Below are positions 1 through 38,348 of a stretch of DNA of 38,348 nucleotides, piece after piece (position 1 is the first letter of the stretch; every line of letters starts with the position of its first letter). The stretch lies in the IMG/VR virus record IMGVR_UViG_2609459797_000003; one strand, given 5' to 3'. The notes beneath the pieces were generated by a model. It had not been told where the DNA came from. It saw only the letters and a list, made by a program, of their open reading frames with translations, and did not search any database. This DNA is from a virus. Its lineage: Duplodnaviria > Heunggongvirae > Uroviricota > Caudoviricetes. The translations under genes were made by a program, and so were the position numbers.

Positions 1-1254
1 ATGCTGGAACAAATGGGCATTGCCGCGAAGCAAGCCTCGTATAAATTAGCGCAACTCTCCAGCCGCGAAAAAAATCGCGTGCTGGAAAAAATCGCCGATG
101 AACTGGAAGCACAAAGCGAAATCATCCTCAACGCTAACGCCCAGGATGTTGCTGACGCGCGAGCCAATGGCCTTAGCGAAGCGATGCTTGACCGTCTGGC
201 ACTGACGCCCGCACGGCTGAAAGGCATTGCCGACGATGTACGTCAGGTGTGCAACCTCGCCGATCCGGTGGGGCAGGTAATCGATGGCGGCGTACTGGAC
301 AGCGGCCTGCGTCTTGAGCGTCGTCGCGTACCGCTGGGGGTTATTGGCGTGATTTATGAAGCGCGCCCGAACGTGACGGTTGATGTCGCTTCGCTGTGCC
401 TGAAAACCGGTAATGCGGTGATCCTGCGCGGTGGCAAAGAAACGTGTCGCACTAACGCTGCAACGGTGGCGGTGATTCAGGACGCCCTGAAATCCTGCGG
501 CTTACCGGCGGGTGCCGTGCAGGCGATTGATAATCCTGACCGTGCGCTGGTCAGTGAAATGCTGCGTATGGATAAATACATCGACATGCTGATCCCGCGT
601 GGTGGCGCTGGTTTGCATAAACTGTGCCGTGAACAGTCGACAATCCCGGTGATCACAGGTGGTATAGGCGTATGCCATATTTACGTTGATGAAAGTGTAG
701 AGATCGCTGAAGCATTAAAAGTGATCGTCAACGCGAAAACTCAGCGTCCGAGCACATGTAATACGGTTGAAACGTTGCTGGTGAATAAAAACATCGCCGA
801 TAGCTTCCTGCCCGCATTAAGCAAACAAATGGCGGAAAGCGGCGTGACATTACACGCAGATGCAGCTGCACTGGCGCAGTTGCAGGCAGGCCCTGCGAAG
901 GTGGTTGCTGTTAAAGCCGAAGAGTATGACGATGAGTTTCTGTCATTAGATTTGAACGTCAAAATCGTCAGCGATCTTGACGATGCCATCGCCCATATTC
1001 GTGAACACGGCACACAACACTCCGATGCGATCCTGACCCGCGATATGCGCAACGCCCAGCGTTTTGTTAACGAAGTGGATTCGTCCGCTGTTTACGTTAA
1101 CGCCTCTACGCGTTTTACCGACGGCGGCCAGTTTGGTCTGGGTGCGGAAGTGGCGGTAAGCACACAAAAACTCCACGCGCGTGGCCCAATGGGGCTGGAA
1201 GCACTGACCACTTACAAGTGGATCGGCATTGGTGATTACACCATTCGTGCGTAA
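1..1254 (+). CDS. proA: gamma-glutamyl phosphate reductase (complete, 417 aa)
   Basis: Full-length ORF whose translation I recognise as E. coli ProA; stop TAA at 1252-1254. Confidence 0.95.
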
Positions 1255-1368
1255 ATAAAACCGGGTGATGCAAAAGTAGCCATTTGATTCACAAGGCCAT
1301 TGACGCATCGCCCGGTTAGTTTTAACCTTGTCCACCGTGATTCACGTTCGTGAACATGTCCTTTCAGG

Positions 1369-1444
1369 GCCGATATAGCTCAGTTGGTAGAGCAGCGCAT
1401 TCGTAATGCGAAGGTCGTAGGTTCGACTCCTATTATCGGCACCA
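1369..1444 (+). tRNA. thrW: tRNA-Thr (anticodon CGU)
   Basis: 76 nt 'GCCGATATAGCTCAGTTGGTAGAGCAGCGCATTCGTAATGCG...GGTTCGACTCCTATTATCGGCACCA': D-loop, T-loop GGTTCGA, CCA end, anticodon CGT in 'TTCGTAATG'. Confidence 0.95.
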
Positions 1445-1458
1445 TTTAAATCAATAAG

Positions 1459-2622
1459 TTACACATCATTAGTACCTTCCTTATTTTTTGACTGGGACAA
1501 ATTTGGGACCGATGGGTTCAGGATCGAGTCTATTTGCCGTGCGTGTTCGGTAAGGTGATTAGGTGCAAGGTGAGCATATCGACGAACCATTTCGATAGAC
1601 TCCCAGCCTCCCATTTCCTGTAACACTGACAACGGGACTCCGGCTTGAACCAGCCAACTTGCCCAGGTGTGTCTCAAGTCGTGAAATCTGAAATCATCAA
1701 TACCAGCCCGTCTCAGCGCCGCTTTCCAGGCTGTGTTTGCGTCATACCGCATCTTCCTTACTGTTGGCGCTTTCGTTCCGTCTGGTTTGGTACAGCTTTC
1801 CTTGTACACAAATACCCAACGGTGATGATTCCCGATTTGTTTTTTCAAAACGCGACATGCAGTATCATTCAGCGCAACGCCGATTGCGCGGTTTGATTTA
1901 CTCTCTTCTGGGTTTATCCATGCCACCCGGCGCTGCATATCTATTTGTTGCCATTCAAGGTTGATGATGTTCGAGCGTCTTAAGCCTGTTGCCAGTGCAA
2001 ATTCAACAACAGACTTTAATGGCTCCGGACATTCATCAATCAGCCTTTGTGCTTCATGGGGCTCCAGCCAGCGGATCCGTTTATTCTTTGGTTGAGGCAC
2101 TTTAATAATTGGTGCCTTATCCAGCATTTTCCATTCACGCTCTGCGGCTCTTAGTAGGGCCTTTATAAATGAAAGATGCGTAGCCTTCGTTGCAACGGAC
2201 GCTGGTTTTGGCGTGTATTCTGGAACAGGTTTCCCTTTTTTTCTGCATGCTTCTGCCCTGAGTTTCCAGTTTTCCTCATGACGCCGGTTCGTCATTTTCT
2301 GCATTGCTGAATAAATTTTTGATTCAGTAATGTCTCTTAGTTGCATTCCTGCGAAATGTTGAAGCCAGAATCCGATCCGGCTTTTGTCATCGTCCAGTGA
2401 TTTTTTATGTGCTTTCTCTTCAAGCCACCTGACACACGCTTCCTCGAACGTTATATCAGGTATTTCACCAAGTTTGCTGACCCGCCATGCTTCAGCCTTT
2501 AGCTTGTCATGGAGTTCTGTCGCCTGCCTTTTGTCCTTTGTTCCAAGAGACTGTTTAAATCTTTTACCGTTCGGCAATGTGAAACTGGCGTACCATATTT
2601 CACCTCTGCGGAAGAGTGACAT
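1459..2622 (-). CDS. phage tyrosine integrase
   Basis: 387 aa; N-terminus '[14 protein letters not shown]...' typical of prophage integrases; C-terminal '[39 protein letters not shown]' carries the R..H..R..Y catalytic signature; stop lies 14 bp from the tRNA 3' end. Confidence 0.9.
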
Positions 2623-2852
2623 TTTCTTTCCTCTGTTATGCCATCACCCGCGCTCACCTGGACAGTATGCAGCGGAGACTGAAGCGCCGCAATGCAGGCT
2701 TGTCGTGTTGTGAGGTAAGGAGATTTATTCTTAGTGGGATCTTTGCGTGTTGCCTGAAGACGCCCTGTGCGTATCCAGTTAATGGCAGTCGGTCTGGATA
2801 TCTTGAGAAAATGACAGGCCTCATCGAGTGTGAGGCTGTATGGCTCCATTAT
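2499..2852 (-). CDS. excisionase-like HTH DNA-binding protein (Xis/AlpA-like)
   Basis: Internal start '[31 protein letters not shown]' is a classic excisionase-type HTH; position directly upstream of int. Its 3' end overlaps the int start by ~120 nt in another frame, so the true C-terminus is uncertain. Confidence 0.6.
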
Positions 2853-3154
2853 TTCACCTCTTGCTGTGACATTGTTGAAAAATGGATACCAGCTCGTTGC
2901 TGCCAGACGATCCAACCGAGAGTCATATCCCATGCCATGTATTCGTTATCGCCGTTTTTTGCTCTCCGACGATCTACTAAGTCACCGAAACGCTTTTCCA
3001 TGAATAATTCATAAGCTTCGCGTTCATCTGGTTCTACTTCCAGAGATAGGAGTGCGATTTCATAAGCACGGCGCTCAATATCGTCTCGCACGTCAAGGCT
3101 GCTGATACGCTCTTTAATTTCTTTAATCAGTTCTTTGTCGGTAAAAGTGGTCAT
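2849..3154 (-). CDS. hypothetical early-left phage protein (YfdT-like position)
   Basis: 101 aa ORF, ATGA overlap with xis start, co-oriented in early-left operon; acidic small protein, no recognised domain. Confidence 0.5.
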   Translation of the reverse strand: MTTFTDKELIKEIKERISSLDVRDDIERRAYEIALLSLEVEPDEREAYELFMEKRFGDLVDRRRAKNGDNEYMAWDMTLGWIVWQQRAGIHFSTMSQQEVK

Positions 3155-3516
3155 TATGCTCCAGCCTCCGGTGCTTTTGGCATTACTGCCCAGTGAGTGA
3201 TATTGACGTTTTCAAGGTCCCCGACCTGAAATGTCCACTGCCATTCTCCGGTTTCTTTTTGTCCCCAGGTGTACCAGAGAGAACGCCAGCCAATTAGCCA
3301 GCCTTCTCCGTTAGCATCGAATAACAAAACACTTTCATTTGCTGGTGGCAGTTCAGTTGACACTGGTATTACTTTGTTTTCCTGTGCTGCACATTTAGCT
3401 TCAAGCGCATCGAATTTACGCACCAGGTATTCAGCATCTGTTTCATTTACTTTCAGATCTCGCGGTACACATCTCCCACGAAGAAACCCTTCCATTTCGA
3501 AAACATTCATGCGCAT
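3154..3516 (-). CDS. hypothetical phage protein (Trp-rich C-terminus, DUF551-like)
   Basis: 120 aa ORF tightly packed in operon; 'GWLIGWRSLWYTWGQKETGEWQW' Trp-rich tail seen in prophage DUF551-type proteins. Confidence 0.5.
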   Translation of the reverse strand: MRMNVFEMEGFLRGRCVPRDLKVNETDAEYLVRKFDALEAKCAAQENKVIPVSTELPPANESVLLFDANGEGWLIGWRSLWYTWGQKETGEWQWTFQVGDLENVNITHWAVMPKAPEAGA

Positions 3517-4043
3517 TTGCGTAACTCCGATAACTCGTTAAAGCGTTCCATAAACATCCCGTAGGCATGGCCCGGTGCCAGTGGAATCACGTTGAACATT
3601 TCTGTTGCCGGGATACCTTCCAGTACAGGCCAGAAAGAGCCATCATCAAGCCCGAGATCGCGGCGTTCGGTTGCCAGCATGATGAGATCGGCATATTTCA
3701 CGGGCGTACTCATAACCGGGGGTAACCCGTATTTCTCACGGATTACGGCGTCTATTTTTTCTTCCATTTGTTTATAGTCAGGAAGAAGGCGTTTCAGTGG
3801 TGCGGGAATGTCCTGGCAATACGCTTCTGTTGCATCATGCATTAACGCTTCAAAAGCAAATTCCTGCGGCACCAGCTGGCTGCAAAGAACCGCATGTTGG
3901 GCGACGCTGTAGAAGTGCGAAAGATGACCGGCAAAGCGACAGATATTTGAAAGGGAAACCGCGATATCGTTAATATCGATGTCGTCTTTATTTATCCTGT
4001 CATAATAAAAATGCTTCCCGGAAAAAGTTTTAATAAATGACAT
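3507..4043 (-). CDS. HD-domain phosphohydrolase, 5'-deoxynucleotidase-like (YfdR/YfbR family)
   Basis: Start chosen at 'MSFIKTF' (GGAG Shine-Dalgarno 6 nt upstream on the minus strand). Motifs 'SVAQHA' and 'HDATEAY' match the H...HD metal-binding signature of HD-domain nucleotidases. Confidence 0.7.
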   Translation of the reverse strand: MSFIKTFSGKHFYYDRINKDDIDINDIAVSLSNICRFAGHLSHFYSVAQHAVLCSQLVPQEFAFEALMHDATEAYCQDIPAPLKRLLPDYKQMEEKIDAVIREKYGLPPVMSTPVKYADLIMLATERRDLGLDDGSFWPVLEGIPATEMFNVIPLAPGHAYGMFMERFNELSELRKCA

Positions 4044-4170
4044 TTTGTTCTCCACGTATATGCGCTGCACCGCGCTGAATTCTGGTAAAAAGAATCCCTC
4101 ACCATCCGGCGATTATTGAGTAAATTACGTTTCCATAAATGCCCCCGCAGGGGCATTTGCAGTAATGAAA

Positions 4171-4995
4171 TCAGGCGGTGAAAGTACCAATAAAGGTTTC
4201 TACTTTGCTGTCCTTGAATTTCTCAACAAGCAGATCACGAAATTCGTTAGCCATTTCTTCCTGCACCGCCTCCAGCTGAATAATGCGCAGAACCAGTACA
4301 GGACGATCGCCAGTGATAATACTGAGGCGTAATTTAAACGGACGTTCTTTCAGACCTTCAAACGGAACGCATTTAAATTCAAATGCCACTGGCATAATGT
4401 CTTTGGTCTTCGCTTCGACAGACTCCATCAGGGAGCGTTTGCCGCTGAAGTCATTATCTTCAAAATCAGCGGTATGGTTTGCTTCAATCGTGATTTTACG
4501 GACAGCCGCAGCCGCTTTTGTTGCCTGAATAGCGTCACCATTAGCATCAAAGCCCACAAGATAGTCGGCCCAGTCTTCAATCCATTCTGCCAGTGACTTC
4601 TGGGAGTTACGCTCGCCGTTAACAGTCAACAGAGCAGAGAACGGTGCTGTCTTTTTCAGTTTGAGTGTGGCGGTGTTATCTGCGTGACCTGGTTCATCAA
4701 TAGTACCCAGGTTAAGCACACTGACGGCACGCATATTATCAGCATCGATAAAGCAGCGGGTGCCTTCATCTGCAAGATCTTTAGAATAACGGGTAAAGTC
4801 ATCGATGCTGGCAGTGGAAAGCGCACCACGGAAACGGAAGCGATTTAAATTAAATTTTTCCAGATCATGAATGCGGAAATTCTCAGGCAATGCCACAGCA
4901 TCGGCACCAATCTTACTGATAATTTCATTAACACTCTGAGCAGAAATAAGGGCATGGATTTGATTAATTGCGGTTGCGTCTAAGTTCTGAGACAT
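4171..4995 (-). CDS. DUF2303-family phage protein (YfdQ-like)
   Basis: 274 aa; size and position next to the HD nucleotidase match the yfdQ-yfdR pair of KplE1-type prophages (recollection, not searched). Confidence 0.6.
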
Positions 4996-5060
4996 AATAA
5001 GTCCTCACTATATAAAGATATTCAGTGATGAGATAAATAATCAGTTAATTAAAAACGATA

Positions 5061-5423
5061 TTAACGACCTGCTGCGCGGAGTTTTCCGTCAGGTTCACCG
5101 GCAAGAGTCAGTAACTGTCCCTGGTCTTCCTGCAGAATAGTCAGGCGACCACCGCGATTGACATACATCGGCGTTTCGGTGGTGTCTTCTTCGGAAATTT
5201 TCCCGCGGTTAGTCGGGCGAACATATGAGAGTTTGTGTTTGATTTTCACACGGTTCTCATCAAATGGTTCGATTTCCAGGTTGAGTGAGACCTTACCTTT
5301 GGTTTTCGTGTTCATCACACCGGAAGCGACTTCACTGAGAACTGCGCCGATTTTGGTTTCAAATACGCCGCCGTCCAGCTCCCCGATAAATGCCTGCACA
5401 TCAGTACTGCGTTCGCTAGCCAT
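5061..5423 (-). CDS. hypothetical phage protein (YfdP-like)
   Basis: Start chosen at 'MASERSTDVQAF' because of GAGGAG Shine-Dalgarno upstream ('gaggagcagcaaaATG' on the minus strand); the longer ORF in the track (to 5741) runs into a structured non-coding region. Confidence 0.55.
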   Translation of the reverse strand: MASERSTDVQAFIGELDGGVFETKIGAVLSEVASGVMNTKTKGKVSLNLEIEPFDENRVKIKHKLSYVRPTNRGKISEEDTTETPMYVNRGGRLTILQEDQGQLLTLAGEPDGKLRAAGR

Positions 5424-5860
5424 TTTGCTGCTCCTCATCATATCGACCCTGCAAGGCCGATTAGTTTCTCCACAAAACAGAGAAGAACACCTGCGGTGGC
5501 AGCCGCCCGGATGGATTGGGTTATGAGCCCGTCGTCCGGTGATGCTCTTCTCTGTTTTGTAAAAAGGACGGTACCAGCCGGAAGCAAGGGTACAAGCTGG
5601 TACCGCCAGGACTACACACAGCATAAAGTTGTGGTGCCGGGTGCCTCCCGGTGCCTGGCGAAGGTTGCACACCAGGCGGGTGGGTATCCACAGAAGGTCG
5701 ACTGTCAGCCTCAACCTTAACCCGCGTGCGCTGAGCCGCATTCACCACAACGCTAAGGATTCTCTTTGGTTGAAAATACTTAGCTGTTATGTGCCTGTCT
5801 TTTCACCACTTCAGGCTCGGTGGTATCCTTTTAAGCCCGTATACATAAAAGGAAAATCAA

Positions 5861-6106
5861 ATGACTTTTGATGAAAAAGAACTTGATAATGCAATTAATA
5901 AAATCATCGTAACGTCGCTCTTTTCCTGTCTCAGCGACACTCAGCAGAAACAGTTCTACGAATCGGCTTTCAACATGATCGAGCGTTGTTGTTTCTGCGA
6001 TGCCGACGAGTTACCTGAAAAAATCAGGAAACAGTTGGCTGATGCTCTTCGAGTGCGACTTTCTGACCAATTTTCTGAAATGTGCTCTCCGAATTTGGAC
6101 AAATAG
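5861..6106 (+). CDS. hypothetical 81-aa protein transcribed rightward, opposite to the early-left operon
   Basis: ATG preceded by 'aaaaggaaaatcaa' (AAGGA Shine-Dalgarno, ~7 nt spacing); Cys-rich 'ERCCFCDADELPEKIRKQLADALRVRL'. Confidence 0.45.
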   Translation: MTFDEKELDNAINKIIVTSLFSCLSDTQQKQFYESAFNMIERCCFCDADELPEKIRKQLADALRVRLSDQFSEMCSPNLDK

Positions 6107-6320
6107 AAAAAGGCCATTTCCATTCAGGGTCTGATGGAAATACTTCAGCCTGTTCCAAAGCACGGCGTAAAGAGAACACAACTCCAGCCATAATCTGATG
6201 TTTCCCATTGGTCCAGCTATCGCCGCTCTGATCTACAGGGGCGGCTATGTCGTATGACCAAACGACTTCACAGTTATTGTTTAAAATCTGGACTTTCATT
6301 TCATACACCTGCTTTAACAT
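6024..6320 (-). CDS. hypothetical first gene of early-left operon (uncertain)
   Basis: 98 aa ORF downstream of the putative OL/PL region; 3' end overlaps the convergent + strand gene by ~80 nt and contains a hairpin, so at least part may be non-coding. Confidence 0.3.
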   Translation of the reverse strand: MLKQVYEMKVQILNNNCEVVWSYDIAAPVDQSGDSWTNGKHQIMAGVVFSLRRALEQAEVFPSDPEWKWPFSICPNSESTFQKIGQKVALEEHQPTVS

Positions 6321-6416
6321 GAGTGCCTAGTGGCACAACATGACTCAACGAATCATCCTGGACTTCATATGCCCCAGGCGGCTACTTCGTGGGCGTCCTG
6401 CCTGTTCGTTGTTTCG

Positions 6417-6454
6417 CTTGGGTACATTATGTATCTCAAAGGTACATTGTCAAG
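6417..6454. promoter_or_regulatory. putative OL operator region (repeated GGTACA half-sites)
   Basis: 'cttgGGTACAttatgtatctcaaagGTACAttgtcaag' shares the GTACA half-site with the palindrome between repressor and cro. Confidence 0.4.
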
Positions 6455-6455
6455 T

Positions 6456-6479
6456 ATAAAAAAACCTGCCGAAGCAGGT
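6456..6479 (-). terminator. rho-independent terminator downstream of repressor gene
   Basis: Stem 'acctgc'/'gcaggt' with 'cgaa' tetraloop; the A-run 6456-6463 on + gives a U-tract on the minus-strand transcript immediately after the stem; 14 bp past the repressor stop. Confidence 0.55.
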
Positions 6480-6492
6480 TCATAAACATTGA

Positions 6493-7167
6493 TTAGGCTT
6501 TGATTTTGTATCTTCTTGGTTTTCCTGAGAAAATCACTGTACCAATTATAGAGCAATTACCGTTGATCTTAATGTAAGGCTCAGGCCAGTTTGGGTTTAA
6601 CGCTTTGAGATAACGCTGTGTCCCATCTTCTATCAACCTTTTGAAGGTGGTTTCACCTGTATCGTGCATCAATGCAATAACGTCGTCACCGTGGCAGGCA
6701 GGTACTTCAGGATCGACAAAAATCATGTCTCCCGGGCGGTACTCATCAATCATTGAATCACCTATCACCCGCAAGATATAAGTCATTTCCCCACAGGGTA
6801 CAGGGCAGGGATACGTTTCTGCTGTGCTCAAATCAACCTCAGAATATCCAACTTCTTTCCATGCTCCGGCCTGTACCCATGATATGACAGGGACTAATGT
6901 GATTTGTTTATTAGTGATTGAAACATCAGGTTTTTTTGTGATGTTCGTTGTCTGGTGTTCTTGATCGAGCCATCCGACAGGCAGGTCGAAACATTTTTCG
7001 ATGTGTCGTGCCATGCTGTCACCGATATTTTTAGTAGCACCATCTCCCATAAACCTGCTGGTCTGGGTTGGCTCGCGATCAATCATAGTGGCAAAGGAAG
7101 AATTCCCGCCAACACCATCTCTCAGTTTTCTGGCGTTAGACCGCCGGATGTCATGGATTGTTTTCAT
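6493..7167 (-). CDS. CI-like prophage repressor (HTH + S24 LexA-type peptidase domain)
   Basis: 224 aa; C-terminal 'ILRVIGDSMIDEYRPGDMIFVDPE...ALMHDTGETTFKRL' is the Ser/Lys autopeptidase signature of CI/LexA; divergent from a Cro-like gene. Confidence 0.85.
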   Translation of the reverse strand: MKTIHDIRRSNARKLRDGVGGNSSFATMIDREPTQTSRFMGDGATKNIGDSMARHIEKCFDLPVGWLDQEHQTTNITKKPDVSITNKQITLVPVISWVQAGAWKEVGYSEVDLSTAETYPCPVPCGEMTYILRVIGDSMIDEYRPGDMIFVDPEVPACHGDDVIALMHDTGETTFKRLIEDGTQRYLKALNPNWPEPYIKINGNCSIIGTVIFSGKPRRYKIKA

Positions 7168-7182
7168 AACGAAATTAAAACC

Positions 7183-7252
7183 CTTGTACCGTTAAGGTAC
7201 AAGTATCTTGAAGGTTCATTTCAATCATGTAATATGTACACCGGAGGTACAT
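7183..7252. promoter_or_regulatory. OR/PR region: operator palindrome plus sigma70-like promoter for cro
   Basis: Palindrome 'CTTGTACCgttaaGGTACAAG' (7183-7203, 8-bp arms); candidate -35 TTGAAG (7208-7213), 16-nt spacer, -10 TAATAT (7230-7235); second 'GTACAccggagGTACA' overlapping the GGAGG ribosome-binding site. Confidence 0.55.
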
Positions 7253-7257
7253 ATTGT

Positions 7258-7458
7258 ATGAAAGCGTATTGGGACTCTTTAACCAAAGAACAGCAGGGCG
7301 AGTTGGCCGGAAAAGTTGGCTCAACACCTGGCTACTTACGGCTGGTTTTCAATGGCTATAAAAAAGCCAGTTTTGTGCTGGCTAAAAAACTTGAGCAATG
7401 CACGTCAGGTGCAATTACGAAATCTGACTTAAGACCGGATATCTATCCGAAAGATTAG
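7258..7458 (+). CDS. Cro-like HTH regulator (YdaS-like)
   Basis: 66 aa from ATG with GGAGGT Shine-Dalgarno; 'LAGKVGSTPGYLRLVFNG' HTH and C-terminal 'LRPD' motif; divergent from repressor. Confidence 0.75.
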   Translation: MKAYWDSLTKEQQGELAGKVGSTPGYLRLVFNGYKKASFVLAKKLEQCTSGAITKSDLRPDIYPKD

Positions 7459-7489
7459 CAGAACACTTTCAATTTTTAACCACAGAACG

Positions 7490-8059
7490 ATGAGGCTAAT
7501 CGTGGGTAAGCATCACTGGAAAATAGAAAAACAGCCTGAGTGGTACGTGAAAGCTGTCAGAAAAACTATCGCGGCGTTGCCGGGTGGTTACGCTGAAGCG
7601 GCTGACTGGCTCGATGTAACAGAAAACGCTTTATTCAACCGCCTTCGTGCAGATGGCGATCAGATTTTCCCGCTGGGATGGGCAATGGTTTTACAGCGTG
7701 CTGGTGGCACTCACTTCATTGCTGATGCTGTGGCGCAGTCTGCAAATGGCGTCTTTGTGTCTCTTCCTGACGTCGAGGATGTGGACAACGCCGATATTAA
7801 CCAGCGTCTGCTGGAAGTCATTGAACAGATCGGCAGTTATTCAAAACAGATTCGTTCAGCAATCGAAGACGGTGTAGTGGAACCGCATGAGAAGACAGCA
7901 ATTAACGACGAGCTGTATCTCTCAATTTCGAAGCTGCAGGAGCATGCAGCACTTGTCTACAAAATTTTTTGCATTTCAGAAAGTAATGACGCCCGCGAGT
8001 GTGCAGCTCCGGGCGTCGTGGCGTCGATTGCTTCTGGTTGTGGAGAAACTAACGCATGA
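7490..8059 (+). CDS. early regulatory protein, YdaT-like/CII-like (tentative)
   Basis: 189 aa directly after the Cro-like gene, the position CII/YdaT-type proteins occupy in lambdoid prophages; family assignment from memory only. Confidence 0.5.
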
Positions 8060-8394
8060 ACAGTTTAACAACACACTACCGTCGCTCGCAACTGATTGCG
8101 CTTCCTGTACCGGGTGGAAAAGCGAAGGTGGAATATTGCTATGCAGTGAATGTACCAGGTGACAGGGAAATTGTAACCCACAGCTTTGCAGAGTGGGCTG
8201 TGGGTGATTTCAACCGGCAGAAGGAGACAGTCCTTTGCGACAAGTTAACCGCTGGTTCAAAGATCACTACGGAGTGCCCGTCAGAGTCATTCGTTGGGAG
8301 CCGGAAACACAACGAGTTATCTACCTCCGCGAAGGCTATGAGCATGAGTGCTTCAGCCCGCTCGAACAGTTTCGTCGTAAATTCAGGGAAATAG
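8056..8394 (+). CDS. hypothetical protein; C-terminal half of uncertain frame
   Basis: N-terminal ~55 aa read as a plausible protein; the Ser-rich low-complexity tail reads like out-of-frame sequence, while an alternative frame (8235..8414) reads as protein. Confidence 0.35.
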
Positions 8395-8403
8395 AGGTCG
8401 GTC

Positions 8404-9345
8404 ATGAGCACTAAATTAACCGGCTATGTATGGGATGGTTGCGCTGCATCAGGCATGAAATTATCCAGCGTGGCAATTATGGCCCGCCTGGCTGATTTCA
8501 GTAATGACGAAGGTGTGTGCTGGCCATCAATTGAAACTATTGCCCGTCAGATTGGCGCGGGGATGAGTACCGTCAGGACGGCTATCGCACGGCTGGAAGC
8601 AGAAGGCTGGTTAACGCGTAAGGCGCGTCGCCAGGGTAACCGCAATGCGTCGAATGTTTATCAGCTTAACGTTGCGAAGCTTCAGGCAGCGGCATTTTCT
8701 CAACTGTCAGATTCTGACCCGTCAAAATCTGACGCATCAAAATCTGACCCGTCAAAATTTGATGCGTCGAAATCTGGCAAAAAAGCGGGTTTTCACCCGT
8801 CAGAATCTGGCGGGGATCCGTCAGTAAAATCAAAACATGATCCGTCAGATAAAAAACCTTCTCGTCCGGACGCTTCGCAACCGGACACGCAGACGGATGA
8901 ACAGGATTTTTTAACTCGCCATCCTGATGCGGTTGTATTCAGCCCTAAAAAGCGCCAGTGGGGAACGCAGGATGATTTGACCTGCGCACAGTGGCTCTGG
9001 AAAAAAATCATCGCCCTGTACGAGCAAGCCGCCGAATGTGACGGCGAGGTGGTTCGTCCCAAAGAACCGAACTGGACAGCCTGGGCAAACGAAATTCGCC
9101 TGATGTGTGTGCAGGATGGTCGTACTCACAAACAAATCTGCGAGATGTACAGCCGCGTCAGCCGCGATCCGTTCTGGTGCCGTAACGTGCTCAGCCCGTC
9201 GAAGTTGCGGGAAAAATGGGATGAGCTTTCCCTGCGCTTATCACCGTCCGTCAGCACGTACACCGAAAAACGCGAAGACCCGTACTTCAAATCCAGTTAC
9301 GACAACGTGGACTACAGCCAGATCCCGGCAGGATTCAGGGGGTGA
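8404..9345 (+). CDS. replication initiator (O-like, winged-helix N-domain) with internal iterons
   Basis: N-terminal 'LTGYVWDGCAASGMKLSSVAIMARLADFSNDEGVCWPSIETIARQIGAGMSTVRTAIARLEAEGWL' is the prophage replication-protein HTH; internal 15-bp tandem repeats encode 'SDPSKSDASKSDPSKFDASKS'. Confidence 0.6.
   Translation: MSTKLTGYVWDGCAASGMKLSSVAIMARLADFSNDEGVCWPSIETIARQIGAGMSTVRTAIARLEAEGWLTRKARRQGNRNASNVYQLNVAKLQAAAFSQLSDSDPSKSDASKSDPSKFDASKSGKKAGFHPSESGGDPSVKSKHDPSDKKPSRPDASQPDTQTDEQDFLTRHPDAVVFSPKKRQWGTQDDLTCAQWLWKKIIALYEQAAECDGEVVRPKEPNWTAWANEIRLMCVQDGRTHKQICEMYSRVSRDPFWCRNVLSPSKLREKWDELSLRLSPSVSTYTEKREDPYFKSSYDNVDYSQIPAGFRG
8707..8850. repeat. iteron-like tandem 15-bp repeats (putative ori) inside replication gene
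   Basis: Five consecutive in-frame units 'TCAgATtCTGACCCG / TCAAAATCTGACgCa / TCAAAATCTGACCCG / TCAAAATtTGAtgCG / TCgAAATCTGgCaaa' at 8707-8781 plus degenerate copies to ~8850. Confidence 0.6.
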
Positions 9346-9347
9346 TC

Positions 9348-9836
9348 ATGAGTCTTTTGAATGAAGTTCAGAAATTCATTGAAGCCCATCCGGGATGTAC
9401 TTCCGGAGACATTGCGGATGCTTTTGCAGGTTACTCACGGCAGCGCGTTCTGCAGTCAGCAAGCAAGTTACGTCAGAGTGGGCGTGTGGCTCACCGTTGT
9501 GAAGGAGATACACGCAGACATTTCCCGCGCCTGACTGAGAGAGCGCAGGAACCGGAACCACAACCAGTTCGAGAAACCAGACCTGTGCGCAATTTCTATG
9601 TCGGCACTAACGATCCCCGTGTGATTTTGTGCCTGACCCGCCAGGCGGAAGAACTGGAGTCCAGGGGCTTATACCGTCGTGCTGCAACCGTGTGGATGGC
9701 GGCATTCCGTGAAAGCCACTCCCAGCCAGAACGAAACAATTTTCTGGCGCGTCGTGAGCGGTGCTTACGGAAAAGCAGCAAGCGCGCTGCATCGGGTGAA
9801 GAGTGGTATCTGTCAGGGAATTACGTGGGGGCTTAA
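9348..9836 (+). CDS. PerC-like regulator domain protein (YfdN-like, tentative)
   Basis: C-terminal 'LTRQAEELESRGLYRRAATVWMAAF' resembles the PerC/Pch family core motif; ATG 2 nt after the upstream stop. Confidence 0.45.
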   Translation: MSLLNEVQKFIEAHPGCTSGDIADAFAGYSRQRVLQSASKLRQSGRVAHRCEGDTRRHFPRLTERAQEPEPQPVRETRPVRNFYVGTNDPRVILCLTRQAEELESRGLYRRAATVWMAAFRESHSQPERNNFLARRERCLRKSSKRAASGEEWYLSGNYVGA

Positions 9837-10489
9837 TGAGTAATAAATATTGCCAGGCGCTGGTGGAACTGCGGAACAAACCAGCCCATGAACTGAAGGA
9901 AGTGGGCGATCAGTGGCGCACGCCGGACAACATTTTCTGGGGAATTAACACCCTGTTTGGCCCGTTTGTTCTGGATCTGTTCACTGACGGTGATAACGCC
10001 AAATGTGCCGCGTATTACACGGCGGAAGACAACGCGCTGGCGCATGACTGGTCAGAACGTCTTGCGGAGCTTAAAGGTGCTGCCTTTGGTAATCCCCCAT
10101 ACAGCCGCGCCAGTCAGCATGAGGGGCAATACATCACCGGCATGCGTTACATCATGAAACATGCCAGTGCCATGCGTGATAAGGGCGGGCGCTATGTTTT
10201 CCTGATCAAAGCTGCCACCAGCGAAGTGTGGTGGCCGGAAGATGCAGATCATATTGCTTTTATTCGCGGGCGTATTGGTTTTGAACTGCCTGTCTGGTTT
10301 ATCCCGAAAGACGAGAAGCAGGTACCGACAGGAGCTTTTTTCGCTGGTGCTATTGCTGTTTTTGACAAGACCTGGAAGGGACCGGCAATCAGCTACATCG
10401 GGCGCGATGAACTTGAGGCATGTGGTGAGGCGTTTCTGGCGCAGGTTCGCCAGCAGGCGGAAAAACTGGTCAGGGAGATGGCGGCATGA
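9836..10489 (+). CDS. phage DNA N6-adenine methyltransferase (Dam-like)
   Basis: 'GNPPYS' is the (D/N)PPY catalytic motif of N6-adenine methyltransferases; TAATG overlap with the upstream gene. Confidence 0.8.
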   Translation: MSNKYCQALVELRNKPAHELKEVGDQWRTPDNIFWGINTLFGPFVLDLFTDGDNAKCAAYYTAEDNALAHDWSERLAELKGAAFGNPPYSRASQHEGQYITGMRYIMKHASAMRDKGGRYVFLIKAATSEVWWPEDADHIAFIRGRIGFELPVWFIPKDEKQVPTGAFFAGAIAVFDKTWKGPAISYIGRDELEACGEAFLAQVRQQAEKLVREMAA

Positions 10490-10812
10490 CGACGTTAACT
10501 CAATGCCAGCAGCAGGTGCTGGATATGCTGATTTCTTATCAGAAAGAACGTGGCTTCCCGCCAACCAATCAGGAGGTGGCAACCATGCTGGGATACCGTT
10601 CGGTGAATGCAGCGGTGGAGCATCTTCGCGCACTGGAGAAAAAAGGCGTCATCACGATAAAGCGTGGCGTGGCCCGGGGGATAACGCTTCATACCGCGGT
10701 GAAGGACGACGACAGCGAGGCGGTCGGGATTATCCGCGCACTGCTTGCCGGTGAGGAAAACGCAAGGCTGCGTGCAACCCACTGGTTACATGAGAGGGAC
10801 CTGAAAGTATGA
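10486..10812 (+). CDS. LexA N-terminal DNA-binding domain protein (no peptidase domain)
   Basis: 'QQQVLDMLISYQKERGFPPTNQEVATMLGYRSVNAAVEHLRALEKKGVI' aligns with the LexA winged-helix domain; ORF ends at 108 aa without an S24 domain. Confidence 0.7.
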   Translation: MTTLTQCQQQVLDMLISYQKERGFPPTNQEVATMLGYRSVNAAVEHLRALEKKGVITIKRGVARGITLHTAVKDDDSEAVGIIRALLAGEENARLRATHWLHERDLKV

Positions 10813-11198
10813 AGCTGATCCTGCCTTTTCCGCCCAGCGTGAACACGTACTGGCGACACCCCAACAAAGGGGCGTTTGCTGGTAAGAGCCTGATAAGCGC
10901 GGCGGGGCGAAAATTCCAGAGCGCGGCGTGCGCAGCAATAGTTGAGCAGTTACGTCGTCTGCCGAAACCAACGTCGGCACCTGCTTCAGTGGAGATCGTG
11001 TTGTTTCCTCCGGATAACCGGATCCGCGATCTGGACAACTATAACAAGGCTCTGTTTGACGCCCTGACCCACGCGGGTGTGTGGGAAGACGACAGACAGG
11101 TGAAAAGAATGCTGGTGGAGTGGGGACCGGTTATCCCGAAAGGGAAGGTCGAGATCACTATCAGTAAGTATGAGAAACCGGCGGGGGCAGCCGCCTGA
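10809..11198 (+). CDS. rusA: Holliday junction resolvase RusA
   Basis: 129 aa; 'PPSVNTYWRH...' and 'DLDNYNKALFDALTHAGVWEDDRQV' match the RusA pattern; typical position upstream of Q. Confidence 0.85.
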   Translation: MKLILPFPPSVNTYWRHPNKGAFAGKSLISAAGRKFQSAACAAIVEQLRRLPKPTSAPASVEIVLFPPDNRIRDLDNYNKALFDALTHAGVWEDDRQVKRMLVEWGPVIPKGKVEITISKYEKPAGAAA

Positions 11199-11217
11199 TT
11201 AAGAGGAGAAACGAAGT

Positions 11218-12015
11218 ATGAATAATCTGATGGTCATTGATGGTATTGAAGTTCGTCGTGATGCTTATGGGCGTTACAGCCTGAACGATCTGCACAGGGC
11301 TGCCGGTTCTCAGGATAAGCATAAGCCTGCATTCTGGCTCCGCAATGAGCAAACCGAACGTTTAATAAGCGAGTTGCAGATTTGCAACTCGGTCAATATA
11401 GAGCCAGTTAACGTTAGTCGTGGCGGAAATAACCAGGGGACGTATGTCTGCAAAGAACTGGTGTATGCCTATGCAATGTGGATCAGCCCGTCATTCCATC
11501 TGAAGGTGATCCGTACTTTCGATATGGTAACCAGCGCACCGGAAAAATTATCCGGGCAGGCTGCTGACAAGATGCAGGCTGGCGTGATTCTGCTGGACTT
11601 TATGCGCCGGGAGTTAAACCTGTCTAACTCATCTGTGCTTGGGGCCTGTCAGAAACTCCAGGAGGCTGTTGGCTTACCGAATCTGGCACCACGCTATGCC
11701 ATTGATGCTCCTGCTGACGCGCCTGATGGCTCAAGTCGCCCTACGCTGTCGCTGAGTGCACTGCTGAAACAGTATGGTATCCGCCTGACAGCTAATCAGG
11801 CATATCACCAGATGGCGAAGCTGGGGATCGTTGAACAACGCGAACGATACAGCCGTACCGCGATTAACAACATCAAAAAATTCTGGTCGCTGACGGCGAA
11901 AGGCTGCATGTTCGGCAAGAACATTACCAGTCCTGCAAATCCGCGCGAGACGCAGCCGCATTTCTTCGAATCCCGATTCCCTGAGCTGTTAAAGCTGCTC
12001 GATACCGTTCATTGA
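11218..12015 (+). CDS. KilA-N domain protein (antirepressor-like)
   Basis: N-terminal 'MVIDGIEVRRDAYGRYSLNDLHRAAG...KPAFWLRNEQTERL' is a KilA-N DNA-binding domain; AAGAGGAG Shine-Dalgarno. Confidence 0.7.
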   Translation: MNNLMVIDGIEVRRDAYGRYSLNDLHRAAGSQDKHKPAFWLRNEQTERLISELQICNSVNIEPVNVSRGGNNQGTYVCKELVYAYAMWISPSFHLKVIRTFDMVTSAPEKLSGQAADKMQAGVILLDFMRRELNLSNSSVLGACQKLQEAVGLPNLAPRYAIDAPADAPDGSSRPTLSLSALLKQYGIRLTANQAYHQMAKLGIVEQRERYSRTAINNIKKFWSLTAKGCMFGKNITSPANPRETQPHFFESRFPELLKLLDTVH

Positions 12016-12016
12016 G

Positions 12017-13012
12017 GTGACCGTGAGAGCACTACTGACCCCTGAAATTGCCCCGCGTATGGGGATCGTATTGTTCAGACCAGGTTCAGAGCTGATGCCC
12101 CTGTTTATGCAGGGGCGTGTACTGCTGGAGCCTGAGCCGGAACGTTATTCATCTTTCGCCAGTGGTGCCGTTCCCGCGGCATCACAACCGCTGGCGGATG
12201 ATCCTGCTGTTCGGGCCGTGTTCCGCAATGAGGCAGTGATCCGTCGTGCTGGTGGCGTGGAATGTCTTGAAAGCTGGTTACTTCGTGAAAAAGGCTGCCA
12301 GTGGCCTCATTCCGACTGGCACAGCGAGAACATGACCACAATGCGACACGCTCCGGGCGCAATCCGTCTGTGCTGGCACTGTGATAACCAGCTGCGCGAT
12401 CAGTTCACGGAACGGCTGGAATCAATGGCAACGGATAACTGTGCCCGCTGGGTGTTGTCTGTTGTGCGTCGGGATCTCGGTTTTGATGATAGTCACGTTG
12501 TGACAATGCCGGAACTGTGCTGGTGGCTGATTCGTAATGACCTGGCGGATGCCTTACCGGAAAGTGCAGCCCGTAAGGCACTGAGATTACCAAAGCCTGT
12601 TGTGCCGTCTGTCACCCGGGAAAGTGACCTTGTGCCTTCGGTTCCTGCCACCAGCATCATCCAGGATAAAGCGAAAAAGGTGCTGGCGCTGAAAGTGGAT
12701 CCGGAGTCGCCGGAGTCTTTTATGTTACGCCCTAAACGTCGCCGCTGGGTTAACGAAAAGTACACGCGCTGGGTTAAGACGCAGCCGTGTGCATGTTGTG
12801 GAAAGCCTGCTGATGATCCCCACCACCTGATAGGTCACGGTCAGGGTGGAATGGGTACAAAAGCGCATGACCTCTTTGTGTTGCCTTTGTGCAGAAAGCA
12901 TCACGACGAGCTGCATGCGGATACTGTGGCATTTGAAGATAAATATGGCTCTCAACTGGAGCTGATATTTCGTTTTATCGATCGTGCGCTGGCAACTGGC
13001 GTGCTGGCCTGA
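12017..13012 (+). CDS. DUF968-family protein (YdfU-like) with C-terminal Cys/His motif
   Basis: 331 aa; C-terminal '[18 protein letters not shown]...[10 protein letters not shown]' looks like an HNH/zinc-binding motif. Start is GTG at 12017 in the track; first in-frame ATG is at 12059. Confidence 0.5.
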
Positions 13013-13029
13013 TTTTGTGGAGAAAGTTG

Positions 13030-13401
13030 ATGCGTGATATTCAAATGGTTCTTGAACGTTGGGGTGCATGGGTGGCAAATAATCACGAGGATGTCACTTG
13101 GTCGTCTATTGCTGCAGGATTTAAAGGACTAATCCCTTCAAAAGTAAAATCCCGCCCGCAATGTTGTGACGATGACGCGATGATCATTTGTGGGTGTATG
13201 GCTCGCCTGAAAAAGAACAACAGCGATTTGCACGATTTATTAGTGGATTACTATGTAGGAGGTATGACATTTATGGCGCTTGCCCGTAAACATGGGCGTT
13301 CTGATTGCTGGGTTGGGCGTTTATTGCAAAAAGCGGAAGGAGTAGTTGATGGTATGTTGATAATGCTAGATATTGAATTGGAAATGGAACGTAAAATTTA
13401 G
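13030..13401 (+). CDS. late-gene antiterminator Q (QuuD-type)
   Basis: '[34 protein letters not shown]...[30 protein letters not shown]' matches my recollection of DLP12 QuuD; position immediately upstream of the lysis module. Confidence 0.7.
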
Positions 13402-13630
13402 TTATGTTATGAATAAATAAATGCTAATGATTTTTGTAAGATAGCTCATTTTATGTCCATAGGTGATGTATGCATTAATATGATTAATTTGTCTCCTTAT
13501 AAAAATAAGATTATGTAAATAATAACAAAGGGTGACATTATTAAGTGTTGCTTTTTCTTAGTAAGTTGTTATCCTACTTAAGGTTGAATGATATTGTATC
13601 GAATAAAGTTGCTTATATAGAATTATTTTT

Positions 13631-14158
13631 ATGTTATGGCTTATTGAGTTAGTTAATAGGATGATTGAATCAATGCTTTCAAATGTAATTTTAAGTGGAG
13701 CTATGTCCACGTTATTGGCTGCATTTCTAATTTTTGTGTTTAAGGAGTATATAAAAAGGCCACCTAATTTTTCAGGGGTGTTTGAGATCGAGTGTAAAAC
13801 GCTAAAATCATCATATAATTCATATGTAAACCTAACTACATTCTATACATTAGTGTTGATTTGTGATAATAACACTATAGAAGGACATATTGAAAAAATA
13901 AAAGATATCGAAAATGATGGGAATGAAAGAAAATATATTGGCGTGCATCGCAATATTGGCGATGTCAATGGTGTAATTAAAAGAAATTACTTAAGACCTA
14001 ACCATGCTTCGTTGAATATAAAAATGCATGGTGATAAGAGGGATTATACTATTATGCTATATTTTAAGAAGGTGAATACGAAAAATATGAAAGGAACTTT
14101 TTTATCTACTGCTGCAGATTCTTCTGGAGATGTTAAGTGGCAGCGAAAAAATTTTTAA
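13631..14158 (+). CDS. AT-rich cassette gene 1: membrane-anchored protein of unknown function
   Basis: 175 aa; hydrophobic helix 'VILSGAMSTLLAAFLIFVF' near the N-terminus followed by 'KEYIKRPP'; Lys/Asn-rich low-GC codon usage. Start uncertain (ATG at 13631, 13661 or 13673). Confidence 0.55.
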   Translation: MLWLIELVNRMIESMLSNVILSGAMSTLLAAFLIFVFKEYIKRPPNFSGVFEIECKTLKSSYNSYVNLTTFYTLVLICDNNTIEGHIEKIKDIENDGNERKYIGVHRNIGDVNGVIKRNYLRPNHASLNIKMHGDKRDYTIMLYFKKVNTKNMKGTFLSTAADSSGDVKWQRKNF

Positions 14159-14781
14159 TTTATTTACTGTCGTTGCCATATTTAATAATGGCTTCGATTA
14201 TCATAAAGCTTAAAGTTAAAAGTATAATTGATGATTATGAGAAATGTACTACTTATATTTACTGTAACTCGAAGAAATATAATAACATTTCTCCTGTTAT
14301 GATTGATATATTAAGGTTAGCAGAGGATCATCGACAATTATTGCATAGAGGGATTGACCCCATTGCAATCATTAGAACTTTTTATCTGAGGATATTTAAA
14401 AATATACACCAAGGAGCGAGCACTATAGAACAGCAGTTTGTGAGAACTATAACTAAAAGATACGAAAAAACAATACGTAGAAAGATAAGAGAGCAGATAT
14501 TGGCTATATTGATTAGAAATGTATCAACTCCAGATGATATATGTAAGTGTTATCTTTCTTGTTGTTACTATGGCTATGGAACTTATGGGATAGATAATCT
14601 TTTAAAAAAGAAACAAAATATCAGTGATTTTGATATTGTTGCAATGATTAAATATCCATTCAGGGGAGAAGTTGTTTCAGTTACAGAGGAACGATTTAAA
14701 CATAGGTCGCTCTATCTTTCCACTTTATATAAATTAAATGCACAAAGGGATATGATTTTTTTGCGAAAATATAGTGGGTGA
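14137..14781 (+). CDS. AT-rich cassette gene 2: membrane-anchored GT51 (MtgA-like) peptidoglycan glycosyltransferase homolog
   Basis: GTG start with GGAGA Shine-Dalgarno 6 nt upstream, overlapping gene 1 by 22 nt. N-terminal hydrophobic 'FLIYLLSLPYLIMASIII'; then 'AEDHRQLLHRGID' (EDxxFxxHxG-like), 'GASTIEQQ' (GxSTxTQQ-like) and 'RRKIREQ' (RKxxE), with both candidate catalytic Glu present. Confidence 0.6.
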   Translation: MAAKKFLIYLLSLPYLIMASIIIKLKVKSIIDDYEKCTTYIYCNSKKYNNISPVMIDILRLAEDHRQLLHRGIDPIAIIRTFYLRIFKNIHQGASTIEQQFVRTITKRYEKTIRRKIREQILAILIRNVSTPDDICKCYLSCCYYGYGTYGIDNLLKKKQNISDFDIVAMIKYPFRGEVVSVTEERFKHRSLYLSTLYKLNAQRDMIFLRKYSG

Positions 14782-14978
14782 TTATGTTAAGTGTATTTTA
14801 TTATGTGTCAAAAAGTTTAGTCATCTCTGCTTAATGTATAATCGTGAATGTTTTTATTCAGATTTTATGCATGTCAAGTTGATGAGTGCCGTCGACATAA
14901 GATATGGGGATAATGAATAGTTTACAATCGTAAATAATAGAATATCCTGTTAAAAGTGGTTACTTCTCCACGCAGCTT

Positions 14979-15008
14979 AAACCCGCCGTCGAGCGGGTTT
15001 TGTCGTTT
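14979..15008 (+). terminator. rho-independent terminator between cassette and holin (tR'-like position)
   Basis: 'aaACCCGCcgtcgaGCGGGTtttgtcgtttc': 6-8 bp GC stem, 6-nt loop, U-rich tail. Confidence 0.6.
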
Positions 15009-15152
15009 CTGGGTCTGGGGATTCCTTGGTCCTAGCCTATCCCGCAGTTATCCATTAACTCGGCTTCTTTGACGTTTCCGCTTCTGATTTGCGGTACATG
15101 ATGTTTCCTCAATTTGCACCTGCTGTATCAGCGAGGTGAGAGATAACTACAA

Positions 15153-15479
15153 ATGCCTCATAACCCAAATACCTGGCTGGAGTTGGTCCAGAGCTGGTGG
15201 CGTGGAGACACACCGCTGGGCGCAGTGATTATGTCGATCGTTATGGCTGGTTTACGTATTGCCTATTTTGGCGGCGGGGGCGGCTGGAAACGAAAAACAC
15301 TCGAAATTTTGCTCTGTGGCGCTCTGACGCTGACATTTGCATCCGCTCTTGAGTATGTCGGATGGCCTAAATCACTTTCTGTTGCCATTGGTGGTGGTGT
15401 TGGGCTGATCGGTGTCGATGCTATTCGTGGGGCAGCAATGCGAGTAATCGGTAACAAATTTGGTAGCTCGAAGGAGTAA
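15153..15479 (+). CDS. holin, lambda S family (class I)
   Basis: 108 aa; hydrophobic segments and charged C-terminus align with lambda S ('AYLRGRYNGG...' versus 'AGLRIAYFGGGGG...'); two Met near the N-terminus suggest a dual-start motif. Confidence 0.8.
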   Translation: MPHNPNTWLELVQSWWRGDTPLGAVIMSIVMAGLRIAYFGGGGGWKRKTLEILLCGALTLTFASALEYVGWPKSLSVAIGGGVGLIGVDAIRGAAMRVIGNKFGSSKE

Positions 15480-15482
15480 TTT

Positions 15483-15959
15483 ATGCAGGCACTAAATTCC
15501 CAGCGTAAAGCTTTCCTTGATATGGTGGCATGGTCAGAAGGAACGGAGAACGGGCGACAACCGACACGTAACCACGGTTATGACGTTATTGTTGGTGGTG
15601 AACTGTTTACTGATTACTCCGATCACCCTCGCAAACTTGTCACGCTAAACCCCAAACTCAAATCAACAGCCGCCGGACGTTATCAGCTTCTTTCACGCTG
15701 GTGGGATGCTTACCGTAAGCAGCTTGCTCTGAAAGACTTCTCTCCGAAAAGCCAGGATGCTGTGGCATTGCAGCAGATTAAGGAGCGTGGCGCTTTACCG
15801 ATGATTGATCGCGGTGATATTCGTCAGGCAATTGACCGTTGCAGCAATATCTGGGCTTCACTGCCGGGCGCTGGTTATGGTCAGTTCGAGCATAAGGCTG
15901 ACAGCCTGATTGCAAAATTCAAAGAAGCAGGCGGAACGGTCAGAGAGATTGAGGTATGA
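15483..15959 (+). CDS. endolysin, lambda R-type lytic transglycosylase
   Basis: 158 aa nearly identical over most of its length to lambda R as I recall it ('[55 protein letters not shown]...'). Confidence 0.95.
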
Positions 15960-16417
15960 GCAGAGTAACCGCGATTATTTCCGCTCTGGTTATCTGCATC
16001 ATCGTTTGCTTGTCATGGGCTGTTAATCATTACCGCGATAACGCCATTACCTACAAAGCCCAGCGCGACAAAAATGCCAGAGAACTGAAGCTGGCGAACT
16101 CGACAATTACTGACATGCAGATGCGTCAGCGTGATGTTGCTGCGCTCGATGCAAAATACACGAAGGAGTTAGCTGATGCGAAAGCTGAAAATGATGCTCT
16201 GCGTGATGATGTTGCCGCTGGTCGTCGTCGGTTGCACATCAAAGCAGTCTGTCAGTCAGTGCGTGAAGCCACCACCGCCTCCGGCGTGGATAATGCAGCC
16301 TCCCCCCGACTGGCAGACACCGCTGAACGGGATTATTTCACCCTCAGAGAGAGGCTGATCACTATGCAAAAACAACTGGAAGGAACCCAGAAGTATATTA
16401 ATGAGCAGTGCAGATAG
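15956..16417 (+). CDS. i-spanin Rz
   Basis: 153 aa, N-terminal membrane anchor, coiled-coil periplasmic domain; ATGA overlap with R; Rz1 embedded in +1 frame. Confidence 0.9.
16176..16358 (+). CDS. o-spanin Rz1 (lipoprotein embedded in Rz)
   Basis: '[24 protein letters not shown]...[23 protein letters not shown]': lipobox VVGC and Pro-rich body, as lambda Rz1. Confidence 0.85.
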
Positions 16418-16448
16418 CGCTGCCCATATCGATGGGCAACTCATGCAA

Positions 16449-16742
16449 TTATTGTGAGCAATACACCCGCGCTTCCAGCGGAGTATAAATGCCTAAAGTA
16501 ATAAAACCGAGCAATCCATTTACGAATGTTTGCTGGGTTTCTGTTTTAACCACATTTTCTGCGCCGCCACAAATTTTGGCTGCATCAACAGTTTTCTCCT
16601 GTCCAATTCCCGAAACGAAGAAATGATGGGTGATGGTTTCCTTTGGTGTTACTGCTGTCGGTTTGTTTCCAACAGTAAACGTCTGTTGAGCACATCCTGT
16701 AATAAGCATTGCCAGAGCGGCAGAAAACAACATTTTTTTCAT
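16449..16742 (-). CDS. bor: Bor lipoprotein (serum-resistance protein)
   Basis: From internal Met 'MKKMLFSAALAMLITGCAQQTFTV...' the 97-aa product closely matches lambda Bor; lipobox ITGC. Confidence 0.9.
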   Translation of the reverse strand: MKKMLFSAALAMLITGCAQQTFTVGNKPTAVTPKETITHHFFVSGIGQEKTVDAAKICGGAENVVKTETQQTFVNGLLGFITLGIYTPLEARVYCSQ

Positions 16743-16922
16743 CTTATTATCCTGCATTGTTAAAAACGGCAGAATCCTATGTGACAACAATTAAACGATA
16801 GTTAAATGGATTGATGAAAATTAAAACTATATAGGTGTACGGTCAGACTATTGGAGGTAGTCAGGATTTGAATGTCAGTCTGTTGTCGGCATTCTGGCAA
16901 TGCAATTTGGATAAAGCGGGGA

Positions 16923-17045
16923 TTAAAAAGATAGAGGCGAGCCGGTCAGGTAGAAATGAATCAGGCTCAAAGTGAAGCGGAAAAGGTCTGTGGCACAAGC
17001 TGATGCAGCCATAATTACAGCCTGATGATTTGTGGAATGAAACAT
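16923..17045 (-). CDS. small hydrophobic ORF (40 aa) with consensus Shine-Dalgarno (tentative)
   Basis: Minus-strand 'tAAGGAGGttcaacATG' gives a perfect ribosome-binding site at 6-nt spacing; product MFHSTNHQAVIMAASACATDLFRFTLSLIHFYLTGSPLSF. Below the ORF-track length cutoff. Confidence 0.35.
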   Translation of the reverse strand: MFHSTNHQAVIMAASACATDLFRFTLSLIHFYLTGSPLSF

Positions 17046-17267
17046 GTTGAACCTCCTTAATTGATGTTATTCGAGTGATGAAGGCATTCTGTCCTTCTAT
17101 AGTGTCCAGTAAATCAAACAGGAAACTTGTCCAACGTGTTGGACAAGCCTCTCCATTAGTGAGTTGTATTGATCACAACTCTACAAAGAATTCATTACTG
17201 GGTAGATGAAAATAGTTTCACGATGAATGGAGGAGGCTATGTCGGTGGCTTCTTCATTGGAGTACAT

Positions 17268-17618
17268 ATGCCATCACGAATCCCAAAAGCCTGCCGCGTT
17301 CGCGGTTGCCGCAATACCACTACTGACCCGTCAGGCTATTGTGAAAGCCATAAAAGCGAAGGCTGGAAGCAATACAAGCCAGGACAATCTCGTCATCAGC
17401 GCGGTTATGGTTCGAAGTGGGATGTTATCCGCGTGCGTGTCCTGAAGCGTGACAAAGGCCTGTGTCAGCTATGTCTGCGTGCTGGTGTGGTGCGTGAGGC
17501 GAAAACTGTTGACCACATCATCCCTAAAGCGCATGGCGGCACAGATGCCGACAACAATCTGCAGAGCCTGTGCTGGCCGTGCCATAAGGCGAAGACGGCC
17601 CGTGAACGGCTAAAGTGA
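17268..17618 (+). CDS. HNH endonuclease (terminase-associated)
   Basis: 'CRVRGCRNTT...GYCESH' zinc knuckle and 'VDHIIPKAHGGTDADNNLQSLCWPCHKAKT' HNH motif; directly upstream of terS as in HK97-type cos phages. Confidence 0.8.
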   Translation: MPSRIPKACRVRGCRNTTTDPSGYCESHKSEGWKQYKPGQSRHQRGYGSKWDVIRVRVLKRDKGLCQLCLRAGVVREAKTVDHIIPKAHGGTDADNNLQSLCWPCHKAKTARERLK

Positions 17619-17640
17619 TCATAATTCTCAACTGTCTGAG

Positions 17641-17710
17641 GGGAGGGGCGGGGCAAATCCCTGTGACCTGACGTCTTCCGGACTGCCCGCCCCATCGTTT
17701 TTTTATACCC
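17641..17710 (+). terminator. GC-rich hairpin plus U-tract between HNH and terS
   Basis: 'GGGGCGGG' (17645-17652) pairs with 'CCCGCCCC' (17686-17693) across a ~33-nt loop, followed by 'cgtttttttat'. Confidence 0.4.
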
Positions 17711-17743
17711 GCGAAAAATGAAATTTAACCAGGAGTGCCGCAT

Positions 17744-18238
17744 ATGGCTGGAACGGCGGGGCGTTCCGGGCGTCGCCCCAAGCCAACGGCGCGCAAGGCG
17801 CTGGCCGGAAACCCCGGCAAGCGAGCCCTGAATAAAGATGAACCTGTTTTTACGCCCATCAAAGGTGTTGAGCCACCGGAGTGGTTCGCTGAAGAAGATC
17901 TCCCTCTCGCCACGATCATGTGGCAACTGACAACCAAAGAACTCTGCGGTCAGGGCCTGCTGTGCGTGACTGACCTCGCGGTGCTTGAGCGGTGGTGCGT
18001 GGCCTACGAGTTCTGGCGGCGTGCCGTGAAAAATATTGCCAGACAGGGCAACACCATCACCGGTGCAATGGGTGGCATGGTCAAAAATCCGGAGCTGACC
18101 GCCAAGAAAGAACAGGAGTCCGAGATGAGCAGCACGGGGGCAATGCTCGGACTCGACCCCAGCAGCCGCCAGCGTCTGATTGGCCTGGCGGGGCAGAAGA
18201 AAGCCACTAACCAGTTTCTGAAAATCATCGAATCATGA
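17744..18238 (+). CDS. terminase small subunit (P27 family)
   Basis: '[30 protein letters not shown]' is the P27-family N-terminus; AGGAG Shine-Dalgarno; overlaps terL start. Confidence 0.8.
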
Positions 18239-19968
18239 GCCGGAAATCTTACCCCAACGTAAATGCTGCCAATCAGTATGCCCGTGATGTCGTGCGCGGA
18301 AAGATTGTGGCCTGCCAGTTTGTGATTCAGGCCTGCCAGCGCCATCTTGATGACCTGATGGCGGAAAAAAGTAAGTCGTTTCGTTACCGCTTCGACAAGG
18401 ACCTGGCTGAACGGGCCGCGAAATTTATTCAGCTGTTGCCACACACCAAGGGGGAGTGGGCATTCAAGAGGATGCCCATCACGCTGGAACCGTGGCAGCT
18501 CTTTGTGATCTGCTGTGCGTTTGGCTGGGTCAATAAAGGCTCCCGGCTGCGCCGCTTCAGGGAGGGGTATACCGAAATCCCCCGTAAGAACGGCAAATCG
18601 GCAATCTCTGCCGGTGTTGCCCTGTATTGTTTTGCCTGTGATAACGAGTTTGGCGCGGAAGTGTATTCCGGTGCCACGACAGAGAAACAGGCGTGGGAAG
18701 TCTTTCGCCCGGCGCGACTGATGTGTAAACGCACACCCATGCTGACGGAAGCGTTCGGGATTGAGGTTAACGCCTCAAACATGAACCGTCCGGAGGATGG
18801 CGCGCGGTTTGAACCGCTGATCGGTAACCCCGGTGATGGTTCATCACCCCACTGTGCCGTGGTGGATGAATATCACGAGCACGCCACCGATGCGCTTTAT
18901 ACCACGATGCTTACCGGGATGGGCGCGCGACGTCAGCCACTGATGTGGGCCATCACCACCGCCGGGTACAACATTGAGGGGCCGTGCTACGACAAGCGGC
19001 GGGAAGTTATCGAGATGCTCAACGGTTCGGTACCCAACGATGAACTGTTCGGGATCATCTATACCGTTGACGAAGGCGATGACTGGACCGACCCGCAGGT
19101 GCTGGAAAAAGCTAACCCGAATATTGGCGTGTCGGTTTATCGCGAATTTTTGTTAAGTCAGCAGCAGCGTGCGAAAAATAACGCCCGTCTGGCAAACGTC
19201 TTTAAAACAAAACACCTCAATATCTGGGTGTCGGCGCGTTCGGCGTATTTCAACCTGGTGAGCTGGCAGAGCTGCGAGGATAAATCACTGACCCTTGAAC
19301 AGTTCGAGGGGCAACCGTGCATTCTGGCCTTTGACCTGGCGCGTAAGCTGGATATGAACAGCATGGCGCGACTTTATACCCGCGAGATTGACGGTAAAAC
19401 GCATTACTACAGTGTGGCTCCGCGCTTCTGGGTACCGTATGACACGGTGTACAGCGTCGAGAAAAATGAAGATCGCCGGACAGCCGAACGCTTTCAGAAA
19501 TGGGTGGAAATGGGCGTTCTGACCGTTACCGATGGTGCGGAGGTGGATTATCGCTACATCCTCGAGGAGGCCAAAGCGGCGAACAAAATCAGCCCGGTCA
19601 GTGAGTCACCCATCGACCCCTTCGGGGCGACCGGGTTGTCACATGACCTTGCTGATGAAGACCTGAATCCCGTCACTATCATTCAGAACTACACCAACAT
19701 GTCCGACCCGATGAAAGAGCTGGAAGCGGCAATTGAATCGGGGCGCTTTCATCATGATGGCAATCCCATCATGACCTGGTGTATCGGCAATGTGGTCGGC
19801 AAAACCATTCCGGGTAACGATGATGTGGTGAAACCCGTCAAAGAGCAGGCGGAAAACAAAATTGACGGTGCAGTTGCGCTGATTATGGCGGTTGGCAGAG
19901 CCATGCTGTACGAGAAAGAAGACACGCTGTCTGACCACATTGAGTCCTATGGGATCCGCTCGCTTTAA
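18235..19968 (+). CDS. terminase large subunit (HK97-type)
   Basis: 577 aa; size and position between terS and portal; ATPase and nuclease regions typical of this family. Confidence 0.9.
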
Positions 19969-19979
19969 CTGAGGTAATT

Positions 19980-20162
19980 ATGATCATGCTGATTCTCGCG
20001 CCTCTGGTGGGCGTGCTGGGGGCGCTTTTGCTGGCGTATGGTGCCTGGCTGATTTATCCCCCGGCGGGGTTTGTTGTTGCCGGGGCGTTGTGCCTGTTCT
20101 GGTCGTGGCTGGTGGCGCGATATCTCGACCGTACACAGTCGTCTGTCGGCGGAGGTAAATAG
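19980..20162 (+). CDS. small two-helix membrane protein between terL and portal
   Basis: 60 aa; GAGGT Shine-Dalgarno 4 nt upstream; hydrophobic '[24 protein letters not shown]' and '[17 protein letters not shown]'; host-like GC content. Confidence 0.4.
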
Positions 20163-21403
20163 TGTTCTTTTCGGGATTATTTCAACGAAAAAGTGACGCA
20201 CCGGTGACCACGCCAGCAGAGCTGGCGGATGCTATCGGGTTGTCCTACGACACCTATACCGGAAAGCAGATCAGCAGCCAGCGGGCCATGCGACTGACGG
20301 CGGTTTTTTCCTGCGTCAGGGTGCTGGCAGAGTCGGTCGGGATGTTGCCCTGCAATCTGTATCACCTGAACGGCAGCCTGAAACAGAGAGCCACCGGCGA
20401 GCGTCTGCATAAGCTGATCTCCACGCATCCCAATGGCTATATGACGCCGCAGGAGTTCTGGGAGCTGGTGGTCACCTGTCTGTGCCTGCGGGGAAACTTT
20501 TACGCCTACAAAGTGAAAGCATTTGGCGAAGTGGCTGAACTGCTGCCCGTCGATCCCGGCTGTGTGGTACCGAAGCTTAACAGTAGCTGGGAGCCGGTCT
20601 ATCAGGTCACATTCCCGGACGGCTCTACGGATGTACTGAGCCAGGAAGATATCTGGCATGTGCGCACGCTGACGCTGGACGGTCTGGTGGGGCTGAATCC
20701 CATCGCCTATGCCCGCGAGGCAATATCGCTGGCAGCTGCGACCGAAGAGCACGGGGCCAGACTGTTCAGCAATGGCGCGGTGACGTCGGGTGTGTTGCGT
20801 ACAGAGCAGACGCTGTCAGATCAGGCTTATGAGCGCCTGAAGAAAGATTTTGAGGAGCGTCACACCGGGCTTGGCAATGCTCACCGCCCGATGATCCTTG
20901 AGATGGGGCTGGACTGGAAGTCGATGGCGCTGAACGCCGAGGACAGCCAGTTCCTGGAAACCCGCAAGTTTCAGCTTGAAGAAATCTGTCGTCTGTTCCG
21001 GGTGCCGTTGCACATGGTGCAGAACACCGATCGCGCCACCTTCAACAATATCGAAGAGCTGGGGCTGGGATTTATCAACTATTCACTGGTGCCGTATCTG
21101 ACCCGCATTGAGCAGCGGATCAACACCGGACTGGTACGAAAAAGTAAGCAGGGCGTTTATTACGCCAAATTTAACGCCGGGGCCTTACTGCGCGGGGATA
21201 TGAAGTCCCGTTTTGAAGCCTACGCTACCGGGATCAATTGGGGAATTTACTCTCCCAATGACTGCCGCGACCTGGAAGATATGAATCCGCGTCCCGGTGG
21301 TGATGTCTATCTCACACCGATGAACATGACCACGAAACCCTCCGATGGCAGTAAAGCCGGTAAGCAGAAGGATAACGCCAATGCAGACGAAACAACGTCT
21401 TGA
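20162..21403 (+). CDS. portal protein (HK97 family)
   Basis: 413 aa following terminase; GTG start with GGAGG Shine-Dalgarno; portal-family central region. Confidence 0.85.
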   Translation: MFFSGLFQRKSDAPVTTPAELADAIGLSYDTYTGKQISSQRAMRLTAVFSCVRVLAESVGMLPCNLYHLNGSLKQRATGERLHKLISTHPNGYMTPQEFWELVVTCLCLRGNFYAYKVKAFGEVAELLPVDPGCVVPKLNSSWEPVYQVTFPDGSTDVLSQEDIWHVRTLTLDGLVGLNPIAYAREAISLAAATEEHGARLFSNGAVTSGVLRTEQTLSDQAYERLKKDFEERHTGLGNAHRPMILEMGLDWKSMALNAEDSQFLETRKFQLEEICRLFRVPLHMVQNTDRATFNNIEELGLGFINYSLVPYLTRIEQRINTGLVRKSKQGVYYAKFNAGALLRGDMKSRFEAYATGINWGIYSPNDCRDLEDMNPRPGGDVYLTPMNMTTKPSDGSKAGKQKDNANADETTS

Positions 21404-22031
21404 TGTACCGCTGAGTCTGAAATCTGTCAGTGACTCCGGTGAGTTTGAAGGGTATGGCTCCGTCTTTGGTGTAAAGGACAGCCACGATGATGTGGTGATG
21501 TCAGGGGCATTTGCCGCTTCCCTGCGGGCGTGGAGTGACAGAAAAGCGTTACCTGCGCTGCTCTGGCAGCACCGCATGGATGAACCCATCGGTGTTTACA
21601 CCGAAATGAAGGAAGACAATGTCGGGCTTTACGTCAGGGGACGGTTGCTTATTGATGATGATCCCCTCGCAAAACGCGCACATGCACACATGAAGGCCGG
21701 TTCGTTAACCGGCCTTTCTATTGGGTACGTCCTGAAAGACTGGGAATACGACCGGAGCAAAGAAGCCTTTCTGCTGAAAGAAATCGACCTCTGGGAAGTC
21801 AGCCTGGTGACGTTCCCGTCTAACGACGAGGCGCGGATCAGCGACGTCAAGAACGCACTGGCCCGCGGGGAAATCCCCGAACAGAAAAAAATCGAAAGAG
21901 TCCTGCGTGATGTCGGACTCTCCCGTACCCAGGCCAAAGCATTCATGGCCGGGGGCTATGGCGCACTGTCCCTGCGCGACGCTGAGGATGTGGGCTCTGC
22001 ACTGAATGCACTGAAAAATCTGAACTTCTAA
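21381..22031 (+). CDS. prohead protease (HK97 family, S78)
   Basis: Start chosen at 'MQTKQRL' (track start 21345 lies inside the portal gene); 'EGYGSVFGVKDSHDDVVMSGAF' protease-family region. Confidence 0.8.
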   Translation: MQTKQRLDVPLSLKSVSDSGEFEGYGSVFGVKDSHDDVVMSGAFAASLRAWSDRKALPALLWQHRMDEPIGVYTEMKEDNVGLYVRGRLLIDDDPLAKRAHAHMKAGSLTGLSIGYVLKDWEYDRSKEAFLLKEIDLWEVSLVTFPSNDEARISDVKNALARGEIPEQKKIERVLRDVGLSRTQAKAFMAGGYGALSLRDAEDVGSALNALKNLNF

Positions 22032-22045
22032 TCAGGAGAAATACG

Positions 22046-23251
22046 ATGGCGGTTGATATTAAAGATGTCGAACAGGTCGCGCAGGAGCTGCAGCAGAAGT
22101 TTGACGACTTCAAAGCAAAGAACGACAAGCGCGTTGAGGCGATTGAGCAGGAAAAAGGCAAACTTGCCGGGCAGGTGGAAACCCTGAACGGAAAACTCAG
22201 CGAGCTGGAAAATCTCAAAAGCGACCTTGAAAAAGAGCTGCTTGAGCTGAAACGTCCGGCAGGTGGAGCGCAAAATAAACTGGCCACCGAGCATAAAGAG
22301 GCGTTTGTGGGCTTCCTGCGTAAAGGCCGTGAAGACGGTCTGCGCGATCTGGAGCGTAAGGCATTGCAGGTGGGCACCGATGAAGACGGTGGCTACGCCG
22401 TGCCGGAAGAACTGGATCGCAACATTCTTAACCTGCTGAAAGATGAAGTGGTGATGCGTCAGGAAGCCACGGTGATCACCGTTGGCGGTTCCGACTACAA
22501 AAAACTGGTGAATCTGGGCGGTACGGCTTCCGGATGGGTGGGGGAAACGGATACGCGATCCCAGACTGCCACCTCCAGACTGGAGCTGATTGAACCTCTC
22601 ATGGGGGAAATCTACGGCAACCCGCAGGCTACCCAGAAAATGCTGGACGATGCCTTCTTCAACGTGGAGGCCTGGATCAACAGCGAGCTGGCAACCGAAT
22701 TTGCCGAACAGGAAGAAATTGCCTTTACCTCCGGCGATGGCACCAAGAAGCCGAAAGGGTTCCTGGCGTATGAGTCCACTGATGAAACCGATAAGGTCCG
22801 GGCGTTCGGCAAACTTCAGCATATTGTATCCGGCGACGCGACTGCGGTGACCGCAGACGCCATTATCAAACTGATTTACACGCTGCGAAAGGCACACCGC
22901 ACTGGCGCGAAGTTCATGATGAACAACAACAGCCTGTTTGCCATCCGTCTGCTGAAAGACACCGAGGGTAACTATCTGTGGCGTCCTGGGCTGGAACTGG
23001 GGCAGCCGTCCTCTCTGGCGGGTTACGGTATCGCTGAAAACGAACAGATGCCGGATATCGCCGCTGATGCGAAAGCCATTGCATTTGGTAACTTCAAACG
23101 GGGTTACACCATCGTTGACCGTATCGGCACCCGCATTCTGCGTGACCCGTACACCAATAAACCGTTTGTCGGTTTTTATACCACCAAGCGCACCGGCGGG
23201 ATGCTGGTCGATTCGCAGGCCATCAAACTGCTGAAGATTGCAGCGGCGTAA
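22046..23251 (+). CDS. major capsid protein (HK97 fold, with N-terminal delta/scaffold domain)
   Basis: 401 aa; coiled-coil N-terminal ~100 aa then capsid domain; AGGAG Shine-Dalgarno; follows the protease. Confidence 0.85.
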   Translation: MAVDIKDVEQVAQELQQKFDDFKAKNDKRVEAIEQEKGKLAGQVETLNGKLSELENLKSDLEKELLELKRPAGGAQNKLATEHKEAFVGFLRKGREDGLRDLERKALQVGTDEDGGYAVPEELDRNILNLLKDEVVMRQEATVITVGGSDYKKLVNLGGTASGWVGETDTRSQTATSRLELIEPLMGEIYGNPQATQKMLDDAFFNVEAWINSELATEFAEQEEIAFTSGDGTKKPKGFLAYESTDETDKVRAFGKLQHIVSGDATAVTADAIIKLIYTLRKAHRTGAKFMMNNNSLFAIRLLKDTEGNYLWRPGLELGQPSSLAGYGIAENEQMPDIAADAKAIAFGNFKRGYTIVDRIGTRILRDPYTNKPFVGFYTTKRTGGMLVDSQAIKLLKIAAA

Positions 23252-23258
23252 TCACTCA

Positions 23259-23286
23259 GGGGCGCGGAACCGCGCCCCCTGTTCTG
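23259..23286 (+). terminator. GC hairpin after capsid gene (weak U-tract)
   Basis: 'GGGGCGCggaaccGCGCCCC' followed by 'ctgttctg'. Confidence 0.4.
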
Positions 23287-23300
23287 ACGGGGGAAGAATC

Positions 23301-23501
23301 ATGATCCTGAAACAAGATCTGAAATGGTCACCGGACGGTATGCGTGTTGAGGTCATTCGGGCCGGTGAGTATGACGACGGGGCGCTTCCTGCCCGGGTGC
23401 AGGAGATTGCACTTCAGGCCGGGTTAGCAGAGCGCGGAACCAGTGCAAAAAGCAGTAAAGCGACAAAAGAGAAAAAAGCCACGACCAGTAAAGAGGGCTG
23501 A
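23301..23501 (+). CDS. small hypothetical head-module protein
   Basis: 66 aa from 'MILKQDLKWSPDG'; Lys-rich C-terminus; between capsid and connector. Confidence 0.4.
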   Translation: MILKQDLKWSPDGMRVEVIRAGEYDDGALPARVQEIALQAGLAERGTSAKSSKATKEKKATTSKEG

Positions 23502-23503
23502 GT

Positions 23504-23827
23504 ATGCTTCTGACAATGGAAGAGATTAAAGCCCAACTCCGGCTGGATGAGGATTTCGATGCTGATGACCGCCATCTGCAACTGCTGGCCTGTGCGGCAC
23601 AAAAGCGGACGGAAACGTATCTGAACCGGAAGCTCTATGCACCGGATGAAACCATTCCGGACAGCGATCCGGACGGGCTGCACCTGCCGGATGATATTCG
23701 TCTGGGGATGCTGATGCTTATCAGCCATTTTTACGAAAACCGCTCGTCGGTTACGGAAGTGGAGAAACTCGACATGCCGCAGAGTTTTGGCTGGCTTGTC
23801 GGCCCGTACAGGTACTTTCCGCAATGA
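23504..23827 (+). CDS. head-tail connector/adaptor (HK97 gp6-like)
   Basis: 107 aa immediately after the capsid module; 'EEIKAQLRLDEDFDADDRHLQLL' N-terminus typical of gp6-type adaptors. Confidence 0.7.
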   Translation: MLLTMEEIKAQLRLDEDFDADDRHLQLLACAAQKRTETYLNRKLYAPDETIPDSDPDGLHLPDDIRLGMLMLISHFYENRSSVTEVEKLDMPQSFGWLVGPYRYFPQ

Positions 23828-24234
23828 AAATTCGTCAGGCGCAGACCAGCGCAACCTACATTCTGCCGGACCCCGGTGAACTGAATAAACGCGTCCTGAT
23901 CCGCCAGCGGGTGGATATGCCCGCGGATAACTTTGGCGTGGAGTCTCAATACCCGGTTACGTTCCGGACATGGGCGAAGGTTATCCAGACCAGTGCCACC
24001 ACCTGGCAGGAAACCGCGCAGACCGGGGACGCCATCACCCATTACATCACCATTCGTTACCGCCGGGGGATCACTGCTGATTATGAGGTGGTCTGTGATG
24101 ACAGTGTGTACCGGGTGAAACGTCAGCGTGATCTGAACGGGGCGCGGCGCTTTCTGCTGCTGGAGTGTACGGAGCTGGGCGAATGTAGGCAGAGTCACGG
24201 AGGCAGCAATGGCGACTCCCTTTTTTCACGTTGA
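23824..24234 (+). CDS. head closure / head-tail joining protein
   Basis: 136 aa, ATGA-coupled to the connector; size and order consistent with HK97 gp7/gp9-type proteins. Confidence 0.55.
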   Translation: MKIRQAQTSATYILPDPGELNKRVLIRQRVDMPADNFGVESQYPVTFRTWAKVIQTSATTWQETAQTGDAITHYITIRYRRGITADYEVVCDDSVYRVKRQRDLNGARRFLLLECTELGECRQSHGGSNGDSLFSR

Positions 24235-24715
24235 TGTTCAGCAGCCCGCCGAGATGCGCTTTAACCGCGCCCGTGTCCGGCGGGCGTTTGTCACGATTGG
24301 GCAGCGTCATATGCGTGATGCCCGTCGGCTGGTGATGCGCCGTGCGCGGTCGGCACCGGGTGAAAACCCCGGTTATCAGACCGGACGCCTGGCTCGTTCG
24401 ATTGGTTATATGGTGCCGAGAGCCAGTAAAAAGCGAGCCGGTTTTATGACACGCATTGCCCCTAACCAGCGCAACGGGAAGGGGAACCGGATGATCTCTG
24501 GTGACTTCTATCCGGCGTTTCTGTTTTTTGGTGTCCGGGGAGGAGCAAAACGTCGTCGTAGTCATCATCGTGGTGCATCCGGTGGCAGCGGCTGGCGACT
24601 GGCTCCACGTAATAACTTCATGGTGGAAACGCTTGAAAAGAACCGCAGCTGGACACGCTATTTTCTGGCGCGGGAATTGCGTAAATCACTGAAGCCGGAG
24701 CGACGACACAGATGA
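24209..24715 (+). CDS. HK97 gp10-like neck protein
   Basis: 168 aa basic protein with 'GRLARSIGY' motif recalled from gp10-family proteins. Confidence 0.55.
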   Translation: MATPFFHVDVQQPAEMRFNRARVRRAFVTIGQRHMRDARRLVMRRARSAPGENPGYQTGRLARSIGYMVPRASKKRAGFMTRIAPNQRNGKGNRMISGDFYPAFLFFGVRGGAKRRRSHHRGASGGSGWRLAPRNNFMVETLEKNRSWTRYFLARELRKSLKPERRHR

Positions 24716-25272
24716 AACTGACGCCTGTTATTGCTGCGCTGCGTGCCCGCTGCCCGTATTTTGAAAACCGGGTGGCAGGCGCGGCACAGTTCAAAAATCT
24801 GCCGGAGGTCGGAAAGCTGAGACTCCCGGCGGCGTATGTGGTACCGGGTGATGACTCTCCGGGAGAAAACAAAAGCCAGACCGACTACTGGCAGGAGCTG
24901 AAAGAGGGCTTCTCCGTGGTTGTCATACTGAGTAACGGGCGTGATGAGCGCGGTCAGTTTTCCTCGTATGATGTGGTGGACGATGTCCGGCAAATGCTCT
25001 TTAAGGCCCTGCTGGGCTGGAACCCGGAAGCGTGCGGTAACCCGATTACCTATGACGGCGGCACGCTGCTGGATCTGAATCGTCATGAGCTGATTTATCA
25101 GTTCGATTTTTCGGTCATCAGCGAGCTGACTGAAGACGATACCCGCCAGCAGGATGATCTGAACAGTCTGGGTGAACTGCAAACGCTGGCGATTGATGTT
25201 GATTATCTCGAGCCCGGTAACGGGCCTGACGGCGATATCGAACATCACACCGAAATAACCCTTCCTTCCTGA
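24712..25272 (+). CDS. Mu-like tail-neck protein (tail terminator/sheath stabiliser candidate)
   Basis: 186 aa, ATGA-coupled, immediately upstream of the sheath gene; no specific motif recognised. Confidence 0.45.
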   Translation: MKLTPVIAALRARCPYFENRVAGAAQFKNLPEVGKLRLPAAYVVPGDDSPGENKSQTDYWQELKEGFSVVVILSNGRDERGQFSSYDVVDDVRQMLFKALLGWNPEACGNPITYDGGTLLDLNRHELIYQFDFSVISELTEDDTRQQDDLNSLGELQTLAIDVDYLEPGNGPDGDIEHHTEITLPS

Positions 25273-25280
25273 GGATCCTC

Positions 25281-25451
25281 ATGTTTGTCAAACCTGTTAA
25301 AGGGCGGTCAGTGCCTGACCCTGCCCGCGGCGACCTTTTGCCCGCCGAAGGGCGAAATGTTGACGAGAACAACTACTGGCTGCGCCGTGAAGCAGCGGGT
25401 GATATCCGGCGCGTGAATAAAAAGGTGAACACCGATGACGATAAGCTTTAA
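25281..25451 (+). CDS. small protein preceding tail sheath (56 aa)
   Basis: 'MFVKPVKGRSVPDPARGDLLPAEGRNVDENNYWLRREAAGDIRRVNKKVNTDDDKL'; overlaps the sheath start; below the ORF-track cutoff. Confidence 0.4.
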   Translation: MFVKPVKGRSVPDPARGDLLPAEGRNVDENNYWLRREAAGDIRRVNKKVNTDDDKL

Positions 25452-26931
25452 CACCATTCCGTCGAATACGCTGGTTCCGCTGTTTTATGCGGAAATGGAT
25501 AACCAGGCTGCGAATACTGCACAGGACAGCGGAGCATCGCTGCTGATTGGTCATGCCAATAACGGTGCAGAGATTGTTGCCAACAGTCTGGTGCTGATGC
25601 CGTCGGCAGACTATGCACGCCAGATTTGTGGTGCGGGAAGTCAGCTGGCGCGTATGGTCGAGGCTTATCGCCAGACAGACCCGTTTGGTGAGCTGTATGT
25701 GATTGCCGTTCCGGAAGCCACAGGCGCGGCGGCAACGGTTACGCTGGCGGTGACCGGGGAAGCAACCGAAAGCGGCACGGTGAATGTCTATGTGGGACGT
25801 ACCCGCGTGCAGGCTCCGGTGACCAACGGCGATAACGTCACGACGATTGCCAGCAGTATCAAAGATGCCATCAATGCCGTTCCGGCCCTGCCGTTTACGG
25901 CTTCATCTTCGGCAGGCGTGGTCACACTTACCGCGCGTCATAAGGGGCTTTGCGGGAATGAAATTCCTGTCAGCCTCAATTACTACGGCTTTGGTGGGGG
26001 CGAAGTGCTGCCAGCGGGCGTACAGATTGCCGTGGCGACGGGTACCGCCGGAACGGGTGCTCCGGTTCTCACCGGCGCGGTGGCTGCAATGGCGGATGAG
26101 CCGTTTGATTATATCGGCCTGCCGTTCAACGACACGGCCTCCGTTAACACGCTGGTGACCGAGATGAACGATACCAGCGGTCGCTGGAGCTATGCGCGTC
26201 AGCTGTATGGTCATGTGTATACGGCAAAGATCGGCACGCTGTCAGAACTGGTGACCGCAGGTGACCAGTTTAACCAGCAGCACATTACCCTGGCAGGGTA
26301 CGAAAAAGAGACCCAGACGCCTGCCGACGAACTTGCGGCAAGCCGTACCGCCCGCGCAGCGGTGTTTATCCGCAACGATCCGGCACGTCCCACGCAGACC
26401 GGTGAGCTGGTGGGTATGCTGCCTGCGCCGAAGGGGAAACGGTTCACGATGACCGAACAACAGACCCTGCTGTCTCATGGCGTGGCAACGGCGTATGTCG
26501 AAAGCGGGGTACTGCGCATTCAGCGTGATGTCACCACGTACAGGAAAAACGCTTACGGGGTTGCGGATAACAGCTACCTCGACAGTGAGACACTGCATAC
26601 CAGCGCGTATGTACTGCGCAAACTGAAATCCGTCATTACCAGTAAGTACGGGCGTCACAAGCTTGCCAGTGACGGTACCCGCTTTGGTCCCGGTCAGGCG
26701 ATTGTCACCCCGGCGGTGATCAAAGGGGAACTGCTGGCAACCTACCGTCAGCTTGAGCGTGCGGGGATCGTGGAAAACTACGAACTGTTTAAGCAGTACC
26801 TGGTTGTGGAGCGTGATGCCAGCGATCCGAACCGCCTGAACACGCTGTTCCCGCCTGACTATGTTAACCAGTTGCGTGTCTTTGCCGTGGTTAACCAGTT
26901 CCGTCTTCAGTATTCAGAGGAGTCTGCATAA
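25435..26931 (+). CDS. contractile tail sheath protein (Mu gpL-like)
   Basis: 498 aa; 'FNTIPSNTLVPLFYAEMDN' N-terminus typical of Mu-like sheath proteins; followed by the tube gene. Confidence 0.85.
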   Translation: MTISFNTIPSNTLVPLFYAEMDNQAANTAQDSGASLLIGHANNGAEIVANSLVLMPSADYARQICGAGSQLARMVEAYRQTDPFGELYVIAVPEATGAAATVTLAVTGEATESGTVNVYVGRTRVQAPVTNGDNVTTIASSIKDAINAVPALPFTASSSAGVVTLTARHKGLCGNEIPVSLNYYGFGGGEVLPAGVQIAVATGTAGTGAPVLTGAVAAMADEPFDYIGLPFNDTASVNTLVTEMNDTSGRWSYARQLYGHVYTAKIGTLSELVTAGDQFNQQHITLAGYEKETQTPADELAASRTARAAVFIRNDPARPTQTGELVGMLPAPKGKRFTMTEQQTLLSHGVATAYVESGVLRIQRDVTTYRKNAYGVADNSYLDSETLHTSAYVLRKLKSVITSKYGRHKLASDGTRFGPGQAIVTPAVIKGELLATYRQLERAGIVENYELFKQYLVVERDASDPNRLNTLFPPDYVNQLRVFAVVNQFRLQYSEESA

Positions 26932-27287
26932 TGGCCCGTATCGGGGGAACCTGTTATTTCAAAATTGACGGTCAGCAGCTATCGCTGACCGGCGGCATTG
27001 AGGTGCCCATGAACAGGACGGTCAATGATGACATCATCGGCCTGGACGGTTCAGTGGACCGCAAGGAAACTCACCGTGCGCCTTATGTCAAAGGGACCTT
27101 CAAGGTGCCGAAGAATTTTCCGGTGAGCAAAATCACCTCGTCTGATGAGATGACCATCACTGCCGAGCTGGCGAACGGTCAGGTCTATGTACTGTCGTCT
27201 GCCTGGCTGCACGGCGAAGCGAACCATAATGCCGAAGAAGGCACGGTTGATCTTGAGTTCCACGGTGAAGAAGGGGATTACCAGTAA
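26931..27287 (+). CDS. tail tube protein (Mu gpM-like)
   Basis: 118 aa, TAATG-coupled to the sheath gene; canonical sheath-tube pair. Confidence 0.8.
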   Translation: MARIGGTCYFKIDGQQLSLTGGIEVPMNRTVNDDIIGLDGSVDRKETHRAPYVKGTFKVPKNFPVSKITSSDEMTITAELANGQVYVLSSAWLHGEANHNAEEGTVDLEFHGEEGDYQ

Positions 27288-27556
27288 TGAAAGAGCTTGA
27301 GTTAAAGAAACCGATTACTGCTCATGGCGAGACACTCTCCGTACTTGAGTTTGATGAGCCCACCGGGAAAGATGTCCGCGAGCTGGGGTATCCCTACCAG
27401 ATGAATCAGGATGAGTCAGTCAGACTTCTGGCGCATGTGGTATCGAAATACATTGTGCGGCTGGCGAAAGTGCCGCAAAACTCTGTCGACCAGATGTCTC
27501 CGGCAGACCTGAATGCTGCGGCGTGGCTTGTGGCTGGGTTTTTCCTCCAGGCCTGA
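27287..27556 (+). CDS. tail assembly chaperone
   Basis: 89 aa between tube and tape measure; an overlapping -1 frame ORF continues to the tape-measure start. Confidence 0.6.
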   Translation: MKELELKKPITAHGETLSVLEFDEPTGKDVRELGYPYQMNQDESVRLLAHVVSKYIVRLAKVPQNSVDQMSPADLNAAAWLVAGFFLQA

Positions 27557-27697
27557 CGGCTGAATACCTCACTGATCGCTTCTTTGACTGCGCCAGTTAC
27601 TGGCGCATTAATCCCTTCGAATTGCTGAATATGCCGATCAGTGAAATTCCCTTGCTGGTCAGTCAGGCAAACAGGATAGAGCAGGAGAAACGCACAC

Positions 27698-29530
27698 ATG
27701 GCTGAATTTGAGCTTAAGGCGTTGATCACCGGTGTCGACAGACTTTCTCCCGCGCTGTCGAAAATGCAAAAGAAAATCCGGGGATTTAAACGCCAGGCGG
27801 AAGAAGCATCACAGGGTGGGCTGGCGCTTGGTGGCGGACTGGCAGCGGGTCTGACGCTTTCCCTGAAATCTTATGCCGATCAGGAAAACGCCGCCACCGG
27901 GCTGAAAGTCGCCATGATGGATGCGAACGGCGAGGTCGGAAAGAGCTTTCAGGGCATCAATAAACTGGCTATTGGCCTGGGTAACCAGCTACCCGGTACA
28001 ACGGCTGATTTCCAGAACATGATGCAGATGCTGGTGCGTCAGGGGATCCCGGCAGAAAATATTCTTGGCGGTGTGGGTAAAGCGACAGCTTATCTTGCGG
28101 TACAACTAAAAAAAACACCGGAAGCGGCTGCTGAGTTTGCTGCAAAGATGCAGGATGCTACCGGAACGGCGTCAGAAGACATGATGGGGCTGTTCGACAC
28201 TATCCAGAAGGCGTTTTATCTGGGCGTTGACGATACCAACATGTTGTCCTTCTTCACTAAAACCAGTTCTGTTCTGAAGATGGTGAACAAGGACGGTCTT
28301 CAGGCTGCACAGAGCCTTGCCCCCATCAGCGTCATGATGGATCAGATGGGGATGAACGGGGAGTCGGCAGGTAATGCCCTGCGAAAAGTTATCCAGTCCG
28401 GATTAAGCGTTAAGAAAATCAGGGACGTCAATAAAGTTATGGCCCGTCAGAAACTCGGGGTACAGCTCGATTTTACTGACGGCAAAGGAAGTTTTGGCGG
28501 TCTTGATAACATGTTTAAGCAACTGGCAAAGCTGCGAAAACTTACCGACGTTAAGCGAACAGGTGTACTTAAGGCAATATTTGGTGATGATGCCGAAACC
28601 CTTCAGGTGGTCAATGCGCTGATCGATAAAGGAAAGGATGGTTACGATCAGATCCAGCAAAAGATGAATAAACAGGCCAGCCTGAATAAACGTGTTCAGG
28701 CACAGCTTGGTACGCTGTCCAACCTGTGGGAGGCAATGACGGGGACCGCAACTAACGGCCTTGCGGCTATTGGCGGCGCATTTTCTGGTGACGCCAAAAA
28801 TATCACGCAATGGCTGGGGGAGTTGGGGGAAAAATTCACGAAGTTTGCGGATGAAAATCCCCGGGTTATTCGCGCCGTCGTCGGGCTTGCTGCCGGTCTT
28901 GCGATTCTGAAACTGGGATTGATGGGCGTGGGCAGTGCCATCAGCATTGTCAGCAGGATCATGTCGATGACGCCGATTGGCATGATTGCGACGGCGATAG
29001 CCCTGGCTGCGGGATTAATTATCACTAACTGGGATGTTGTCGGACCTTATTTCAAGAAGCTCTGGGAAACCATTGGTCCTTATTTTGAGGCTGGCTGGGA
29101 ACTCCTTAAGAAAGTTTTTGCCTGGTCGCCGCTGGGGATGGTGATCAATAACTGGGGGCCGGTTGTTAAGTGGTTTCAGGATATGTGGGACAAGCTGAAG
29201 CCAATTATTGAGTGGTTTACCGACAGTTCCGGTGACACGGTCGATGCCATTAACTCTGCGCAGTGGGGCGCGGGTGCTTATGATGCTTATGGGACGGGAA
29301 TACCGGCACGGGGATACACTCCTTATCCGGCGGTGGATCCGGCTCAGGCAAACAACGCCTCCGATGCCACAGGCTCGAATCCCTTCATGATTAATAAAGC
29401 TACCGCGCCAAAAGTTGATGGTGAGATCAAGGTATCATTTATAAATATGCCACCAGGTATGCGGGTTACGGAAACACGCTCCAGTGGCATTGATATAAAT
29501 CACGATGTTGGCTATACCCGATTTTGGTAG
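27698..29530 (+). CDS. tail tape measure protein
   Basis: 610 aa; Ala/Gly-rich with hydrophobic central segment; tape-measure position. Confidence 0.85.
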   Translation: MAEFELKALITGVDRLSPALSKMQKKIRGFKRQAEEASQGGLALGGGLAAGLTLSLKSYADQENAATGLKVAMMDANGEVGKSFQGINKLAIGLGNQLPGTTADFQNMMQMLVRQGIPAENILGGVGKATAYLAVQLKKTPEAAAEFAAKMQDATGTASEDMMGLFDTIQKAFYLGVDDTNMLSFFTKTSSVLKMVNKDGLQAAQSLAPISVMMDQMGMNGESAGNALRKVIQSGLSVKKIRDVNKVMARQKLGVQLDFTDGKGSFGGLDNMFKQLAKLRKLTDVKRTGVLKAIFGDDAETLQVVNALIDKGKDGYDQIQQKMNKQASLNKRVQAQLGTLSNLWEAMTGTATNGLAAIGGAFSGDAKNITQWLGELGEKFTKFADENPRVIRAVVGLAAGLAILKLGLMGVGSAISIVSRIMSMTPIGMIATAIALAAGLIITNWDVVGPYFKKLWETIGPYFEAGWELLKKVFAWSPLGMVINNWGPVVKWFQDMWDKLKPIIEWFTDSSGDTVDAINSAQWGAGAYDAYGTGIPARGYTPYPAVDPAQANNASDATGSNPFMINKATAPKVDGEIKVSFINMPPGMRVTETRSSGIDINHDVGYTRFW

Positions 29531-29558
29531 CCAGGATTCCCCTCACATGTATTGCTGG

Positions 29559-29586
29559 TTGTAAGTCATAAATAGAGTGATAGAAT
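29559..29586 (+). promoter_or_regulatory. sigma70-like promoter for tail-operon moron
   Basis: -35 TTGTAA (29559-29564), 16-nt spacer, -10 TAGAAT (29581-29586), ~35 nt upstream of the ATG at 29622. Confidence 0.45.
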
Positions 29587-29621
29587 TAATGCACATTTAG
29601 AAAAATGTTAATAGGCGAAAA

Positions 29622-30152
29622 ATGAAAGGCTATATCACAGCAAGTGTAATTCTTGGAGCAGCGGCTATTTTTTCATCTCTCATAATCTCTGGCAACATCT
29701 CCTTTAAAGATGAACATATTATTCAGTTATCTGGAGGAGCCATAAAACTTGGTGATGTTTATAAAGAAAATAAATTGATAAGTGCAAAGATTATTTTTCC
29801 AGATAATCAGGGTGAACAGATTCTTGTTGTCGACGGCAATCCTGAAAACTTTAAGGAGGATTTTCAGGAGAAATTAAATAAAGTAATAAAAACTTTAAAT
29901 GCGTCAAAGAAAAAAGATGAAGAGAAAGTTAGCCTGGATAATTTAAGTGTTATTGAAGAGTCTAAACTAGAGCTCGTTTCTGCGGTGCGTTACTCTGCTC
30001 AGTATGTTCCTATGTTTACTCTGACGCTGGACAAAAAAGAAATTACCATGCCTAAAAATACGGTAATATTTCCATTTGCCAGCGATGAAACAGCTAAGTA
30101 TTTAAATGAACAACAGCAAAAGTATAAAGATTCGTTGTTTCTGACCCGCTAA
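29622..30152 (+). CDS. AT-rich moron: secreted or membrane-anchored protein of unknown function
   Basis: 176 aa; N-terminal 'MKGYITASVILGAAAIFSSLIISG' signal or anchor; Lys/Asn/Glu-rich; flanked by its own promoter-like sequence and terminator. Confidence 0.55.
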   Translation: MKGYITASVILGAAAIFSSLIISGNISFKDEHIIQLSGGAIKLGDVYKENKLISAKIIFPDNQGEQILVVDGNPENFKEDFQEKLNKVIKTLNASKKKDEEKVSLDNLSVIEESKLELVSAVRYSAQYVPMFTLTLDKKEITMPKNTVIFPFASDETAKYLNEQQQKYKDSLFLTR

Positions 30153-30170
30153 TTAATAAAATTCATTACA

Positions 30171-30204
30171 AGGCCACCTTCTAATAGGTGGCTTTTTTAT
30201 TTTC
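30171..30204 (+). terminator. rho-independent terminator after moron
   Basis: 'AGGCCACCttctaatAGGTGGCTTTTTTATTTT': ~8-bp stem plus long U-tract. Confidence 0.75.
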
Positions 30205-30213
30205 GGAGTGTAT

Positions 30214-31542
30214 ATGACGTGGAAAGACAGGCTTCAGGATGCGTCATTTCGAGGTGTGCCGTTTAAGGTTGAAGAAGAAAGTGCGGGAACCGGTCGCCGT
30301 GTGGAAACACATGAATACCCGAACCGCGACAAGCCCTATACCGAAGATCTGGGAAAAGTCACTTTCCGCCCGTCCATCACAGCTTATGTGGTGGGAGATG
30401 ACTGCTTTGACCAGCGCGATCGCCTGATTGAAGCGCTGAATAAACCCGGTCCCGGCACGCTTGTCCACCCGACATATGGTGAGCTGAAAGTCTGTGTTGA
30501 CGGGGAAGTTCGGGTCAGCACATCGAAAAGTGAAGGGCGTATTGTCCGCTTTGACCTGAAGTTTGTCGAAGCAGGAGAACTCTCTTACCCCACATCAGGT
30601 GCGGCGACGGCGCAGACGCTGATGTCATCCTGTTCTGCACTGGATGACTGCATCAGTGACAGCTTCAGCGGTTTCAGTATCGATGGTGTGGCGGATTTCG
30701 TGCAGAACGACGTTATCGGTAATGCCAGCATAATGCTGGGGTATGTTTCTGATGCGATGAAAGTGGTGGATTCTGCCGTATCGGATGCCGCCAGGCTGTT
30801 GCAGGGGGATATCTCGGTACTTCTGCCGCCGCCATCGTCAGGCAAAAATTTCGTTGAGCAGGTGCAGAAAATGTGGCGTACCGGGAAACGCCTTTATGGT
30901 AACGCCAGCGACCTGGTCACCATGATCAAAACGCTTTCCGGTGTCAGCCTCGGCAGCGATCTGCAACCGCGCGGCGTCTGGAAAACGGACAGTAAAACCA
31001 CCGCCACGGCGACGCAGCAGCGTAACGTGGTTGCCAGCACCCTTCGTACGACCGCAATCAGCGAAGCGGCGTATGCCGTCACCCGATTGCCTGCGCCAAC
31101 AACTTCCGCGGTGATGCAGAATGCCGCAGTGGGGCAGGCAACAACAGCTGCGCAGAGCACCGGCTGGCCTTCCGTCACGCATCCGGCACTGAACAATGCA
31201 CCGGCGGTGAAAAACACGGTTGATCTGCCGACGTGGGAAGAACTGACTGACATTCGCGACACACTGAATACGGCAATTGATAAGGAGTTGTCCCGTACAA
31301 CCAGTGATGCGCTGTTTCTGGCGCTGCGCCGGGTGAAAGCAGATCTGAATGCGGATATCAACACGCGCCTTGAACAGTCTGCACGGATCATTCAGCGCAC
31401 ACCGGATGAGGTTTTACCCGCGCTGGTGCTGGCGGCGACCTGGTTTGATAACGCGGCGCGTGACGCGGACATTATCCGGCGTAATGCCATTACGCATCCC
31501 GGCTTTGTGCCGGTGATCCCTCTGAAGGTGCCAGTGCAATGA
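30214..31542 (+). CDS. DNA circulation protein (Mu gpN-like)
   Basis: 'MTWKDRLQDASFRGVPFKVEEESAGTGRRVETHEYPNRDKPYTEDLG' is the Mu N-family N-terminus; GGAG Shine-Dalgarno. Confidence 0.8.
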   Translation: MTWKDRLQDASFRGVPFKVEEESAGTGRRVETHEYPNRDKPYTEDLGKVTFRPSITAYVVGDDCFDQRDRLIEALNKPGPGTLVHPTYGELKVCVDGEVRVSTSKSEGRIVRFDLKFVEAGELSYPTSGAATAQTLMSSCSALDDCISDSFSGFSIDGVADFVQNDVIGNASIMLGYVSDAMKVVDSAVSDAARLLQGDISVLLPPPSSGKNFVEQVQKMWRTGKRLYGNASDLVTMIKTLSGVSLGSDLQPRGVWKTDSKTTATATQQRNVVASTLRTTAISEAAYAVTRLPAPTTSAVMQNAAVGQATTAAQSTGWPSVTHPALNNAPAVKNTVDLPTWEELTDIRDTLNTAIDKELSRTTSDALFLALRRVKADLNADINTRLEQSARIIQRTPDEVLPALVLAATWFDNAARDADIIRRNAITHPGFVPVIPLKVPVQ

Positions 31543-32618
31543 ACGACAATGTCACGCTACGGGTAAATGGCCGGGAGTGGAATGGCTGGACATCGGTGCG
31601 CATCGGTGCCGGTATTGAACGGCTGGCGCGGGATTTCAGTGTGGAGATCCCCCGCCAGTGGCCGGGAGATGAGGGTATCACCACGCTTCAGCCGCGCATT
31701 AAAAATGGTTCAAAAGTGGAAGTGCTGATTGGTGATGAGCTGGTGATCACCGGCTGGGTGGAGGCGACGCCCGTTCGTTACGATGCCCGTTCGGTCAGCA
31801 CCGGTATTGCCGGACGTAGTCTGACGGCAGACCTGATTGACTGTGCAGCCGAACCGACACAGTTTAACGGACGCTCGCTGGTGCAGATTGCGCAGGCGCT
31901 TGCTGCGCCTTTCGGTATTGAGGTGGTGAACAGCGGTGCGCCGTCGGGTGTTATTCCTGATGTTCAGCCTGATCACGGTGAAACGGTGATTGAGGTAATC
32001 AACAAAATACTCGGTCAGCAGCAGGCACTGGCTTACGACGACCCGCACGGCAGGCTGGTGATTGGCGGTATTGGCTCAACGCGGGCACATACTGCGCTGG
32101 TACTCGGGGAAAACATCCTTTCCTGCGATACGGAGAAGAGTATCCGGGAGCGATTTTCTGTTTACCAGGTGGCGGGGCAGCGTGCCGGAAACGACGATGA
32201 TTTCGGTGAGACCACCACCACCGCGCTGCGGGCCCGCACAGAGGACGCATTTATTGCCCGTTACCGTCCGATGTATATCAGGCAGACAGGGCAGGCCACG
32301 GGGGCAGGCTGTATCGCGCGTGCTGACTTTGAAGCCCGGCAACGGGCGGCGCGGACGGATGAAACCACCTATGTGGTGCAGGGCTGGCGACAGGGTAACG
32401 GTACGCTGTGGCAGCCCAACCAGCGGGTGATTGTCTTCGATCCGGTCTGTGGTTTCGACAATACCGAACTGCTTGTCTCGGAAGTCACGTTTACTCAGGA
32501 CCAGAACGGCACCCTGACGGAAATCCGTGTCGGCCCACCTGATGCTTATCTGCCTGAACCCGAAGCCCCCGGCGCGCGGAAAAAGAAAAAAGCCAGAGTA
32601 CAGGAGGACCCGTTCTGA
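31539..32618 (+). CDS. baseplate hub protein (Mu gpP / P2 gpD-like)
   Basis: 359 aa; 'VTLRVNGREWNGWTSVRIGAGIERLARDFSVEI' matches the family N-terminus. Confidence 0.8.
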   Translation: MNDNVTLRVNGREWNGWTSVRIGAGIERLARDFSVEIPRQWPGDEGITTLQPRIKNGSKVEVLIGDELVITGWVEATPVRYDARSVSTGIAGRSLTADLIDCAAEPTQFNGRSLVQIAQALAAPFGIEVVNSGAPSGVIPDVQPDHGETVIEVINKILGQQQALAYDDPHGRLVIGGIGSTRAHTALVLGENILSCDTEKSIRERFSVYQVAGQRAGNDDDFGETTTTALRARTEDAFIARYRPMYIRQTGQATGAGCIARADFEARQRAARTDETTYVVQGWRQGNGTLWQPNQRVIVFDPVCGFDNTELLVSEVTFTQDQNGTLTEIRVGPPDAYLPEPEAPGARKKKKARVQEDPF

Positions 32619-33166
32619 TGAGGACGATTGAAGCCATGCAGCGACAACTCCTCGGCCTGATTGGGCGGGCAGTGGTGAAAAGTATCAGTGCCGCCACGAA
32701 ATGTCAGACCGTGGATGTGTCCCTGATTGCCGGTGAACCCAAAGCCGGGGTTGAACATCTTGAACCCTACGGTTTTACCGCAAGGGCAAACAGCGGTGCG
32801 GAAGCGGTGGTGTTGTTTCCGGATGGCGACCGTTCTCATGCGGTGGTTGTTACGGTGTCGGACCGGCGCTACCGCCTGAAAGGGCTGCAGACGGGTGAGG
32901 TGGCTGTCTATGACGATCAGGGGCAGTCCGTGACGCTGACCCGGGAGGGGATTGTGGTGGACGGTGCAGGTAAAACGATCACGTTTCGCAATTCACCTAA
33001 AGCGCGTTTTGAAATGGACCTGGAAGTGACAGGACAGGTGAAAGACCTGTGCGACTCCGGCGGCACCACCATGTCAGCGATGCGGCTTGCCTATAATGGG
33101 CATCGTCACAGAGAGAACGGTCAGGGCAGTAACACCGACAAACCTGATAAAGCGATGGAGGCATGA
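32618..33166 (+). CDS. baseplate spike/assembly protein V (Mu gp45-like)
   Basis: 182 aa; 'EPYGFTARANSGAEAVVLFPDGDRSHAVVV' OB-fold region typical of gpV. Confidence 0.75.
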   Translation: MRTIEAMQRQLLGLIGRAVVKSISAATKCQTVDVSLIAGEPKAGVEHLEPYGFTARANSGAEAVVLFPDGDRSHAVVVTVSDRRYRLKGLQTGEVAVYDDQGQSVTLTREGIVVDGAGKTITFRNSPKARFEMDLEVTGQVKDLCDSGGTTMSAMRLAYNGHRHRENGQGSNTDKPDKAMEA

Positions 33167-33591
33167 TGGAACTGTGGCTGACGGTGAACGGTAAACGCAC
33201 CTGCGCCAGCGCACCGCTGGATCCGCTGACCCGCGCCGTGGTGATTTCCCTGTTTACCTGGCGGCGGGCGGAGCCTGATGACAACGCCGACGTCCCGATG
33301 GGATGGTGGGGGGATACCTGGCCTGCGGTACAGAATGACCGTTACGGCTCCCGACTGTGGCTGCTTCAGCGCAGCAAACTGACCAATCAGCTGGTGCAGA
33401 CGGTAAGGGGGTATATCCGCGAATGCCTGCAATGGATGACTGATGACGGCGTGGTGTCCCGTATTGATCTGGATATCCGCCGCACCGGGATTAATGAACT
33501 GGGTAACAGTATCACTCTCTGGCGTCGTGACGGACCGGTAATGATTTCTTTTGATGATCTGTGGAGTGCGATAACGCATGGCGGACAGTGA
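33163..33591 (+). CDS. baseplate protein (Mu gp46-like)
   Basis: 142 aa; ATGA coupling; position between gpV and baseplate J. Confidence 0.65.
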   Translation: MMELWLTVNGKRTCASAPLDPLTRAVVISLFTWRRAEPDDNADVPMGWWGDTWPAVQNDRYGSRLWLLQRSKLTNQLVQTVRGYIRECLQWMTDDGVVSRIDLDIRRTGINELGNSITLWRRDGPVMISFDDLWSAITHGGQ

Positions 33592-34636
33592 ATTTCAGCG
33601 CCCGACGCTGGCAGAAAATATCAGTATGCTCCGTAACGATTTATTCGCCAGGCTGGACGTCAGCGACACGCTCCGGCGCATGGATGAAGACGTGCGGGCA
33701 AAGGTGTATGCGGCGGCGCTGCATACGGTTTACGGGTACATCGATTATCTGGCAATGAACATGCTGCCTGACCTGTGCGATGAGTCCTGGCTGGCGCGAC
33801 ATGCTGCGATGAAACGGTGTCCGCGCAAGGGGGCCACGGCTGCCAGCGGGTATATGCGCTGGGAAGGTGTCAGCGATGGCCTGAAGGTGACCGCCGGGAG
33901 TGTTATTCAGCGCGATGACCTGGTTCAGTACACGGCAACTGCCGATGCAACCAGCTCCAGTGGTGTCCTGCGCGTGCCGATCGCCTGCTCAAGTGCAGGC
34001 GCGGTCGGTAACGCTGACGACGGTACGTCATTAATCCTGGTCACGCCGGTGAATGGTCTGCCGTCTTCCGGCGTGGCAGATACCCTGACAGGTGGATTTG
34101 ATACTGAAGAGCTGGAAACGTGGCGCGCCCGCGTCATTGAGCGGTATTACTGGACGCCTCAGGGCGGGGCTGACGGGGACTATGTCGTCTGGGCTAAAGA
34201 AGTGCCCGGCATTACCCGCGCATGGACATACCGTCACTGGATGGGAACGGGAACTGTCGGTGTGATGATTGCCAGCAGTGACCTGATTAATCCCATTCCG
34301 GAAGAATCAACGGAAACGGCAGCAAGACAACATATCGGGCCACTGGCCCCGGTGGCAGGCTCTGATTTGTATGTATTCAGGCCGGTGGCACATACGGTGG
34401 ATTTTCATATCCGCGTGACGCCGGACACACCGGAAATACGGGCTGCCATTACCGCGGAGTTGCGTTCGTTCCTGCTGCGTGATGGTTATCCGCAGGGAGA
34501 ACTGAAGGTATCGCGTATCAGTGAGGCGATTTCCGGTGCGAACGGGGAATACAGCCATCAGTTGCTTGCACCGGTGGACAATATCTCCATTGCAAAAAAT
34601 GAACTGGCGGTACTGGGGACGATTTCATGGACGTGA
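33578..34636 (+). CDS. baseplate J-like protein (Mu gp47-like)
   Basis: 352 aa; conserved order after gp46. Confidence 0.8.
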
Positions 34637-35211
34637 CAAACGATGATTATATCCGTCTGTTGTCGGCACTGTTGCCGCCCGGTCCGGCGTGGTCAGTCAG
34701 CGATCCGGCGATTGCCGGTGCGGCACCGTCATTAACCCGCGTTCATCAGCGTGCGGATGCCCTGATGCGGGAGCTGGATCCGCGCACCACCACTGAACTG
34801 ATAAACCGCTGGGAGCGTCTGTGCGGTCTGCCGGATGAATGTATTCCCGCAGGGACACAGACCCTTCGCCAGCGTCAGCAACGGCTGGATGCGAAGGTTA
34901 ATCTGGCGGGCGGCATCAATGAGGATTTTTATCTTGCACAGCTTGCTGCCCTGGGCAGACCAGACGCCACTATCACGCGATACGATAAAAGCACGTTCAC
35001 CTGCTCATCGGCCTGTACTGACGCAGTGAATGCGCCGGAATGGCGTTATTACTGGCAGGTCAACATGCCAGCCGCCACCAACACCACCTGGATGACATGT
35101 GGCGATCCCTGTGATTCCGCACTGCGTATCTGGGGCGACACCGTTGTCGAGTGCGTGCTTAACAAACTCTGCCCTTCGCATACCTACGTAATTTTTAAAT
35201 ATCCGGAGTAA
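34627..35211 (+). CDS. tail protein, Mu gp48-like (YmfQ-like)
   Basis: 194 aa; precedes the tail fibre as in Mu-like tails and e14. Confidence 0.65.
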
Positions 35212-35214
35212 TCC

Positions 35215-35952
35215 ATGCATCGTATAGACACGAAAACCGCGCAGAAGGATAAGTTCGGCGCGGGTAAGAACGGTTTTACCCGTGGTAACCCCCAGACCGG
35301 CACGCCTGCCACCGATCTGGATGATGACTACTTTGACATGTTGCAGGAGGAGCTTTGCAGCGTTGTGGAGGCGTCCGGTGCCAGCCTGGATAAGGGGCGG
35401 CACGACCAGCTACTTACCGCGCTTCGCGCGCTGCTGTTAAGCCGCAAGAATCCGTTTGGCGATATCAAATCGGATGGCACGGTGAAAACGGCTCTCGAAA
35501 ACCTTGGATTAACCAACGCGATAATTGGTGATACCTGTAAAGAAGCAGGGTTCTACTTAGGAAGTGAACTTGCCCCTTATCTTATGCATGAGGACACTCA
35601 CACAGCCATCCGCCTGGTAACGTTGGATAGCGTCCGTCGAGTAACAACCACTACTTACACTATTAATTATTACGCGAATGGCTTAATTCAGATTTTAGGT
35701 ATGACCCCAACAGTAAGCTCTTTGACTCCCCAGACCATGACATTCCCAGTGGCGTTCCCAAATGCTTGTGTTCGGTTTGCATTGCACAACCAAGAAAGTG
35801 GCGTCCCATCCTACAACATGGCGATGTATTCTAATTTAAGCAGAACGGGCGTGAAGATATGGGGAGTGGCGAACATTCTTGGCAACGGTGGAAGCCCGTC
35901 GCTGGGCGCGCTACCGAACGCTGAAATCTCTTATGAAGCATGGGGTTACTGA
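35215..35952 (+). CDS. tail fibre protein (constant N-terminus + invertible variable C-terminus)
   Basis: 'MHRIDTKTAQKDKFGAGKNGFTRGNPQTGTPATDLDDDYFDMLQEEL' is the conserved tail-fibre N-terminus; composition becomes AT-richer after ~aa 97, where a hix/gix-like site lies. Confidence 0.75.
   Translation: MHRIDTKTAQKDKFGAGKNGFTRGNPQTGTPATDLDDDYFDMLQEELCSVVEASGASLDKGRHDQLLTALRALLLSRKNPFGDIKSDGTVKTALENLGLTNAIIGDTCKEAGFYLGSELAPYLMHEDTHTAIRLVTLDSVRRVTTTTYTINYYANGLIQILGMTPTVSSLTPQTMTFPVAFPNACVRFALHNQESGVPSYNMAMYSNLSRTGVKIWGVANILGNGGSPSLGALPNAEISYEAWGY
35492..35516. promoter_or_regulatory. candidate invertase crossover site (hix/gix/pix-like) inside tail-fibre gene
   Basis: 'CTCTCGAAAACCttGGATTAACCAA': left half-site matches the hixL half 'TTCTTGAAAACC' at 10 of 12 positions as I recall it, right half partially; at the constant/variable boundary. 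Confidence 0.45.
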
Positions 35953-35953
35953 T

Positions 35954-36391
35954 ATGACATTTTTCTACAGTGCAGCACATAATATTTTTGTTTCAGATAT
36001 TAACAAAGAGAGCTATGAGGATGCTGGATCGTGGCCAGCAGATGCAAAAGAAGTTTCAGATGAATTATTTTATCAATATTCGCAAAATCCACCGAAAGGC
36101 AAAATTCGCTCCCATGCAGATGGCCTGCCCATCTGGGAAGATGCCCCGCCTATGACTGAAGAAGAACTTATTCTGAAAAATAAGAATGAAAAACAAATTC
36201 GTATCGATGAAGCCAATAATTATATGCACGGTAAGCAATGGCCAGGTAAAGCGGCTATTGGTCGTCTGAAAGGTGAGGAACTGGCGCAATATAATTTGTG
36301 GCTGGATTATCTGGACGCACTGGAGCTGGTCGATACTTCCGGTGCGCCAGATATTGAATGGCCTACGCCTCCGGCAGTTCAGGCCAGATGA
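35954..36391 (+). CDS. tail fibre assembly protein (Tfa)
   Basis: 145 aa; C-terminal 'LWLDYLDALELVDTSGAPDIEWPTP' is the conserved Tfa C-terminus. Confidence 0.75.
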   Translation: MTFFYSAAHNIFVSDINKESYEDAGSWPADAKEVSDELFYQYSQNPPKGKIRSHADGLPIWEDAPPMTEEELILKNKNEKQIRIDEANNYMHGKQWPGKAAIGRLKGEELAQYNLWLDYLDALELVDTSGAPDIEWPTPPAVQAR

Positions 36392-36956
36392 CATCCGGCG
36401 CGGTGCTGGTATCTGTTACCGTCACCGCGTCAATGTAATCCAGCACGGCGTTAAGTCGGGTTGTTTCTGCCTGAGTCAGCTTCCGTCCGGCCTGTAATTT
36501 CAGTTGAATCAGACTGATGGAAGCCATTGCAGCATCAATCAGCGACTGGCGCTGTGCTTCTGCTGCGTCTACTGCGGCACTATGCTGTGCCTCAGTATCT
36601 GTCACCCATTTCTCACCATCCCATTTATCGTATGGCGTTAACGGTGAAAGCGTGACATAACCGTCTTTGATGGCACCGATATAATCCACTGTAACAGCTG
36701 CGCCATTTTCGATTGAGTAAACAGTCTCATTGCGGTGGTCTTCTTCATGGCGCCATCCCTTACCCGTAAATACTGCCACTTTCCCCGGAATGTATTCGCC
36801 CGGGTCAATACCAGTGGAACAGGCGGGCATACTTACGCCAGTATTAATATATTCATCAGACCAGCCCGTATACTCAGATGTTTCAGCATCATAATAAAAA
36901 CAACGCATATCGCCCGGCACTGTAGCCAGCCCATTTTCATCAAAAACAGGTTTCAT
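36363..36956 (-). CDS. alternate tail fibre assembly protein (Tfa', inverted orientation)
   Basis: 197 aa; C-terminal 'LNAVLDYIDAVTVTDTSTAPDVIWPELP' matches the same Tfa motif; convergent with and overlapping tfa by ~29 nt, as in Mu G / e14 P segments. Confidence 0.75.
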   Translation of the reverse strand: MKPVFDENGLATVPGDMRCFYYDAETSEYTGWSDEYINTGVSMPACSTGIDPGEYIPGKVAVFTGKGWRHEEDHRNETVYSIENGAAVTVDYIGAIKDGYVTLSPLTPYDKWDGEKWVTDTEAQHSAAVDAAEAQRQSLIDAAMASISLIQLKLQAGRKLTQAETTRLNAVLDYIDAVTVTDTSTAPDVIWPELPEA

Positions 36957-37389
36957 TATTTAGCCCTCACCAGAAAGTTAAATGCAATATTTCGCGGTCT
37001 GACAGCAACAAAATTCACACCATCACCCACAGAGTTACTGGTGAAATTAAATCGTGAAAATCCTGGCTGATTTCCGGCGATGCCATCATGAAAGTTAATT
37101 GCGTGTCCCGCACCTCCGCCTATATTCCCGGCAAACTGAGAAAAGTTTGTAGCTTCCTGCCAGCTTAATAATTCGCGACCACCATCGGCACCTCGCCCGT
37201 CATCCCAGATACGAATGAAATCACCGCGGGCTTCAGGTAATACCAGTGAAGGAAACACTTTCGCCAGCACAGGGTAATCAGAGGCAGAAAATTTCGCCCC
37301 GTTGAACTTCAAAAACACCATACTGGACCAGCTGTCGATTACAGTATTTGGCATTGCAGCGGACGGCCAGAAGAACGGAACGCCAATAG
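36956..37389 (-). pseudogene. alternate tail-fibre variable exon, 5'-truncated by IS5
   Basis: Minus-strand frame upstream of Tfa' encodes a fibre-tip-like Gly-rich region; the frame runs without its own start into the IS5 terminal repeat at 37390. Confidence 0.6.

Positions 37390-38348
<959 letters not shown>

What the first reader, a model, noticed from the sequence alone, without database searches (positions are those of the whole stretch)
29531..30204. Self-contained AT-rich moron between tape-measure and DNA-circulation genes
The tight GC-rich tail operon is interrupted by ~670 bp of AT-rich DNA holding one gene with its own sigma70-like promoter (TTGTAA, 16 nt, TAGAAT) and a strong intrinsic terminator ('AGGCCACCttctaatAGGTGGCTTTTTTATTTT'). 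The product has an N-terminal signal or anchor and a Lys/Glu-rich body. This architecture and exact location parallel the HK97 superinfection-exclusion moron gp15, an inner-membrane protein encoded after the tape-measure gene; the protein itself is not recognisably similar to anything I know.
Basis: partly seen in the sequence, partly recalled or inferred. Interest (0 to 1): 0.7.

Follow-up and report, generated by a model that had tools for sequence, protein, structure and literature searches.

The report
Exported-protein moron in prophage tail operon
A small AT-rich accessory gene sits between two tail genes of an E. coli prophage; it encodes a membrane-anchored periplasmic protein of unknown family, occupies a slot that holds at least six interchangeable cargo genes, and probably protects the lysogen from other phages, though that is untested.

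Summary
Window 29531-30204 is a GC 0.34 island between the tape-measure gene and the Mu N-like DNA-circularisation gene, both GC 0.51-0.56. It holds one 176-aa ORF (29622-30152), a sigma70-like promoter match and a strong terminator hairpin.

The prophage is SfV-like, Q-antiterminated and integrated at tRNA-Thr. The gene is accessory: SfV, SfI, SfII and vB_EcoM-689R6 have a 45-bp empty junction. In E. coli genomes the same junction carries at least six unrelated AT-rich cargo genes. Five of the six have export signals, and one matches a PHROG annotated "Sie-like".

The protein has an N-terminal TM helix plus a roughly 150-aa periplasmic alpha/beta domain (AF2 pLDDT 91.5). It has no PDB, Pfam, NCBIfam or PADLOC match. 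It is PHROG 5485 (function unknown), is under purifying selection (dN/dS 0.08), and occurs in about 3% of complete E. coli genomes. Homologues sit in three different contractile-tail module types and elsewhere, always AT-rich.

"Moron" is therefore supported. Two points need correcting: the terminator also exists at empty sites, and HK97 gene 15 lies upstream of its tape-measure gene, not after it. Superinfection exclusion is the best guess (about 0.45) but is only inferred. I file it as a new member of a known kind, of moderate interest.

The parts
27698..29530 (+). Tail tape-measure protein gene (610 aa), left border of the junction
   Evidence: PF10145 E 5.7e-27; phrog_28/17727 tape measure
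29531..29621 (+). AT-rich upstream region with a sigma70-like promoter match: -35 TTGTAA 29559-29564, 16-nt spacer, extended -10 TGaTAGAAT, hexamer 29581-29586; weak SD (AGG) before the ATG
   Evidence: 9 of 12 matches, TG present; site count not above shuffles. Promoter-like hexamers ending 17-38 nt before the ATG also occur in 5 of 6 homologue loci and can be read by eye ahead of two other cargo types in the sequences.
29622..30152 (+). ORF-X, 176 aa: TM helix at residues 2-22 (N-in), periplasmic alpha/beta domain at about 30-171; PHROG 5485
   Evidence: Purifying selection.
30170..30204 (+). Intrinsic terminator: 10-bp stem, 6-nt loop (30170-30195), then a T-run. A counterpart exists at the empty junction.
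   Evidence: dG -15.6, z -5.5. The empty-site hairpin in SfV has dG -14.3, z -4.4.
30214..31542 (+). DNA-circularisation (Mu N/gp43-like) tail gene with its GGAG RBS at 30205-30208, right border of the junction
   Evidence: PF07157 E 3.7e-34; the motif CCGGAGTnTAT-ATG is conserved across most occupancy states
13015..13401 (+). Late antiterminator Q. Context only: it explains how late transcription can cross the terminator at 30170-30204.
   Evidence: PF06530 E 2.9e-51; SfIV, a relative, is described with antitermination Q (PMC3851460)

Best explanation
**What it is (confidence about 0.85).** A single-gene moron occupies a polymorphic cargo slot between the tape-measure and DNA-circularisation genes. 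The host element is an SfV-like E. coli prophage with a Mu-like tail. The gene is dispensable for virion formation.

**How it most likely works (confidence about 0.45 for the anti-phage part).**
1. In the lysogen the gene is transcribed from its own sigma70 promoter near 29559-29586 and stops at the hairpin at 30170-30204. This step is inferred.
2. The 176-aa product is inserted into the inner membrane by its N-terminal helix, N-in, or is secreted if the helix is cleaved. Either way the roughly 150-aa alpha/beta domain ends up in the periplasm. This is inferred from sequence and the AF2 model.
3. There it binds an envelope component or an incoming tail or ejection protein. No conserved catalytic-looking residues are present. 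This blocks superinfecting phages at the receptor or DNA-delivery step, which is superinfection exclusion. This step is inferred by analogy and from the allelic neighbours.
4. In lytic growth, Q-modified RNA polymerase reads through the terminator, so downstream tail genes are still expressed. This follows from the established function of Q.
For: **Accessory and mobile**
- The junction is empty in four isolated phages.
- The gene is present in 175 of 5426 complete E. coli genomes, out of about 1090 that have the junction.
- At least six unrelated cargo genes occupy the same slot in either orientation, all at GC 0.31-0.42 against 0.50-0.56 in the flanks.
- Homologues stay AT-rich (0.29-0.42) in most backgrounds examined, and most are followed by a hairpin. 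These backgrounds include Mu-like tails, E217-like tails, a Yersinia tail module and a Pantoea non-tail region. L099 and L100 show no contrast with their flanks.

**Functional gene**
- dN/dS is 0.08 between two Leclercia-type copies.
- Among 75 E. coli copies there are 14 synonymous and 9 non-synonymous segregating sites and one frameshift.

**Exported**
- All 52 aligned family members have one N-terminal hydrophobic run (median 19 residues). 46 of 52 have a positively charged N-terminus, and none has a second TM segment.
- AF2 with 52 sequences gives pLDDT 91.5 and a helix at residues 2-22.

**Guilt by allelic position**
- Five of the six cargo types carry a signal peptide, a lipobox or a TM anchor.
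- The OB-fold allele matches phrog_8545 'superinfection exclusion Sie-like' at E 1.5e-49.
- The only structural neighbour is a phage lipoprotein in BFVD (E 1.2e-6).

**Supporting context**
- A Q gene is present in the window.
- A decayed prophage in strain cM2a still keeps the gene at 100% identity.
Against: - There is no experimental data and no transcript evidence.
- The promoter match is not statistically above chance.
- The protein has no similarity to any characterised Sie protein, PADLOC defence model, Pfam or NCBIfam family.
- The 'Sie-like' label on the allelic OB-fold protein is an annotation, not a tested function.
- X identity does not co-vary with TMP type: TMP is 38% versus 80% identical at the same X identity. 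That argues against a TMP-allele-specific partnership of the HK97 gp15 kind.
- In Edwardsiella only 13 bp separate the gene from the next tail gene. In one E217-like locus its start overlaps the upstream gene, so it may there be expressed mainly with late genes.
- The strong preference of the family for tail modules is not explained by a generic Sie role.
Confidence: 0.5

Rival explanations
1. It is a lysogenic-conversion factor unrelated to phage defence. The periplasmic domain would alter envelope physiology, for example stress tolerance, serum or bile resistance, adhesion, or protection from colicins or tailocins. That would benefit the host directly, as lambda Lom/Bor or Cor against colicin M do.
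For: - The anatomy is the same as for the main hypothesis: an exported protein in an AT-rich moron under purifying selection.
- The gene is retained at 100% identity in a decayed prophage remnant in strain cM2a.
- A distant member lies beside chromosomal gluconate dehydrogenase genes with no phage genes in view.
- PMC3594210 lists many non-defence moron functions.
Against: - The family is overwhelmingly found inside prophage tail modules. Ten of 14 distinct loci examined are of this kind.
- One allelic cargo is annotated Sie-like.
- The protein has no similarity to any known virulence or fitness factor.
Confidence: 0.25
2. It is a late-expressed helper of the phage's own lytic cycle. It would be made mainly by read-through from the tail operon. 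It would mask the receptor or close the injection route in already infected or lysing cells so that progeny are not wasted, as T5 Llp does or as proposed for Zip. Alternatively it would modulate the envelope before lysis.
For: - It has the same orientation as the late operon and lies downstream of a Q-antiterminated promoter.
- In Edwardsiella (13-bp spacer) and in one E217-like locus (overlapping start) there is no room for independent signals on one side.
- The abstract of preprint 10.1101/2024.03.05.583538 describes prophage Sie proteins that act to ensure survival of progeny.
Against: - In this window, and in most homologue loci, the gene has a 34-105-bp AT-rich leader with promoter-like hexamers and its own hairpin.
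- The OB-fold cargo of the same slot is on the opposite strand, so it cannot be late-operon driven.
- This is a sub-type of exclusion rather than a truly different function.
Confidence: 0.13
3. It is a tail or ejection protein. The hydrophobic N-terminus would be a membrane-inserting helix used during infection. The family's fidelity to tape-measure and hub neighbourhoods would reflect a structural or assembly role.
For: - The position next to the TMP or hub genes is kept down to 29-38% identity, and in three different contractile-tail architectures.
- X identity tracks the identity of the DNA-circularisation protein.
Against: - It is absent from viable phages with near-identical flanking genes.
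- It is replaced at the same site by proteins with a cleavable Sec signal or a lipobox, which cannot be virion parts.
- It is persistently 10-20 GC points below its tail neighbours in nearly all tail-module and prophage loci.
- It also occurs outside tail modules.
- No homologue is found in 50,697 GenBank phage genomes.
Confidence: 0.05
4. It is a non-functional hitch-hiking ORF in junk AT-rich DNA.
For: The gene has no known function, and the promoter match is not significant on its own.
Against: - dN/dS is 0.08.
- 75 of 76 full-length E. coli copies are intact.
- The family is conserved over its full length across at least 77 clusters.
- The AF2 fold is confident.
Confidence: 0.02

Closest known systems
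HK97 gene 15 moron (gp15, YebO-like superinfection exclusion protein; Cumby et al. 2012, reviewed in PMC3594210)
   Same: - It is a single-gene moron inside a tail operon, adjacent to the tape-measure gene.
- It has a composition different from its neighbours.
- It has its own expression signals.
- Its product goes to the inner membrane.
- It is absent from close relatives.
   Different: - gp15 lies between the chaperone and TMP genes, upstream of the TMP; here the gene lies downstream of the TMP.
- gp15 is a small YebO-family protein, whereas this protein has a roughly 150-aa periplasmic domain and no Pfam hit.
- gp15 sensitivity maps to the tail region of the phage, whereas X does not co-vary with TMP type.
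- The host phage is a siphovirus in one case and a contractile Mu-like tail in the other.
P22 SieA (PMC10883804)
   Same: [quoted passage not shown] It exists as several very divergent sequence types.
   Different: There is no detectable sequence relationship: no Sie-annotated PHROG was hit. The genomic location differs, and the target would have to be a contractile-tail delivery apparatus rather than podovirus ejection proteins.
T5 Llp / phi80-N15-HK022 Cor type receptor blockers
   Same: These are small exported phage proteins that act in the envelope. The only structural neighbour of X is a phage lipoprotein, and one allelic cargo is a lipoprotein.
   Different: X has a TM or signal anchor and no lipobox. 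There is no sequence similarity, and no receptor is known.
phrog_8545 'superinfection exclusion Sie-like' (TM-anchored tRNA_anti-like OB-fold, PF12869)
   Same: It occupies exactly the same junction in other E. coli SfV-like prophages. It is of similar size, has an N-terminal anchor and is AT-rich.
   Different: The fold and sequence are unrelated, and it is on the opposite strand.
P2/P4 hotspots of antiviral systems (Rousset et al. 2022, PMC9122126) and P2 moron positions (PMC3573123)
   Same: These are fixed intergenic positions in a prophage backbone that hold interchangeable accessory cargo.
   Different: Here the cargo is always one small gene. It is mostly an exported protein and is not a known multi-gene cytoplasmic defence system. 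No cargo type matches PADLOC.

Membership tests
Moron (Juhala/Hendrix sense) | Present in some and absent from other otherwise similar phage genomes, at a gene boundary | tested here: met
   The junction is empty (45 bp) in SfV, SfI, SfII and 689R6. It is occupied in 175 E. coli genomes.
Moron (Juhala/Hendrix sense) | Base composition different from the surrounding genes | tested here: met
   GC is 0.34 against 0.51 and 0.54 in the flanks. The same contrast holds in most of the homologue loci examined; L099 and L100 are the exceptions.
Moron (Juhala/Hendrix sense) | Own promoter | tested here: inconclusive
   There is a 9-of-12 match with an extended -10 in the right place, but the site count is not above shuffles. 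Comparable sites are seen in homologue loci, and by eye ahead of two other cargo types in the, 106 sequences.
Moron (Juhala/Hendrix sense) | Own terminator | tested here: met
   The hairpin is strong, z = -5.5. However, an equivalent hairpin exists at empty sites, so it is a property of the junction and is not brought in by the cargo.
Moron (Juhala/Hendrix sense) | Expressed from the repressed prophage | not testable with these tools
   This needs RNA-seq or 5'-RACE of a lysogen.
HK97 gp15 / YebO family | Sequence membership (YebO-like N-terminal region) | tested here: not met
   Zero Pfam families at E <= 0.1. None of the 52 family members hits a YebO model among the top families.
HK97 gp15 / YebO family | Location between the tail assembly chaperone and TMP genes | tested here: not met
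   In this window the gene follows the TMP gene. The HK97 position is given in PMC3594210.
Characterised superinfection-exclusion families (PHROG-annotated Sie, SieA, Imm, Cor etc.) | Profile match to an annotated Sie family | tested here: not met
   The only PHROG hits are 5485 and 34391 (function unknown) and a chance-level endonuclease hit.
Characterised superinfection-exclusion families | Blocks adsorption or DNA entry of superinfecting phage | not testable with these tools
   This needs plating and injection assays.
PHROG 5485 | Full-length profile match | tested here: met
   E 3.8e-108, residues 1-176 of 176.
Known anti-phage defence systems (PADLOC-DB v2) | Match to any defence protein model | tested here: not met
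   Zero families at E <= 1.
Structural tail component of Mu-like tails | Conserved in all related functional phages | tested here: not met
   It is absent from four isolated phages and from about half of the sampled E. coli junctions.
Bitopic (type II) inner-membrane / exported protein | A single N-terminal hydrophobic segment, a positive N-terminus and no other TM segment | tested here: met
   52 of 52 members have the segment and 46 of 52 have a net positive N-terminus. AF2 places a helix at residues 2-22. Cleavage after ISG(24) cannot be excluded. No SignalP or TMHMM was available.

The most novel reading that the evidence does not exclude
The tape-measure | DNA-circularisation junction of SfV-like (Mu-like tail) prophages would be a dedicated slot for interchangeable single-gene cassettes. 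These encode exported proteins that act as envelope-level anti-phage barriers.

ORF-X would be the founding member of a structurally new exclusion family with no PDB neighbour. The family would travel specifically with contractile-tail modules of at least three architectures. One reason could be that it targets the periplasm-crossing step of contractile-tail DNA delivery, or of tailocins.
Probability: 0.3. Interest if true: 0.65.

Novelty: new member of a known kind. Interest (0 to 1): 0.5.

Why it matters
If the inferred function holds, the locus yields a new, widespread family of envelope-level phage-exclusion proteins. It is present in about 3% of complete E. coli genomes and also in Leclercia, Lelliottia, Edwardsiella, Mangrovibacter, Yersinia and Pantoea. 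Its fold has no solved relative.

The locus also gives a compact natural library of at least six alternative cargo genes at one junction. These could be screened side by side for effects on phage therapy candidates. The junction is a clean example of how Q-antiterminated late operons tolerate terminator-bounded cargo.

If the gene turns out to have no phage phenotype, it remains an ordinary uncharacterised moron.

Tried and rejected
**Searches that returned nothing**
- Pfam, NCBIfam and PADLOC scans of X found no family. A Pfam scan of all 52 family members gave only scattered chance hits.
- Foldseek against PDB gave no hit at E < 1e-3.
- A profile search of PDB sequences gave nothing.
- The afdb50 library was unavailable.
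- tblastn of X against 50,697 GenBank phages found no match.
- A literature search for WP_000679479 found no papers.
- An Rfam scan of the window found only the tRNA.

**Searches that were limited**
- The search for related loci failed with the broad alignment because no block was conserved enough. With the close alignment in genome contigs it returned only one locus, from Edwardsiella.
- The first AF2 run with 14 sequences was poor (pLDDT 62.9). It was replaced by the 52-sequence run.

**Ideas tested and dropped**
- TMP-specific co-evolution was rejected, because X identity is unchanged between TMP types that are 38% and 80% identical.
- A shared promoter block among different cargo cassettes is not supported. 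The upstream regions align poorly (47% mean column identity), and only -10-like elements line up.
- The weak phrog_15137 'endonuclease' hit (E 0.014) was dismissed.
- Anti-correlation between X and a second SfV-like prophage was considered, but the numbers available from the listed rows were too small to test.

Full report
**1. Observation**

The window is an E. coli prophage integrated at tRNA-Thr(CGU) (1369-1444) next to an ORF that corresponds by synteny to proA. It carries:
- an integrase at 1459-2622;
- a lambdoid Q antiterminator at 13015-13401;
- a Mu-like contractile tail module: sheath at 25435-26931, tube, chaperone, tape measure (TMP) at 27698-29530, a DNA-circularisation (Mu N-like) gene at 30214-31542, and a gpP-like hub at 31539-32618.

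Its closest sequenced relatives are the serotype-converting Shigella phages SfV, SfI and SfII, and the E. coli phages vB_EcoM-689R6 and SKA5.

Between the TMP and DNA-circularisation genes lie 683 bp at GC 0.34, against 0.51 and 0.54 in the flanks. This stretch contains:
- one ORF at 29622-30152 (176 aa), here called X;
- a sigma70-like match, TTGTAA-16-TAGAAT with a TG extension, at 29559-29586;
- a 10-bp hairpin plus T-run at 30170-30204 (dG -15.6 kcal/mol, z -5.5).

One caveat applies: promoter-like matches are no more frequent here than in shuffled sequence.

**2. The gene is accessory and the site is a hotspot**

SfV, SfI, SfII and 689R6 match both flanks at 87-88% DNA identity. In SfV and SfII, which I aligned, only 45 bp separate the two genes. 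SKA5 has an unrelated 170-aa ORF in the same place.

About 1090 of 5426 complete E. coli genomes carry the junction. Of these, 175 carry X at 95% DNA identity or better over the whole cassette.

I took an evenly spaced sample of 60 records. Twelve matched only the right flank because their TMP differs; they show the same pattern, including a sixth cargo type, a 162-aa protein with a classical signal peptide. The other 48 matched both flanks and broke down as follows:

| Junction state | Records (of 48) |
|---|---|
| Empty | 23 |
| X | 11 |
| SKA5-type, a 164-170-aa protein with a cleavable signal peptide | 6 |
| TM-anchored tRNA_anti-like OB-fold protein, on the opposite strand | 4 |
| 225-aa lipoprotein (lipobox LLGGC) | 3 |
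| Cytoplasmic bPH_1 PH-domain protein | 1 |

All cargo is AT-rich, at 0.31-0.42. Five of the six cargo types carry export signals.

Both empty sites (SfV, SfII) and all five + strand cargo types sequenced have a GC-rich hairpin plus T-run immediately before the conserved CCGGAGTTTAT-ATG of the DNA-circularisation gene. The terminator therefore belongs to the junction, and cargo sits between the TMP stop codon and that terminator. The OB-fold cargo is convergent with the TMP gene and shares a hairpin with it.

**3. The protein**

X has no Pfam, NCBIfam or PADLOC match. It is a full-length member of PHROG 5485, function unknown.

An exhaustive profile search found 77 representative clusters at 50% identity. 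Apart from truncated fragments they are about 165-200 aa long, with a few longer (224-286 aa). In a 52-member alignment:
- every sequence has a single N-terminal hydrophobic run (median 19 residues);
- 46 of 52 have a positive N-terminus;
- none has a second hydrophobic segment;
- the invariant or near-invariant residues are G39, L43, G44, E49, N93, Y124 and L134, which is not a catalytic-looking set.

AlphaFold2 with that alignment gives pLDDT 91.5. The model has a helix at 2-22, a linker, a beta-hairpin at 33-42, strands at 46-58 and 67-72, a helix at 74-93, strands at 114-126 and 132-143, and a helix at 149-171.

The most economical reading is a bitopic N-in/C-out inner-membrane protein. 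If the protein is cleaved after ISG(24), it would instead be a soluble periplasmic protein. In either case it acts by binding and not by catalysis.

**4. Selection and evolutionary behaviour**

dN/dS between two Leclercia-type copies is 0.08. Among 75 E. coli copies from IMG/VR there are 14 synonymous and 9 non-synonymous segregating sites, and one further copy has a frameshift. A badly decayed prophage in strain cM2a lacks head genes and has a truncated TMP, yet retains X at 100% identity over the 901-bp query.

Homologues at decreasing identity sit at exactly the same TMP | X | DNA-circularisation position:

| Source | Identity to X |
|---|---|
| Leclercia, Lelliottia | 53-56% |
| Edwardsiella | 41% |
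| Mangrovibacter | 38% |
| Metagenome contig | 29-31% |

X identity falls in step with that of the DNA-circularisation protein (69-71%, 57%, 47%). It is independent of TMP type: TMP identity is 38% versus 80% at equal X identity.

More distant members lie in other contexts:
- E217-like myovirus tail modules, between hub genes and the sheath-initiator and baseplate-J genes;
- a Yersinia prophage, between two small genes and a 767-aa gene that I read, by position only (no Pfam hit), as chaperone and TMP; that would be the HK97 gene-15 position;
- a Pantoea prophage, between the holin and RecT regions;
- next to a UvrD/PD-(D/E)xK, methyltransferase and ResIII/TnsA-like cluster, though this member is borderline at E 5e-4;
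- next to chromosomal gluconate dehydrogenase genes.

In all but two of these contexts the gene stays well below its neighbours in GC (0.29-0.42 against 0.44-0.56). L099 and L100 show no contrast. In most contexts it is followed by a hairpin. This is the behaviour of a long-lived, horizontally mobile cassette with a preference for tail-operon junctions. It is not the behaviour of a structural gene. No homologue is detectable in 50,697 GenBank phage genomes.

**5. Mechanism**

Shown directly:
- the accessory status of the gene;
- its compositional foreignness;
- the hotspot;
- purifying selection;
- the single N-terminal hydrophobic segment (export is the inference from it);
- the confident fold;
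- the terminator;
- the presence of Q.

Inferred:
- transcription from the gene's own promoter in the lysogen;
- Sec/YidC insertion with the domain in the periplasm;
- read-through by Q-modified polymerase in lytic growth;
- an anti-phage (superinfection-exclusion) activity at the envelope.

The anti-phage activity rests on four points:
- analogy with HK97 gp15, P22 SieA, Cor and Llp (PMC3594210, PMC10883804);
- the export bias of the slot's cargo;
- the match of the allelic OB-fold cargo to phrog_8545 'superinfection exclusion Sie-like' (E 1.5e-49);
- the phage-lipoprotein structural neighbour.

I put about 0.85 on 'exported accessory moron product' and about 0.45 on 'superinfection exclusion'. 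The rivals are:
- a host-fitness conversion factor, 0.25;
- a late-expressed helper that protects progeny, 0.13;
- a tail or ejection protein, 0.05;
- junk, 0.02.

**6. Comparison with the known**

In architecture and logic this is a textbook moron. It is not a member of the gp15/YebO family, nor of any annotated Sie family, nor of any PADLOC system.

Gene 15 lies between the chaperone and TMP genes (PMC3594210). The 'own terminator' is shared with the empty site.

I found no description of this junction as a cargo hotspot, and none of PHROG 5485, in the searchable literature. That library is incomplete, so this is not proof of novelty.

**7. Verdict**

The feature is real and the moron interpretation is supported. 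Function is inferred only. It is a new member of a known kind and of moderate interest (0.5).

The most novel reading still open is a dedicated slot for exported anti-phage cassettes, with a structurally new exclusion family tied to contractile tails. I give that a probability of about 0.3 and an interest of 0.65 if true.

Noticed in passing
window 13400-15000: A second AT-rich island (GC 0.29-0.32) lies immediately downstream of the Q antiterminator and upstream of the lysis genes. It holds a 175-aa ORF (13631-14158) with no Pfam, PHROG or PADLOC hit. It also holds a 214-aa ORF (14137-14781) with a PF00912 peptidoglycan transglycosylase domain (E 1.6e-23). The island is absent from GenBank phages; only its right edge matches SfII and SfIV. 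This is the moron position described for SfIV (PMC3851460).
   Followed up: partly
window 1-2622: The prophage is integrated at tRNA-Thr(CGU) (1369-1444), beside the ORF at 1-1254, which corresponds by synteny to proA. The tyrosine integrase is at 1459-2622 on the minus strand. The same chromosomal site holds the decayed relative in strain cM2a.
   Followed up: partly
L102 (E. coli cM2a, NZ_CM176588.1 3507000-3550000): This is a heavily degraded copy of the prophage: head genes are deleted, the TMP gene is truncated to 1191 nt, and Q and baseplate J are pseudogenes. It still carries ORF-X within a 901-bp stretch that is 100% identical to the window. That is a hint that the gene is kept for the host's benefit.
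   Followed up: no
L004-L009 (Leclercia/Lelliottia prophages), e.g. L004:8013-9808: Two extra genes (503-507 aa and 94 aa, no Pfam hit on record) are inserted between the DNA-circularisation gene and the gpP hub gene. They are absent from the window and may mark another cargo position one gene downstream.
   Followed up: no
L001:1640-1676 (SfV), L003 (SfII) and all cargo states: Even the empty TMP | DNA-circularisation junction carries a terminator-like hairpin plus T-run inside the late tail operon (dG -14.3, z -4.4). SfII's annotators marked it as a putative rho-independent terminator. Its role in an operon that must be read through is unexplained. It may insulate the lysogen or define the cargo slot.
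   Followed up: partly
L011:832-1218 (E. coli SW070912): This copy of the OB-fold Sie-like cargo is shortened. It lacks the N-terminal TM anchor present in L010 and L015, and the intergenic region is 143-149 bp shorter. It is probably a decaying allele.
   Followed up: no
L004 vs L009 TMP genes (4147-5931 / 4141-5931): The tape-measure proteins of two otherwise similar Leclercia-type tail modules are 38% and 80% identical to the window's TMP. Their X and DNA-circularisation proteins are equally distant from the window's. This indicates mosaic exchange of the TMP gene alone.
   Followed up: partly
L100:1-5657: A borderline family member (P0099, E 5e-4) lies 343 bp downstream of three genes: a UvrD-helicase/PD-(D/E)xK gene, an N6/N4 methyltransferase gene and a ResIII/TnsA-like gene. 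This looks like a defence-island neighbourhood.
   Followed up: no
phages collection: No homologue of ORF-X is detectable by tblastn in 50,697 GenBank phage genomes. Yet the gene is common in E. coli prophages and in IMG/VR contigs (80 or more loci). X-bearing prophages seem not to have been isolated as phages.
   Followed up: no

Follow-up and report, generated by a model that had tools for sequence, protein, structure and literature searches.

The question raised by this locus is whether a sequence inside a tail-fibre gene that resembles the crossover site of a DNA invertase belongs to a working host-range switch. The window, by which we mean the whole analysed stretch of 38,348 nucleotides, carries a prophage of the SfV/SfI/SfII/SfIV-like type at tRNA-Thr(CGT), with a Mu-like baseplate and a tyrosine integrase at its left end. 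An aldehyde-dehydrogenase-family gene (417 aa) opens the window, the tRNA gene is located at 1369-1444, and the integrase gene occupies 1459-2622 on the minus strand. The initial annotation had proposed a hix/gix-like site in the fibre gene and a host-range switch of the Mu G-segment kind. The explanation that we favour, with a high degree of confidence, is that the sequence is the fibre-side crossover site of a Din-family system, that the partner site and the invertase were lost with an IS5-associated deletion, and that this copy is locked in one orientation. The system is of a known kind, and its state is one of ordinary prophage decay.

Elsewhere in the prophage, a 176-aa ORF (29622-30152, plus strand) between the tape-measure and DNA-circularisation genes has a GC content of 34%, versus 51% for the window, and no Pfam match. 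The two flanking genes are adjacent, without this ORF, in the related loci L002 and L003, and the ORF looks like an inserted cargo gene.

The fibre locus and its crossover site

The fibre gene is preceded directly by a YmfQ/Mu gp48-like baseplate gene (34627..35211, plus strand; Pfam Phage_Mu_Gp48, E = 3e-26), in the ymfQ-fibre gene order of e14-like and SfV-like relatives. The expressed fibre gene itself (35215..35952, plus strand) is an intact ORF for 245 aa with a Pfam Gp53-like_C match at residues 154-244. Its codons 1-97 form a constant part (GC 0.56) that is fused to a forward variable part of lower GC (0.48), Sv (35506..35952, plus strand). The tail-fibre assembly (chaperone) gene for Sv follows at 35954..36391 (plus strand; Pfam Caudo_TAP, E = 1.3e-27). 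On the opposite strand are the assembly gene for an alternative variable part, now silent (36363..36956; Caudo_TAP, E = 1.1e-26), and a fragment of this alternative part, Sv' (36956..37389; weak Pfam Collar match). The convergent tfa/tfa' pair of the initial annotation is therefore real. Sv' has lost its first 8 codons, among them the inner half of the partner site, and the apparent start of the listed Sv' ORF (37459) is spurious, as it lies inside an IS5 element.

The ORFs and Pfam matches (Gp53-like_C, two Caudo_TAP, weak Collar) identify a two-C-terminus layout, with a constant N-terminus and two convergent variable parts that each have a chaperone. As judged from sequence, the locus is in this respect built like the invertible segments of the Mu G, P1 C or e14 P host-range switches.

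As a separate observation, the ymfQ-like stretch at 34612-35175 differs at 24-25 positions (about 4%) from that of most relatives with the IS5 junction described below, next to a fibre region that is almost identical. The relative L009 has the same ymfQ-like allele as the window. The stretch looks like a recombination patch.

The candidate site was originally reported at 35492-35516, where the quoted string is indeed present; the full 26-bp site extends to 35517 (35492..35517, no strand assigned) and has no partner. It consists of an outer half CTCTCGAAAACC (35492-35503), a TT core (35504-35505) and an inner half GGATTAACCAAC (35506-35517), the last being non-consensus and forming the first 12 bases of Sv. 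The core falls within codon 97 of the fibre ORF, and the site encodes ALENLGLTN. GC content drops across it from 0.58 (35300-35499) to 0.43 (35500-35699) in 200-bp windows, so its placement about 97 codons into the gene, at a shift to AT-rich sequence, was right.

The reported match of the left half to hixL at 10 of 12 positions is also correct against the published hixL, TTCTTGAAAACC AA GGTTTTTGATAA (PMC3241671 Table 3). A hix/gix-like label is to that extent justified, but pixL of e14 is a closer match than hix or gix. Published pixL is TTCTCCCAAACC AA GGTTTTCGAGAG, with the reverse complement CTCTCGAAAACC TT GGTTTGGGAGAA (PMC3241671 Table 3). Outer half and core of the window site are identical to this reverse complement at 14/14 positions, or 16/16 if the next GG is included, after which the sequences diverge.

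Scoring the two halves gave very different results. In a half-site matrix built from 19 distinct published halves, the outer half reached 14.4 bits and ranked at the top of the approximately 76,700 12-mers on either strand of the window, a score that is partly circular because the matrix includes pixL. The inner half scored -3.6 bits with the same matrix, a level that is reached by 7.7% of all 12-mers and that lies under all 19 published halves, the weakest of which is the left half of hixR with 0.8 bits. The outer half matches 6/7 consensus positions and the inner half 4/7, with a TT/AA core. It is thus one half only that appears to resemble the family consensus.

Motif statistics are not what supports the site. 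The loose motif TCTCNNAAACCNNGG, with one mismatch allowed, has one match versus 0.71 expected, which is not significant alone. The palindromic Din consensus with up to 3 mismatches has 2 matches in the window versus 2.09 expected, and misses the site itself. The case for the site rests instead on its exact identity to pixL and on its homologous position in relatives. Since functional Din-family sites can have one half at background level, scans with a consensus miss them. We therefore regard the window sequence, on comparative grounds, as a genuine site type of the Din family (Hin/Gin/Cin/Pin), because a site with the same inner half has been inverted between natural isolates, with breakpoints at the core (see below).

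Among described systems, the P segment of e14 (Pin, pixL/pixR) is the closest, ahead of the Mu G segment or hix. The likeness extends to the gene order (ymfQ, fibre, chaperone, reverse chaperone, reverse fibre part and then pinE, the last in intact relatives) and to the exact pixL-like and near-pixR sites of the intact relatives. The differences are that e14 is another prophage, whereas the window prophage is SfV-like and located at tRNA-Thr, that the inner half is GGATTAACCAAC in the window versus GGTTTGGGAGAA in pixL, and that the window has neither a partner site nor a pin gene. With the Mu G segment, the locus shares the constant N-terminus joined to one of two convergent C-termini, each with a chaperone gene, and the Mu-like baseplate genes upstream (gp45-gp48). 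In contrast to the window, with its TT/AA core and pix-type half, Mu has gix halves TTCCTGTAAACC and TTATCCAAAACC and a GA core (PMC3241671 Table 3); in addition, the window fibre is much shorter (245 aa) and there is no gin homologue in the window. The Hin system of Salmonella resembles the window in the left half of hixL (10/12), and its hixR shows that a site can be functional although one of its halves is very poor (0.8 bits). Hin differs in flipping a promoter of flagellin genes rather than a fibre coding segment, and the window site is nearer to pix than to hix. The initially proposed Mu G-like host-range switch thus holds for the architecture and for a site type that is inversion-competent in relatives, but e14 P is the closer model and this copy is not working.

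Intact relatives and natural inversion

The left sites of L002, L003 and L010 are homologous in position to the window site and align with it, and each is accompanied by an inverted partner and by a gene with Resolvase and HTH_7 domains. Such an invertase gene is present beside the segment in L002, L003, L006, L010 and L018. In L003, the site in the fibre gene is CTCTCGAAAACC TT GGTTTGGGAGAA, exactly pixL, and the partner, just upstream of pinE, is TTCTCCCAAACC AA CGTATATGAAAA, one mismatch away from pixR, and the situation in L002 is equivalent. This gene order, complete with the full switch, occurs in complete E. coli genomes, and it recurs in phage SKA5, where a DNA invertase is annotated. 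The P segment of e14 is known to invert at pix-type repeats, and PinE, PinQ and PinR all act on it in trans (PMC12529663).

The window is a mosaic, L010-like in its left and middle parts and L002-like on the right, and no relative with both of its variable modules was present among the intact relatives found. The ancestral arrangement is for these reasons a reconstruction.

On the right side, positions 36228-37389 are 98.0% identical to L002, up to the IS5 junction. Among 5,426 complete genomes, the Sv' module is fused in frame to a constant part in 38 and parked beside a pinE-type recombinase in 198, and flipping L002 in silico produces an in-frame fibre. On this evidence, the silent reverse-strand module can be taken as a real alternative C-terminus.

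On the forward side, Sv departs in the alignment from L002 and L003 directly after CTTGG. The complete 245-aa fibre protein was found in identical form in 237 blocks of a public assembly collection, while the Sv module is rare among complete E. coli genomes (7/5,426). The point at which it is joined is always the same, and at least five different N-terminal parts are found there. The partners of Sv are an SfV-like constant part (window, L001, L010), a constant part of the 243-aa class (L022-L025), a P2-like fibre that is followed by a Pin-like recombinase (L006), a pair of fibres from invertase-free phages whose baseplate is of the DUF2612 type (L004, L007), and a recombinase gene, next to which Sv forms a 154-aa orphan ORF (L005, L020). 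The inner half GGATTAACCAAC evidently belongs to the variable module and travels with it, as judged from these junctions.

Dozens of genomes matched one half only of each 600-bp junction query, with the matches ending no more than a few bases away from the crossover (query positions 293-307). These one-sided matches indicate that the constant part and the recombinase flank have each been joined to many variable modules exactly at the site. Existing annotations of such genes are inconsistent. The constant plus collar-type fibre is labelled 'integrase' in many RefSeq genomes (e.g. NZ_CP172212.1 1,895,318-1,896,067), and in L001 a fibre region that looks intact is split between two features, namely a partial StfP pseudogene and a 'gp53-like domain-containing protein'. 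Both the label and the split appear to be annotation errors.

The cleanest comparison for inversion is between L023 and L020, which agree in prophage backbone, in the 182-aa resolvase and in their chromosomal site beside yciI. The sites in L023 are CTCTCACAAACC TT GGATTAACCAAC and TTCTCCCAAACC AA CCTTTTTTATAA. Native L023 aligns to L020 in three pieces, with a 1,872-bp segment reversed and the breakpoints inside the two sites. After inversion of L023 in silico between the cores, a single alignment of 7,024 bp with 99.67% identity is obtained. Each of the two states was found once among complete genomes. L023 and L020 are, on this alignment, best described as one prophage in two states, and a site with the poor inner half GGATTAACCAAC has by the same token evidently recombined in nature. 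A second pair, L005 and L010, was considered as pure inversion isomers, which holds in part only, since the pair is mosaic and the constant side is 87% identical.

The yciI-adjacent prophage (L010, L020, L022-L024, L005) has the same variable module and inner half-site as the window. It differs in that the switch is intact, in the resolvase (L010 12280-12828; L020 3397-3945; L022-L024 6229-6777), which is about 51-55% identical to Pin-like invertases, and in the gene-side half-site TTATAAAAAAGG (5.6 bits). Action of a Pin-like enzyme on a site of the window type remains our inference, because of the low identity between the L023/L020 resolvase and such enzymes. L006 combines the same inner half with a Pin-like enzyme and was observed in one orientation. 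L010 has the identical 245-aa fibre and the identical left site as the window, plus a partner site and a resolvase.

These relatives also bear on an alternative, according to which the module junction merely coincides with a conserved stretch of coding sequence (ALENLGL), the module having come by homologous or illegitimate exchange and this particular left site never having served for inversion in this lineage. Phage SfV, with a fibre gene and a single chaperone gene (orf21/orf22), is an argument for it. SfV resembles the window in its backbone and constant fibre part (97.3% over window positions 33500-35507) and has a complete pixL-like site, CTCTCGAAAACC TT GGTTTGGGAGAA, at the same codon of its fibre gene (L019 5493-5518), yet there is no invertase and no alternative segment, and gtr genes follow its single chaperone gene. 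Because the SfV site persists as coding sequence without a switch, a site taken by itself is weak evidence of a switch. L004 and L007, which have the same module and junction without an invertase, the background level of the inner half, and the Gly-Leu codons after the core (GGA TTA versus GGT TTG in pixL, differing only synonymously, as for an old protein-level motif) point in the same direction. However, the window, in contrast to SfV, keeps a relic of the alternative segment, and an inverted chaperone gene with an alternative fibre part makes sense only within an invertible segment. Furthermore, the identical left site of L010 goes together with a partner site and a resolvase, and a site with the same inner half was inverted in nature. 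We consider the coding-motif explanation unlikely.

The IS5 junction and probable loss of the switch

Only one site was found in the window, instead of the two inverted 26-bp sites that bound an invertible segment. A repeat scan of 34600-38348 did not identify an inverted partner, and a search of the window for the pix inner half with core, at up to 3 mismatches, gave 5 matches versus 4.07 expected, none of them in the fibre region. No serine recombinase was detected in the window either (two Pin-like proteins in tblastn, best E = 6.5), its sole recombinase being the tyrosine integrase at 1459-2622. The initial annotation had itself named the lack of an inverted partner site and of a serine invertase as evidence against its proposal, and the claim of a working switch fails on both counts. 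With neither of them in the window, the site is evidence of a former switch and not of a working one.

The place where they would be expected is occupied by an IS5-family element (37390..38348, plus strand), with its left inverted repeat GGAAGGTGCGAAC starting at 37390 and the transposase ATG at 37460. The element is annotated as an IS5-like ISKpn26-family transposase in L001, and the window stops 959 bp into its 1,195 bp. Its left end at 37390 abuts ...CCAATAG. At the same point, L002 continues with CTGGAGCACC, then the partner site TTCTCCCAAACC AA GGTTTATGAAAA, and the recombinase gene about 60 bp later. The IS5 junction therefore falls, in comparison with L002, 10 bp short of the expected partner site.

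The sequence on the far side of IS5 is available from relatives that share the junction, namely L001 and nine further loci from ten assemblies (eight of them independent, plus one sampled twice, as L013 comes from the assembly of L001). In each of these, the IS5 element is flanked by AATAG on the left and TTAG CCTAG on the right, without a target duplication. The IS5 element of L003 shares this right-hand junction and is bounded by a proper TTAG duplication; it is located some 870 bp past pinE, and pinE and a small ORF precede it on the left. An invertase gene after IS5 was not found in any of the ten related assemblies, which have an AraC-family gene and attR there instead, and neither L009 nor the window contains sequence that matches the pinE region of L003. 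In L009, attR is a 46-bp repeat of the tRNA 3' end (14857-14902), about 1.5 kb beyond IS5. Because attR lies beyond them, the AraC-family regulator and an rve fragment are cargo genes of its right end, and the deletion lies entirely within the prophage.

Such flanks are characteristic of a deletion that runs outward from the left end of IS5, here over about 1.5 kb, the last step being read from the relatives, as the window ends inside IS5. The deletion could have come about by intramolecular transposition of IS5 or by recombination between two IS5 copies. From 34600 onward, only three positions distinguish L009 from the window, and the window genome therefore very probably continues past 38348 as L009 does. 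The two IS5 elements are the same except at 38246 and 38255. Compared with L001, the IS5 element of the window has 8 differences within 500 bp (37760-38255) next to an identical junction, and other relatives have other combinations, which suggests exchange between IS5 copies.

The relatives beyond IS5 also argue against a switch that still works. This alternative supposes a simple IS5 insertion in Sv', with partner site and invertase just beyond the window and a flipped segment that includes IS5. On this view, one would expect to find beyond IS5 an ATAG duplication, GCTGGAGCACC, a site of the pix type and the gene for an invertase. The window does stop 959 bp into IS5, leaving what is beyond unseen, and the 8 differences from the L001 element first pointed to a separate IS5 copy. 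However, the two flanks differ (ATAG left, TTAG right) in all ten related assemblies in which the left junction is identical, the right flank is that of the intact IS5 insertion in L003, and L009 carries the deletion together with the window-like IS5 (except 38246 and 38255). A simple insertion in a functional switch is accordingly very improbable. We also considered the window as a two-IS5 intermediate or a simple IS5 insertion, which is unlikely, as L009 has the deletion and nearly all IS5 variants of the window.

Both orientations were not seen at the window locus, as all eleven junction-carrying loci were in one orientation, a count that is biased by the retrieval of ten of them via the fused fibre protein.

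Together, the above observations are consistent with the following course of events under our preferred explanation, in which the former working of the switch is deduced from the family and from the intact relatives. A Pin-like serine invertase would have bound the fibre-side site together with an inverted partner positioned shortly before the invertase gene. By cleaving the two sites at the central dinucleotide, it would have turned round about 1.9 kb of DNA, and codons 1-97 would thereby have been joined alternately to the gp53-like part with its chaperone or to the collar-domain part with its chaperone. That the lost invertase was Pin-like is suggested by the Sv' fragment, which matches L002 up to the junction. 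According to PMC3798978, the Din mechanism involves Fis and a recombinational enhancer in cis, usually in the 5' part of the invertase gene. The IS5-associated deletion of about 1.5 kb would have taken the first 8 codons of Sv', the partner site, the invertase gene and the small ORF, and with them the enhancer, if this was inside the invertase gene. The surviving site was presumably kept because it is part of the fibre protein (ALENLGLTN). The present orientation would then be fixed, with the reverse-strand chaperone and fibre fragment as silent relics. Judging from the relatives beyond IS5, this copy of the prophage can almost certainly no longer leave its present host-range state.

Activity in trans and significance

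A lone site might still be a substrate for an invertase from elsewhere, with rare exchange with another prophage, large inversions or fibre-cassette swaps; PinQ, PinR and PinE do all invert the e14 P segment in trans (PMC12529663), and in NZ_CP104681.1, the nearest of the complete genomes, the orphan site (~3,796,400) occurs together with an intact same-inner-half system with resolvase (2,716,557-2,719,028), but no such rearrangement was seen in the eleven junction loci, which are colinear (fibre gene, IS5, AraC-family gene), and the need of Din invertases for two sites and an enhancer on one supercoiled domain, as set out in PMC3798978, disfavours recombination between sites about 1 Mb apart (here ~1.08 Mb), so that we regard this alternative as extremely unlikely.

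When the yciI system is flipped, both halves of the recombinase-side site (TTATAAAAAAGG TT GGATTAACCAAC) are poor, which might bias switching toward one direction in the intact relatives. The combined proposition that the orphan site is not inert, recombining in trans with a second prophage, and that the poor inner half biases the switch direction in intact relatives is unlikely. If true, it would lead to inversions of megabase size or to the exchange of fibre cassettes from one prophage to another.

Under the explanation that we prefer, a decayed pix-type switch, the fibre specificity of the window prophage is fixed, and the reverse-strand chaperone gene and fibre fragment are to be annotated as relics and not as a phase-variable locus. 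More generally, a crossover-like sequence in a fibre gene is no proof of a working switch, as illustrated by SfV, which has a better site and no switch. The module boundary is the crossover point in at least five fibre backbones, which fits the long-standing idea that such sites serve as points of cassette exchange.
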